Shown here one piece after another: positions 1-36,589 of a DNA stretch of 36,589 nt (positions within the stretch are counted from its first letter, which is position 1; the number at the start of each line of letters is the position of its first letter). Under the pieces are notes generated by a model. It saw only the letters and a list, made by a program, of their open reading frames with translations. It did not search any database and was not told the DNA's origin. The stretch spans positions 1 through 36,589 of the forward strand of contig JAZRLJ010000012.1 in NCBI GenBank assembly GCA_045646755.1, given 5' to 3'. This DNA is from Eubacteriales bacterium (GTDB lineage: Bacteria > Bacillota > Clostridia > Oscillospirales > CAG-272). A program made the translations under genes and the position numbers.

Positions 1-375
1 CGTTATTATCGTTGATGGAAAACAATTTTCTTGCTTAAAACCTATAAACTGCCCTGTTTTTAAAATATCGTATATCTCGTCAAAATGAGAGAGCTTGCTT
101 TTTATATAGTTGTATTTCTTTTCATTATGTTTCTTTAGATCAGAGGTAATTAAAAAATTATTCTTAATTAAGTCATACCCAGATTTCCCAAGATGTTTTT
201 TGGAATTATCGAATACATGCTGTAACCCTAAAAGGTGGCATAGGTTCTCTTTATAAAATCTGATAATTACACTATCGTTACATTTTTGCGTTTTATTTTG
301 CAGTTCATATTTAAATGCCTTATTACACAAATTGTTAGTGTAATTTTTAAGCAGGTTTTGAAGATTAACAGTCAT
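1..375 (-). CDS. N-terminal 125 codons of a protein that runs off the left window edge; putative RNase-like (PBECR/barnase-EndoU-type) toxin candidate
   Basis: ATG at 375-373 lies 7 nt after a GAGG SD. The frame is open to position 1 with no stop in the window, so it is absent from the ORF track. Translation: MTVNLQNLLKNYTNNLCNKAFKYELQ...VIIRFYKENLCHLLGLQHVFDNSKKHLGKSGYDLIKNNFL... The F-x-x-E-N-x-x-H-L-x-G-L segment recalls phage PBECR nuclease domains, from memory only. Confidence 0.55.
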   Translation of the reverse strand, partial: MTVNLQNLLKNYTNNLCNKAFKYELQNKTQKCNDSVIIRFYKENLCHLLGLQHVFDNSKKHLGKSGYDLIKNNFLITSDLKKHNEKKYNYIKSKLSHFDEIYDILKTGQFIGFKQENCFPSTIIT

Positions 376-393
376 AACTTTTCCTCGAAATAG

Positions 394-423
394 AAAAAAG
401 CGGATTGCGTCGCCGCAATCCGC
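394..423 (-). terminator. Rho-independent terminator sitting 19 nt upstream of the 375 start codon
   Basis: A perfect 10-bp stem GCGGATTGCG/CGCAATCCGC (400-409/414-423) with a 4-nt loop. On the minus strand it is followed by U6 (plus-strand A-run 394-399). Confidence 0.8.
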
Positions 424-581
424 CTCTTGAATAGCTGTTGGTTTTCACTACCCCAACCGGTCAACTTCGCTGTATGTTTTAATTCCCCAACGAAAGGGAT
501 GGCGCGGCTATTCCTCGCACCAATATTATGACTCGTTCAATAATTATATTATGCAATAATGATCAAACTTCACCATGTTTG
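424..581 (-). ncRNA. Structured non-coding leader or candidate regulatory/antitoxin RNA (unclassified)
   Basis: Lies between a consensus promoter (589-617) and the terminator (394-423) and has no ORF with an SD. A 7-bp closing helix (429-435/507-513) encloses two hairpins. Two imperfect ~24-nt direct repeats sit at 434-458 and 469-492 with a 35-nt period. Confidence 0.45.
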
Positions 582-588
582 TGGTAAT

Positions 589-617
589 ATTATAACACAA
601 AGCATCAGTTTTGTCAA
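589..617 (-). promoter_or_regulatory. Sigma-A type promoter driving the leader RNA and downstream ORF
   Basis: On the minus strand: TTGACA (617-612), a 17-nt spacer ending in TGT, then TATAAT (594-589). Both hexamers are perfect consensus and there is an extended -10 TG. Confidence 0.7.
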
Positions 618-742
618 TATATTATATGCGAAGTTGTTTTAAGTTGTCACATTTATAAAGATTCGTTTATCTTTTCACACAATATTTTTGCCTTATTAAC
701 AATTAACTAAAGTTATGGTAAAAATTTATATAATATTTTGTA

Positions 743-771
743 TTGAAAAAAACATAAATTTATGGTATAAT
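743..771 (+). promoter_or_regulatory. Sigma-A type promoter pointing into the 3' end of the convergent 829-1476 gene (antisense transcript?)
   Basis: TTGAAA (743-748), a 17-nt spacer ending in TGG, then TATAAT (766-771). No SD-preceded plus-strand ORF lies downstream. Confidence 0.5.
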
Positions 772-828
772 ATACCCACATCAGAACAGTTGTTCTTGCG
801 TTTTCTTAAATTGCAAAAATTATGTTCT

Positions 829-1476
829 TTAAACAAGGCTTTGCATATGTGAAAACAGAGTGTCCCGCCAAAAGAAGCCCATACCCGGATTCAAAGCATC
901 GAGAATAAGCGCCGTTATTAGTATCAAAACCGACACTCCAAGCAAAATCGACAACACCATTGCCGTTTTATTCCTTTGTTTTATAATCTGTAAGTAGTCG
1001 CCAAGAAGCTTATCTTTTGCAAGCATTTGTTCTTCCGTGAATTTGACTTGCTGCTTTAAATAGTCTATTTTTTTCTGTTCCGTTTCGTGTACTTCTGCAA
1101 TTTCTGCTTTATGAGTTTGTTTCATTTCTTCTAAGATCTTTTCAACATCAGCAGATTTGTTTGCATTCATAGCACACGGATGCTGTCCCCATGTTCCGTT
1201 AACAAGCACTTTGGTTACAGCTTGCATTGTGGTAACTCGAATATCCTTAACGTTTCCAGACATTATTCGTGCGACAGAAACTTCTGAAACGTCAGCAGCT
1301 TCAGCAATCTCTGAATTTGTTAAGTCTAAATATTCTTTCCTAATATGACACCATTCGCACCAACGTTCTGTGCTCATAGCCAAAAAATTGGGACCGTCAC
1401 AGTTAATTCCTATGTGTTCGCAGCTTATACATATGTTGTACGGCTTTGTGCGAAGCGTTTCCTTTGAAAATGGCAT
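829..1476 (-). CDS. Membrane-anchored, Cys-rich XRE-type HTH regulator
   Basis: 215 aa with a GAGAGG SD. It has an N-terminal Cys/His cluster (CISCEH..C..WCEWCH), an HTH (LTNSEIAEAADVSEVSVARIMSG), a coiled-coil middle and a C-terminal TM helix (AMVLSILLGVSVLILITALILDAL). Confidence 0.8.
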   Translation of the reverse strand: MPFSKETLRTKPYNICISCEHIGINCDGPNFLAMSTERWCEWCHIRKEYLDLTNSEIAEAADVSEVSVARIMSGNVKDIRVTTMQAVTKVLVNGTWGQHPCAMNANKSADVEKILEEMKQTHKAEIAEVHETEQKKIDYLKQQVKFTEEQMLAKDKLLGDYLQIIKQRNKTAMVLSILLGVSVLILITALILDALNPGMGFFWRDTLFSHMQSLV

Positions 1477-1581
1477 ATTTAACCTCTCATTTTTTGTTTC
1501 TATATCATATATGATATTTTTTAAATCTAAAAAGACACCAAAATATCAGATGTGTATATTGCTTTTCTGCATTAAAAATGA

Positions 1582-1607
1582 TAGGCTTGTGTCAGGCGAA
1601 AAGCCTA
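1582..1607 (-). terminator. Hairpin downstream of the cI-like gene (possible bidirectional terminator)
   Basis: Stem TAGGCTT/AAGCCTA (1582-1588/1601-1607). The minus strand continues into a T-rich run (TCATTTTTAAT) and the plus strand into CCTTTTC. Confidence 0.4.
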
Positions 1608-1730
1608 CCTTTTCAAGGTGTAGGGGTTGTCGGTTGGCGCTGAAACCCCTGCGCCTTATCTATATAATTATTTTGAAAATTATTTTGTTCAATATACTTC
1701 ACCCTACCGGATGAAAAGGAGAAAAATTAC

Positions 1731-1871
1731 GTGAACGCTAAAGAAGAATTAATCAACCTCGTTAAAGATCTCACTCCTGAACAGGAAGACAAAATCATTT
1801 GTCGGATTCAAGAATTGACTTCATTACTCGAAGAATCATCTCAGCCTTGTCGTCCGGAACAGACATAACAA
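1731..1871 (+). CDS. Possible 46-aa ORF that overlaps the 3' end of the cI-like gene convergently
   Basis: GTG start 9 nt after a strong AAAGGAG SD. Translation: VNAKEELINLVKDLTPEQEDKIICRIQELTSLLEESSQPCRPEQT. It overlaps 1795-1871 antisense to the repressor gene and could be a shadow ORF. Confidence 0.3.
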
Positions 1872-2130
1872 AATCCATAATGACCTTTTGCTTTTCGGAA
1901 AGTCCATCGTATTCGGTGGGCTTTTCTTTTTTGTCTGTTTTATCGGTTAAATAATCAACTGACGTATCAAGAATGTTAGCTATTTGAATAAGTCTGTCGG
2001 AGGGGATAGAAATATTTTGTCTTTTGCAATCCTTAATATAATTTCGGGACATTCCAATTTTTGTACTTATATAAGATTGTGAAAGTCCTTTTTCTTTTGA
2101 TAAATCCCCAAGTTTATTGTAATTAACCAA
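1795..2130 (-). CDS. XRE/cI-like phage repressor
   Basis: 111 aa with a TTG start 9 nt after AAGGAG. The N-terminal HTH is LSQSYISTKIGMSRNYIKDCKRQ. It is divergent from the early operon, with the paired operators in between. Confidence 0.85.
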   Translation of the reverse strand: MVNYNKLGDLSKEKGLSQSYISTKIGMSRNYIKDCKRQNISIPSDRLIQIANILDTSVDYLTDKTDKKEKPTEYDGLSEKQKVIMDFVMSVPDDKAEMILRVMKSILESDK

Positions 2131-2164
2131 AACCTAAGTCTCCTTTTTGTGCAAATGGCAGAAT

Positions 2165-2211
2165 TCACTCAAAATGGGTGAAAATATCTTGACATCACCC
2201 AAAATGAGTGA
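2165..2211. promoter_or_regulatory. Two 17-bp pseudo-palindromic operators of the lysis/lysogeny switch
   Basis: TCACTCAAAATGGGTGA (2165-2181) and TCACCCAAAATGAGTGA (2195-2211). The shared pattern is TCACyCAAAATGrGTGA. The second operator fills the spacer of the rightward promoter. Confidence 0.7.
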
Positions 2212-2217
2212 TAAAAT
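2189..2217 (+). promoter_or_regulatory. Early rightward (lytic) promoter
   Basis: TTGACA (2189-2194), a 17-nt spacer that equals operator 2, then TAAAAT (2212-2217). Confidence 0.7.
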
Positions 2218-2379
2218 AAACACAGACAAGAGGAAACGAGTTCCCCTTTAAAAAACAATATGGAAAATAATAGTTTAGTTTATAACAGTTTGCATCAGTT
2301 ATCACTACTTATTATATCCGTTGTTTTTTAATTTGTCAACAAAAAATAGGAAAAAACAAGAAAAACGGAGGAAAAACGA

Positions 2380-2682
2380 ATGCGAATTCAAGCAAATGAT
2401 TCAGCACAGGAGCTGAAAAATCAGATCGAGACGATTAAAAATCTGCTCGAAAAAGGACAAGTGGCGCTTTACGAGGCAAAGCAGATGTTGTCCAATCTTA
2501 ATAATATGGAAGAAAAGGACAAGCTCTACACCGTGCAAGAGGCAAGTGAGGTGCTCGGCATCACACAGGGTACGCTATGGAGATGGATACGAACAGGCAA
2601 AATCAACGCCGTTCAGGTGGGTACAAGAGCTTACCGAATACGAAACAGCGAAATAAAGGCTTTTATTGCTAAATGTGAGTGA
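2380..2682 (+). CDS. Excisionase-family/MerR-like HTH DNA-binding protein; first early gene
   Basis: 100 aa with a GGAGG SD. The C-terminal YTVQEASEVLGITQGTLWRWIRTGKINAVQVG..YRI matches the excisionase-type HTH signature. The N-terminus is coiled-coil. Confidence 0.75.
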   Translation: MRIQANDSAQELKNQIETIKNLLEKGQVALYEAKQMLSNLNNMEEKDKLYTVQEASEVLGITQGTLWRWIRTGKINAVQVGTRAYRIRNSEIKAFIAKCE

Positions 2683-2690
2683 GGTTTATT

Positions 2691-2987
2691 ATGAAGCTTA
2701 ATAAGTTAGGATTATACAGACCTTTTTGGTTTGGCTTATTACTCGGTATGTCGATAATGCTTGTTCCTATAGTATTTGCCTACGCAGATACAGTCCGAGG
2801 ATATAACGCATTAGGTGGAGAGGTTTTTATAATAGCTCTTCCGCTGTCAGTCATTGCGTGGAGAGCGTGGAGTGTAGACCAACTGAAAAAGTTGAGAAAA
2901 TACCGTGCGCAAGAGTTGCAGAAAGCAAAGATTTACGTTGCGAAGAAGATAGCACAGATGAACGGGAATATACCGAATCAGAAATAG
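2691..2987 (+). CDS. Small membrane protein with 2 TM helices
   Basis: I prefer ATG 2691, 6 nt after GAGG, over the track's GTG 2679. TM segments are FWFGLLLGMSIMLVPIVFAY and VFIIALPLSVIAW. Its 3' part overlaps the next ORF by 130 nt in another frame. Confidence 0.7.
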   Translation: MKLNKLGLYRPFWFGLLLGMSIMLVPIVFAYADTVRGYNALGGEVFIIALPLSVIAWRAWSVDQLKKLRKYRAQELQKAKIYVAKKIAQMNGNIPNQK

Positions 2988-3346
2988 AAGCACTTGCTAT
3001 TGTGATATATCAAGAGGCAGGCGGTGACGCTTGTTGTGATGATTGCCGAATGAGAGTAGCTGACGTTGTTCTGAATCGAGTTGAGGATGAACGCTTTCCC
3101 GACACCATAGAAGAAGTGCTTACCGCTCCAAAGCAGTACGGCAGATTATACCACACAGGGCTTAAGTGGGCGGAACGCTCAAAATTGACCGAGGAAGCCG
3201 AAGCAGTAGCAAGAGCATATGAGACGGCAGAGGCGGTATTAAGCGGCTCACACAGCGAATTATACGGCGAGGAGTACATATGGCAAGCGGAATTTAAGCA
3301 AGGCACGGATATAGTTGAGTGCTGCGGAATTTATTTCGGGAGGTAG
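2858..3346 (+). CDS. SleB-like cell-wall hydrolase domain protein (Hydrolase_2 type); start uncertain
   Basis: EIEALAIVIYQEAGGD...RVADVVLNRVEDERFPDTIEEVLTAPKQYG is the SleB/CwlJ-type motif set. No start codon lies downstream of the 130-nt overlap with 2691-2987, so a fusion by frameshift is possible. Confidence 0.7.
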   Translation: MESVECRPTEKVEKIPCARVAESKDLRCEEDSTDEREYTESEIEALAIVIYQEAGGDACCDDCRMRVADVVLNRVEDERFPDTIEEVLTAPKQYGRLYHTGLKWAERSKLTEEAEAVARAYETAEAVLSGSHSELYGEEYIWQAEFKQGTDIVECCGIYFGR

Positions 3347-3348
3347 AT

Positions 3349-3519
3349 ATGAAACTATCTGAGGACGTTTTTGAATTACAAAAGCAGATAATCGATTTAA
3401 AGCAGACTATTCTTGAACAGGAATTAGAAATAATACGGCTTCGTGCAGACAAGCGCAGACTGCTCAATTTGTTTCTCGATTCGGAAAAGAGGTGGCACAA
3501 AAATGTGGATATGCCTTGA
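3349..3519 (+). CDS. Small coiled-coil protein, function unknown
   Basis: I prefer ATG 3349, 6 nt after GGGAGG, over the track start 3319. Translation begins MKLSEDVFELQKQIIDLKQTILEQELEIIRLR... Confidence 0.65.
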   Translation: MKLSEDVFELQKQIIDLKQTILEQELEIIRLRADKRRLLNLFLDSEKRWHKNVDMP

Positions 3520-3763
3520 ATGCGGTGAGCGTCTTGATGAGCTTGGTTCGTGCCCTTCTTGCAAGTCTGAAAACGTGGATTTTACGGCAAGATGCAAAGA
3601 GTGCGGAGGCATAGGCGGTCTTGAACAGATATCAAGGTACGGTCTGTGTGCAGACTGCGAGATCGAGACAGAACGTGAATTTAAATTAATGCTTGGCAAA
3701 TTCAGTCGAGCGCAATTAGAACTGTTGTCTGAACAATACGATGGCAGATTTTTATATGAATAA
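3503..3763 (+). CDS. Zinc-ribbon protein, function unknown
   Basis: ATG 3503 follows an AGAGGTGG SD. The protein carries three CxxC pairs (CLECG, CPSC, CKECG, CADC). Confidence 0.65.
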   Translation: MWICLECGERLDELGSCPSCKSENVDFTARCKECGGIGGLEQISRYGLCADCEIETEREFKLMLGKFSRAQLELLSEQYDGRFLYE

Positions 3764-3778
3764 AAGGAGGAAAAAACT

Positions 3779-4357
3779 ATGGCAACATTAAGCACAGGAG
3801 ACAACTTGAAAAGACTTACAGGGGACGAAAGACTCGGTCAGAATCGAGAGTCTGAATATCTCGGAGCGGAGGACATCGACCCCGGTACAGAACCGATACT
3901 CACGATTGAGGGTATATGGAACGGATTGGTAACGCTTCAGAGAGGCAAGGAAAACAAGGACGTTATGACCTTTGTCGAGAAGAGCACCAACGGCATACAT
4001 AACGTAAGACCGCTTATAATCAACGCTACGAACAGAAAAACGCTTAAGAAGATATACGGAAGCGTAACTGCAACGGCGCTTGCAGGCAAAAAAATTCAGC
4101 TCTATATCGACCCAAAAGTAAGAGATCCGCAGGACGGAAGCATGAGAGACGGAATACGAATCAGACCGTTTGCTCCAAAGGTAACGAAAAAGGCTATTAT
4201 TTGTGAGATGTGCAATAAGGCTGTAACGCCTGCATCGAATATGACTGCCGAACAGGTCGCAGAGTACACTAAAGGCAGATTCGGTAAGACGTTATGTGCG
4301 GAATGTGCGACAAAGATAGTTGAAAAGGAGCAGGCAGAAAAATCGGAGGAGAATTAA
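3779..4357 (+). CDS. Phage early protein with a C-terminal zinc ribbon, function unknown
   Basis: 192 aa with a strong AAAGGAGG SD. The C-terminus has CEMCNK...CAECATK. It sits upstream of the nuclease/SSB genes. Confidence 0.8.
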   Translation: MATLSTGDNLKRLTGDERLGQNRESEYLGAEDIDPGTEPILTIEGIWNGLVTLQRGKENKDVMTFVEKSTNGIHNVRPLIINATNRKTLKKIYGSVTATALAGKKIQLYIDPKVRDPQDGSMRDGIRIRPFAPKVTKKAIICEMCNKAVTPASNMTAEQVAEYTKGRFGKTLCAECATKIVEKEQAEKSEEN

Positions 4358-4653
4358 TGCCTAAAGAATTGACCGAAGAACAGAAAGAAAAAAGACGGCA
4401 ATACAATCGGCAATATTATAAAGCTCACAGAGACGTTCTCAACATTCACCATTCAGAGTGGCAAAAGAACAATAAAGACAAGATGAAAAAATTAAGAGAA
4501 TCCTATAGAGCACGACCTGAATTGGCTCAAAAGATGCGTGACTACCAAAAAGAGTATCGGGAGAGCAAACACGGCAAGATGCTCAAGAAACAATGGATCC
4601 TCAAAAAAACAATAGAACAAGTAAGGGGTGAGATTGACGAAGCTAACAAGTAA
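4357..4653 (+). CDS. Highly basic Lys/Arg/Tyr-rich protein, function unknown
   Basis: 98 aa. Its start overlaps the upstream stop as TAATG, and a GGAGGAG SD precedes it. Confidence 0.7.
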   Translation: MPKELTEEQKEKRRQYNRQYYKAHRDVLNIHHSEWQKNNKDKMKKLRESYRARPELAQKMRDYQKEYRESKHGKMLKKQWILKKTIEQVRGEIDEANK

Positions 4654-5407
4654 AAACTATTATTCAAAAGAAGCAAACAAGGCTTATTGGTCTGCATCGT
4701 TCGTCAAAGCAATGTATGATTGCCCTGCAAGAGCTTTAGCAGAGCTTGAGGGAGAATATCTTCAGGAAGATAAAACAGCATTGCTCGTAGGCAGTTACGT
4801 TGATTCCTACTTTGAAGGTGAAAAAGCATTTAATCAGTTTATGGCAGAAAATCCCGTTATCTTCAATTCGAGAACAGGAGAGCTTAAAGCAGAGTTTCGC
4901 AAGGCTGATGAAATGTGCGCTCGTGCTGAAGGTGACGCTGTATTTATGTCATATCTAACCGGGCAAAAGCAAAAGATATTCACCGGAACGATAGACGGTA
5001 TCCCGTTCAAGTGTAAAATGGACTTCTACAAAGAAGGCGAAAGGATAGTTGACCTTAAGACAGTCAGAAATTTTGAGCCTCAGTACCGAAAGGGCGAGGG
5101 GCTGCTATCATTTGCTGAATATTGGAGATATCCGCTGCAGATGGCTATTTATCAGCACTTGGAAGGTCATAAGCTGCCTTGCTACCTTGCTTGTATCTCA
5201 AAAGAAACACCGTGCGATATAGACGTGATCGAGATACCTCAAGAGCTTATGGATGCTGAACTTAAAGCACTTCGGTCAAAACTGCCCTACTTTGACGCAA
5301 TGAGACAAGGCATAATCGAGCCTGAGAGATGCGGTCATTGTGCATACTGCAGGCAGACGAAAAAGGTTGAAATGCCGAGCAGTTTATACGATTATCAAGA
5401 ATTTTAA
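4628..5407 (+). CDS. PD-(D/E)XK superfamily nuclease (RecE/Cas4-like phage exonuclease)
   Basis: The motif KMDFYKEGERIVDLKTV fits D...(D/E)xK. A C-terminal Cys cluster (CGHCAYC) is present. The start could be GTG 4628 or in-frame TTG 4634. Confidence 0.7.
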   Translation: MRLTKLTSKNYYSKEANKAYWSASFVKAMYDCPARALAELEGEYLQEDKTALLVGSYVDSYFEGEKAFNQFMAENPVIFNSRTGELKAEFRKADEMCARAEGDAVFMSYLTGQKQKIFTGTIDGIPFKCKMDFYKEGERIVDLKTVRNFEPQYRKGEGLLSFAEYWRYPLQMAIYQHLEGHKLPCYLACISKETPCDIDVIEIPQELMDAELKALRSKLPYFDAMRQGIIEPERCGHCAYCRQTKKVEMPSSLYDYQEF

Positions 5408-5428
5408 GAAAAAAGGAGAGCAAAAAAA

Positions 5429-5563
5429 ATGGAATATTGCATTTGTCCAAAATACATTGATGAAAACAATGCAGAACGAGAGAACGGAAGTGCTACAAAC
5501 GTGACGCTTTCCCTCCCGACGAAAAATCAATTTATTCAAGATATGAGGATTCTAAACAAATGA
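5429..5563 (+). CDS. 44-aa hypothetical protein
   Basis: ATG lies 8 nt after AAAGGAGAG. Translation: MEYCICPKYIDENNAERENGSATNVTLSLPTKNQFIQDMRILNK. Below the ORF-track size cut-off. Confidence 0.5.
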   Translation: MEYCICPKYIDENNAERENGSATNVTLSLPTKNQFIQDMRILNK

Positions 5564-5730
5564 GAATAGGAATAGAAACCTATCACATTTTGGGTTATGT
5601 TTCTACAGTAACAGGACTTACTATGAAGTCAGTTTTAGATACGTTCGTTGACTTCGCTATGTCTCATCTTGAATTGGTGGATAAGCCTATATATACAAGT
5701 TTTATAAGGAGTTTTAAAGAAGATGAATAA
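5560..5730 (+). CDS. 56-aa hypothetical protein
   Basis: An ATGA overlap links it to the upstream stop, and it ends overlapping the ssb start. Translation begins MRIGIETYHILGYVSTVTGLTMKSVLDTFVDFAMSHLELVDK... Confidence 0.45.
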   Translation: MRIGIETYHILGYVSTVTGLTMKSVLDTFVDFAMSHLELVDKPIYTSFIRSFKEDE

Positions 5731-6118
5731 AATAATTTTAGCAGGAAGAATCACAAGAGACATTGAACTCAAGGTATGCGGTAGCGGAACAGAGGTAGCA
5801 AATCTTTCTGTAGCCGTAGACCGCAGAGCAAAAAAAGGTGAGGAGAAAAAGACCGATTTTATCGAGTGCACCGTGTGGGGAAAAACGGCAGCCTTTGTCG
5901 CTCAGTATTTTCATAAAGGAGACGGTATAGTTCTTTCGGGTAGACTTGAAAGCAACAAGTGGACGGATAACGAAGGAAATAATCGCACTTCTTGGGGAGT
6001 AACTGTAGAGGACGTTGAATTTCCGATGGGTAAATCGAGCGGTAATCCCGGTGCAACATCTGATACGACAACACCTGAATTTGAAACTGTATCAGACGGA
6101 GATGATCTCCCTTTCTAA
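5723..6118 (+). CDS. ssb: Single-stranded DNA-binding protein
   Basis: MNKIILAGRITRDIELK... is the OB-fold SSB signature. A Gly/Ser-rich linker leads to an acidic tail ending in DGDDLPF. Confidence 0.92.
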   Translation: MNKIILAGRITRDIELKVCGSGTEVANLSVAVDRRAKKGEEKKTDFIECTVWGKTAAFVAQYFHKGDGIVLSGRLESNKWTDNEGNNRTSWGVTVEDVEFPMGKSSGNPGATSDTTTPEFETVSDGDDLPF

Positions 6119-6125
6119 ATAAGGA

Positions 6126-6596
6126 GTGATACATATTACTATACAGATTGATAGCCGTGAAAAAGCTAAAGCAATACAAAAGATTTTATTCCAATTCGAG
6201 AAAAGTGGGATAACTTATTTCACGAGTAAGTTGCCCGTAGGTGATTATATTTCCCTTGACAACGCAAGACTTGCGGTCGATAGAAAACAGAATCTGTCAG
6301 AGCTATGCACAAACGTTTGCCAACAGCATAAGCGTTTCAAGGCAGAGCTTGAAAGAGCAAATCAGCTCGGCATAAAGCTTGTGATCCTATGCGAACACGG
6401 AAGGAACGTAAAGCGCCTTGAAGACGTGCTCGAATGGGAAAATCCGAGGCTGAAAATATCGCCTCTTGCCGTCAGCGGAGAAAGGCTTTACAAGATACTC
6501 TCTGCTATGTCGGCAAAGTATAATGTTGATTTCCAATTTTGCACAAAAGCAGAAACCGGGAAACGAATCATCAACATTTTAAATGAAGGTGCTTAA
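6126..6596 (+). CDS. ERCC4/XPF-Mus81-like nuclease domain protein (putative junction resolvase)
   Basis: VGDYISL...AVDRKQNLSELC resembles the GDx(n)ERKxxxD(L) motif. The track's GTG start overlaps the AAGGAG SD, so the true start is probably a few codons downstream. Confidence 0.55.
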   Translation: MIHITIQIDSREKAKAIQKILFQFEKSGITYFTSKLPVGDYISLDNARLAVDRKQNLSELCTNVCQQHKRFKAELERANQLGIKLVILCEHGRNVKRLEDVLEWENPRLKISPLAVSGERLYKILSAMSAKYNVDFQFCTKAETGKRIINILNEGA

Positions 6597-6839
6597 ATGG
6601 GAATGGGAGACCCTAAAAAGCCGTTTGAGCCGAACATGGGTAACACCATTAAATGTGACGTTACGGGCAGACTGCACAACAAAATATCCGTGCTTTCCTG
6701 CCCTCATCCGTCCGTAATAGAAAAATACGGCTTTAACGGTTCGGCAAACGTCGGGTTCGATGTGTGTATGAAATGCAAGTACGGAATTAAGCCAAAAATG
6801 ATTGGCGGTGTAATGTGCGGATATAAGGAGCAAAAATGA
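6597..6839 (+). CDS. Cys-rich hypothetical protein
   Basis: 80 aa, tightly packed between its neighbours, with an ATGA-type overlap at its 3' end. Confidence 0.6.
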   Translation: MGMGDPKKPFEPNMGNTIKCDVTGRLHNKISVLSCPHPSVIEKYGFNGSANVGFDVCMKCKYGIKPKMIGGVMCGYKEQK

Positions 6840-7369
6840 AAATAGATTATGCGAGTTTGATAAAAGATTGTGTGAGTATGCAAGATGTTATAGGTATGTA
6901 TTTATCCGGTGTGCAGAGAAGAGGCAACCGAATAGCCTGCCCTTTTCACGGCGGCAAGATGACAAACCTCGGCTTTAACCGAAACGCTTATAACTGCTTT
7001 GTCTGCGGTGAAAAAGGTGACACACTCCAATTCGTAAAAAAGTTGTTTTCATTAACCTTCCCTGAGACGATAGCAAAGCTCAACGACGATTTTGCTTTGG
7101 GACTTCCCATATCAAGCAGCGTTACGCCTTCTGAGGTTGAAATTTTAGCGCAGAGGCAAAAAGATATACGCAATAGGCTTACGGAAGAGGAACGAAAAAG
7201 GAACGAGGAAGAGCAAAAATATTGGCAGTTGTATGACAACCTCATAACCTACGATATAGCTAAAACTCGTTACGCTCCCCAAAGTCCGGACGAGCCGTTA
7301 AATCCGAAATTTATAGAAGCACTTCACAACTACGAAAGAGCTAAACACGAATTTGAAAGGTATAGTTGA
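6836..7369 (+). CDS. CHC2 zinc-finger (DnaG-primase-type) protein without a TOPRIM domain
   Basis: RIACPFHGGKMTNLGFNRNAYNCFVCGEKGDTLQFV is the CHC2 zinc-finger signature. At 177 aa it is too short for a full primase. Confidence 0.75.
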   Translation: MKIDYASLIKDCVSMQDVIGMYLSGVQRRGNRIACPFHGGKMTNLGFNRNAYNCFVCGEKGDTLQFVKKLFSLTFPETIAKLNDDFALGLPISSSVTPSEVEILAQRQKDIRNRLTEEERKRNEEEQKYWQLYDNLITYDIAKTRYAPQSPDEPLNPKFIEALHNYERAKHEFERYS

Positions 7370-7372
7370 TTT

Positions 7373-7780
7373 ATGTACGAATTTACTAAGGCGCAAAGAA
7401 TAACAAAAGTTAAAGTTCATTACATATTCGAGCCTCGCCCTTGCCCTGAATGCGGCAAGATGTTCATTCCTGCTCCAATGCACGTATACAAAAACGGACT
7501 TGACGATCTTGTCTGTACGTATACTTGTATGCTCAAGGCACGTCGCAGAGAAGAAGCCGAGGAGGCTGAAAAAGAAGCAAAGAAAAAGGCAGAATTAACA
7601 GCGAAATATAAGGAACGAGCCGATGTTGTTAAGGAAGCAAAGAAATACGGTTTTAAGAATTCAAGAGGCCGCATCACAGCTAAAGTTGCCAGAGAAGCAA
7701 AAGAATTTATGGACGAAGTAAGGAGAAAAGAAAATGAGAGCAAGATACTCAGCGAAGACACTACCTGCAGGAGCACTTAA
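7373..7780 (+). CDS. Hypothetical protein with a zinc ribbon and a Lys/Glu-rich helix
   Basis: 135 aa with CPECG...CTYTC followed by a charged low-complexity segment. Confidence 0.65.
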   Translation: MYEFTKAQRITKVKVHYIFEPRPCPECGKMFIPAPMHVYKNGLDDLVCTYTCMLKARRREEAEEAEKEAKKKAELTAKYKERADVVKEAKKYGFKNSRGRITAKVAREAKEFMDEVRRKENESKILSEDTTCRST

Positions 7781-8054
7781 AGCCTGCCGAGATTATCTGT
7801 ATAACTATCAGCAGGCAATTAACTTCAGGTTCATGGCAGTTATGGCACTTGCATTATCGGATCGTCTCAAATTCGATCAAGAACAAATTGCTGACATTTG
7901 GAACGCAGTTTGCGAGATCTGCACCGGCTACAACGAGGACGTATACGGCAATAACAAAGATATTGATGACGTTGAGCTGATGAACGACGTTCTGATCGCT
8001 GAGCTGAAGGACAGAGGTATCAATATTGAGAGGTCTTACAAGTATTTGAGGTGA
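7734..8054 (+). CDS. Hypothetical protein
   Basis: 106 aa. An AAGGAG SD lies upstream of ATG 7734. It overlaps the end of the previous ORF. Confidence 0.65.
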   Translation: MRARYSAKTLPAGALKACRDYLYNYQQAINFRFMAVMALALSDRLKFDQEQIADIWNAVCEICTGYNEDVYGNNKDIDDVELMNDVLIAELKDRGINIERSYKYLR

Positions 8055-8060
8055 AAATAG

Positions 8061-8678
8061 ATGATAAAAACTGAAATAATCAAAATCAAGGGTGATTGGC
8101 AAGAAGTTGTTGATGATTGTCGTTCTACTGTAGGAAAGGAATCTCTCGGGAAAGAGCCGAGAGAAGAATTCAAGCGCGGGATATTGATTTCGGAACATTC
8201 CCCGATTCGAGATATAATCATTAAATGGCGATGGGCAGATATGCCACATTGGGTGACAGTTCATTGGGTGCGGCATAAGTGGGAAAAATTTGTGCGATCT
8301 CAACGAACAGACCGCACAGGTATTGACCGCGCCAAGCTCACGCAAGATGAGCCGCAGACGTTTATAGGCGAAGCGAATGCACAACACCTCATCGACTCGT
8401 GGCGAAAGAGACTTTGTTATATGGCTTCGCCTGAAACAAGGGAATATGCGGAAGATTTCAAGTTTGTTCTTCAACCAATACAGCCCGAAATATCGGACAC
8501 TCTTGTACCGAACTGTATTTACCGTTGCGGTTGCCCCGAAATGTCGGGATGTGGTTGGTTTGACAAGATGGCGGCAAAATATCCTGCGTTAAAAAGCACG
8601 AATATTAAAGAGCGCTACGATGAGTATAACAAGATTTTTGAAGAGATATGCTTGAGAAAGGAAGATGAGGGGAAATGA
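8061..8678 (+). CDS. ThyX-like (flavin-dependent thymidylate synthase fold) protein
   Basis: SEHSPIRDIIIKWRWADMPHWVTVHWVRHKWEKFVRSQRTDR aligns by eye with the ThyX core EH..FtF.v....r.v..Q..RHR....S.qSqRY, with RHK in place of RHR. Confidence 0.5.
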   Translation: MIKTEIIKIKGDWQEVVDDCRSTVGKESLGKEPREEFKRGILISEHSPIRDIIIKWRWADMPHWVTVHWVRHKWEKFVRSQRTDRTGIDRAKLTQDEPQTFIGEANAQHLIDSWRKRLCYMASPETREYAEDFKFVLQPIQPEISDTLVPNCIYRCGCPEMSGCGWFDKMAAKYPALKSTNIKERYDEYNKIFEEICLRKEDEGK

Positions 8679-8681
8679 AAG
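8654..8681 (+). repeat. Left copy of an exact 28-bp direct repeat
   Basis: GAGAAAGGAAGATGAGGGGAAATGAAAG is identical at 8654-8681 and 9410-9437. It spans a gene's last codons, the SD, the stop and the next start codon. Confidence 0.9.
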
Positions 8682-9289
8682 TTTTAGTAGCGTGTGAAGA
8701 AAGCCAAACTGTTTGCAAAGCGTTCCGCAGAAGAGGGCACGAAGCATATTCTTGTGATATTCAAGAGTGTAGCGGTGGACATCCTGAATGGCACATACAG
8801 GGTGATGTATTGCCGTTGCTGAAAGAAAAGTGGGATTTGATTATTGCTCACCCTCCCTGTCAGTTCTTAACCAATACAGGAAATCCTTATTTGAATGTTG
8901 AAAAGTGGGGAGAAAAAGCAATACAAAGAGCAAAAGACAGAGAGAAAGCATTTGAATTTTTTATGCAGTTTGCAAACGCTAATTGCGATAAAATCTGCAT
9001 TGAAAACCCTATTGGCTATCCGAACACACATTATAGAAAACCAAATCAAATAATTCAGCCGTGGCAATTTGGACACCCATTTACAAAGGCAACTTGTTTG
9101 TGGTTGAAAGGTTTAGAGCCGTTAAAGCATTTTGTGACAGAAAAACCGAAAAATTGTAAATCTTATGCTTATGAAACTATGATTGACGAAAGAGGTAAAA
9201 CAATTTCTTGGAATAGTGAATTGAGCCGTAAATTAAGAAGCAAAACATTTGATGGCATAGCCGAAGCAATGGCAGAACAGTGGGGGTGA
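8675..9289 (+). CDS. Minimal C5-cytosine-methyltransferase-like protein
   Basis: 204 aa. Motifs seen are IAHPPCQFLT (PCQ, motif IV), CIENPIG (ENV-like, motif VI) and a C-terminal RSKTFDGIAEAMAEQW (motif X-like). It is too short to carry a normal target-recognition domain. Confidence 0.5.
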   Translation: MKVLVACEESQTVCKAFRRRGHEAYSCDIQECSGGHPEWHIQGDVLPLLKEKWDLIIAHPPCQFLTNTGNPYLNVEKWGEKAIQRAKDREKAFEFFMQFANANCDKICIENPIGYPNTHYRKPNQIIQPWQFGHPFTKATCLWLKGLEPLKHFVTEKPKNCKSYAYETMIDERGKTISWNSELSRKLRSKTFDGIAEAMAEQWG

Positions 9290-9308
9290 TACAGTGCAAA
9301 AATACATA

Positions 9309-9434
9309 ATGGTAAAAGCGACAGAGGAATACCGAAACGAAGTGCGAAAAATGGCACACAAACACGAAATGACAATATCAGCCTTTATTCGTTGGCTGAT
9401 AGATAAGCAGAGAAAGGAAGATGAGGGGAAATGA
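9309..9434 (+). CDS. 41-aa ribbon-helix-helix-like protein
   Basis: MVKATEEYRNEVRKMAHKHEMTISAFIRWLIDKQRKEDEGK has an RHH-type pattern (b-strand, then ...MTISAFIRWLI). GTG 9294 is an alternative start. It ends in the 28-bp repeat. Confidence 0.5.
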   Translation: MVKATEEYRNEVRKMAHKHEMTISAFIRWLIDKQRKEDEGK

Positions 9435-9437
9435 AAG
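9410..9437 (+). repeat. Right copy of the exact 28-bp direct repeat
   Basis: Identical to 8654-8681. Confidence 0.9.
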
Positions 9438-9649
9438 AACAATATGCTTGTAATGTAAATTGTCCGCATTATTATAGTAAGTTTAATAATTGCGTGTTTT
9501 ATTTGGACTTGGCAACAGGAATGTGCGACACGATTTCATATAACCATAACATAAAGAGATTTTGTCCGTATGCAAAAGAAAATACCATACTTGGCGAATA
9601 TCGTGATGAAGAAGCCCACCCAACCGAGAAAGGCGGTGTGCAGGAATGA
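9431..9649 (+). CDS. Cys-rich hypothetical protein
   Basis: 72 aa with an ATGA overlap to the upstream stop. Confidence 0.6.
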   Translation: MKEQYACNVNCPHYYSKFNNCVFYLDLATGMCDTISYNHNIKRFCPYAKENTILGEYRDEEAHPTEKGGVQE

Positions 9650-9753
9650 GTGAACTTGCGTTGTTTTTCTATGTTGGCGTTCCTCTTTGTTTGGTAGCAA
9701 GATATTTGAGAAAGATTAGTATATATCTCGAAGAAAAAGGCGGTGGGGAGTGA
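9646..9753 (+). CDS. 35-aa small membrane peptide
   Basis: An ATGA overlap links it to the upstream gene, and a GAAAGGCGGTG SD precedes it. Translation: MSELALFFYVGVPLCLVARYLRKISIYLEEKGGGE (one TM helix). Confidence 0.45.
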   Translation: MSELALFFYVGVPLCLVARYLRKISIYLEEKGGGE

Positions 9754-9939
9754 ATGACAACACTTGAATTTATGGAAAAAGAGTTGGGCAAACACAAATT
9801 AAATCTTGAAAGACAAACAGAGAGAAATGCTCCTATTGAAGATGTTGAAAATATTAAGATAAAAATATCACATTATGAGAAAGTGTGCGAATTGTTGAAA
9901 GGCGGTGGGAATAATGATTGCACAAGGTTTGGAACTTAA
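9754..9939 (+). CDS. Small coiled-coil hypothetical protein
   Basis: 61 aa. The ATG directly follows the upstream TGA, with an AAAGGCGGTGGGG SD. Confidence 0.55.
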   Translation: MTTLEFMEKELGKHKLNLERQTERNAPIEDVENIKIKISHYEKVCELLKGGGNNDCTRFGT

Positions 9940-10681
9940 CAAAATCTATAATATGGATTGTATTGAGGGAATGAGAATGTTGCCCGATAAGTGTATAGAT
10001 CTGATTCTTTGCGATATGCCTTATAAGGAAACAGGGAATAAATGGGATAAAAGCTTTCCTTTAGATAGGGCTTGTCAAGAATTTGAAAGGCTTATTAAAG
10101 AAGATGGAGCTATTGTTTTGACGGGAACATTTAGATTTGGAGTGCAGTTGTTTAATCAAATGCCTCATCTTTATAAATATGATTGGGTGTGGGAAAAAGA
10201 CAATGGTACTAATGCTCCAAATGTAAATTATCAACCATTTAGAATACACGAGAATGTATATGTGTTTGGTAAAGGTAGAGTAACAAACGGAACGAGAATC
10301 CCTATGAAATATTTTCCACAAAAGACAGCGGGAAAACCATATTGCCAAAAAAGCGGAAGAATGAGCGAGAATTGGAAGGGAGGGCTTGGAACGGTCATTA
10401 CTGACAATAAAGACGGTAAAAGACACCCTAAAACAATTCAAAAATTTGTTCGTGATAAAAAGGGGCTTCACCCTACGCAAAAACCGATTGCAATGATGGA
10501 ATATTTTGTGAAAACATACACAAACGAGAATGATACAGTATTAGATTGTTGTATAGGAAGTGGAACAACTGCGGTTGCTTGTGTCAAGAACAACAGAAAC
10601 TATATCGGTTTTGAACTTTCCAAAGAGTATTGCGAAATAGCAGAACAGAGGATTGCAGAATCGAAAGGCGGTGAGGGGTGA
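9914..10681 (+). CDS. DNA methyltransferase, N6-adenine/N4-cytosine family (beta class)
   Basis: DLILCDMPY is a D/SPPY-type motif IV. HPTQKPIAMMEYFVKTYTNENDTVLDCCIGSGTTAVA contains motif I (FxGxG). I prefer ATG 9914 after GGCGGTGGG over the track's GTG 9905. Confidence 0.85.
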   Translation: MIAQGLELNKIYNMDCIEGMRMLPDKCIDLILCDMPYKETGNKWDKSFPLDRACQEFERLIKEDGAIVLTGTFRFGVQLFNQMPHLYKYDWVWEKDNGTNAPNVNYQPFRIHENVYVFGKGRVTNGTRIPMKYFPQKTAGKPYCQKSGRMSENWKGGLGTVITDNKDGKRHPKTIQKFVRDKKGLHPTQKPIAMMEYFVKTYTNENDTVLDCCIGSGTTAVACVKNNRNYIGFELSKEYCEIAEQRIAESKGGEG

Positions 10682-10959
10682 TGGATGAATTGTTGCCTTG
10701 TCCGTTTTGTGGGGGAGAAATGATCGTTTCTCCATTTATTTATAAGGTTTTAGAGTTGCCGAAACCAATAAAATTATTTGGAAGATGGTCACTAATCAAA
10801 CAAAGATACAGAGAGTTGCCAATAAATTACACGGTTGATTGTGATGATTTTTGCGATGGTTGGTGTAATTCAAAAATATTCATAGTTGAAGAAACAGAGG
10901 AAAAAGCAATAAACGCTTGGAACACACGCACACCAAAAGAAAGAGGTGGGGAGAAGTGA
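10678..10959 (+). CDS. Lar-family restriction-alleviation-like protein
   Basis: An N-terminal LLPCPFCGGE and a C-terminal EEKAINAWNTRTP match the Lar family pattern (PCPFCGG ... A..AWN.R). Confidence 0.65.
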   Translation: MMDELLPCPFCGGEMIVSPFIYKVLELPKPIKLFGRWSLIKQRYRELPINYTVDCDDFCDGWCNSKIFIVEETEEKAINAWNTRTPKERGGEK

Positions 10960-11198
10960 AAAGGCAAAGAATTGACAAATGCCCTCATTGCAATTCCGAT
11001 TGTGGTGTTTTTGTGAAAATAGATTTGATAAATGTACCGAAAAACCTAAATTTTGACGGCACTGATGCTTATAATGGCGAAATGTATGACAATGCAGAAA
11101 AAATAATCGAAAAACCTACTGTGTATTGTCAAAAATGTGGAAAAGCAATATGCAGATGGGACAAGTTCTGTGCGGCGAACGATATTATACCATTTTGA
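10956..11198 (+). CDS. Zinc-ribbon protein, function unknown
   Basis: A GTGA overlap with the upstream stop follows an AGAGGTGGGGAG SD. The protein has CPHCNSDC ... CQKCGKAIC. Confidence 0.55.
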   Translation: MKRQRIDKCPHCNSDCGVFVKIDLINVPKNLNFDGTDAYNGEMYDNAEKIIEKPTVYCQKCGKAICRWDKFCAANDIIPF

Positions 11199-11215
11199 TA
11201 TAAGGCGGTGATACA

Positions 11216-11488
11216 TTGGATAACATACAGAATTTGATATTGCTCGATGTAAAAACAAAGCAAGACAAATATTCAAATTATATTGTAATGACTTTCACAT
11301 TCAAGTTAAAGAAATTGCCGAAAGATATGTTTTTGTTAAACGATTTGGCAAACCAAAAAATAAAAGAAATATTGTGTTTTGATTTTTACGATTTAGGCGG
11401 TAGTCGTTGGGCGGATTGCAGTTGCAAAACTATTGAAAAAAGTATTATGTTTACTATTACGGATAAGGTGGTATATAAAGATGAATAA
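11216..11488 (+). CDS. Hypothetical protein
   Basis: 90 aa with a TTG start after an AAGGCGGTG SD. Confidence 0.55.
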   Translation: MDNIQNLILLDVKTKQDKYSNYIVMTFTFKLKKLPKDMFLLNDLANQKIKEILCFDFYDLGGSRWADCSCKTIEKSIMFTITDKVVYKDE

Positions 11489-11858
11489 CATGCAAATGGA
11501 TGATTTGTTGCAAGAATGGAAAACAAGATTAGGACTTCACGATTGGCGCATTAAATTGAGACCAAATTGCTGTCCCGAAGAAATGGAACATGAAAACTGC
11601 GTAGGGTGTACCGATTGGACGGAATCCGGAAAAACGGCAAGGATCGACATATTAGACGAAAGCTATTACGGCAAACGCGTCGTCCCGTTTGACTTTGAAA
11701 AAACGCTTGTTCATGAGTTGCTGCACCTCAAGCTATGTCTCGTGAGCAGCAACGTAGATGATTTTCAGGAGAGATATATGCACCAAATTATCGACGATTT
11801 AGCAAGAGCGTTTGTTGACGCTAAAAAAGAAAGGACTTGTTTTGAAAAAAGAACTTAA
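11481..11858 (+). CDS. HExxH-motif protein (putative metallopeptidase-like)
   Basis: ATG 11481 follows an AAGGTGG SD. The motif is TLVHELLHLKL. Confidence 0.6.
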   Translation: MNNMQMDDLLQEWKTRLGLHDWRIKLRPNCCPEEMEHENCVGCTDWTESGKTARIDILDESYYGKRVVPFDFEKTLVHELLHLKLCLVSSNVDDFQERYMHQIIDDLARAFVDAKKERTCFEKRT

Positions 11859-12171
11859 TTGGAACAACGAATACAGTGAAAGATTTGATGAACTCCGGAA
11901 AAACAGAGTGGAGGTCAGCTTCTATAAGTATGGATCGGCAAAGCGTAATTTTGGTGAGCATTTCACTTGTGCAACGGACAACCTTATGCTGTGCCTTGAG
12001 AAATACAAGGAAACACACAATACCGAATATTTATGCGACGTAGCAAACTACGCCATGTTCGAGTATATGTATCCGCAATACACAAACGCATTCTTTAAGC
12101 CGACGGACAGCTCCGAGAGTGCCGGTATCGTTGGGTTCTGCGAGAAAGATTTGGAAGTTGACGAGCGATAA
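11842..12171 (+). CDS. Hypothetical protein
   Basis: I prefer TTG 11842 after AGAAAGGA over the track start 11812. About 109 aa. Confidence 0.55.
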   Translation: MKKELNWNNEYSERFDELRKNRVEVSFYKYGSAKRNFGEHFTCATDNLMLCLEKYKETHNTEYLCDVANYAMFEYMYPQYTNAFFKPTDSSESAGIVGFCEKDLEVDER

Positions 12172-12189
12172 TGTAACATTATGTTACAT
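12171..12189. repeat. Perfect 9-bp-arm palindrome
   Basis: ATGTAACAT-T-ATGTTACAT lies immediately after a stop codon and ahead of the primase-helicase gene. Confidence 0.8.
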
Positions 12190-12281
12190 AAATAAATTTA
12201 GAAAATATATACAAACTTTGCGTTTTGCCTATTTAAAAGTGCTGCAAAGGAATGTAAAATATATAGAAAGGATGTGATAAT

Positions 12282-13712
12282 TTGACTGAGGAACATATTG
12301 AACGAATGGACGCAAAGGAAGTTCTAAGCAGCATTGAGGTCATAATGGATCTCCCTACCATAGAACGAATGACAGCACAGATGCTTCTGAAAAAGAGGGC
12401 AAAAGAACTTCGGATATTGAGCGCTTTTTCTGCTGCACTACGGTCTTTTCAAGTTCAAGATATGGTTGAAGTATCGGGCGTTATGCTTGAGGTCAACGAG
12501 CGTGGTATCATAAGACAGAGCCGTGACAACTTTCTTGCAGTTATGAAAACTGATCCGATGTTTTCTAAAGTGAGATATAACGTTTTGCGAAATGCTCCCG
12601 AAGTTGAAGAAAACGGACAAAAACGCCGTGTTTCAGACACCGACGACTCGATATGGAAAACATATATTGAGAAGGTATATAAACTTGACAGCGAGTCAAA
12701 ATATAAAGATGCATTCCGAGGCTTGCTTGAGGAAAGGTCTTATGACCCCGTAAAAGATTTGTTTGAAACTCTCGAATGGGACGGCACCCCGAGGTTAGAG
12801 AAATTTCTGATTCGGTGGTTAAAAGTAGAGGACTCTCCATATAGCCGTGAGGTCTCTCGTCTCATATTCGCAGGCGGTGTAAATCGTTTATACAATCCCG
12901 GTTGCAAATTTGACGATATGCCCGTTCTGATCGGCACAAGACAGGGTGAGGGTAAGTCAACTATTGTGCAATGGTTAGCAATGGACGATGAGTTCTATTC
13001 GGAGGCTGTAGACTTCGTTGGGCAGTCCAGCATAGAGCAACTTGAGGGCGCTTGGGTATGCGAGGTCAGCGAGCTTCTCGCTTTGACTAAAGCAAAGGAA
13101 CAGGAGGCCGTTAAAGCATACATAACAAGGCAGACCGACAAATACCGCAAACCTTATGATACACACACAACAGAAATACCGAGACGCTGCGTTTTTATCG
13201 GCACGACCAATAAACGCCAATTCTTAAAAGATTTGAGCGGAGGTCGTAGATTTTACCCGGTTGTAGTTAATAGCGTCGGTTATGAACTATTCAAGGAAGA
13301 AGCGGAATGTCGAGCGTATATCAAGCAATGTTGGGCAGAGGCAAAGGTGAAGTATATGCAGGGCAATATGCCAGCCTATGCTAACCAAGAATACGTTGAA
13401 CAGTACCGTGCAGCTCAATCCGAAGCATCAGAGGACGATTGGCGAATCGGTGTTATTGAGATGTATCTTGACAGGAAAGCAGAGGGCGATACAGTTTGTG
13501 TTAAAGAGATATGCGACAAGGCGCTCTCACGCAATCCCGATATGCCTGATGCGTTCAACAAAGCCGACAGAGCAGAGATAGCGCAGATAATGGACAAGCT
13601 GGACGGATGGGAACGGTGCAGTACCATAAGGACAAGGGATTATGGTATACAAAGGGGATGGGTAAAAACCTCGATGGTTAATCAAGACGGGGATTTGCCA
13701 TTTACGGATTAG
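12282..13712 (+). CDS. VirE-family / P4-type primase-helicase C-terminal domain protein (replication initiator ATPase)
   Basis: 476 aa. Walker A is LIGTRQGEGKSTIVQWL. The context WVCEVSEL...KAYITRQTDKYRKPYD...RRCVFIGTTN is typical of virulence-associated protein E family proteins. Confidence 0.8.
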   Translation: MTEEHIERMDAKEVLSSIEVIMDLPTIERMTAQMLLKKRAKELRILSAFSAALRSFQVQDMVEVSGVMLEVNERGIIRQSRDNFLAVMKTDPMFSKVRYNVLRNAPEVEENGQKRRVSDTDDSIWKTYIEKVYKLDSESKYKDAFRGLLEERSYDPVKDLFETLEWDGTPRLEKFLIRWLKVEDSPYSREVSRLIFAGGVNRLYNPGCKFDDMPVLIGTRQGEGKSTIVQWLAMDDEFYSEAVDFVGQSSIEQLEGAWVCEVSELLALTKAKEQEAVKAYITRQTDKYRKPYDTHTTEIPRRCVFIGTTNKRQFLKDLSGGRRFYPVVVNSVGYELFKEEAECRAYIKQCWAEAKVKYMQGNMPAYANQEYVEQYRAAQSEASEDDWRIGVIEMYLDRKAEGDTVCVKEICDKALSRNPDMPDAFNKADRAEIAQIMDKLDGWERCSTIRTRDYGIQRGWVKTSMVNQDGDLPFTD

Positions 13713-13720
13713 GTAAAAGT

Positions 13721-13977
13721 GTAAACTATCATTGAGATAGTTTACAGATAGTTTACAGATGGTTTACGCCCAAAAAACAGTACCACAGGCTGATTTTTTT
13801 TACTTTGTAAACTATGTAAACTTAAAAAATAGAAAAATATTTATAAAAGATATAAAAATTCAATATAAAAGGTTTTTGCATATACGATAGTTTCGTTTAC
13901 AACTTTGCAAAAAAACAGCATAGAGCAGTACGGGATACTTGTTTTTTTAATGTAAACCAACTTTTGAGATAGTTTAT
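13721..13977. repeat. Iteron cluster with an AT-rich tract: putative phage replication origin
   Basis: Three tandem 11-bp units GAT(A/G)GTTTAC(A/G) sit at 13736-13768. Inverted copies GTAAACTAT occur at 13721-13729, 13807-13815 and 13816-13823. Further copies lie at 13886-13901, 13952-13958 and 13968-13977. An AT-rich core spans 13825-13880. Confidence 0.65.
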
Positions 13978-14000
13978 AAAAATCACGCAGAAAGGATTAA

Positions 14001-14831
14001 ATGGTGTTAAATATGGCAGAAAATAACATAAATGAGCAGAATTATACAGATACTACGGTAATTGAAGCGGCAAACAACACGGATAATGCCAACGTTAAGA
14101 TGGATGTAGCTGAATCGGTGGGCGCAGAGCAGAACGGTGCAGTACAGTCTGTTTCGAATCAGAGTAAGTCCGGTTCGAGTGGTAAGAAGCGAATGGGCAG
14201 ACCGCCAAAGCCGAGAGACCCTAACAAGCCCGAAACGAGAGGTCACAAGACGACGAGGCAGGAAGCGCATGAAAGGAGGGTTAAGGAAGGCATAGAACAC
14301 GCCGCATTGAAAGGATATAGACGACCTGATTTAAAGAAATTTGCAGAGGAAAACTGCCTGCCGGGTGACAATGCCAGAGCGGTGGAGTTTGTTGTCGAGC
14401 TGGGACTATTGCCCCTTGTAGACCTTGCAGATGCTAAAGCGGTTGAATCACGGGTGGTAGAGTTTTTTGAAATTTGTGCCAAGTATGACACCAAACCGCT
14501 AATATCGGGGTTGGCTGATGCGTTAGGAATAGATAGGCGCAGATTGAAGGAGCTTGTTAACGAAACGCCGGGTAGGGAGTTGGGTACGACTTTCGAGTCC
14601 CGGGCGAGTATAAAAAGGGCTTACAATATGATGGAGACTTTATGGGAGCATTATTCGGTCAATGGTAAGATGAACCCGGTCACAGCAATTTTTATGGGCA
14701 AGAACAACTACGGCTATCAGGACAAGGTTGAACTTGTAGCGACTACACAGAGCAAGTTAGTTGATGCGGACGTTGAAAGCTTGGTCGAAGAGGCAAAGCT
14801 GCTTCCGACTTTCACGCACGAAACAGAATAA
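14001..14831 (+). CDS. terS: Terminase small subunit
   Basis: A basic N-terminal region (KKRMGRPPKPRD) is followed by VVEFFEICAKYDTKPLISGLADALGIDRRRLKEL. This matches the TerS pattern YF..C.....P...GLA..LG..R..L. ATG 14013 is an alternative start. Confidence 0.7.
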   Translation: MVLNMAENNINEQNYTDTTVIEAANNTDNANVKMDVAESVGAEQNGAVQSVSNQSKSGSSGKKRMGRPPKPRDPNKPETRGHKTTRQEAHERRVKEGIEHAALKGYRRPDLKKFAEENCLPGDNARAVEFVVELGLLPLVDLADAKAVESRVVEFFEICAKYDTKPLISGLADALGIDRRRLKELVNETPGRELGTTFESRASIKRAYNMMETLWEHYSVNGKMNPVTAIFMGKNNYGYQDKVELVATTQSKLVDADVESLVEEAKLLPTFTHETE

Positions 14832-14833
14832 AA

Positions 14834-14859
14834 GAGTCGGAGCGACTTTGCTCCGACTC
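14834..14859 (+). terminator. Perfect 10-bp hairpin directly after terS
   Basis: GAGTCGGAGC-GACTTT-GCTCCGACTC. A T5 run appears only about 20 nt downstream (14882-14886), so terminator function is uncertain. Confidence 0.5.
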
Positions 14860-14945
14860 TGCGACTTTATGGCGACTTTGCTTTTTAGGGATTGCTTTAT
14901 CAACCGGGGTACAAATTGGCACCCTCTACCGACTCTACCGACTCT
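14843..14945 (+). repeat. Six direct copies of CGACT(T/C)T
   Basis: Copies start at 14843, 14854, 14862, 14873, 14930 and 14939. The last two belong to a tandem ACCGACTCT x2. Confidence 0.8.
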
Positions 14946-15169
14946 ATCAAGCAAGGATGCGGATATGATCAGGTTAATTTGCAGCGGTACAGCGAAACGC
15001 AACGAGCACAACGCCAGCCCAACGCAAACGCACCCACAAGGTCGAAATTTCACGCACAAGCCACAATAATATAATTTATAGATAAATACCCATAATTATA
15101 AAAATCTTCTCAAAACGCAAATTTCAGCCTTATACAGTTATACTATAATATATTATATAATATAATAGC

Positions 15170-15197
15170 CGTTAACGTTTGACCGTCAACGGCTTAA
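15170..15197 (-). terminator. Hairpin terminator downstream of the 15204-15416 ORF
   Basis: AGCCGTTAACG-TTTGAC-CGTCAACGGCT forms an imperfect stem. It lies 6 nt after the stop, and the minus strand continues AT/T-rich. Confidence 0.55.
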
Positions 15198-15203
15198 ATT
15201 TAA

Positions 15204-15416
15204 TTAGGGATAAACAAAAGAATATGCGGGATTATCAAGACCTTGCTCGAGCATTGATACAATAGCCCTTCGACCGCCCTGAGGTATATATACATTTTTT
15301 CCGTCGAGGCTTAAAAAACCTTTATCATCCACATAAAGAGCAAAACCTTTTTTATATACTGCGTTGGGCTTTACAATGCTCCGTTTGTTCTTCATATTAA
15401 CAATGTGAGCCTTCAT
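15204..15416 (-). CDS. 70-aa hypothetical protein
   Basis: A strong AAGGAG SD lies 7 nt upstream of the ATG. Translation begins MKAHIVNMKNKRSIVKPNAVYKKGFALYVDDKGFLSLDGKNVYIPQGG... No family recognised. Confidence 0.7.
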   Translation of the reverse strand: MKAHIVNMKNKRSIVKPNAVYKKGFALYVDDKGFLSLDGKNVYIPQGGRRAIVSMLEQGLDNPAYSFVYP

Positions 15417-15445
15417 ATTTCCATCTCCTTAATATTAAATTATAC

Positions 15446-15474
15446 TTGACTATTTACCGCCGTTCTGATATAAT
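15446..15474 (+). promoter_or_regulatory. Sigma-A promoter for a short plus-strand RNA
   Basis: TTGACT (15446-15451), a 17-nt spacer ending in TGA, then TATAAT (15469-15474). Confidence 0.65.
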
Positions 15475-15480
15475 AATAAT

Positions 15481-15575
15481 CAACAGGTGGCTGCTATGCT
15501 GGTAGCGGTCATCCCTGCTCAATTTATAGTTGAAGAGAATGCCGCTTACTAACCGTTAGCGGTTATTTTCTTTTT
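15481..15575 (+). ncRNA. Candidate ~95-nt sRNA (type I antitoxin candidate) convergent with the toxin-like ORF
   Basis: Runs from the promoter to the hairpin at 15541-15563 and the T-rich tract TATTTTCTTTTT (15564-15575). Its 3' end overlaps the last codons and stop of the minus-strand 27-aa ORF. It also holds an 18-aa ORF (15496-15552, MLVAVIPAQFIVEENAAY) with an AGGTGG SD. Confidence 0.45.
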
Positions 15576-15646
15576 AAGCTTAAAATTAAAGCAACAACGC
15601 TTATAATAAGCTGAAGAAGCTGAAACAGTTCGTCATATGTAACCAT
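15563..15646 (-). CDS. 27-aa hydrophobic peptide, Hol-Tox-like type I toxin candidate
   Basis: A GGAGGTGG SD lies 6 nt upstream of ATG 15646. Translation: MVTYDELFQLLQLIISVVALILSLKRK, one TM helix with a basic C-terminus. It has its own consensus promoter. Confidence 0.6.
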   Translation of the reverse strand: MVTYDELFQLLQLIISVVALILSLKRK

Positions 15647-15703
15647 TTCGCACCACCTCCGCAAAGAAGTGGATAACCATAACCACCCATTGATTACGAT
15701 AAT

Positions 15704-15732
15704 ATTATACACCCATTAATCGTAATTGTCAA
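15704..15732 (-). promoter_or_regulatory. Consensus sigma-A promoter for the toxin-like peptide
   Basis: On the minus strand: TTGACA (15732-15727), a 17-nt spacer, then TATAAT (15709-15704). The inverted repeat ATTACGAT/ATCGTAAT (15693-15700/15719-15726) brackets it. Confidence 0.7.
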
Positions 15733-15896
15733 TAGATTAATGATGATTTCTCGTAAATAGCACCATTGTTTACAATTTAGAAACATTTATAACGCAATTA
15801 AGAGAGAAAGCACCCGAGGGGGATATGCGCCTATCGTCCGACCCGCAATAACCCCCGTCTCCTCCGAAAAAATAAAAAGAAATTTTACGAAAACAC

Positions 15897-15925
15897 TTGA
15901 CAATTTATCGTAAAGGATATATAAT
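15897..15925 (+). promoter_or_regulatory. Consensus sigma-A promoter for the recombinase operon
   Basis: TTGACA (15897-15902), a 17-nt spacer, then TATAAT (15920-15925). Confidence 0.7.
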
Positions 15926-15958
15926 GGTGGTACAGACAAAAAGCAGAGAGGTAGAAAA

Positions 15959-16705
15959 ATGAACGTAATAGGATATATCAGAGTATCGACAGACGGTCAA
16001 TGCGGAGAAGATAAGTTTGGAATGGAAGTACAGAGGGAGCAGATCGAGGCGTACTGCAATAAAAATGATATGACCATCACGAAATGGTACACAGACGAAG
16101 GAGAGTCCGGGGCAAAGCAGAGACCGGGATTTGATGAGATCGTATACGGCGAGGTAGACAATCCACCGTATGAGGCTGTGGTTGTAGCAAAGAGCGACAG
16201 AGTAGCAAGAGACATCAATGTATACTATTACTACAAAATGCTCTTGAACAAGAAGGATATAAAACTCATATCGATAGCAGAGGATTTTGGGCAGTTTGGT
16301 GTGTTTGCGAATATGCTTGAGGCGTTCACCCTTTGTGTAGCCGAAATGGAAAGAGACAACATAACCAAAAGAACAAGTGGCGGCAGAAAGATAAAAGCTG
16401 CAAAAGGCGGCTATAGTGGAGGTAGACCTCCATATGGTTATGCTGCTCAAAACGGCACGTTATCAATAATTCCCCACGAAGCAGAAATTGTAAGATTTGT
16501 TATAAAGTCAAAAGACGAGGGGAAAACGTTTCAATCGATTTGCGATTCGTTGAACGCATCAGGCAAAACCAACAGAAGTGGCACAAAGTTCAGCATTAGT
16601 ACATTGCAGGTTATAATAGATAACAAACCGCTGTATCAAGGAATGTATAAATATGGCAAGGATAGCAAATGGGTAAAAGGTTTGCATAAACCTATCCTTG
16701 AATAA
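15959..16705 (+). CDS. Serine recombinase: resolvase catalytic domain plus a 'recombinase' domain, lacking the zinc-ribbon and coiled-coil
   Basis: MNVIGYIRVSTDGQ carries the catalytic Ser. Other motifs are DEGESG, KSDRVARD and AEMERDNITKRT. GGRPPYGY...EAEIVRFV...LNASG follows, and the ORF stops right after HKPILE, where large serine recombinases normally continue. Confidence 0.85.
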   Translation: MNVIGYIRVSTDGQCGEDKFGMEVQREQIEAYCNKNDMTITKWYTDEGESGAKQRPGFDEIVYGEVDNPPYEAVVVAKSDRVARDINVYYYYKMLLNKKDIKLISIAEDFGQFGVFANMLEAFTLCVAEMERDNITKRTSGGRKIKAAKGGYSGGRPPYGYAAQNGTLSIIPHEAEIVRFVIKSKDEGKTFQSICDSLNASGKTNRSGTKFSISTLQVIIDNKPLYQGMYKYGKDSKWVKGLHKPILE

Positions 16706-16744
16706 CCAACTCCAAAAAATTCTAAAAAACAAAAAGGCGGTCAA

Positions 16745-16819
16745 ATGACCGTAAGCGAATGTTGTGTTGAATTGGGAATAAGCAGGGCTACGTGGTATAA
16801 TGCAGTTGCGAATATGTAA
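16745..16819 (+). CDS. 24-aa HTH-like mini-ORF (possible recombinase or transposase HTH remnant)
   Basis: MTVSECCVELGISRATWYNAVANM. The segment ELGISRATWYNAV looks like a resolvase/HTH_7-type recognition helix. The SD (AAGGCGG) is weak. Confidence 0.35.
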   Translation: MTVSECCVELGISRATWYNAVANM

Positions 16820-16828
16820 GAGGTTAAA

Positions 16829-17146
16829 ATGAATAACTTCAAAATAATATATAAGATATTAAAGCACCTTGAGGCATCACTCGATTATGAAGAAGTGGAT
16901 CTCGCACAGATAACGGCAGAACAGTTAGGCATATCAGAGGTGCGGTGGGAGCAGCTTCTCATAATGCTTTACGAAGAGGGATATATAAGCGGTATTGCGG
17001 TTTCAAAAAGCTTGTCAACCGACAGAAAACAAATATGCAGACCGATACGTCCAAACATAACGCTTAAAGGGCTTGAATATTTAGAAGAAAACTCGGTTAT
17101 GAAGAAGACAGAGAAAATAATCAGAGGCATTTCGGAGATATTATAA
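16829..17146 (+). CDS. YjcQ-family (winged-helix, phage-associated) protein
   Basis: MNNFKIIYKILKHLE...YEEGYISGIAVS...ITLKGLEYLEENSVMKK matches the recalled YjcQ family pattern. Confidence 0.7.
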   Translation: MNNFKIIYKILKHLEASLDYEEVDLAQITAEQLGISEVRWEQLLIMLYEEGYISGIAVSKSLSTDRKQICRPIRPNITLKGLEYLEENSVMKKTEKIIRGISEIL

Positions 17147-17206
17147 AGCGCAAGATACAATTTAATACGGCACTACGGATAGTATGAGTAGTGTAACAGC
17201 CAAAGC

Positions 17207-17256
17207 AAGGGCTATCACATCGTTTCAAAAGAGACGGTGCGGTAGTCCTTTTTTTG
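17207..17256 (+). terminator. Rho-independent terminator at the end of the island, just upstream of terL
   Basis: A ~14-bp imperfect stem (17209-17222/17235-17248) is followed by a T7 run (17249-17255). Confidence 0.7.
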
Positions 17257-17320
17257 TTTGCTTTGGGGCAGAGAGAATTTATTACATCACGAATTGAAAA
17301 GAGAGGAGCTGAACAGCTTG

Positions 17321-18937
17321 ATGAATACAGAATTATTAAACGCTATGAAAATGTTTGAGGAAGCAGGCAAATACGCAAAAGCGCTTGAGTGTTTGGCAAG
17401 GCTTTATGAAGAAGATAAGGAGTCAGCAATAAAGTTCGTGGCACCGTTCAGGCAGAAGCTGACGGACTTAGTGGCATCGGGGCAAGACGTGCGAAACAAT
17501 TACGGAACGCTCAAGAAAACCTATTTGCTTACGGCACAAGACATACTTGATGATTTTCTTATCTACATCGAATGGGAGCGAGATTCAGACAAGAAATTTT
17601 ATCTACCGAGACGAAAGCAGCTAAAGGTGGTAGTTGATGCATTGCAGGATCTTGCAGATGATAAACTTGACTTGCTTACTATCAGTATGCCTCCCGGTGT
17701 TGGTAAATCTGCGACGGCGATATTTGCTCTTGCGTGGTTTGGAGGAAGAAAGCCGAACGAGTCCATACTTGGCGGCTCGCACAACACAGCTTTTCTGCGT
17801 GGTGTATACGACGAATTGAACAGAATACTGCAAGAAGACGGAGAGTATTTGTGGCGTGAGGTTTTTCCTGCTGTTCCGGTAGTAAGAACAAACGCTCAAG
17901 ATATGCTTATTGACCTTGACAAATCAAAGCGTTTTACGACATTTGAATTTACCTCGATCGGAGCAGGCAACGCAGGTAAAGTAAGAGCGACGCAGTTGTT
18001 ATACTGCGATGACCTATGCTCAGGAATAGAAGAGGCAATGTCAAAAGACAGACTTGACACTTTGTGGACGAAATACACGACGGACTTGAAGCAGCGTAAG
18101 ATGGGTAAATGCAAAGAGCTTCACATTGCGACGAGATGGTCGGTACATGATGTAATAGGACGACTTGAGAGAGAACACGCAGGAGACCCACGAGCAAGGT
18201 TTATTGCCATTCCTGCGATAAACGAAGAGGGACAGAGTAACTTCAATTACGCAGGCGGTGTCGGATTCGATACAAAGTTCTTTGAAGAGATGAAAAACAG
18301 CCTTGATGATGTATCTTGGCGAGCATTGTATATGAATCAGCCTATCGAACGTGAAGGGTTACTCTACGATTCAGAAACGCTCCGAAGATTTTACAGATTG
18401 CCTGAAGGAGATCCCGATGCAATACTGTCAATATGCGATACGGCGGAGGGCGGAGGAGACGATACTTTTCTCCCGGTATTTGCAGTTTACGGAAACGACC
18501 ATTATTGCATAGACTGTGTGTGCTCTGATTCGTTACCTGAAGTGACTGACGCTATGTGTGCGGAAATTTTATTAAAGCATAAGGTAAAAATGTGTCAGTT
18601 CGAGTCAAATGCAGCCGGAGGAAGAACCGCAGACAAGATTGAAGACATGGTAAAGAGCAAGGGCGGACACACGCACATAACAAAAAAGCGAACCACCACG
18701 AATAAGGAAACAAAAATTATCGTGAATAGTCCGTTTATCAAGGAAAATGTGCTGTTTCTTGACGAAAAATCAATTGAAAAAGGGTCAATGTATGCCAAAA
18801 TGATGCGGAATTTGTGTTCTTATACTGTTTCGGGCAAAAATAAGCACGACGACGTGCCCGACGGCTTTGCACAGTATGCTCTATTTGTGCAGAATCTCGG
18901 AGCAAACACGGTTCAAATAGTAAAAAGACCGTTTTAA
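17321..18937 (+). CDS. terL: Terminase large subunit
   Basis: Walker A-like SMPPGVGKSATA, Walker B LLYCDDL and a C-terminal nuclease motif KHDDVPDGFAQ. I prefer ATG 17321 downstream of GAGAGGAG over the track start 17258, which lies right after the terminator. Confidence 0.88.
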   Translation: MNTELLNAMKMFEEAGKYAKALECLARLYEEDKESAIKFVAPFRQKLTDLVASGQDVRNNYGTLKKTYLLTAQDILDDFLIYIEWERDSDKKFYLPRRKQLKVVVDALQDLADDKLDLLTISMPPGVGKSATAIFALAWFGGRKPNESILGGSHNTAFLRGVYDELNRILQEDGEYLWREVFPAVPVVRTNAQDMLIDLDKSKRFTTFEFTSIGAGNAGKVRATQLLYCDDLCSGIEEAMSKDRLDTLWTKYTTDLKQRKMGKCKELHIATRWSVHDVIGRLEREHAGDPRARFIAIPAINEEGQSNFNYAGGVGFDTKFFEEMKNSLDDVSWRALYMNQPIEREGLLYDSETLRRFYRLPEGDPDAILSICDTAEGGGDDTFLPVFAVYGNDHYCIDCVCSDSLPEVTDAMCAEILLKHKVKMCQFESNAAGGRTADKIEDMVKSKGGHTHITKKRTTTNKETKIIVNSPFIKENVLFLDEKSIEKGSMYAKMMRNLCSYTVSGKNKHDDVPDGFAQYALFVQNLGANTVQIVKRPF

Positions 18938-18943
18938 TAAAAA

Positions 18944-18976
18944 CAGAAAAAGAAGGCGAAATGCCTTCTTTTTCTG
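18944..18976. terminator. Perfect 14-bp hairpin after terL
   Basis: CAGAAAAAGAAGGC-GAAAT-GCCTTCTTTTTCTG. The 3' arm is itself T-rich. Confidence 0.6.
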
Positions 18977-19142
18977 CCGTCAAAATTTTATTTAAGAAAG
19001 GAGGTAAAAAAACAAAAAACCCATGCCAAGAACAATGGTGTATGTGAAAGGATGTTTTATGTACAAGTATATTATACCACAACATATTGTGGTCAGTCAA
19101 GGGATGTTTGTATAGATTTTCTATATTTTGTGTTTTTTGCAG

Positions 19143-19171
19143 TTGACAATTATAATTCAAAGATATATTAT
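19143..19171 (+). promoter_or_regulatory. Promoter for the metallophosphoesterase gene
   Basis: TTGACA (19143-19148), a 17-nt spacer, then TATTAT (19166-19171). Confidence 0.55.
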
Positions 19172-19210
19172 ATACTTGAAGAGAACGAACGTTTGATAGT
19201 TGGTGATGAT

Positions 19211-19990
19211 ATGTTAAGCTTTTGGCAACCGATAATATTTCACACTCCATACGAACACGAAAACATAGAAATATACGCCTGCTCAGACCAGCACTCAGGT
19301 TCTTGTGATTTTGTCCCTAAACGATGGGATAATTTTGCAAAGCTTCTTGAAAAAGACAACGCTTATGTTATATTTGCAGGCGATCAGATGGAAAACGCCA
19401 CGAAAACGAGCAAAAGCAACTCATACACTCAGGCAATGAGACCGTCAGAGCAGAAGGTATGGTGGATAGACCATCTCAAGCCATATAAAGACAAGATAAT
19501 TTGCATCGTAGACGGAAACCACGAATACAACCGCACGACAAGAGAGGTTGATATGTATCCGCTTTACGATATAGCTTGTGCTCTTGGGATTGAAGAACGG
19601 TATAGATCAGAAGCAGCGTTTGTTGATATTGGTGTGGGCAAGAGAGATAATAAAAGCACACCGAGGCAGTTCCAATACGTTGGATATGTAGTCCACAAAG
19701 CACACAACATCGTAAACTACGGAACGGCTGACGCAATAGAAAATATAGATTTTTTAATATCGGGGCATACGCACAAACCCAACGATAAGCCACTTGGTAA
19801 AATTGGTTTTGATGCAACAAATAAAGTTGTTTATGAACGCACAGTTGAAAACATAGTGTGCGGAAGTTATTTAAGATACGCTGATTATGCAATTCGCAAC
19901 GGAATGAGGCCTTGTTCATCGAAGCAGTACAAGCTCATTCTCGACGGAAAGAAAAAAAGCATAGAAACAGTCGGCTTTCACTTGAATTAG
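19211..19990 (+). CDS. Calcineurin-like metallophosphoesterase
   Basis: The ordered motifs are ACSDQHSG (DxH), FAGDQME (GD), VDGNHEY (GNHE) and ISGHTHKP (GHxH). I prefer ATG 19211 (MLSFWQPIIF...) over the track start 19052, which precedes the promoter. Confidence 0.8.
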   Translation: MLSFWQPIIFHTPYEHENIEIYACSDQHSGSCDFVPKRWDNFAKLLEKDNAYVIFAGDQMENATKTSKSNSYTQAMRPSEQKVWWIDHLKPYKDKIICIVDGNHEYNRTTREVDMYPLYDIACALGIEERYRSEAAFVDIGVGKRDNKSTPRQFQYVGYVVHKAHNIVNYGTADAIENIDFLISGHTHKPNDKPLGKIGFDATNKVVYERTVENIVCGSYLRYADYAIRNGMRPCSSKQYKLILDGKKKSIETVGFHLN

Positions 19991-20086
19991 AAAAAATAAG
20001 GACATTGTGGGTATATCTGTTGTGCTATATAGCAAGGGGCGGGTGCGATACAACAGAACGAATACACAAAGACAAGGGGTGATATT

Positions 20087-21610
20087 ATGAGCGAAGTTCT
20101 TGCAGAGATGGTTTCGGGAAGCAACGTTACTACGAGTAATGCTATAACAAGCTATGAATTATTCGGAAGACGCAAAATATACACTCCCACAGAAGAGATA
20201 ACGGAAGAAAATGTACTTGAAGAGGTAAACACAGCGCTTACAGTTCATGTCTTGAACATGATGGAGATGGAATTTCTCTACTGGTACAGAAGAGGTCTAC
20301 AGCCTATACTTAACAGAAAGAAGGAAGTAAGACCCGAAATTAAGAATACCATAGTTGAAAACCACGCTGACGAAATCGTTTCCTTTAAAAACGGATATTT
20401 TCTGACACAGCCTGCTTTTTATATCAGCAGAAAAGATGGAGACGATAATACCGAAAAAGTAAAACAGCTTAACGAGTATCTTTATCGAAGCGGAAAACAG
20501 CAGGCAGACAATCAGCTCGTAGATTGGTTTCATACAGTAGGAAAGGCGGACCTTTTTGTCGAGCCTACCAATGATGAGGATACGCCGGTAAGAGCATATG
20601 CGTTAGATCCTCGTTCGGCGTTTGTGGTTTACAGCTTAAGACCGGGCAACAGACCGAAATTTTGCGTTAATATGGTGATAAATAATGATAACAAGGTTTT
20701 GTTTGATGTTATCACCGAACAGGCAGTATATCGCTTATCAGGTGGTATAACAGGCAGAATAATGACGGATACGCCTATAGTCGCAACGGCAATAAACCTC
20801 GATTCGATAGAGCCAAATCCGCTCAAAAAGTTGCCGATAATCGAATATTATTATAACTCGGTAAATATGGGAGCGTTTGAGGCAGTTGTTCCGCTTCTTG
20901 ACGCACTTAACAACATTATGTCAAACAGAGCGGACGGCATAGAGCAGTTTATTCAGAGCCTTGCAGTAGCTACAAACTGTCAGTTTGAAGAAGGAACGAC
21001 CGCTAACAGCATACGTCAAGCCGGTATGATAGTCCTTCGTTCAATAGGCGAGAATAAAGCGGACTTCAAGATACTTTCGGAACAGCTTGATCAGGGACAA
21101 ACTCAAGTTCTTGTTGACTACATATACGAAAAGGTACTGTCTATCGTAGGAATGCCGTCTACAACAAAGGGTGGAGCGAGCACATCCGATACAGGAGCAG
21201 CCGTTCTTGCTCGTGACGGATGGTATCAGGCAGATACAGTAGCAAGAAACACCGAGGATATTTTCAAAGAATCAAACAGATATTTTGACGAAGTATTTAT
21301 TGAAATACTTAAGCGTAAAACAGGGCTTAATATCAACATATCCGATTTTGAGCTTCAGTTTATAAGAAACGAGACAGCAAACGTTCTTGCAAAGGCTCAA
21401 GCAGCAACAACAATGCTTGCAGCTGGATTTGCACCTGCTCTTGCTTTTGGAAAGTCTGGTGTATCTAACGATCCCGTACAGGACGTAGCTCTGTCCGAAA
21501 AATATCTTAAGATGATATGGGGAGATCCCGACAAACCCAATTCGCAAGGAACGGAAAATGTTGAGCTTGTCGAGGAAACGAGAACAGACGACACGTCAGG
21601 TTCGATATAA
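20087..21610 (+). CDS. Portal protein (SPP1 gp6-like)
   Basis: 507 aa with a GGGGTG SD. Size and position upstream of scaffold and capsid fit a portal. The N-terminal YWYRRGLQPILNRKK...ENHADEIVSFKNGYF recalls SPP1-family portals. Confidence 0.8.
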   Translation: MSEVLAEMVSGSNVTTSNAITSYELFGRRKIYTPTEEITEENVLEEVNTALTVHVLNMMEMEFLYWYRRGLQPILNRKKEVRPEIKNTIVENHADEIVSFKNGYFLTQPAFYISRKDGDDNTEKVKQLNEYLYRSGKQQADNQLVDWFHTVGKADLFVEPTNDEDTPVRAYALDPRSAFVVYSLRPGNRPKFCVNMVINNDNKVLFDVITEQAVYRLSGGITGRIMTDTPIVATAINLDSIEPNPLKKLPIIEYYYNSVNMGAFEAVVPLLDALNNIMSNRADGIEQFIQSLAVATNCQFEEGTTANSIRQAGMIVLRSIGENKADFKILSEQLDQGQTQVLVDYIYEKVLSIVGMPSTTKGGASTSDTGAAVLARDGWYQADTVARNTEDIFKESNRYFDEVFIEILKRKTGLNINISDFELQFIRNETANVLAKAQAATTMLAAGFAPALAFGKSGVSNDPVQDVALSEKYLKMIWGDPDKPNSQGTENVELVEETRTDDTSGSI

Positions 21611-21624
21611 GGGGTGATAAAGCC

Positions 21625-21789
21625 TTGATTGATATAAGAAATAATCCGCTAATACTCGAAGCTATCAATGCGATCTTGAATAATAAAGGAATTGCAGAGA
21701 TAAAGAGTGAGAAAAACGGGCTATGCGTCGTTGAAATAAAGCGAACGCTAAAAACACAAAAAAATACAGATGGTAACGGCGAAAAGTAG
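21625..21789 (+). CDS. 54-aa hypothetical protein after the portal
   Basis: TTG start 8 nt after GGGGTG. Translation begins LIDIRNNPLILEAINAILNNKGIAEIKSEKNGLCVVEIKRT... Confidence 0.4.
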   Translation: MIDIRNNPLILEAINAILNNKGIAEIKSEKNGLCVVEIKRTLKTQKNTDGNGEK

Positions 21790-21811
21790 GAGCCGTGGAG
21801 AAGGTCAAAGT

Positions 21812-21846
21812 ATGGACTTGCAGAAATGCAGGTCCATTTTTGTTTT
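21812..21846 (+). terminator. Rho-independent terminator
   Basis: ATGGACTTGCA-GAAA-TGCAGGTCCAT followed by TTTTTGTTTT. Confidence 0.7.
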
Positions 21847-21848
21847 GT

Positions 21849-21940
21849 GCAGAGAAGCACGTTAAAAAACCCATATAAAACAGACAGAGAAGTCTATAAT
21901 CCCAAAAATAAAAGGCAGAGAAGCCTAAAAAACCCAAAGG
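21849..21940 (+). repeat. Three ~33-bp direct repeats upstream of the scaffold gene
   Basis: GCAGAGAAGC..TAAAAAACCCA starts at 21849, GACAGAGAAGTCTATAATCCCA at 21883 and GCAGAGAAGCCTAAAAAACCCA at 21915. The last copy runs into the SD. Confidence 0.7.
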
Positions 21941-21950
21941 AGAATATAAC

Positions 21951-22481
21951 ATGAAAGTAAAATTCGACACAGCAAAAATACCGGGCTTTGAAAATCTGAC
22001 GGAAGAGCAGAAGCAGGCAATAGCAGGGTACGAGTTAGACGTTCCCGAACCCGATATGAGCGGATACGTAAAGAAAGACGTATTTGATAAGAAAGCTTCT
22101 GAAGCAGCAGACCTTGCAAAACAGCTCAAGTCGAAGATGTCTGAAGCAGAAATAGCTGAAGCATCACGAAATGAAGAGTTTGAATCAATGAAAACAGAGT
22201 TGAATTCGTTGCGCAGAGACAAAACAGTCTCAGCATACAAAGCAAAGTATCTCGAACTTGGATATGATGCGGAGCTTGCAGGGGCAACGGCAATAGCAAT
22301 GGCAGACGGCAAAACAGATGTCGTTTTTGAAAATCAGAAGATATTCAACGAAATGCAGAAGAAAAACATTGAATCTGCGGCACTCGGAAGACAACCGGGA
22401 TTATCTACCGGAACTACACCGACAGCACAGAACGCAGAACAGCAACTGACATCAGACCTGCGTCGCTACGCAGGCTTATAA
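21951..22481 (+). CDS. Scaffolding protein
   Basis: 176 aa, acidic and helical, immediately upstream of the capsid gene. AAAGGAG SD. Confidence 0.7.
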   Translation: MKVKFDTAKIPGFENLTEEQKQAIAGYELDVPEPDMSGYVKKDVFDKKASEAADLAKQLKSKMSEAEIAEASRNEEFESMKTELNSLRRDKTVSAYKAKYLELGYDAELAGATAIAMADGKTDVVFENQKIFNEMQKKNIESAALGRQPGLSTGTTPTAQNAEQQLTSDLRRYAGL

Positions 22482-22508
22482 AAAAACATTTAAAAGGAGA
22501 ATAGCATT

Positions 22509-23405
22509 ATGGCAAACACAGCAACAGGATACACAAACTCAATAGCACTTGCAGAAAGATTTCTGCCTATACTTGATGAAGTGTACAAGAGAGAGTCAAT
22601 TACTTCAAGACTCGATATGGCAAACGAAAGAGTCCGCTTTATAGGTGCAAACACCGTTCAGCTTTACAAGACACAGATGGGTGGTCTTGGTGCATACAGC
22701 AGAAACAACGGATTCCTTACAGGAGATGCACAGGGCACATGGGAGCCTCTTACTCTCACTCAGGACAGAGGTCGTTCCTTTATGGTAGACGTTATGGACA
22801 ACGACGAAACGCTCGGTATGGCATTCGGCACACTTGCAGGTGAGTTTATCAGAACTCAGGTAGTCCCCGAACTTGACGCATACAGATTCTCAACATATGC
22901 AAGCAACGCAGGGCTGACAGCATCAAAGACACTTGCAACAGGCGACAACGTTGCAGATTTTATTGATACAGCAGAAGCTGCAATGGGCGACGCAGAAGTT
23001 CCCGTTGAAGGAAGAATGCTTTTCGTTTCCGAAGCAGCATACAAGCAGCTTAAGGGTAACATTACTCGTTATCTTGCAAATGAGTCCGGTGTAAACCGCA
23101 ACGTTGAAATGTACAACGGAATGGAAGTTATCAGAGTTCCGCAGGGCAGATTCAATACTGCAATTACAGTAAATGATGCTCCTACCGGTTACAGCGCAGG
23201 CTTTACTGCAACAGGCAAGGCAATAAACTTTATGATAGTTCATCCTTCCGCAGTTGTTCAGGTTGTTAAGCACGTTATCCCGAGAATCTTCTCACCCGAA
23301 GTTAACCAGCTTGCAGATGCATGGAAGCTTGACTATCGTATCTATCACGATGCTTTCGTTGAGGATAACAAGGTTAACGGCATCTACCTCCACTCCGCAG
23401 TATAA
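22509..23405 (+). CDS. Major capsid protein
   Basis: 298 aa with an AAAGGAG SD. Position follows the scaffold gene. The call rests on synteny and composition. Confidence 0.75.
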   Translation: MANTATGYTNSIALAERFLPILDEVYKRESITSRLDMANERVRFIGANTVQLYKTQMGGLGAYSRNNGFLTGDAQGTWEPLTLTQDRGRSFMVDVMDNDETLGMAFGTLAGEFIRTQVVPELDAYRFSTYASNAGLTASKTLATGDNVADFIDTAEAAMGDAEVPVEGRMLFVSEAAYKQLKGNITRYLANESGVNRNVEMYNGMEVIRVPQGRFNTAITVNDAPTGYSAGFTATGKAINFMIVHPSAVVQVVKHVIPRIFSPEVNQLADAWKLDYRIYHDAFVEDNKVNGIYLHSAV

Positions 23406-23567
23406 TAAATGATTAAACGAATAGACGGAGGCTTTTTTGTAGGGCGAGAGTCCGATTTTAAAGAAAAAAAGCCTATCGAACATACAGAAACTAAAGAGAC
23501 CTTAACCGAAGGAAAGGTCTCTGAAAAGAAACCTACAGTTAAGAAATAAAAGGAGGTACACGGGAAA

Positions 23568-23873
23568 ATGGATTTAATCGCTACAACACTAACCCTTATA
23601 GGAGATAGCACGATTGATAGTTCCATCATCACCGTGTACCTTTCTCTTGCTTCAAAGAGGATATTACAGAGGCTTTATCCGTTTGATAGCACACAGACAA
23701 CACTTCCTTCTGAATATGAATATATGCAATGCGAGCTTGCTTCAAGAATGTATCTGAGGCGAGGCGCTGAAGGGGAGATGTCTCACAGCGAAAACGGAAT
23801 ATCGAGAAGTTACGGAACAGTAAACGACGAGGACATCTTGTCACAAATAGTTCCATTTGTGCAGGTGATGTAA
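23568..23873 (+). CDS. Head-tail connector (gp6-like) protein
   Basis: 101 aa, first gene after the capsid gene, with an AAGGAGG SD. Confidence 0.6.
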   Translation: MDLIATTLTLIGDSTIDSSIITVYLSLASKRILQRLYPFDSTQTTLPSEYEYMQCELASRMYLRRGAEGEMSHSENGISRSYGTVNDEDILSQIVPFVQVM

Positions 23874-24235
23874 TGAAATGTCTTGACAGAAACAAACAGA
23901 CCTTTTATTACGCTCTCTATGAGGGTAAAACTCCGTTAAGAGACGAATATGGCAATCTTACGGGTGAATATTCGGTGAATTATTCAGAGCCACAGAGCGC
24001 AAAAATGAACGTCTCAGCCTCAAGGGGAACAGCCGACACAGAGCTATTCGGTATTACGGCTAACTACACTAAAACGATAGTTACCGAAGATATGAGCTGT
24101 CCGATAGATGAAAATTCTATCTTATGGATAGGTATATCCCCTCAAAATGGCGCTTCCTATAATTATTCTGTAGTTCAAGTCGCAAAAAGCCTCAACAGTA
24201 TCACTTATGCGATTCGGGAGGTTGAAGTCTCGTGA
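23873..24235 (+). CDS. Head-tail joining/head closure protein
   Basis: 120 aa. Its start overlaps the upstream stop (TAATG). Called by position. Confidence 0.55.
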   Translation: MKCLDRNKQTFYYALYEGKTPLRDEYGNLTGEYSVNYSEPQSAKMNVSASRGTADTELFGITANYTKTIVTEDMSCPIDENSILWIGISPQNGASYNYSVVQVAKSLNSITYAIREVEVS

Positions 24236-24738
24236 AAACGCTGTCATTTCAGCTCAGCCAGCAATCGATAACACAGGCAATAAAAGAACTCAACGAGTAT
24301 GTGCAATGGGTTGAAAGCAAGAAAAAGCTACTATTATCCAAACTCGGACAAATAGGATATGCCAACGCACAGATAGGCTTTGCAAATGCACCATATAACG
24401 GAATTCCCGGCGTTTCAAACATAAATGTATCCTATATCGACGATGGGAACAAATTCGTTATAAAAGCAAACGGCAAAGCGGTCTGTTTTATCGAATTCGG
24501 AGCAGGCGTTTTTTATAATTCCAATGCATCTTATCCTGAAAAAAGACCTAAAGGTATAGTCGGAATCGGTGAATACGGAAGCGGCAAGGGAAAAAGGAAT
24601 GCGTGGGGTTATTACGATGACGAAACAGGCGAATTGAAAATAACAAGAGGTACAGTAGCATCAATGCCGCTGTATAAATCAAAGCAAGAGATGATACGGC
24701 AATTTCAGAGCATAGCAAGGGAGGTATTCTCGCAATGA
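24232..24738 (+). CDS. Neck/tail-completion protein
   Basis: 168 aa, 4-nt overlaps with both neighbours. Called by position. Confidence 0.5.
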   Translation: MKTLSFQLSQQSITQAIKELNEYVQWVESKKKLLLSKLGQIGYANAQIGFANAPYNGIPGVSNINVSYIDDGNKFVIKANGKAVCFIEFGAGVFYNSNASYPEKRPKGIVGIGEYGSGKGKRNAWGYYDDETGELKITRGTVASMPLYKSKQEMIRQFQSIAREVFSQ

Positions 24739-25145
24739 TAGACATAGAAAATATAGTTTTTACAGCAGTATCAAATGCAGTCAAAGCAGAGTATCCGAAT
24801 GCGGCGATATACGGTGAATACGTAGAAGCACCCGCAGACTTCCCTTGTGTTTGCATATCTGAAGATGATAACTACAGTTACGGATTGACACAAGACAACG
24901 CTCTTGAAGATAACAACGTCGGAGTTATGTATTCGGTCAACATATTTACCAGCAATCAAGTAGGTAAAAAAACCGAGGCAAAAAAGATAGCAAAGATAGT
25001 TGATAGTGTGTTGCTTGGCTTTAAAATGTCTCGAACGGCTTTGCTCCCCGTGCCGAACGCAGACACCACTATATATCGCATCACCGGAAGGTATACGGCG
25101 GTTATAGGAAGATACGGGGACGGAAATTATCAAATGTATAGATAA
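24735..25145 (+). CDS. Tail terminator/completion protein
   Basis: 136 aa, immediately upstream of the major tail gene. Called by position. Confidence 0.5.
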   Translation: MIDIENIVFTAVSNAVKAEYPNAAIYGEYVEAPADFPCVCISEDDNYSYGLTQDNALEDNNVGVMYSVNIFTSNQVGKKTEAKKIAKIVDSVLLGFKMSRTALLPVPNADTTIYRITGRYTAVIGRYGDGNYQMYR

Positions 25146-25160
25146 AGGAGAGATACAAAT

Positions 25161-25616
25161 ATGGCAAACGAGATCAGCACAGCCGGTATTGAGTTGCTTT
25201 ATGCTTCAAATAACGGTACAAATACGCCTCCGACATCAGGTTGGGCAAAAATAGACAACATCAAAAGCATACCTGAGTTCAATGCAGAGCCTTCAAATCT
25301 TGAGGTAACAGACCTTAGCGACACCGTATGGAGAAGATATATCCCCGGACTCAGAGACCCCGGCGGAGCACTTGCATTCAATGCTAACTTCACAAGTTCA
25401 TTTAAGAGCGAATGGGAAACAATGATTGAGGCAGCTAACGGTAGCACGCTTTGGTATGCTGTAAACGTTCCCGGCTTTGGAGCATTTACGTTTACAGGGG
25501 AACCTACAGAGCTTGGACTTCCTTCAGCAGACGTTGACGCACCCTTTGAGGGTAGCGTATATATAGTTCCTAACACCATTCACGGATGGGGAACAAACGT
25601 TGCTGCAGACGCTTAA
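25161..25616 (+). CDS. Major tail protein
   Basis: 151 aa with an AAAGGAG SD. It precedes the chaperone pair and the tape measure gene. Confidence 0.7.
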   Translation: MANEISTAGIELLYASNNGTNTPPTSGWAKIDNIKSIPEFNAEPSNLEVTDLSDTVWRRYIPGLRDPGGALAFNANFTSSFKSEWETMIEAANGSTLWYAVNVPGFGAFTFTGEPTELGLPSADVDAPFEGSVYIVPNTIHGWGTNVAADA

Positions 25617-25653
25617 TTAAATAAATACATAGAACGAGAAGGAGATTGATATT

Positions 25654-26025
25654 ATGGCAAAGAAAGAGATTAACGAGACGGTAAAGCCTATCACAATAAG
25701 AAACAACGAGATCGGCGCTACATACACACTTGAATTCACAAGAGAGTCTGTCAGATTCGCAGAAATGCGAGGATTTGACATCGACGACGTATCAAGATAC
25801 CCGATGCTTAAAGTTCCCGAATTGTTCTTCTATGCTTTCAGAACACATCATAAGAACGTATCGAGAGAAAAGACAGACAAGATCCTCTTTGACGAATTGA
25901 AGGGTATGCCCGACGGAATGCTTGAAAGACTTATCTTGCTTTACGGCAAGCCTTTTGAGTCGTTGTCGCAGAGTGATGAAACAGACGGTGAGGAAAAAAA
26001 CTCACGAATGACGGTGGAGTTTTAA
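25654..26025 (+). CDS. Tail assembly chaperone (gpG-like)
   Basis: 123 aa and acidic, upstream of the tape measure gene. It contains the slippery site near its 3' end. Confidence 0.75.
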   Translation: MAKKEINETVKPITIRNNEIGATYTLEFTRESVRFAEMRGFDIDDVSRYPMLKVPELFFYAFRTHHKNVSREKTDKILFDELKGMPDGMLERLILLYGKPFESLSQSDETDGEEKNSRMTVEF

Positions 26026-26414
26026 TTCAAACACGCCGTCCCACTTATACAGAAATATTTGAGAGAGCCTTCCCTTACTATCTGTCTATCGGAATGACGG
26101 CAGAGCAGTATTGGGAGGGCGCTCCCGAACTTGCAAAAGCATACAGAGAAGCGGACAAGTTAAAGCTTGAACGCAAAAATTATGAATTATGGCTACAAGG
26201 CGTTTATATATATAATGCATTCGGAACAGTCGTATCTAATGCGTTTGGCAAAAAAGGGCGCACCAAAGCCAAGTATCTTGATAAGCCTATCCGTGTAACA
26301 CCTCTCACCGAAGAAGAAAAACGGATAGAAGCAGAAAGAGCAAAACGCAGCGTAATTAACACGCTAAATAATTTCAAAAAAATGTGGGATAGAAAACAAC
26401 AGAAAGGGGAGTAA
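25654..26414 (+). CDS. Tail assembly chaperone G-T fusion made by a -1 programmed frameshift
   Basis: The -1 frame is open from 25992 through the annotated 26094-26414 ORF. The heptamer A_AAA_AAC at 25995-26001 is in the correct phase. Confidence 0.65.
25995..26001 (+). promoter_or_regulatory. -1 ribosomal frameshift slippery heptamer A_AAA_AAC
   Basis: Zero-frame codons are GAA AAA AAC (25993-26001). After a -1 shift the reading frame continues AAA AAA CTC ACG... to 26414. Confidence 0.65.
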
Positions 26415-26417
26415 TGA

Positions 26418-29240
26418 ATGGCAACAGGCAACAGCGCAAGCATTGACTCTCTCGAATTAGATATACAATATAAAGCTACTAAAGCGGCAAGTCAAATAAA
26501 TAAGCTGGCAAAGGCATTAACCAACCTCAAAGAAGCTGCTTCGGGAGCTGAACTCGGACAAGTGTCTGAGGCGTTAAAAAACGCAGGCTCAAGCTCGGAT
26601 AAAGCAACAAGCTCTATAAGCAAATTTAAAAAAGCCTTAACTTTAGGCGGCACTTTGTACTCAATGAAGCGAGCCTACAACATGGTTAAGGAATGGGTAA
26701 ATCTCTCAATGGACTACATAGAAAACGTAAACCTTTTTACAGTTTCTATGGGTAAATTTGCTGACGAGGCAAAGGAATATGCAGAGGCAGTAAGTGAGGC
26801 AATGGGAATAGACCCGTCCGAATGGATGCGAAATCAGGGTGTCTTTATGACACTTGCTACCGGTTTTGGTATTGTTTCGGACAGAGCCTATATAATGTCT
26901 AAAAATCTTACTCAGCTAGGCTATGATATTTCGTCATTCTTCAATATTGATTATGCGGAAGCTATGCAGAAGCTACAGTCGGGTATTGCAGGTGAAATTG
27001 AGCCTCTTCGTAGACTTGGTTACGATATATCACAGGCAAAGCTCGAAGCAACGGCACTTTCTCTCGGCATTAATAAGCTCGTCAAAGATATGACTCAGGC
27101 TGAAAAAGCTGAACTGCGTTATTATGCTATTATGTCTCAGGTTACAACGGTACAGGGAGATATGGCAAGAACGCTCGAACAGCCTGCTAACCAAATGAGA
27201 ATATTAAAAGCGCAGATCACACAGACGGCACGTGCTATAGGTAATGTATTTATACCTATATTAAACGCCGTAATTCCCTATATCATTGCGTTTTTCAGAG
27301 TATTACGAGATGCTGCAGATATGCTTGCTGACCTCGTAGGCTTTGAGATGCCCGAAGTTGATTATGAGGACAATACGTTCGGTGAAATTTCTTCCGATAT
27401 GGACGATGCAACCGAAAGCGCTAAGAAGCTTAACAAACAGCTTGCAAGCTTTGATGAGATAAACAATATCACAATATCGGATAGCATTGAAACTAACAAT
27501 GGCATAGGCTCAGGCTTTGACTTTGAGCTTCCCGAATATGATTTTATCGGAGATGCTATTGAGGGTAAGGTTGACGTAGTTTATGGTCAGATGAAAGATA
27601 TTGCAGAGTTTGCTCTTGTATTTATATCGGCATTTACAGGAATAAAATTACTCCAAGGGATAGATGATATTGCTAAATCATTAAGTGGGCTTGCTACTAA
27701 TGCAATCAATAGTAAACTGCTTCCGGCTTTAGTAGGTGGGTTTGGACTTGCTTGGGGATTTAACCAAGTTAAATCCGCAGCCCGTAATTTTGCTTCGTAC
27801 ATGAGTGGGAACGGTCCATTGGGTTCTTCCCTTTATGAACTTGTAGGCGGTGTTGCAATTACTTCTGTTTCGGGAGCAATAATTGGTGGTTCTTTAGGTG
27901 GGTTGGCAGTAGGTGGTCCAGTTGGCGCTGTTATAGGCGGCATTCTTGGTATTGGTACAGCTATTGCGACAATTATTAATGATACCAAAAAATACAAAAT
28001 GGAAAATTTGTTGTCCCAGTTTTTTAGAGATACAGGTACGGATGTCGGATACTTATTTGAGAAAATAAGTGAGCTGTATGAGCCTTACAAAGAATATTTA
28101 GCAGATCAAGAAAATTTAAATGAAGAAGTTAAAACAGCAGCTGAAAAAGTCAACACATATCGTGACAGTGTTGATCAAATGCTTGAAAGTCTATCTCAAA
28201 GAGAGGAAATAAGTTCAAAAGATGTAGAAGACTTAGCTCAGGCGATAGACGATTTATATCAAGCGTCAATAACCTTAGATGTTGCAGAAACTAAAAGCGT
28301 AATGAGTTCGTTTGGACAAGCAATAAAATTAGGCATTGAACCCGGAAGGCAAGCCATTGAAGATATGCTAAATCAATACACATTGGCAAAAGAACTTCTT
28401 GGTGATGCAAAATGGCAAGATAATGCACGTGCTAAACAAATTCTCGAGAGTGCTAAACAAAGGGGATACTTTACAGAAGCAGAAAGCGCAGAAATTAAAG
28501 AAATAACCACAAGACTCGGAGCGGGCAACATACAACGCCAAGTAACAGGCAACATTGAAGTGCAACGGCTTATTGATAATGCAGCTGTAAATGGTCTGAA
28601 AGGCGACTGGGAGTCTGTCGAAGCAGATTTAAAAGAAGCTAAAAACGCAATTTCAGATTTTAGAGATGAGTTAACTTACTACGCAGATAAACAAATTGCG
28701 ATATATAAGGCTGACTACGCAGACTTAGAGGCTTATGGACTGTCTAAAGGTGTTGCAACGCCCGAAGAATATTCCAAAATAATATATAATAGTGTAAACG
28801 AAATGCTGAACGATGTTGCAAAAGAATATTCACCAGCTTTAGAAGTTATCAGAGATGCAATAGGAGAATATAGGTGGGATTATTCTGTAAACAGAGACAT
28901 TGGCTTTTTTGAAGATATTTGGTATTTTCTTGAAGGCATGGCAACGTTTACCCCTCATCAGGATGTTATTGATAATGCAGTTGCAAAAGAAATTTGGGGG
29001 CAAGTTGGAGGCATTATTACAGCACAAACTGAACTGGAAAATTTGCTTAGTACCGATCTTGTATCTTCGGTTGCTGAAGGGGTGTCAACCGCATTAGGAA
29101 ATCAAGGAGATGTTTCCATTAACGCTACAGTAGATGAAGGCGTTCTCTTTACCGCTATAGTAAACAAAAATGCTGAAGTAGTTTCAGCCACAGGAGAATC
29201 TCCGTTTATAACAAACAGACTTACAAGATACGCACAATAA
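26418..29240 (+). CDS. Tail tape measure protein (TP901-type core)
   Basis: 940 aa. The core reads AMGIDPSEWMRNQGVFMTLATGFG...LGYDISSFFN...QSGIAGEIEPLRRLGYDIS. A Gly-rich/TM central segment and long coiled-coils follow. Confidence 0.9.
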   Translation: MATGNSASIDSLELDIQYKATKAASQINKLAKALTNLKEAASGAELGQVSEALKNAGSSSDKATSSISKFKKALTLGGTLYSMKRAYNMVKEWVNLSMDYIENVNLFTVSMGKFADEAKEYAEAVSEAMGIDPSEWMRNQGVFMTLATGFGIVSDRAYIMSKNLTQLGYDISSFFNIDYAEAMQKLQSGIAGEIEPLRRLGYDISQAKLEATALSLGINKLVKDMTQAEKAELRYYAIMSQVTTVQGDMARTLEQPANQMRILKAQITQTARAIGNVFIPILNAVIPYIIAFFRVLRDAADMLADLVGFEMPEVDYEDNTFGEISSDMDDATESAKKLNKQLASFDEINNITISDSIETNNGIGSGFDFELPEYDFIGDAIEGKVDVVYGQMKDIAEFALVFISAFTGIKLLQGIDDIAKSLSGLATNAINSKLLPALVGGFGLAWGFNQVKSAARNFASYMSGNGPLGSSLYELVGGVAITSVSGAIIGGSLGGLAVGGPVGAVIGGILGIGTAIATIINDTKKYKMENLLSQFFRDTGTDVGYLFEKISELYEPYKEYLADQENLNEEVKTAAEKVNTYRDSVDQMLESLSQREEISSKDVEDLAQAIDDLYQASITLDVAETKSVMSSFGQAIKLGIEPGRQAIEDMLNQYTLAKELLGDAKWQDNARAKQILESAKQRGYFTEAESAEIKEITTRLGAGNIQRQVTGNIEVQRLIDNAAVNGLKGDWESVEADLKEAKNAISDFRDELTYYADKQIAIYKADYADLEAYGLSKGVATPEEYSKIIYNSVNEMLNDVAKEYSPALEVIRDAIGEYRWDYSVNRDIGFFEDIWYFLEGMATFTPHQDVIDNAVAKEIWGQVGGIITAQTELENLLSTDLVSSVAEGVSTALGNQGDVSINATVDEGVLFTAIVNKNAEVVSATGESPFITNRLTRYAQ

Positions 29241-29252
29241 ACGAGGTAACAA

Positions 29253-29666
29253 ATGGCATACAACGGAACGTTATTAATATTTGGCGGTGAAGGTGGTACG
29301 CCATTACCGAAAACATACATCCGAGTGGAGTCGTACAAAGCAACACCGGATCAGCGGCAGGATCTTAACTCCTATGTAGATGCTAACGGGTATCTACATA
29401 GGAATGCCCTGCCACACACACGTACCAAAGTCGAATGGGAAACACCGTATCTGACCAACACGCAGGTAGCGGAGATGAACAACATCTTTCGCAACGCAAT
29501 GACAAATACTACCGAGCGCAAGGTTACGGTTTACTATTACGACAACGAAACAGACAGTTATAAATCGGGAGAATTTTATATGCCTGACGCACAGTACACC
29601 ATATACAATGCAGACGACAGAAGAATTCTTTACGCTCCGATCAGATTCGCATTGATAGAATATTAA
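29253..29666 (+). CDS. Tail component (distal tail-like)
   Basis: 137 aa, directly after the tape measure gene. Confidence 0.55.
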   Translation: MAYNGTLLIFGGEGGTPLPKTYIRVESYKATPDQRQDLNSYVDANGYLHRNALPHTRTKVEWETPYLTNTQVAEMNNIFRNAMTNTTERKVTVYYYDNETDSYKSGEFYMPDAQYTIYNADDRRILYAPIRFALIEY

Positions 29667-29685
29667 CGGAAGGAGGGGTGCGGTA

Positions 29686-31593
29686 GTGCTTTCTGAATTA
29701 CTTACTGCAATAAGCGCAACAACCAATTTGTCAGGTGCGTCTGTTACGCTTGATTCTGCAGTATTCAATGCAAAAATGGGTAGTGGTTTAACAGTAGGGA
29801 CTGTAATGTTCCAATATAGTCTTTTGCAGGCTGGGTGGTCTTGGACATTAGGGAATAACCCAATAACGCTATCTGAATATGGATTAACATTTGACGGGAC
29901 TCCTCAGTATTCAACAATCATTACAGTTACAGTTGTTGACCAATGGAATGAAATTAAAGAAGCGTTAAAATCAGACAACACATTTAAATATTATCACATA
30001 TATACTACGCTGAATGACTATCTGTACCCTTCCGATAATTTATACCCTTCTAATACTCTTTATCCCGGTATCAGCAGTTCCAGTATGCTTGTTATTGAAA
30101 ATGATGAGCTTATTCAGGAATCGTGCAAATATACCGCATCAATAGCGGACGTAGGAAACGTTCAGATAGGAAAATGTAATGCGGCAAGATTCGAGTTCAA
30201 AACGTTTGCAAACGTCACCAACGAGGCTATCGGACAACGAATAAGAGTTACAATGTCTGTCGGTAATTATCAGGCAGAAATACCTATAGGCGTTTTCAAT
30301 ATCACCGAGGTACAAAGAACAGATATATCCGAAGTTGTCAAGGTCGTTGCATACGATGATTTTGTAAAACTCGATCAGGACGTTGCAGGGTGGTATAACA
30401 AACAATTTGCATATCTCGGCACTTTTGAAGATGTAAATGCAGAGGGATGTTCAATATATTGGGATCCTAACGCTCCACAGTACGCTTCAAAATATGCAAA
30501 TGCACCGCAAAGCGGAAACATGCTTATTAATTATAAGGTAAGTTTTGGAGGTCAGCCGTTAGAAGTAGCTGGAATGACGCTTAATATTTATCTTTCAGGA
30601 ATAAGAGAAGACATGCTTCTTACTGACTCTATATCGGAAGTAAGGGTTTTGCTAACAGATAAAAACGGCGAGACATATGCTTATCCTTTATTTATAAATT
30701 TGCAATACGGCGGAACCCGATTAGTAGATATTGACTCATCTTACTTTCCAAACAACATTTTACAAAACATAGTTTCTGTTGGACTGCAGATTACATGCCG
30801 TCCTTTAGATCCTAATATACCCAATGCTTATATGAATGTTTCTGCAAAGATAGAAACAGTCATGCTTACAACCGATTTAAATACATCAACAACGCAATGG
30901 ACTGTAGGTTTTTTTTCAAGTCTTTGTCAAGAAATTAATATTCCGTTTGTGCCTGTTAATTCGGTAGCAAACTACGAGAATTTGGGGAATATTGCAAGGA
31001 CTATGATACCAACAGCTCTAACAGCAAGGAGCATATTAGAACAGTATTGCATAGCAAATGGAGTGTTTGCTATTATTGACAGATATGGCAACCCTAAATT
31101 TATCCAACTAAACACAACAGCAGAAGAAGACCTAACGAACGATGATGGGATAGCAATAATAAAAAAAACAAGAGCTGAGTCGTTTGATACAATCGAAAAT
31201 GCATCTGTGTATATAATAAGCGGAGAATATGTACAGACATACCCCGAATTAATAACTGAGCGTGAGGCAGGTACAGTAATAAAAAACAATATGTTTATAG
31301 ATTCTATTCAAGATAAGAGTAAATTGTCTTCTGTTTCTGAAAACATCTCAAAACAAATAAATGATCCAGAACTTAGAATATCCTCCGCATATACTCCTGC
31401 AACAGTAGAATGCCGAGGACTGCCTTATCTTGACTTGTGCGATAAAGTAAAGGTCAACGTTAAGATAGGTAATGACAAGCAGGCAATAACAACAAGAGTT
31501 ATAAATCGCACTATGAACGGCATACAGGGTCTTATGGATACCATAAAAGGCACCGGAACGTACAATACAAAGAACATACAGAGTAATAATTAA
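29686..31593 (+). CDS. Tail tip/baseplate-associated protein
   Basis: 635 aa with a GTG start after GGAAGGAGGGG. Positioned between the tape measure and the fibre gene. Contains the micro-repeat YLYPSDNLYPSNTLYPG. Confidence 0.65.
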   Translation: MLSELLTAISATTNLSGASVTLDSAVFNAKMGSGLTVGTVMFQYSLLQAGWSWTLGNNPITLSEYGLTFDGTPQYSTIITVTVVDQWNEIKEALKSDNTFKYYHIYTTLNDYLYPSDNLYPSNTLYPGISSSSMLVIENDELIQESCKYTASIADVGNVQIGKCNAARFEFKTFANVTNEAIGQRIRVTMSVGNYQAEIPIGVFNITEVQRTDISEVVKVVAYDDFVKLDQDVAGWYNKQFAYLGTFEDVNAEGCSIYWDPNAPQYASKYANAPQSGNMLINYKVSFGGQPLEVAGMTLNIYLSGIREDMLLTDSISEVRVLLTDKNGETYAYPLFINLQYGGTRLVDIDSSYFPNNILQNIVSVGLQITCRPLDPNIPNAYMNVSAKIETVMLTTDLNTSTTQWTVGFFSSLCQEINIPFVPVNSVANYENLGNIARTMIPTALTARSILEQYCIANGVFAIIDRYGNPKFIQLNTTAEEDLTNDDGIAIIKKTRAESFDTIENASVYIISGEYVQTYPELITEREAGTVIKNNMFIDSIQDKSKLSSVSENISKQINDPELRISSAYTPATVECRGLPYLDLCDKVKVNVKIGNDKQAITTRVINRTMNGIQGLMDTIKGTGTYNTKNIQSNN

Positions 31594-31605
31594 AGGAGTG
31601 ATATT

Positions 31606-32838
31606 ATGGCTGTAACTTACAATAGGCACAATTGGAACAACAATGGAGCTCCGGCAATAAACGCAACGAATCTGAATGGCATCGAACAAGGATTGGTAGA
31701 TGTAATCAGACAAGCTAATGCAAATGAAGAAAATATCACTGCGAATGAAAACGATATTGCAAGTGCTTCTCAAACAGCAAACGCCGCCAAAGCTGTCACC
31801 GATGCCATAAAAAATATAAACGGAATAGTTCAGAGCAACGGAGACGGCACGTTTACAGAGGCGAGCGGTAGTGAATTGCTCCCTGAGGTTGCTCCATCAG
31901 ATGCAGGAAAGATTTTAACCGTATCTAATGAAGGTACATGGGAAGCACAGACTCCAAACGATAGTAATAAATTAGATACTCCTATAACGACGAGCATTTC
32001 GCAAAATCCTCGTGGCTTGTTAAAAGGAGAGAGTGGCAGCGCAGCAACTGAAATTGCAAAACCCAATGTAGACTATATATCAGCAGCATATATTCCTGCA
32101 TTCAATGCGCTTCAATATGGCGTAACACATTCTGATATTAATGGAGTATATCCTGCAAATTCGGGCTATGATGTCAGAAAAAGTGTTGATTTTGAAGCAG
32201 TATGGGAACAGAAACGATATGGATTGCCAATGGGAAATTCTTGGGTGGGTGCAAGCAATATACAATCACTAATGAATGGAGAAGTATCAAGCAGCTCGAA
32301 TAGTTTAGAGCCTGCGGTATTAGCGTTTGAGGTATATTTACCTCAACCGCTTTCGACGGTTAATGGAACATCATATTGGAACTCGATTGAGATAGTTGCT
32401 TATTTATCCATAGATAGGCTTATTACTCAATCTGACGACACAATTAAACTTGAATTTTACAACAATCCTGACAATGGGCAGATTTTGTCTTGGTCATTAG
32501 GAAATGAATTGAACGGGTTAGCATCAGGGTGGTATTCGTTGGTATTGCCGATAGCGGCCGCAAGTAGCGCTCCTTCAGAAATTGATTATAGTTTTAATCA
32601 AGGCAGACTTTTTGCTTATCCAAAGTCTGATACAGGATGTGTTATTGCATTAGGAACAATGAATTTGCTTGAATCGGGCGGTTCTAACATTAGCGTTACC
32701 CCTGCTACAAAAATAATGTATGATAACAACGAAGAAACCGCAAGATATTACAGCATAGGCGAAGGGATCAGAACAGCACTTGAACCCGAGCCAAGACAAG
32801 GATATACGTTTATGGGATGGAGAGAAACAAATATATGA
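31606..32838 (+). CDS. Tail fibre / receptor-binding protein
   Basis: 410 aa. The N-terminal NWNNNGAPAINATNLNGIEQGL is a common fibre N-terminus. The C-terminal GYTFMGW resembles a Listeria-Bacteroides repeat. Confidence 0.65.
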   Translation: MAVTYNRHNWNNNGAPAINATNLNGIEQGLVDVIRQANANEENITANENDIASASQTANAAKAVTDAIKNINGIVQSNGDGTFTEASGSELLPEVAPSDAGKILTVSNEGTWEAQTPNDSNKLDTPITTSISQNPRGLLKGESGSAATEIAKPNVDYISAAYIPAFNALQYGVTHSDINGVYPANSGYDVRKSVDFEAVWEQKRYGLPMGNSWVGASNIQSLMNGEVSSSSNSLEPAVLAFEVYLPQPLSTVNGTSYWNSIEIVAYLSIDRLITQSDDTIKLEFYNNPDNGQILSWSLGNELNGLASGWYSLVLPIAAASSAPSEIDYSFNQGRLFAYPKSDTGCVIALGTMNLLESGGSNISVTPATKIMYDNNEETARYYSIGEGIRTALEPEPRQGYTFMGWRETNI

Positions 32839-32869
32839 TAATGATGTTGCTTAAGGAGAGAAAAACGTT

Positions 32870-33109
32870 ATGAGTTGGGAAATATTCATCGGTATATCAG
32901 CGCTTGTGTCGTTTGTATTAGTTGTGTTAACGCCCATAATCAAGCTGAATACAAGCATAACAAAACTTAATTGCTCAATAGATACCCTTAATAATAATAT
33001 GGAAGCACATGAGAGACGCATTGAAAAGCACGGAGAACAGATAGATGCTCTGCGTGATGATATAACAACGCTTAAAAGCTACCATACAAAAGGAAAGGAA
33101 GATGCATAA
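32870..33109 (+). CDS. Small membrane/coiled-coil protein of the lysis cassette (holin-like or XhlA/BhlA-like)
   Basis: 79 aa with an N-terminal TM helix (IFIGISALVSFVLVVLTPII) followed by a coiled-coil. TAATG overlap with the next gene. Confidence 0.55.
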   Translation: MSWEIFIGISALVSFVLVVLTPIIKLNTSITKLNCSIDTLNNNMEAHERRIEKHGEQIDALRDDITTLKSYHTKGKEDA

Positions 33110-33486
33110 TGTTTGAACAGTTCATATCTGAATACGGCACTACGATACTGTACGCTTTACTTACTACCGCGGCAGGCATCATCGGAACGTGGATAGGCTC
33201 TATTTACAAGAAGTACATAAATGATAAAACAAAAGAAGCTGTAGTCCGCACCGTTTGTAAGGCGATCGAGCAGATGTACAAAGACTTACATGGCGAAGAA
33301 AAATACAACAAAGCAGTCGAGTCCATTGTCGAAATGCTCTCACTTAAAGGAATCACCATTACCGAACTTGAAATTAAAATGCTGATTGAGGCAACGTGCT
33401 CCGAGTTCGTAAAATCGGCACAGACCGAAATTGAAAACGAAGTAATAAAAGAAGCCCAGCAGATGATAGGAGCAACGGAGGCGTAA
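33109..33486 (+). CDS. Holin, LL-H family-like
   Basis: 125 aa. An N-terminal TM helix (TILYALLTTAAGIIGTWIGSI) is followed by VVRTVCKAIEQMYKDLHGEEKYNKAV...MLIEA, the pattern recalled for LL-H holins. Confidence 0.7.
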   Translation: MFEQFISEYGTTILYALLTTAAGIIGTWIGSIYKKYINDKTKEAVVRTVCKAIEQMYKDLHGEEKYNKAVESIVEMLSLKGITITELEIKMLIEATCSEFVKSAQTEIENEVIKEAQQMIGATEA

Positions 33487-33488
33487 TT

Positions 33489-34100
33489 ATGGCAACAAGA
33501 ACGCAAGTTAACGCTTTTATAGACAAGCTTTCCGTTCTTGCTATATCCGAATGTATACAGAGAGATAAAAAAATATGTCCTTCTGTTTGCATAGCGCAGG
33601 CAGCACTTGAGACCGGATGGGGCACATCCTCTCTTATGCTAAAGGCTAATGCCTATTTCGGAATTAAAGCTACCGGATGGAGCGGCAAAGTCTATAACGC
33701 AAAAACAAAAGAGTCTTACGACGGTAAGACCCTTGTAAACACATCGGCATATTTTAGAGCTTACGACAGTCTGTCTGATTCGGTGAAAGACTACTACGAT
33801 CTTTTAACCAATTCAAGCAGATATGCCAAAGCTGTCAACGAACCTGATGCAACAAAATGTATTAAGGCAATCAAAGCCGGGGGTTATGCTACAGACCCTC
33901 TCTATGTATCAAAGATAACAAGCATTATAAAAACATACGGACTCACAAAGTATGATGTATGTATGAAAGATACAAAGCAGCCAAAATACGCAGACCTTGT
34001 TGCTAAAAAGTGCGGACTTGAAAAGCAGACTGTAGATTATATTAACGCATATACTTATGCGGATGCTTTGTGGGAAAAATTGTACAAGCAGATGGTATAA
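33489..34100 (+). CDS. Endolysin, GH73 N-acetylglucosaminidase domain
   Basis: IAQAALETGWGTS...NAYFGIKA...YFRAY...GYATDPLY is the mannosyl-glycoprotein endo-beta-N-acetylglucosaminidase signature. Confidence 0.85.
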   Translation: MATRTQVNAFIDKLSVLAISECIQRDKKICPSVCIAQAALETGWGTSSLMLKANAYFGIKATGWSGKVYNAKTKESYDGKTLVNTSAYFRAYDSLSDSVKDYYDLLTNSSRYAKAVNEPDATKCIKAIKAGGYATDPLYVSKITSIIKTYGLTKYDVCMKDTKQPKYADLVAKKCGLEKQTVDYINAYTYADALWEKLYKQMV

Positions 34101-34277
34101 ATTATGGGTAAATTGAGCGCAAATTGAGTAAATCAATAGGAAAATGCAGTATCAATAACAGTATCAATAAAGGCAAAATTCGTGATTTTTGCGAACTAAC
34201 TAAAACCACGACAGAGCCCTATAAACAACTGATTTTTTGTTGTTTTTGACTTGTTTAAAAATAGCTTAATCGCTTAA

Positions 34278-34322
34278 TTCGTAATCAATAGGCCGAGGGT
34301 TCAAATCCCTCCACCAGCTCCA
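34278..34322 (+). other. 3' half of a tRNA-Thr(CGU)-like gene, from the anticodon loop to CCA; not a complete tRNA
   Basis: TTCGTAA-TCAAT-AGGCC-GAGGG-TTCAAAT-CCCTC-CACCAGC-T-CCA. No complementary 5' acceptor strand (GCTGGTG) or D-arm lies upstream. Confidence 0.7.
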
Positions 34323-34330
34323 AATTAACA

Positions 34331-34376
34331 CCCCGAAAAGTGGCTTAAACAACTGCTTTTCGGGGATTTTGTTTTT
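34331..34376 (+). terminator. Rho-independent terminator after the tRNA fragment
   Basis: CCCCGAAAAG...CTTTTCGGGG stem followed by ATTTTGTTTTT. Confidence 0.8.
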
Positions 34377-34473
34377 AAGTTAACATTTTGCTTTAGTTTG
34401 TTGAAGTATCAATACGGTATCAATAGATTCAATTTTTAATTATTTATTTTTCCGTGCAAGTATCAATAATAAC

Positions 34474-35514
34474 TTATAATTTATTGGTTATTTCTCGCAA
34501 ATCTTCATACGAAACGTCTTGATAATACTGCAACATTTTGACGTCTGTGTGTCCTATCAAGCGGAGTTTATCTCGATCAGGAGCAGTAACATTCTTCAGC
34601 AGAGTTGCAAAAGTATGTCGGCACGAATGGGGCGTTAACGTATGGTCTGACTCGCTCTGTATTCCCATTTTTGACAACGCTTTGTAGAACTCCTTGTAAT
34701 AGACCTTTTGCGACATCTTAGAGCCGTCTTTGCTGAACAGATATCCATCAGGGTTAGTTTCTGCAAATCGTTCAATCAAGGGCAAAATTTTAGGTGAGAC
34801 GGTAACGATTCTGTTCTTCCCTGCCTCTGTCTTGATACCACCTTTAAGTGCTTTTTCTTCAGCGTCAAAATCGGAGGATTTAAGAGAAAGCAGCTCTTGC
34901 GGACGGAAACCTAAATAACAATGGCAATATATGATATCCGCAAACGGAACGACCCCTGCGCTATTTTTTATAATTTCCAATTCGTCAAGGTTAAATCCTC
35001 TCTTGTTTGACTGTACTGTTCCGGCTTTTACCTTAATATATTGCGGATAGTTTATGCGACCGACGTTATACCCTCTCGGTACAGCCCACTTATATATAAG
35101 ACCAAGAGCTATTTTTGCATTCTGACGAGTTCGAGTACCCTTATCCGTATTGTCTATGCAAGACTGCAGATCGTCTATATCCTGATTCGAGAGGTATATA
35201 TCCCAACACGGCTCAAATAATTTGAAACCCGATGCGTAGCAATTTATCGTGAGCCTTGAGGCTTCATAGTTTTCAATCCACTTATCATAAGCATCTTTAA
35301 GTGTAATTTCTCTTGGCTTTTCGGACATTTCTTTTTTAAGCTCGATTATATATTCAAGAGCCTTTGTTTTCGTCGGAAAGCCTTGTTTTGTCCTACGAAT
35401 AGGATTGCCGTCTGGCTTGTAACCTACGACGGCAATAGCTTTCCAATTGTTTACACCGACACGAATCGCAGAGCCTTGTCCGTTTCCTCTGCGTTTTATA
35501 CCTTTTTTTGCCAT
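34474..35514 (-). CDS. int: Tyrosine integrase
   Basis: 346 aa. The C-terminal catalytic motifs are HSCRHTFATLL and LIGHTDVKMLQYY. An N-terminal SAM-like/arm-binding region is present. Confidence 0.92.
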   Translation of the reverse strand: MAKKGIKRRGNGQGSAIRVGVNNWKAIAVVGYKPDGNPIRRTKQGFPTKTKALEYIIELKKEMSEKPREITLKDAYDKWIENYEASRLTINCYASGFKLFEPCWDIYLSNQDIDDLQSCIDNTDKGTRTRQNAKIALGLIYKWAVPRGYNVGRINYPQYIKVKAGTVQSNKRGFNLDELEIIKNSAGVVPFADIIYCHCYLGFRPQELLSLKSSDFDAEEKALKGGIKTEAGKNRIVTVSPKILPLIERFAETNPDGYLFSKDGSKMSQKVYYKEFYKALSKMGIQSESDHTLTPHSCRHTFATLLKNVTAPDRDKLRLIGHTDVKMLQYYQDVSYEDLREITNKL

Positions 35515-35816
35515 TATTCTAATCCTACTTGTGTTTTTACTATAACTTCTCCATCATAAAAGCCTATATTTGCATATGAGCCAAGCAACGGGTTACTATA
35601 CCAAATATAATAATCATAGTCCCAATTGCCTACAGAGGCTGAATATGATTCGTCATGCGTAGTTCCAAATATGTTGCGAACTTCAGTATATGACATTCCT
35701 ACTTGTATTCTGTTGTAATTGCCCAATGTAACATCAGAATCATTATTAAGTGTTATAAAAAGAAAAGAAAGAACGCCTAAAATTATAATTATTAAAAAGA
35801 ATCTCTTGCCGTTCAT
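35514..35816 (-). CDS. Membrane-anchored small protein, DUF3862/BLIP-like fold suspected
   Basis: An N-terminal TM/signal segment (FFLIIIILGVLSFLFITL) is followed by LGNYNRIQVGMSYTEVRNIFG...FYDGEVIVKTQVGL. Its stop overlaps the int start by 1 nt. Confidence 0.7.
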   Translation of the reverse strand: MNGKRFFLIIIILGVLSFLFITLNNDSDVTLGNYNRIQVGMSYTEVRNIFGTTHDESYSASVGNWDYDYYIWYSNPLLGSYANIGFYDGEVIVKTQVGLE

Positions 35817-35827
35817 AATTTAGCATC

Positions 35828-36376
35828 TCAATCTTGAAGCTCAGCGGTTGCCCACAAAACCTCAAAATATTCTCCGTTTTTCACCTCGACATAACATTGA
35901 AAATTGCCAGAATTCGAAGAAATAATCGAATCTATTTCGTGAGAAGCGTCTGCCCATCTATACCAACTTATATATCCGTCTTCATCAGTTGATGTTAGTT
36001 TGTACAAGCCCGGCGCTATATCTTTTCCTACAAGATACTCCCCTTCTCCAAATTTTGTTTTCAAACTGCCATAATAAGATGGGTGCGAAGTTGTATTCTT
36101 GCTTGTTAATGTAGCAGTAAACTTGTCCTGATTCCAATCTACAGACATACCGAGAGATGAGCCTATCGCACGGAGCGGAAGATATGTAGTGCCGTTGTAC
36201 AGTACCGGGTAGACCTGAGTACCTGCCGCATCGTAAAATTCTTGTTCAACATCGTCTATTACCACTTTCAGATCGGGGCGTAACTGTGCCGTAATGGTCT
36301 TAATAGCCGGAGCAGCCATTACTCCAAATGCGAATATTAATAATGCTGCTGTAATTGTTATTATTTTCTTTTTCAT
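35828..36376 (-). CDS. Secreted protein with a copper-amine-oxidase N-terminal-like (stalk) domain
   Basis: A signal peptide (MKKKIITITAALLIFAFGVMA) is followed by VYPVLYNGTTYLPLRAIGSSLGMSVDWNQ. The C-terminal domain is unassigned. Confidence 0.75.
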   Translation of the reverse strand: MKKKIITITAALLIFAFGVMAAPAIKTITAQLRPDLKVVIDDVEQEFYDAAGTQVYPVLYNGTTYLPLRAIGSSLGMSVDWNQDKFTATLTSKNTTSHPSYYGSLKTKFGEGEYLVGKDIAPGLYKLTSTDEDGYISWYRWADASHEIDSIISSNSGNFQCYVEVKNGEYFEVLWATAELQD

Positions 36377-36589
36377 TGTGATTGCTCCTCTTTACTATTT
36401 ATAATAATCTCTTCAAATTTAATTATTTCCTTATATGTTTGGTTATTTATATATTGATAAAAATGCTTGTCTTTATTTGTATGTACGATAAAAGAAATGG
36501 GTGAATAATGTTTTTTGCTATTTAGTTCTTTTCGCAAAAACAAATGCAATATATACGTATAGTTGTTTTTTATAAGCAGAAAATCTGCC
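36373..36589 (-). CDS. C-terminal 71 codons of an ORF entering from the right window edge
   Basis: Open from 36588 down to TGA at 36375-36373, which overlaps the next gene's ATG as ATGA. Translation: ADFLLIKNNYTYILHLFLRKELNSKKHYSPISFIVHTNKDKHFYQYINNQTYKEIIKFEEIIINSKEEQSQ. There is no Met in the visible part. Confidence 0.55.
   Translation of the reverse strand, partial: ADFLLIKNNYTYILHLFLRKELNSKKHYSPISFIVHTNKDKHFYQYINNQTYKEIIKFEEIIINSKEEQSQ

Follow-up and report, generated by a model that had tools for sequence, protein, structure and literature searches.

The locus lies on the minus strand at the edge of the window, by which we mean the whole stretch of 36,589 nucleotides that was analysed. 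A sigma-70 promoter was found at 617–589, where TTGACA (617–612) and TATAAT (594–589) are separated by a 17-nt spacer carrying a TG ahead of the –10 element; with 12 of 12 consensus matches it is as perfect as a preliminary description of this DNA had claimed. The transcript opens with a 5′ leader (582–526), for which an AU-rich hairpin is predicted and whose sequence differs between loci, and continues into a conserved structured RNA core of ~100 nt (525–426). This is followed by an intrinsic terminator (428–395) with a G-C core stem (424–414/409–399), a GCGA loop and a U6 run (399–394). The terminator scan recovered it, at the place where the preliminary description had put it, as a stem-loop of 15 pairs starting from 428 (7 of them G-C) with a 4-nt loop and a T run to 395, while six terminator-like sites were present in 2.5 kb compared to 1.3 expected from shuffles. 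The non-coding transcript measures ~185 nt, and the 196-nt transcript region folded better than shuffled sequences (z –3.6). ARAGORN returned no tRNA or tmRNA on the window, and by this criterion the RNA does not resemble a tRNA.

Only 19 nt past the terminator, a Shine-Dalgarno sequence (GAGGA, 386–382) and an ATG (375–373), together spanning 386–373, open the RNase-like reading frame noticed earlier, which runs off position 1 of the window. Contig comparison revealed that the window is circular, its first and last positions (1 and 36589) representing a single base (a 1-nt overlap). This means that the PBECR4 gene consists of 375–1 (codons 1–125) and 36588–36373 (codons 126–196 and the TGA), the junction having been checked against contig L001. 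The next gene opens with an ATG (36376) that overlaps this TGA. Downstream of PBECR4 and on the same strand are genes for a Cu_amine_oxidN1-domain protein, a BLIP/DUF3862-like protein and an integrase, and HTH regulators lie upstream of the module. Because of these integrase-side genes on the one side and regulators on the other, the module is placed in the lysogeny arm of a temperate phage, in agreement with the int-arm position proposed before. A role of the RNA as the marker of an attachment site was rejected, as the module also occupies non-prophage sites and does not adjoin the int end.

The earlier assignment of the reading frame to the PBECR group was borne out by a match of its in-window part to Pfam PBECR4 (PF18813; E 3.8e-10, 40.9 bits with a cut-off of 27), this match spanning the first 105 of the 188 profile positions. 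The full-length protein of 196 aa (P0001), which is present on two other contigs and carries PF18813, is 100% identical to the 125 residues encoded at 375–1. PBECR4 was the sole Pfam family found, and no ToxN/AbiQ, CptN or TenpN assignment was obtained. The RNase activity of PBECR4 is a prediction (PMC5512222), and the protein is accordingly described here as a predicted metal-independent endoRNase of the BECR fold, a prediction made at the level of the family. H47 and S157 were invariant in 48 sequences, and an AlphaFold2 model built with these sequences (pLDDT 94) positioned H47 in a helix and S157 in the C-terminal strand. PBECR domains have a His plus Ser/Thr configuration (PMC5512222), with which the modelled H47 and S157 would agree.

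A Foldseek search of this model against the PDB yielded no significant match and no solved BECR structure, so that confirmation of the nuclease fold, which the preliminary description had anticipated, did not come from there; support is provided by the Pfam match and the invariant His/Ser pair. Against BFVD, Foldseek retrieved one unnamed phage protein (E 1e-4) and weak matches to polyvalent and MuF-like proteins. No solved relative was found by a sequence search of the PDB with PBECR4, PADLOC did not match the module, and PHROGs returned just one family of unknown function. Neither blastn of the window locus against GenBank phages nor tblastn of P0001 against phages gave a match. A PBECR4 profile search collected at least 297 protein clusters, and the best 120 of these 297 were nearly all ~160–250 aa in length.

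The RNA core was the sole match of our covariance model R1 in the window (98 bits, E about 1e-19). It starts with hairpin P0 (521–516/506–501; GGUGYG/CRYGCC), the loop of which (GAAUAGC) pairs with GCUAUUC at the 3′ end of the core. This pairing (513–507/435–429) corresponds to the 7-bp closing helix of the preliminary description, which is real and was named P1. Within it, the two elements that had been taken for hairpins do exist, but they are two pseudoknot modules. Module A is an H-type pseudoknot formed by S1 (499–495/488–484; UCCYU/GRGGA) and S2 (494–489/471–466) with an A-rich loop AUUAAAAYAUAC at 483–472. Module B has the same topology, with ACC (461–459) pairing to GGU (452–450) in the loop of hairpin P3 (457–453/441–437). 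The core hence comprises three pseudoknots, namely S1/S2, P0/P1 and ACC-GGU/P3.

The ~24-nt direct repeats reported earlier correspond to the 3′ portions of the two modules. In the window such repeats can indeed be recognized (a 15-nt core with 80% identity, 34 nt apart, z 3.5), but across the family their similarity is weak (mean z 1.25), and the two modules are structurally analogous instead of being tandem repeats. The related notion of a repeat RNA did not hold either, as the RNA is one folded unit of ~100 nt and no tandem array. A tandem-repeat antitoxin was consequently rejected, since there is one R1 match per locus and the halves resemble each other mainly in architecture.

The alignment was read as five covarying helices and a sixth, P1, that is invariant within type A (the RNA type of the window). 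Standard pairs occupied 98.6% of cells in 39 sequences aligned to the covariance model (an earlier pair count used 32 sequences, and 39 is the final number), and sliding the 3′ partners by 1–3 columns lowered this to 34–49%. Two-sided compensatory changes were seen at 20 of 33 pairs, and none of 500 shuffles matched the observed covariation. Because the RNAs were collected by sequence patterns, invariance is inflated in GAAUAGCC, UUGACC, GGUAG and GCUAUUC. P1 is nevertheless supported despite its pattern-forced invariance, given that six different complementary sequences take its place across the RNA types (GAUAGA/UCUAUU, GGUGGC/GCCACU, GGUGA/UCACC, GGUGGC/GCCACC, AGUAGC/GCUACU and GAGUGA/UCACUC in divergent members). 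The ACC/GGU helix is likewise replaced elsewhere by UCC/GGA or UUC/GAA. The RNA is a genuine conserved structured RNA.

It is also an undescribed one, absent from Rfam and with unusually strong covariation support. Rfam 15 gave no match in window positions 1–830 at E<=10 and, at E<=1, none over the RNA itself in eight related loci, so that no riboswitch family was recognized in either. Two Rfam families, Bacillus-plasmid (RF01691) and DUF3800-VIII (RF03075), adjoin the RNA in related loci and do not lie on it.

The leader singled out in the preliminary description is conserved beside homologues of the protein, an RNA being present next to every homologue examined. In homologues at 45–57% protein identity the ~100-nt upstream stretch is almost invariant, a terminator of variable sequence is kept after the RNA, and consensus-like promoters precede it. 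Scanning IMG/VR with the RNA pattern uncovered 2 real loci, the same two that a protein-pattern scan gave (the loose pattern TTGACC..GGTAG mostly produced chance matches there). A scan of GTDB, with one genome per species, yielded 6 real loci, all in Clostridia and including Acutalibacteraceae MAGs and Anaerobutyricum hallii DSM 3353, and the JGI and ENA metagenomes contributed 57 real loci in 68 stretches, with human gut and fermentation samples as the source of many.

Altogether, 35 distinct type-A RNA sequences were obtained. PBECR4 follows within about 150 nt in 22 of them, with a terminator in between in all 22 (a hairpin and T run less than 60 nt past the RNA). In each of these 22 loci promoter, RNA and terminator are arranged in this order in one transcription unit with the ORF 20–50 nt further on, and the gap between terminator and ORF is too short for a separate promoter. 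One further RNA (L170) is located just downstream of PBECR4, one (L165) precedes a PBECR3 gene (Pfam E 4e-25), one (L168) precedes a DUF3800 gene, and one is on a contig too short for a neighbour call. From L170, where the RNA comes after the gene, and L165, where the nuclease is PBECR3, it follows that RNA and nuclease are associated irrespective of gene order and nuclease family. Also present in the L170 region are TIR-like ORFs and ORFs recognized by eye as HigA/HigB-like.

The pair resides in a prophage int arm (the window and L003), at plain chromosomal sites (L009, L150 and L227), in a mobile-element region (L223–L226) that has a relaxase close by (an integrase in related contigs), and on the small plasmids pSD853_7.9 and pLM14. 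RNA and PBECR4 thus move as a unit between unrelated settings.

Starting from the protein, all ten Clostridial PBECR4 genes that were looked up (P0001, 2, 3, 6, 35, 100, 113, 114, 120 and 102; 36–100% identity to that of the window) had the RNA 100–150 nt upstream, with R1 scores of 53–127 bits. The plasmid-borne PBECR4 proteins of Bacillus, Heyndrickxia and Paenibacillus (among them that of the 7.9-kb pSD853_7.9) are 25–33% identical to the window's, and in each of the three Bacillus-type plasmid loci examined the gene was preceded by a conserved RNA with a promoter of its own and a terminator. The RNA of these plasmids, called type B, keeps the architecture described above but builds it from different helix sequences, and the best matches of R1 in these plasmids, weak as they are, fall exactly on it. 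In Staphylococcus phages and a Streptococcus satellite, PBECR4-like genes situated between lysin and integrase were preceded by an RNA in three of three cases, and in this type C RNA P0, P1 and the terminator are present. Types A and B are joined by intermediates, namely L240 and the copy in SPbeta. The distribution of the three types indicates that RNA type tracks protein clade. The position and orientation of the RNA were constant in all 16 protein-anchored loci, which cover 23–100% identity and three RNA types, and an intact PBECR4 devoid of RNA was not seen in this modest sample of 16. The linkage between RNA and PBECR4 is strict.

The reverse does not hold, as about 9–10 of the 35 distinct type-A RNAs, mostly in phages, have no neighbouring nuclease. 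When the type-B RNA was used in blastn, 27 Bacillus phages were matched, with no annotated feature at any of the sites (the type-B pattern itself found only SPO1 in IMG/VR). In SPO1 the RNA (about 28040–28145) is positioned 77 nt upstream of a tRNA-Asn/Arg/Ser/Met cluster, within the tRNA operon, and is enclosed by an extra 8-bp helix. In SPbeta it occupies a 1.7-kb gap that separates yonK from the HU-like gene yonN, about 230 nt from an Rfam DUF3800-VIII RNA. No PBECR4 was detectable in SPO1, SPbeta or the other Bacillus phages of the collection. Among the type-A orphans, that of L153 sits 5 nt from a tRNA-Gln gene and ahead of the terminase small subunit, those of four phage contigs from fermentation metagenomes lie upstream of an HU-like gene, and two others are found among tail genes. 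The RNAs in phage structural and HU-gene regions are without a terminator.

Other loci appear in various stages of loss. In Anaerobutyricum hallii (20 contigs) the RNA is intact and PBECR4 is cut to 63 aa, and in L182 and L189 PBECR4 is gone while the RNA and its terminator are kept; L162 and L192 have an RNA that lacks its 5′ half and only a PBECR4 fragment. Decay is therefore asymmetric, with the RNA outlasting the nuclease. With roughly one in three distinct RNAs lacking an adjacent nuclease, an independent function of the RNA is conceivable.

Such orphans might in turn indicate an independent RNA of phages and mobile elements (a ribozyme or a host-directed sRNA) whose linkage to PBECR4 reflects shared accessory residence, and the SPbeta copy in its RNA-rich intergenic region beside the DUF3800-VIII RNA would fit such a role. 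However, the pairing in 16 of 16 protein-anchored loci, in the same place and orientation and at non-phage chromosomal sites too, is more than chance co-residence can account for, which makes this the least probable of the explanations weighed here. Alternatively, the RNA could be an autoregulatory operator only, with PBECR4 binding or cleaving its own leader and the orphans being decayed remnants. While the constant cis arrangement and the RNA-binding nature of BECR-fold nucleases (PMC5512222) agree with this, the orphans of SPO1, SPbeta and gut phages keep every helix through compensatory changes, implying that they are selected as RNAs, and in SPO1 an extra 8-bp helix encloses the RNA in a tRNA operon. 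We consider this explanation quite unlikely.

A cis-acting riboswitch or attenuator, in which a ligand or protein sets passage into the nuclease gene, would fit the location of the RNA in the 5′UTR and directly ahead of a terminator in most loci, and its highly conserved unpaired nucleotides and pseudoknots are like those of many aptamers. However, a search for antiterminators in 19 loci showed that pairing between the terminator 5′ arm and the core was no better than with shuffled arms. The best core-arm pairings occurred at inconsistent positions, and the terminator was kept in every minimum-energy fold of these 19 loci. Moreover, the downstream genes share no common metabolic theme, no Rfam family was matched, and the RNA is encountered outside a 5′UTR role, i.e. 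ahead of HU, tRNA or phage tail genes, after PBECR4 (L170), or with nothing next to it. In SPO1, L153, L170 and the terminator-less phage structural and HU regions it has nothing to regulate. The missing antiterminator and these placements together argue against a cis-acting ligand switch, which we regard as very unlikely. Of the two alternatives left by the preliminary description, a new RNA-antitoxin/nuclease pairing is thus favoured, and a riboswitch or attenuator is disfavoured because the RNA also occurs without a gene, downstream of one, near tRNA genes and before PBECR3, and because no antiterminator is conserved.

The layout of the locus had been likened to type III toxin-antitoxin systems, and this is partly supported: like ToxIN, CptIN and TenpIN, it consists of a promoter, a non-coding RNA, an intrinsic terminator and a nuclease gene, its RNA is pseudoknotted, and it resides on plasmids, in prophages and on chromosomes. 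Canonical type III antitoxins are tandem arrays of 34–45-nt repeats that the toxin cuts into monomers. Here, in contrast, there are no tandem repeats but one ~100-nt unit with halves alike mainly in architecture, and instead of a ToxN/AbiQ-family toxin there is a Pfam PBECR4 protein that PADLOC does not recognize. Because the antitoxin has no repeat array and the toxin family is different, the module is outside the ToxIN, CptIN and TenpIN families.

On the basis of the sequence comparisons, we hold the chances to be about evenly balanced that the locus is a type III-like RNA-antitoxin/nuclease-toxin or abortive-infection module. In such a module, a constitutive promoter would drive the ~185-nt RNA, the ~100-nt core of which would fold compactly with three pseudoknots. 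Most transcripts would end at the intrinsic terminator and provide a surplus of free RNA, and the fraction reading through would encode PBECR4, the predicted endoRNase. The RNA might bind and neutralise PBECR4, and shut-off of transcription or decay of the RNA, for example upon phage infection, might then free the nuclease. The RNA-only phages (SPO1, SPbeta and the gut and fermentation phages) might carry the RNA as an antitoxin mimic against such modules. In type III systems, phages can carry an antitoxin-like RNA for escape, as is reported for pseudo-ToxI of phage PhiTE (Blower et al. 2012).

The anatomy, the RNA structure, the strict linkage with PBECR4 and the orphan copies, as established here, are also compatible with activation or guidance of the nuclease by the RNA, or with processing of the RNA by the nuclease. 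The main rival of the toxin-antitoxin reading is accordingly a positive partnership, in which the RNA serves as scaffold, specificity or guide subunit, or sensor in an active ribonucleoprotein with PBECR4 and the phage copies are used by the phage for ends of its own. Such a partnership is compatible with the co-occurrence, co-diversification and order-independence, and the conserved unpaired nucleotides and tertiary pseudoknots exceed what simple sequestration needs. Similar motifs that are tied to one protein family and have 3′ terminators, with unknown function, are described by Weinberg et al. 2017 (PMC5737381). However, the RNA survives truncation and deletion of the nuclease while no intact nuclease was seen without it among the protein-anchored loci, which is antidote-like, whereas a cofactor has no reason to outlive its enzyme. 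Orphans in lytic phages that are without any PBECR4 are hard to explain as cofactors, and a positive partnership therefore seems unlikely to us.

Returning to the RNA-antitoxin reading, AbiF(Cd)-RCd22 of Clostridioides difficile is the closest experimentally studied analogue and provides a precedent. RCd22, which contains two abiF motifs, neutralises AbiF by direct binding, acts in cis and in trans, and was described as type III-like, and AbiF (Abi_2/AbiD/F) was linked structurally by the authors to ancestral Cas13 (PMC12373285). As at the present locus, the system is prophage-borne, and upstream of a toxic (here predicted) protein lies a structured RNA more complex than a plain repeat; the abiF RNA, too, was first noticed as a conserved motif. 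The protein and RNA families differ, and the present RNA is outside Rfam.

More tentatively, and with somewhat less weight than we give to the locus itself, Bacillota may hold widespread, undescribed RNA-toxin modules in which a ~100-nt three-pseudoknot RNA would neutralise PBECR4, or occasionally PBECR3, with orphans of model phages such as SPO1 and SPbeta, some of them in tRNA operons, acting as anti-defence decoys. If true, RNA-antitoxin systems would gain a new toxin fold (BECR) and a new RNA architecture without repeats, and solo PBECR4 proteins (the at least 297 clusters above) would receive a first functional context. The orphans already point to unannotated RNA genes in the classic Bacillus subtilis phages SPO1 and SPbeta, where standard genetics can be applied to the antitoxin and decoy ideas; the family is widespread across Firmicutes and present in model phages, and therefore testable there. 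They also bear on the odd structured RNAs that phages place beside tRNA genes.

A literature search revealed no paper linking PBECR4 to an RNA. Iyer et al. 2017 described PBECR domains in phage polyvalent proteins, proposed to be injected offensive effectors, and mentioned no RNA partner (PMC5512222). The present protein resembles these in its Pfam PBECR4 assignment, in the invariant H47 and S157, which would match their His plus Ser/Thr configuration, and in its weak Foldseek matches to polyvalent and MuF-like proteins, but differs in being stand-alone, in its cargo position in the lysogeny arm and in always being preceded by an RNA. On the RNA side, the part of Weinberg et al. 2017 concerned with DUF3800-linked motifs reports complex conserved RNAs with terminators, flanked on either side by one protein family, which were judged unlikely to be riboswitches or ribozymes and are of unknown function (PMC5737381). 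None of the corresponding Rfam models matches the present RNA, and the partner here is PBECR4. The touch points between the two groups are L168, where the RNA precedes a DUF3800 gene, and SPbeta, where a DUF3800-VIII RNA lies close to the orphan copy.

Genes of more than one nuclease family were found behind the RNA (the conserved core of about 100 nt that precedes the gene for PBECR4, a predicted endoribonuclease). An RNA of the PBECR4-linked family precedes a DUF3800 gene on contig L168 (5971-6834) and a PBECR3 gene on contig L165 (12671-13347), and because of these two arrangements the RNA is not restricted to a single nuclease family. On a third contig (L170, 4745-6849), the order is reversed, with a divergent PBECR4 gene followed by the RNA and then the terminator. 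A TIR-like protein (weak Pfam match) is encoded after this terminator, while the opposite strand carries ORFs that were judged by eye to resemble a HigA/HigB pair, and this region may be a defence island.

The RNA also occurs as an orphan, with no PBECR4 gene beside it. In phage SPO1, an unannotated structured RNA of the PBECR4-linked family lies at approximately 2990-3095 of the compared stretch L234, corresponding to approximately 28040-28145 of record NC_011421. An additional 8-bp helix (CAUGAUAU/AUAUCAUG) encloses this RNA, and the tRNA cluster follows 77 nt downstream. Phages SP82G and CampHawk carry the same RNA, as do the Goe phages. In SPbeta (NC_001884; compared as L235), the 1.7-kb gap between yonN and yonK holds an orphan copy together with a DUF3800-VIII RNA (2976-3072 and 3301-3366), the latter being located ca. 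230 nt beyond the orphan and scoring above the Rfam gathering score (47.5 bits). The SPbeta copy and its counterpart on plasmid pSD853_7.9 share an identical 62-nt core, whereas P0 and P1 differ between the two. On this plasmid (L232), the Bacillus-plasmid RNA motif (RF01691; Rfam, 59.5 bits) was found on the minus strand at 1121-1174, on the opposite strand to the PBECR4-associated RNA and ca. 100 nt upstream of it. The pSD853_7.9 record is labelled as Salmonella, yet the plasmid carries Gram-positive features (MobV relaxase and the Bacillus-plasmid motif).

A third version of the RNA, with a terminator, lies ahead of PBECR4-like genes in the Staphylococcus phages Rih21 and phiRS7 and the Streptococcus satellite Javan201 (L236, 1500-1985; L237, 1484-1985; L238, 1500-1990). 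This version is strongly diverged and was segmented by eye only; the accompanying PBECR4-like genes sit between lysin and integrase. At other loci the nuclease gene is reduced. In Anaerobutyricum hallii DSM 3353 (L148) and 19 metagenome contigs, PBECR4 is shortened to 63 aa next to an intact RNA and terminator, and in a variant of this locus it is wholly deleted (L182, L189 and L207 belong to this group). On two further contigs (L162, 2735-2807; L192, 75-180), the RNA has unrelated sequence in place of its 5′ half and PBECR4 survives only as a fragment, an apparent case of locus decay or rearrangement.

The window itself is a complete, circularly permuted phage-sized sequence (36.6 kb, 40% GC). 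Its positions 1 and 36589 are one and the same base, which is why the PBECR4 gene is divided between the two ends. A second perfect TTGACA-17-TATAAT promoter (2311-2339, minus strand) lies upstream of an XRE-family HTH gene on the same strand (1795-2130), the 3′ part of which contains a strong plus-strand terminator (1897-1926). This promoter and terminator, together with the gene for a protein of 215 aa whose HTH match is weak and whose C-terminal segment is hydrophobic (829-1476, minus strand), probably belong to the lysogeny switch. Between PBECR4 and the integrase, two small genes follow on the minus strand (35514-36376). The first encodes a protein with a Cu_amine_oxidN1 domain and a hydrophobic N-terminus, and its start overlaps the PBECR4 stop as ATGA. 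The second is BLIP/DUF3862-like and is absent from the related contig L001.

Follow-up and report, generated by a model that had tools for sequence, protein, structure and literature searches.

The interval between terS and terL is very likely a fixed accessory slot in a large clade of gut Firmicutes siphophages

In the window, i. e. the whole 36,589-nt stretch of DNA that was analysed, 2.4 kb separate the small terminase gene terS from the large terminase gene terL (Table 1). A sequence-only reading had described this interval as an accessory island. All the features that it listed are present at the positions assigned to them, and its plus-strand operon of a serine recombinase, an HTH mini-ORF and a YjcQ-family protein was confirmed, with profile matches for the recombinase and the YjcQ-family protein. 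Of its three promoters, two match TTGACA-17-TATAAT in all 12 positions and the third, that of a candidate small RNA, matches in 11 of 12 and has an extended TG. Promoter-like sites in total are not more numerous than in shuffled sequence (13 versus 10.4); perfect matches are rare. The start of terL is supported by a 99% identical homologue of 538 aa that uses the same ATG.

Table 1. Features of the terS-terL interval and its borders (window coordinates)
Feature	Position	Strand	Evidence or remark
terS, P22 gp3-type small terminase, 276 aa	14001..14831	+	PF16677 GP3_package 7e-08 (33 bits, cut-off 29.4); phrog_606
Hairpin and six forward CGACT(T/C)T heptamers	14833..14945	+	Hairpin 14833-14860; conserved backbone cis-element
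AT-rich spacer, conserved, ending in cargo-bay terminator	15019..15194	-	Hairpin 15194-15167 on minus strand
70-aa moron, cargo, annotated without function	15204..15416	-	AAGGAG Shine-Dalgarno; homologue clusters
Candidate antitoxin small RNA, about 95 nt	15446..15575	+	Promoter 15446-15474; terminator 15550-15575
27-aa hydrophobic, Lys-tailed peptide (type I toxin-like), cargo	15563..15643	-	GGAGGTGG Shine-Dalgarno; structured leader
O1, palindrome TTACGA-N20-TCGTAA over -10 and spacer of P(-)	15694..15725		Probable recombinase docking site
P(-), perfect sigma-70-type promoter, drives cargo bay leftward	15704..15732	-	12/12 match; conserved scaffold
O2, palindrome TTACGA-N17-TCGTAA embracing -35 of recombinase promoter	15885..15913		Pattern search; comparison of loci
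P(+), perfect sigma-70-type promoter of recombinase operon	15897..15925	+	12/12 match to TTGACA-17-TATAAT
Compact serine recombinase, 248 aa: catalytic domain, helix E, LSR-type recombinase domain	15959..16705	+	PF00239 and PF07508
24-aa HTH mini-ORF, remnant of C-terminal HTH of 190-aa small serine recombinase	16745..16819	+	Peptide and nucleotide matches to L003 and L008
YjcQ-family protein, 105 aa, second-bay cargo	16829..17146	+	PF09639 at 9e-25; phrog_3675
Intrinsic terminator-like hairpin and T7	17211..17256	+	Stem 17211-17249; conserved hairpin family just before terL
terL, large terminase, 538 aa	17321..18937	+	phrog_38 at 2e-54; PF22530; PF03237

A homologous terS was found upstream of terL in 51 loci of relatives (TerL 53-99% identical). 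The two genes are adjacent in none of them: the gap measures 1723-6411 bp, with a median of 4355 bp, and is never shorter than 1.7 kb. A plus-strand serine recombinase gene lies inside it in 44 of the 51 loci (about 86%). The other seven gaps have no recombinase, thus the recombinase is dispensable for the slot; their cargo is equally variable. Among the 68 loci with at least 2.5 kb of upstream sequence, 59 carry the recombinase within 3.5 kb of terL, and a reverse search that started from the recombinase found terL within 2.5 kb downstream in 72 of 76 homologue loci. Gene order and gap are also kept in a scaffold of a fecal phage whose TerL identity is only 37%, and Clostridium phage Maintenon, an isolated phage genome, has a gap of 2.65 kb. 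The phages of this clade have a P22 gp3-type TerS and an SPP1-type portal, and they are numerous (at least 8000 TerL homologues at E <= 1e-20, more than 560 IMG/VR matches). The clade is common in human and bovine gut metagenomes.

The sequence-only reading had considered that the interval could be a mobile or excisable insertion, perhaps removed by the recombinase on induction. In favour of such an island, cut out on induction or passed between phages as a unit (14832-17257), are the recombinase inside the interval, the different recombinase types (190-aa resolvase-like, 248-280-aa LSR-derived) at the same position and the remnant of the first type behind the second, the module having been replaced at least once. 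However, island-less relatives, which that reading proposed to look for, are absent from the 51 loci with both genes, and Maintenon and the relative with 37% TerL identity retain the gap as well. In the window, lysin, attP and integrase follow each other as in a non-integrated genome, and the interval is still present. The sequence TTTGCTTT, noticed earlier near both borders, does occur at 14877 and 17257, but with ten copies in the window it does not mark a border, and no border repeats beyond a common 8-mer were found. The elements at the borders, i. e. the hairpin with its array and the terminator before terL, had been counted as parts of the island but are conserved backbone. Moreover, a compact recombinase without zinc ribbon and coiled coil has no known way of telling att sites apart. 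A mobile or excisable island is therefore close to refuted and extremely improbable. The suggestion that the interval holds accessory genes is supported.

Very probably, the stretch between terS and terL is not an inserted island but an accessory slot that is fixed throughout the lineage, a large clade of gut Firmicutes siphophages; this estimate applies jointly to the slot and to the scaffold, cargo exchange, recombinase operators and terL read-through proposed below. The 2.4 kb between the packaging genes would be the local version of an old slot, with a conserved scaffold around which phages exchange small accessory genes. With the slot and its scaffold recognised, the interval need no longer be mis-annotated as an insertion, and it becomes a place to seek accessory genes, among them toxin modules and genes that may serve in defence or counter-defence. 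A literature search, with most subscription journals outside its coverage, returned no description of the slot, the scaffold or the link between recombinase and palindromes.

The scaffold would begin immediately 3' of terS with the hairpin and the array of forward CGACTYT heptamers. The hairpin has a 12-bp stem (75-nt fold -30 kcal/mol, z = -5.8). Of the forward CGACT(T/C)T heptamers, six are found within 300 nt past terS, against two in the rest of the window. Over 47 distinct sequences, their density is 7.9/kb in the 300 nt after terS versus 0.24/kb elsewhere (~33-fold), and 109 of 111 copies point forward. Hairpin and array together are a candidate pac or TerS-binding site.

The second part would be a leftward cargo bay between the strong, conserved promoter P(-) and a conserved terminator, whose hairpin folds at -18.8 kcal/mol (z = -6.0). 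Metagenome contigs of relatives have 15019-15194 in common and diverge from 15194 on; at the other end, 15690-15759 with P(-) is conserved in L005, L011, L054 and L094, and the sequence shared by the contigs ends at 15694, about 3 nt past the predicted start of the P(-) transcript. A further recurrent breakpoint lies at about 15435-15474, and the sequences between the breakpoints are unrelated. The swappable parts of the interval are only these about 500 bp (15194-15694) and the stretch from the recombinase stop codon to the terminator, which holds the HTH remnant and the YjcQ gene.

Here the leftward bay contains a type I toxin-like peptide, a convergent small RNA and a 70-aa moron. The moron has homologues in 45 clusters (61-91% identity, nearly all 70 aa long), which also occur in the lysis-to-integrase accessory region of unrelated prophages; searches of Pfam, NCBIfam and PADLOC gave no match. 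A 27-aa hydrophobic, Lys-tailed peptide similar to that of the window is found beneath the same conserved promoter in L011 and L012. Hol_Tox matches faintly (E = 0.32) and for the L011 peptide only, and the window's peptide has no Pfam match. The candidate small RNA (fold z = -4.0, terminator-like site at its end, no Rfam match) runs towards the toxin mRNA, to whose 3' part it is complementary. A small hydrophobic ORF and an overlapping predicted antisense RNA with promoter and terminator of its own make up the anatomy of a type I toxin-antitoxin pair; the likeness is one of anatomy, not of family membership in Rfam or, for the window's peptide, Pfam.

Between the window and L001, whose TerL proteins are 99% identical, the sequence left of 15704 is unrelated. 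The cargo has its own promoter and terminator, with contig breakpoints at 15194 and 15694, as expected for morons in a hotspot. We infer from these breakpoints that cargo would be swapped between phages, most simply via homologous recombination in the conserved flanks. Alternatively, a Gin/Hin-like invertase could flip the cargo block between terS and the recombinase and so switch the genes under fixed promoters. The recombinase gene does adjoin the variable segment, and homologous cargo blocks occur in both orientations with reversed gene order (L016/L019 versus L017/L024), as inversion of the whole block would give. Yet opposite orientations were seen only between sequences of at most 82% identity; among pairs with at least 88% identity from 80 further loci there were no inverted matches, in a test that covered contigs, not raw reads. 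The best inverted repeat at the boundaries has 12 bp and none is convincing, and the 36.6-kb window holds no second palindrome of the recombinase type outside the control region. In contigs of relatives the cargo is replaced and not flipped at the breakpoints; no reverse complement of the window begins at the loose ends at 15194 or 15694. Thus flanking inverted sites were not found, nor, among contigs, both orientations in near-identical genomes, the two features that characterise Hin/Gin/Cin-type systems, and inversion is improbable.

After the leftward bay, a control region with divergent promoters would form the third part. The palindromes O1 and O2 in this region, 190 bp apart, are the sole perfect TTACGA-N17/20-TCGTAA palindromes in the window. 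A palindrome that embraces the -35 element, as O2 does, was found in 12 distinct loci, with symmetric half-sites in eight of them. The variable base of the half-site tracks a loop of the recombinase's RD across loci: NRSG goes with T, NKSG with C and TR(R/N)GK with A. The pair of the window and L001 is instructive: the catalytic domains of their recombinases are 92-100% identical at the nucleotide level, whereas their RDs are only 42-64% identical, and the half-sites differ as well (TCGTAA to GCGTAA, i. e. T to G). Against co-variation counts that L001, despite its different RD, retains one TTACGA half-site upstream of its promoter; moreover, the co-variation comes from a modest number of lineages with partly shared descent. 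The overlap of O1 and O2 with both divergent promoters and their co-variation with the DNA-binding domain of the recombinase suggest res-like autoregulation. Most likely the recombinase would bind O1 and O2 and repress P(-) as well as its own promoter. Linked in this way, the RD and the promoter-overlapping palindromes would give a minimal LSR-derived enzyme a protein-DNA specificity code that can be put to a direct test.

O1 lies at the mouth of the cargo bay, where it could act like the attI site of an integron at which the recombinase inserts and excises cassettes. The break in homology at 15694, which is the exact outer edge of O1 and the transcript start, would fit with this, as would the extra TTACGAT/ATCGT motifs just inside the different cargo (loose ends) of some relatives, the separate breakpoints of the sub-cassettes (toxin module, 70-aa gene) and the occurrence of the 70-aa gene family in other accessory regions. 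However, a serine recombinase would cut the palindrome at its centre, whereas the break is at the edge, and no repeated site was found at the other boundaries (15194, about 15435-15474). In addition, gaps without recombinase are just as variable, and homologous recombination in the conserved flanks is the simpler account. Site-specific cassette capture is therefore very unlikely.

As the fourth part of the scaffold we propose the serine recombinase gene, which here encodes a compact LSR-derived enzyme that consists of the catalytic and the recombinase domain alone. Its catalytic motifs YIRVST and DRVAR are intact, with the Ser nucleophile of large serine recombinases, and the gene is under purifying selection (dN = 0.16 against L005, dS saturated). 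The best Foldseek matches of the AF2 model (pLDDT 86.5) are Bxb1, SprA, phiC31 NTD+RD and the LI integrase RD. The zinc ribbon with its embedded coiled coil is absent: the last residue of the protein, 248, comes right behind the recombinase domain (...HKPILE), and the alignments cover only residues 14-258 of SprA and 9-246 of CcrB. In relatives this place may be taken by an LSR-derived recombinase or by the 190-aa resolvase-like type. The peptide of the mini-ORF behind the window's recombinase matches ...SVSECCKELGISRATWY of the 190-aa recombinases of L003 and L008 (76-79% nucleotide identity to the 3' ends of their genes), and in close relatives a 1-nt indel at 16723 shifts the frame. A remnant of the one type behind the other implies that the recombinase module was replaced at least once. 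The stretch 3' of the recombinase would be the fifth part, a second, rightward cargo bay. In relatives the gene at the position of YjcQ differs or is missing, and the distance from recombinase to terL ranges from 38 to 3265 bp.

The sixth part would be a conserved terminator hairpin directly 5' of terL. Its 121-nt fold has -45 kcal/mol (z = -6.0), and its alignment contains 12 pairs, six of them with compensatory changes. The covariance model matches the window at 33.7 bits, a score that is not independent as the window was among the training sequences. The hairpin is also present in L005 and L011, and a second copy follows terL in at least 16 loci. From the sequence-only reading it stands that terL lies behind a real terminator, which would call for read-through or antitermination. 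The internal promoter offered as another way out would have little room in many relatives, in which the approximately called start of terL follows the terminator by only about 13-24 nt. Transcription of terL would pass the conserved hairpin by read-through or antitermination, and the conserved terminator hairpins on either side of the gene suggest that these phages control their late genes by antitermination or the like.

What the recombinase recombines is probably not the island borders but the same site on another copy of the genome (dimer, concatemer or terminal redundancy). A tentative and rather unlikely extension is that position explains why the recombinase and its single cluster of palindromic sites are retained in the interval, just downstream of the packaging start (heptamer array). 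A site near the probable packaging start would often fall within the terminal redundancy of the first headful and so be present twice; if the extension were true, the first headful of each packaging series would carry it at both ends. Injected DNA could then be closed into a circle by the recombinase, with no need for host RecA, and the complex would double as repressor of the neighbouring cargo promoter. The system would then be a serine-recombinase counterpart of P1 Cre-loxP, and the accessory genes of the slot would be under recombinase control. Cre-loxP in P1 sits near pac and cyclises terminally redundant DNA; here, likewise, no more than about 1 kb separates the recombinase and its single candidate site from the probable packaging start region. 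Cre, however, is a tyrosine recombinase, and in the window pac site, packaging direction and cyclisation are candidates only.

The recombinase shares catalytic domain, helix E and recombinase domain with Bxb1, phiC31, TP901-1, SPbeta SprA and CcrB, in sequence and predicted fold. Unlike them it has no zinc-ribbon or coiled-coil domain, and in contrast to large serine integrases its gene lies mid-genome and not at attP, in a phage that has a separate tyrosine integrase (34474-35514).

In Tn3/gamma-delta, res lies between the divergent genes tnpA and tnpR, and resolvase bound there represses the two of them. As there, and with Sin and beta recombinase, a region of divergent promoters precedes the serine recombinase gene in the window, palindromes of unequal spacing (34 and 29 bp overall) overlap both promoters, and the sequence of these predicted docking sites co-varies with the DNA-binding domain. 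That domain, however, is an LSR-type recombinase domain instead of a small HTH, 190 bp separate the sites whereas res is compact (114 bp), and the module comes without a transposon; binding, repression and resolution are predictions here.

The toxin-like module resembles txpA/RatA and bsrG/SR4 of B. subtilis prophages and the Hol-Tox peptides in its short hydrophobic peptide with basic tail, in the structured leader around the Shine-Dalgarno sequence and in the candidate small RNA, which converges on the gene from a strong promoter of its own and has its own terminator. It differs from these pairs in lacking a family match and is described here from sequence alone.

As a whole, the slot is close to the morons of lambdoid phages and the accessory and defence hotspots of P2/P4-like phages. 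It shares with them autonomous promoter-gene-terminator units between conserved late genes, different cargo at fixed positions in near-identical phages (as in the window and L001) and cargo that is probably expressed from the prophage. In contrast to them, it splits terS from terL, which are normally adjacent; the promoter-terminator frame is conserved while the transcribed cargo changes, and the slot is tied to a serine recombinase in about 86% of the relatives.

The sequence-only reading raised the possibility that the interval between terS and terL is a mobile or excisable island. Our comparison with relatives does not support this and shows instead that the lineage as a whole carries a fixed accessory slot with a conserved scaffold there. 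Exact-peptide searches found no close relatives, and these were gathered instead via protein homologues and an alignment query. The search for TerL homologues returned at least 8000 proteins at E <= 1e-20. On the contigs of eight of them (99% and 57-68% identical) the gene order was identical, namely terS, variable and mostly minus-strand genes, a plus-strand serine recombinase, none to two small plus-strand genes, and terL; of this order, only the terL-proximal portion is visible on the shortened contigs. A further 80 IMG/VR loci were retrieved with a TerL alignment, and all loci were scanned with custom HMMs for terS and the recombinase. In the 51 loci with both terminase genes the gap measured 1723-6411 bp (median 4355) and was closed in none; the uninterrupted terS-terL pair that was to be sought in related phages is thus not found among them, and the absence of island-less relatives had been named among the findings that would refute the island reading. 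The gap contained a plus-strand recombinase in 44 of the 51 loci. The seven gaps without it, one of which belongs to the isolated Clostridium phage Maintenon, were 2.6-5 kb long and filled with assorted small genes. The recombinase lay at most 3.5 kb from terL in 59 of 68 loci having at least 2.5 kb of upstream DNA, and in the reverse search the terL family was located at most 2.5 kb downstream in 72 of 76 recombinase-homologue loci with enough downstream DNA. The order is preserved in a fecal phage scaffold at only 37% TerL identity. No description of such a slot was found in the literature searched.

The genes of the window are arranged in the attP order, which marks a non-integrated genome, and the interval is still retained. 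As this holds together with the lack of island-less relatives, the arrangement must be regarded as fixed in the lineage.

The window also resembles a complete phage genome in this order, because the lysin gene (33489-34100) is followed after ~370 bp by a tyrosine integrase gene (34474-35514) and minus-strand lysogeny-side genes continue over both window ends. The ends show no terminal overlap. An ORF spans the joined ends by only 23 codons, a weak sign of circularity, for which the adjacency of lysin and integrase is the better argument.

All elements that had been listed for the interval were found in the sequence between terS and terL (see table). The start ATG of terL is the same in the 99% identical homologue of 538 aa. 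An Rfam scan of 13600-17500 gave no matches. The 8-mer TTTGCTTT lies near both interval borders; since it has 10 copies across the window, it is uninformative about the borders and is ruled out as a border repeat. A promoter-like site (TTGGGA-18-TATAAT with TG, 16772-16801) was noticed within the HTH remnant directly 5' of yjcQ, and yjcQ may therefore be transcribed from its own promoter.

Features of the terS-terL interval and its flanking genes in the window
Feature	Position	Strand	Basis or description
terS	14001-14831		PF16677 GP3_package 33 bits, phrog_606
Hairpin	14833-14860		12-bp stem, fold z = -5.8
Non-coding heptamer-rich stretch	after terS
70-aa ORF	15204-15416	-
Third promoter	15446-15474	+	11/12 match, extended TG
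27-aa hydrophobic peptide ORF	15563-15643	-
O1 (palindrome)	15694-15725		over -10 and spacer of P(-)
P(-) (leftward cargo promoter)	15732-15704	-	perfect TTGACA-17-TATAAT
O2 (palindrome)	15885-15913		around -35 of the recombinase promoter
P(+) (recombinase-operon promoter)	15897-15925	+	perfect TTGACA-17-TATAAT
Serine recombinase	15959-16705		248 aa
HTH mini-ORF	16745-16819		24 aa
YjcQ-family gene	16829-17146
Strong hairpin	17211-17256		with T7 run, fold z = -6.0
terL	17321-18937		phrog_38 at 2e-54

The heptamer-rich stretch, which had been counted as part of the island, is a conserved directional array and belongs to the backbone. In 47 distinct sequences the density of CGACT(T/C)T was 7.9/kb within 300 nt downstream of terS versus 0.24/kb elsewhere, a ~33-fold enrichment, and 109 of 111 copies pointed forward; in the window the array occupies 14842-14945. 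It may reasonably be guessed that the array serves as pac or for TerS binding. Tandem units of 9 bp (CCGACTCTA) at 14929-14950 differ in sequence and number among close relatives; run X1 has a loose end there, at position 14950.

The terminator before terL had been assigned to the island as well. It belongs to a conserved hairpin family and, rather than being a by-product of an insertion, is an ancestral control feature. A hairpin with a T-run was present 5' of terL in 64 of 88 loci in a crude scan, which overlooked longer versions that exist in the relatives' loci L005 and L011. Alignment of 28 sequences revealed compensatory changes at 6 pairs of the 12-bp outer stem. The covariance model derived from this alignment matched the window's hairpin at 33.7 bits; as the window was one of the training sequences, this match carries no independent weight. 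In at least 16 loci the model detected another copy immediately 3' of terL and ahead of the portal gene. Thus terL is bracketed there by two direct copies of one RNA/DNA element. In the loci L015-L086 the copy after terL is located at ~8550-8750 of each locus, and the window copy before terL spans 17203-17263. As the T-run ends only ~13-24 nt before the terL start in many relatives (with approximate start calls), we infer that terL is reached via read-through or antitermination.

Within this scaffold the genes are exchangeable. Breakpoints of relatives were read from Logan contigs of public runs with at most 0.35 of the words. Aligned to the window, these contigs were common with it over 15019-15194 and from 15694 on, with recurrent breaks at 15194, ~15435-15474 and 15694, between which the sequence was unrelated to the window's (e.g. 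262 bp in place of 219 bp). The break at 15694 is ~3 nt inside the predicted transcript of P(-) and the one at 15194 is at the top of the minus-strand terminator hairpin. The P(-) region (15690-15759) is kept in L005, L011, L054 and L094, and the cargo downstream of it differs. Hence the scaffold provides promoter and terminator, and the transcribed content is swapped. The cargo of L011 and L012 is a 27-aa hydrophobic, Lys-tailed peptide resembling that of the window. In the window this peptide has a structured leader and faces a convergent ~95-nt RNA with its own promoter and terminator; by sequence the pair would be a type I toxin-like module, for which no Rfam or Pfam family was found. The 70-aa protein belongs to a family of 45 clusters, almost all of 70 aa, which in other prophages is located in the accessory region from lysis to integrase and behaves as a typical moron. 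PADLOC and NCBIfam gave no match for the 70-aa protein, the 27-aa peptide or YjcQ.

A second variable bay reaches from the recombinase to terL. It measures 38-3265 bp in relatives and holds the HTH remnant and yjcQ in the window. The gene directly 5' of terL varies or is missing in relatives, which rules out YjcQ as the true TerS. The interval between terL and portal is a second accessory slot of the packaging module: a metallophosphoesterase gene lies there in the window (19052-19990) and in L001, L005, L006 and L007, and is missing from L002, L003 and L008; L006 and L007 have an extra 52-aa NrdD-like ORF. Of the TerL homologues P0034, P0095 and P0115, one is 903 aa long and contains domains of homing endonucleases or inteins (PF05204, PF14528); the other two measure 661-669 aa and are extended at the N-terminus by HTH_17.

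The recombinase position in relatives is held by either of two types, small serine recombinases of 190-221 aa with a C-terminal HTH, or proteins of 248-266 aa resembling the window's. The latter aligns to only the first ~245-260 residues of large serine recombinases (LSRs; CcrB, SprA), and its AF2 model (pLDDT 86.5) matches Bxb1, SprA, the N-terminal and recombinase domains of phiC31, and the recombinase domain of LI integrase. Its catalytic motifs YIRVST and DRVAR are intact, and in comparison with the L005 recombinase (79% identity) dN is 0.16 with dS saturated. These properties rule out a decaying pseudogene and argue for a functional, compact LSR derivative; zinc ribbon and coiled coil are absent. 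The 24-aa peptide encoded behind it matches ...SVSECCKELGISRATWY of the other recombinase type, and the mini-ORF and the 3' ends of the recombinase genes in L003 and L008 are 76-79% identical in nucleotide sequence. The mini-ORF is thus the leftover C-terminal HTH of that type, and the recombinase module has been swapped in place at least once. In the window the mini-ORF happens to share the recombinase's frame, with one TAA as the only stop between them. Fusion of recombinase and HTH by stop-codon read-through was nevertheless rejected as unlikely, since close relatives have a 1-nt indel in the linker and the HTH matches, at nucleotide level, the 3' end of a different type of recombinase.

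TTACGA/TCGTAA is present in five copies within 15694-15913, out of 21 in the whole 36.6-kb window, and the only perfect TTACGA-N17/20-TCGTAA palindromes of the window are O1 and O2. Between the window and L001, TerL is 99.3% identical and the catalytic domains of the recombinases are 92-100% identical (nucleotide), whereas the recombinase domains are only 42-64% identical; two half-sites are altered from TCGTAA to GCGTAA. Over 72 distinct homologue loci, the base preceding CGTAA follows the recombinase-domain loop: NRSGTKFS goes with T, NKSG with C (in two separate lineages) and TR(R/N)GK...QSIW with A. A palindrome embracing the -35 exists in 12 distinct loci, and in eight of these both half-sites have the same variable base. 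The evidence for docking of the recombinase on both promoters is good but indirect. If the enzyme acts like Tn3/gamma-delta resolvase, for which repression at res is established, it would shut down its own operon as well as the cargo promoter. In the loci L113-L148 (~55-60-kb contigs), where the recombinase-domain loop is different, a perfect 16-bp palindrome AACGTAAATTTACGTT lies ~200-300 nt 5' of the recombinase along with further ACGTAA-type half-sites, which fits the domain-to-site code.

What the recombinase recombines is a separate question. Homologous cargo blocks occur in both orientations among relatives, as expected if it inverted the cargo, yet never above 82% identity; pairs sharing 88% identity or more contained no inverted match, hence no recent inversions. 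Moreover, inverted repeats at the cargo boundaries do not exceed 12 bp, and no second recombinase-type site was found elsewhere in the 36.6-kb window. Inversion of the cargo or excision of the interval is therefore unlikely. Of the remaining options, one is a mainly regulatory role. The other is that the recombinase could act on copies of its single site on different genome units, i.e. in the resolution of dimers or concatemers or in the cyclisation of terminally redundant DNA. The latter has been proposed for Cre-loxP of phage P1, and the recombinase of the window could play a similar role.

Follow-up and report, generated by a model that had tools for sequence, protein, structure and literature searches.

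Between terS and terL of a temperate phage, a 27-codon gene for a hydrophobic, basic-tailed peptide faces a convergent, structured RNA whose terminator runs into the final codons of the peptide. We tentatively prefer, at a little short of an even chance, to read this arrangement as a type I toxin-antitoxin (TA)-like module built on an antisense RNA of the phage backbone. The case for a toxin-antitoxin pair looks solid but is unproven. The 3'-overlapping type I design is known; what is new is (i) the placement of the peptide gene as first cistron of an operator-controlled operon, and (ii) an antisense RNA that is common to toxin-less phages. Of greater interest is the conserved regulatory hub around the cassette. 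The window (the whole 36.6-kb stretch of DNA that was analysed) is a complete temperate phage, the relevant features of which are collected in Table 1.

Table 1. Features of the peptide cassette and of the phage around it, with identity to the second copy of the cassette (contig L148).
Feature	Position	Strand	Description	Identity to L148
HTH repressor	1795-2130			
terS-like gene	14001-14831			80%
Intrinsic terminator closing leftward operon	15167-15194	minus	kept in L081 and L148	
70-aa gene	15204-15416	minus	SD AAGGAG at 15430-15425	93%
P_plus	15446-15474	plus	TTGACT-17-TGaTATAAT (extended -10), 11/12	95%
Antisense sRNA	15481-15575	plus	~95 nt, three hairpins	5' hairpin 92%; middle 67%, with a 1-nt indel
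Plus-strand ORF	15487/15496-15552	plus	18/21 aa	
Intrinsic terminator of sRNA	15534-15575	plus	stem 15550-15565, then TTTTCTTTTT up to 15575	100%
Peptide ORF	15563-15646	minus	27 codons, product MVTYDELFQLLQLIISVVALILSLKRK	98.8%
5' leader of peptide mRNA	15647-15697	minus	~51 nt	92%
SD of peptide ORF	15660-15653	minus	GGAGGTGG, 6 nt 5' of the ATG	
Operator	15693-15726		inverted repeat ATTACGAT-N18-ATCGTAAT; arms 15693-15700 and 15719-15726; brackets -10 box and +1 of P_minus	82% (with P_minus)
P_minus	15704-15732	minus	perfect sigma-A-type promoter TTGACA-17-TATAAT, 12/12; drives leftward transcript	82% (with operator)
P_rec	15885-15925	plus	perfect promoter (15897-15925); TTTACGA/TCGTAAA repeat flanks its -35 box	60%
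Serine recombinase gene	15959-16705	plus	248 aa; Resolvase and partial Recombinase domains	
terL	17258-18937			
Holin and endolysin	33109-34100			
Tyrosine integrase	34474-35514			

The peptide gene and its leader

An earlier, sequence-only reading of this region had placed on the minus strand a perfect promoter, a 5' UTR of about 50 nt, a Shine-Dalgarno (SD) sequence and a 27-codon open reading frame (ORF) for a peptide with one transmembrane (TM) helix and a basic tail. All of these elements were found as described (Table 1). The peptide consists of an acidic N-terminus, a hydrophobic helix of ~18 residues and a KRK tail, with a Kyte-Doolittle 14-residue maximum of 2.69. Published searches for type I toxins select proteins that are short, contain a TM segment and end in charged residues (PMC2887945), and the peptide conforms to this profile: it is shorter than 60 aa and hydrophobic, with a predicted TM helix and a charged C-terminus. 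It is encoded by the sole ORF in the window that combines an SD, an ATG, a length of 18–60 aa and a hydrophobic helix; the number of such SD-led hydrophobic small ORFs expected in Markov-shuffled sequence is 0.02.

A further feature of type I systems, an mRNA structure that restrains translation of the toxin, is predicted in the leader. Here CCACUUCU (15672-15665) pairs with the SD sequence GGAGGUGG (15660-15653) in an 8-bp hairpin, leaving the SD fully paired in the MFE and centroid structures alike.

A second copy of the cassette lies on L148, an independent 2.3-kb Logan contig carrying P0002, the closest homologue of the 70-aa protein encoded further downstream (91% identity). L148 aligns to window positions 13816–16088 with 83.9% identity, and the encoded peptide is 100% identical. 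Because the peptide is identical and the single change in its ORF synonymous, the peptide gene is best regarded as real and under strong constraint. Across the 112 nt of terminator and ORF, the window and L148 differ by one change, as compared with 9.1 expected at the local rate (P = 0.0012). The SD-sequestering hairpin is unchanged in L148, the four changes in the leader falling elsewhere. Together, SD sequestration and extreme conservation argue that synthesis of the peptide is tightly restrained.

The convergent RNA

On the plus strand, a TTGACT-17-TATAAT promoter with an extended -10 TG had been noted, together with a hairpin and T-tract over the last codons and stop of the putative toxin; both hold up. 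The final three codons of the peptide ORF, together with its stop codon, are covered by the terminator, whose U tract complements the Lys/Arg codons and the stop. The RNA is predicted to form three hairpins: one of 14 bp at the 5' end, a small one in the middle and that of the terminator, with its U tract. A structure as good was found in none of 200 shuffles (z = -4.95). L148 keeps all three hairpins: the 5' hairpin carries two changes (one in the loop, one from A-U to G.U), and the middle hairpin is rebuilt from different sequence.

With promoter and terminator read from the DNA, the plus-strand RNA is, at the sequence level, a cis-encoded antisense RNA overlapping the mRNA of the candidate toxin. 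It is complementary to the last peptide codons and to the spacer upstream of the 70-aa gene. Most of it (15481–15562) faces this spacer and not the peptide ORF, with which the guaranteed overlap is just 13 nt plus the hairpin. Each of the two transcription units looks real. A contact in trans between the sRNA and the ribosome-binding site (RBS) of the peptide was considered and rejected, the best duplex being matched or beaten by 265 of 500 shuffles. A blastn search of the region against phages and plasmids returned no match, and neither did the P_plus sequence pattern in viral and metagenome collections.

The leftward operon and its operator

On the minus strand, no terminator is predicted between 15563 and 15416, the sRNA terminator has no U tract on this strand, and no promoter belonging to the 70-aa gene is predicted between the peptide ORF and that gene. 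Because neither a minus-strand terminator nor a promoter lies in between, the leftward RNA probably extends across the sRNA gene and the 70-aa gene, to end at 15194-15167. The 70-aa protein belongs to a real family (45 clusters, 61–91% identity) that occurs in other phage contexts too.

The inverted repeat that brackets the toxin promoter had been suggested as a possible operator. It is present at the place described, and its arms co-vary between phages: TTACGATTA/TAATCGTAA, TTACGTTTA/TAAACGTAA and, in L148, TTACGCTTA/TAAGCGTAA. Because the repeat is kept with compensatory arm changes in ~12 lineages, we regard it as a genuine operator. TCGTAA half-sites are paired around both the -10 box of P_minus and the -35 box of P_rec, the promoter that drives the serine recombinase gene, and five of the 21 TCGTAA sites in the window fall within the 220 bp from 15694 to 15913. 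Two other candidate elements were set aside: an invertible-promoter switch acting through the P_minus and P_rec repeats (the two sites have unrelated central sequences, and an internal inversion would need a spacer longer than 18 nt), and a GC-rich block at 15806–15858 as an RNA element (its folding does not exceed that of shuffles). The recombinase is without the usual C-terminal HTH, a separate 24-aa HTH-like ORF comes after it, and no recombination partner site was identified.

A conserved cargo slot between terS and terL

Homologues of the recombinase (50–83% identity) comprise 80 viral contigs among the matches listed and 15 genome-collection contigs, nearly all of the latter being metagenome-assembled genomes (MAGs) of Oscillospiraceae, Acutalibacteraceae, Ruminococcus, Lachnospiraceae and other Clostridia. 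Exact-protein look-ups of terS, the 70-aa ORF and YjcQ gave no match. The space between terS and terL had been called an unusual home for such a module, a view that does not survive the comparison: the order terS, cargo operon, recombinase, terL is kept in ~90 related loci. Because the recombinase lies just upstream of terL in these ~90 loci, with terL merely 32–58% identical, the slot is better described as a conserved hot-spot than as an oddity.

About 75 of the 80 viral loci, and MAG relatives too, have a divergent promoter that scores 12/12 or is near-perfect; this equivalent of P_minus lies 216–380 nt upstream of the recombinase gene. Most of the ~95 relatives, which come from Oscillospiraceae and other Clostridia, have such an operator-controlled promoter. 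The cargo beneath it differs from phage to phage and consists mostly of proteins with no assigned function; one cargo gene has been verified as an anti-restriction gene (ArdA), namely the second ORF of L015. A 129–139-aa cargo family ('MLKTNSKKA') was also considered as ArdA and rejected, as it has no Pfam match and ArdA is the second ORF of L015 only.

The antisense RNA in related phages

L081 is a sister phage with an identical recombinase, in which all three promoters are kept (P_plus scoring 12/12 plus TG). Between the window and L081, the replaced DNA is exactly the stretch between the two convergent transcription starts (15475–15690); in its place, L081 carries a hydrophilic 37–43-aa ORF and a different terminated sRNA of ~85 nt. 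L090, another sister phage, has a homologous hydrophilic ORF in the same arrangement (the L081 and L090 ORFs span 37–45 aa). Because the exchanged segment runs exactly from one transcription start to the other, ORF and sRNA appear to travel as one unit. They have been swapped together between the window and L081 and stay together in L148, while positionally equivalent sRNAs elsewhere face a hydrophilic ORF or none.

Most other relatives have an extended -10 promoter directly against the SD of their first leftward gene; it specifies an RNA of 70–95 nt that is antisense to a bare leader and ends at a hairpin and U tract beside the operator. This abutment of the sRNA promoter on the SD or start of the main leftward gene is seen in the window, L081, L090, L089, L097 and the L002/L016/L035 groups. 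In the 13-bp terminal hairpin of the relatives' anti-leader sRNA, 10 of 13 pairs have undergone compensatory changes, the G.U pairs are in favour of the plus strand, and the loop motif CUUUGGUCGG is conserved; Rfam holds no entry for the family. A covariance model (R1) built from 14 of these sRNAs detects L100 at E = 2.7e-8 and gives no match at window positions 15481–15575, nor in L081, L090 or L148. Because R1 misses it, the window sRNA is most simply taken as a positional analogue of the backbone family and not a homologue.

These comparisons bear on the earlier proposal of a convergent, 3'-overlapping type I TA pair. Its architecture stands, and constraint, SD burial and a structured RNA were found in addition; what is weakened is the idea that the antisense RNA is specific to a toxin, given L081, L090 and the relatives with bare leaders. 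Because sRNAs occupy the same place in phages whose first ORF is hydrophilic or absent, we regard the antisense RNA as a backbone feature and not a dedicated antitoxin. The sRNA would exist with or without the peptide.

Family membership of the peptide

The peptide had been likened to the Hol_Tox family of putative holin-like toxins, and a Pfam scan had been suggested. No Pfam match was obtained at E ≤ 1 or E ≤ 10 for the 27-aa peptide, a variant with an additional K or a 33-aa extended form. In the same search, BsrG-like, BsrE-like and consensus-like control sequences for Hol_Tox scored 34.5, 47.9 and 63.5 bits, against a gathering score of 23.3 bits for PF16935 (Hol_Tox). BLASTP aligned the peptide to the consensus-like member at 7 of 21 positions (14.6 bits; E = 0.012, valid for that single comparison only) and gave no alignment to the BsrG-like sequence. 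The start M-x-T-Y-[DE]-x-L is common to the peptide and the Hol_Tox-like sequence, a likeness that is suggestive, not significant. At the RNA level, the match to Rfam BsrG RNA (RF01412; 15561–15683, minus strand) amounts to noise, at 10.9 bits and E = 9.9 where the gathering score is 55 bits. The Hol_Tox assignment is not supported; what the peptide and the family have in common is the general short type I toxin design only.

Broader searches were no more productive. The peptide has no match in NCBIfam, PHROGs or PADLOC, and tblastn against phages and plasmids returned nothing, as did a word-indexed protein search with the 49-aa extended ORF as query. A phmmer search of the 33-aa form against 1.84 billion representatives returned solely a spurious 2660-aa repeat protein. 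Degenerate DNA patterns for the peptide gave chance matches only in viral and metagenome contigs; the best-looking of them, in L128, was rejected on finding that it lies inside a real 158-aa gene, on the opposite strand. The peptide is an orphan of which two copies were found, in the window and in L148. A role as the lysis holin of the phage was also rejected, a canonical holin and endolysin being encoded elsewhere (Table 1).

A proposed mechanism and its known counterparts

On the type-I-TA-like reading, the cassette would head, as first cistron, a conserved leftward cargo operon that is under operator control in a temperate, Oscillospiraceae-type phage. P_minus would give rise to an mRNA whose 51-nt leader buries the SD in the 8-bp hairpin, limiting translation of a single-helix membrane peptide, and the transcript would continue into the 70-aa gene and end at 15194–15167. 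P_plus would yield the three-hairpin RNA of ~95 nt, which terminates within the last peptide codons and should pair perfectly with 15575–15481 of the leftward RNA. RNase III would then cut the duplex, and the peptide-coding 5' fragment, having lost its 3' hairpin, would be degraded. Convergent transcription may add interference, peptide synthesis being kept very low overall. A drop in the presumably labile sRNA, or de-repression of the operator, would allow the peptide to accumulate, to insert with its KRK tail inside the cell and to perturb the membrane; growth arrest could follow, with prophage retention or abortive infection as the outcome. The antisense position would have been inherited from the phage backbone and co-opted to repress the peptide, and would not have evolved as a dedicated antitoxin.

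The nearest precedents are bsrG/SR4 and txpA/RatA, type I TA systems of the Bacillus subtilis SPbeta and skin elements that show RNase III-dependent decay. As in these prophage systems, the window combines a small peptide that has one helix and a basic C-terminus, a convergent sRNA, encoded in cis and ~100 nt long, over the 3' end of the peptide mRNA, and a structure in that mRNA that would limit translation; RNase III-dependent decay is expected here too. Unlike them, the window peptide falls outside the Hol_Tox model (its Rfam BsrG match being noise), is probably the first cistron of an operator-controlled operon, overlaps its sRNA by only 13 coding nt plus the hairpin, and is opposed by an sRNA whose position is common to toxin-less relatives. 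TxpA/RatA and an EF3263 relative have been described (PMC2887945).

Nearer in host, the Clostridioides difficile prophages phiCD630-1/2 encode toxins (CD0977.1/RCd11 and relatives) of 34–47 aa that are hydrophobic and positively charged, in modules that converge on, and overlap at the 3' end with, an antitoxin RNA, and for which a role in retention of mobile elements has been proposed (PMC7699646). The window shares with these modules a Clostridia prophage location, a hydrophobic and basic peptide and a convergent, 3'-overlapping RNA. It differs in that no sequence similarity was detected, the peptide is shorter (27 aa), and the cassette sits in a cargo operon beside a recombinase, between terS and terL.

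Two further systems resemble parts of the locus. The OOP RNA of phage lambda is a terminated, 77-nt antisense RNA that converges on the early operon and overlaps the 3' end of cII and the following spacer, leading to RNase III cleavage. Like OOP, the window sRNA is short, terminated and placed over the 3' end of a small gene and the spacer that follows; unlike OOP, it faces a gene for a hydrophobic peptide and not a transcription factor, is unrelated in sequence, and belongs to a Gram-positive host. The res site and TnpR repressor of Tn3/gamma-delta, in turn, share with the window a serine recombinase divergent from a second unit, with inverted-repeat subsites over both promoters. Here the difference is that binding of the window recombinase to the repeats is pure inference, and that the protein joins a catalytic domain to a partial 'Recombinase' domain and has no C-terminal HTH.

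Alternative explanations

Several observations touch on the type-I-TA-like reading from either side. In its favour, the peptide is distinct from the phage's own holin and endolysin, the phage is temperate, and other relatives have different small hydrophobic ORFs with a basic tail in this operon, of 22 aa in L098 and 24 aa in L066/L074. Against this, there is no toxin family match, and with one other occurrence homology gives no inference of toxicity; the apparent place as first cistron of a polycistronic, operator-controlled operon is unusual for type I toxins; the sRNA can be explained without any toxin (L081, L090 and the relatives with no ORF); and the overlap with the ORF is small, sRNA complementarity to the RBS region being not beyond chance.

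The first alternative, which we consider a real possibility if a somewhat doubtful one, is that the plus-strand RNA is an OOP-like, anti-leader regulator of the cargo operon, which interferes with transcription and brings about RNase III processing immediately ahead of the main cargo gene. The peptide would then be non-toxic membrane cargo that might, for example, serve superinfection exclusion or anti-defence or modulate a membrane protein of the host, and peptide and RNA would be neighbours with no TA pairing. This would fit the abutment of the sRNA promoter on the SD or start of the main leftward gene, whichever gene that is, and the large share of the sRNA that is antisense to the spacer of the 70-aa gene (15481–15562). 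It would also fit the relatives, in most of which an sRNA with 10 of 13 compensatory pairs opposes a leader without a small ORF; the combination of the same architecture with a conserved hydrophilic protein of 37–45 aa in L081 and L090; and a cargo that varies between phages and includes one verified ArdA. However, the SD-sequestering hairpin and the extreme conservation of ORF and terminator suggest that this peptide specifically is restrained; ORF and sRNA are exchanged together; and no homology was detected between the window sRNA and the backbone sRNA family. Moreover, overproduction of peptides with such a size and shape is usually toxic, as is generally the case among type I toxins (PMC2887945).

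The second alternative consists of two convergent small protein genes (27 aa on the minus strand, 18–21 aa on the plus strand) that share a bidirectional terminator, with no RNA regulation. It draws on the 18-aa plus-strand ORF with a good SD, which had been raised as a caveat to the TA reading. The ORF is there, its start at ATG 15496 preceded by AGGTGG at good spacing, but a coding role for it is not borne out: in L148, a 1-nt indel converts it into a 39-aa frame running through the terminator, while the RNA hairpins are kept. Furthermore, its AGGUGG and AUG are buried in the 14-bp 5' hairpin of the sRNA, and the equivalent RNAs of L081 and L090 contain no SD-led ORF. Because the 18-aa ORF is frameshifted in L148, we take the plus-strand RNA to be a structured non-coding RNA, and we judge the two-gene alternative to be highly improbable. 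Last, a chance constellation of unexpressed signals in an AT-rich intergenic spacer has a practically negligible probability: AT-rich phage intergenic DNA is often promoter-like (a promoter scan gave 11 sites, with 6.6 expected in shuffles), but three promoters scoring 11–12/12 are conserved in L081 and L148, the small-ORF expectation is low (0.02) and conservation of the cassette is well above background. These last two alternatives are essentially excluded.

Implications, and a possible regulatory hub

Taking the locus as a whole, a broader reading is conceivable, although we think it unlikely: a previously undescribed regulatory hub between terS and terL in this group of Oscillospiraceae and other Clostridia phages, in which the conserved, truncated recombinase acts as a Tn3-resolvase-like repressor on the TTACG/CGTAA array, over two divergent promoters, and a convergent sRNA gates a swap-in cargo slot. 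The sRNAs of such a hub may comprise at least three unrelated sequence types and one conserved family absent from Rfam, and the slot may take up anti-restriction genes or small regulators and, in the phage studied here, an orphan type I toxin. If so, the cassette would demonstrate that an antisense RNA of the backbone can be recruited as antitoxin.

Returning to the type-I-TA-like reading, a peptide that proved toxic and RNA-restrained would represent a new type I toxin family in gut Oscillospiraceae phages; we know of no type I system in gut Oscillospiraceae hosts or their phages. It would also point to a route by which type I modules originate, namely the insertion of a hydrophobic ORF into a leader that an antisense RNA was facing beforehand. 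Toxicity aside, the locus is a conserved cargo hot-spot, made up of operator, divergent promoters, anti-leader sRNA and truncated recombinase and present in ~100 gut phage contigs, and as such a practical place for finding anti-defence and other small accessory genes.

The serine recombinase gene and its surroundings

The truncated serine recombinase gene lies immediately 5' of terL in ~90 related loci (L001–L103), and the recombinase is much better conserved among them (62–83% identity) than is TerL (only 32–58%). The phage in the window encodes a separate tyrosine integrase. Thirteen codons past the TAA stop of the recombinase gene, and in frame with it, is a small HTH-like ORF that is kept in the sister phage L081 and in the related loci L016 and L079; it may represent either a DNA-binding domain that has been split off or a product of readthrough. 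The YjcQ-family gene that follows is missing in L081, and was found in a few distant relatives (L016, L096).

Features of the recombinase region and the leftward operon in the window and related loci
Feature	Location	Strand	Remarks
Truncated serine recombinase, 248 aa	window 15959–16705		Resolvase and partial Recombinase domains; no zinc ribbon
HTH-like ORF, 24 aa, MTVSECCVELGISRATWYNAVANM	window 16745–16819		own SD
YjcQ-family gene	window 16829–17146		Pfam E = 9e-25; inserted between recombinase gene and terL
Hydrophobic ORF, 22 aa, MIIVYAAYLIAVIIAGLARANK	L098 2445–2513	minus	
Hydrophobic ORF, 24 aa, MLSLLLLIIWFPLAVLADVVRKSK	L066/L074, ~640 nt upstream of recombinase gene		
Hydrophilic helical mini-protein, 37–45 aa (…LE[AT]IKII…)	L081 5558–5671; L090 2535–2672	minus	
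Conserved sRNA, 70–95 nt	L002 ~3790–3870; L100 2629–2704; also L016, L035, L076, L089, L095, L097	plus	

The region between the divergent promoters

Five of the 21 TCGTAA/TTACGA sites in the window fall within 220 bp (15694–15913) between the divergent promoters, with pairs flanking the -10 box of the leftward, peptide promoter and the -35 box of the recombinase promoter. This cluster resembles an array of operators or a res-like site and, by analogy with TnpR of Tn3, the adjoining serine recombinase is possibly its binder. Between the same promoters is a GC-rich block (GGGGG…CCCCC, 15806–15858) that is kept in L081 and in L148, the second contig carrying the peptide and sRNA cassette. The block does not fold better than shuffled sequences on either strand. 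After it, and 5' of the recombinase promoter's -35 box, comes an A-rich tract that is possibly an UP element.

The three strong promoters of the window resemble each other beyond their hexamers (ACTTGACWATTTAYCG; 15468–15490 versus 15683–15705, and 15444–15459 versus 15895–15910), and the two convergent RNAs have similar start sequences (…AAUCAA[CU][AG]GGUGG). Together, these likenesses suggest shared ancestry or control by the same regulator.

Small ORFs and antisense RNAs in related loci

In other relatives (L098, L066/L074), the same leftward operon carries different small hydrophobic ORFs with basic tails; that of L098 has a structured leader of 185 nt (z = -3.1) on its 5' side and is followed by a strong terminator. 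In L081 and its fellow sister phage L090, the slot of the window's peptide ORF is occupied by a conserved hydrophilic mini-protein, the sole match of which is a weak one, to phrog_11716. Here, too, a convergent sRNA runs towards the ORF, and the terminator of this sRNA overlaps the mini-protein stop codon.

A further sRNA, encoded upstream of the recombinase gene in relatives, lies antisense to the leftward operon's leader and belongs to no family in Rfam. It has a promoter of the extended -10 type, a loop motif (CUUUGGUCGG), and a 13-bp terminal hairpin in which 10 of the 13 pairs show compensatory changes.
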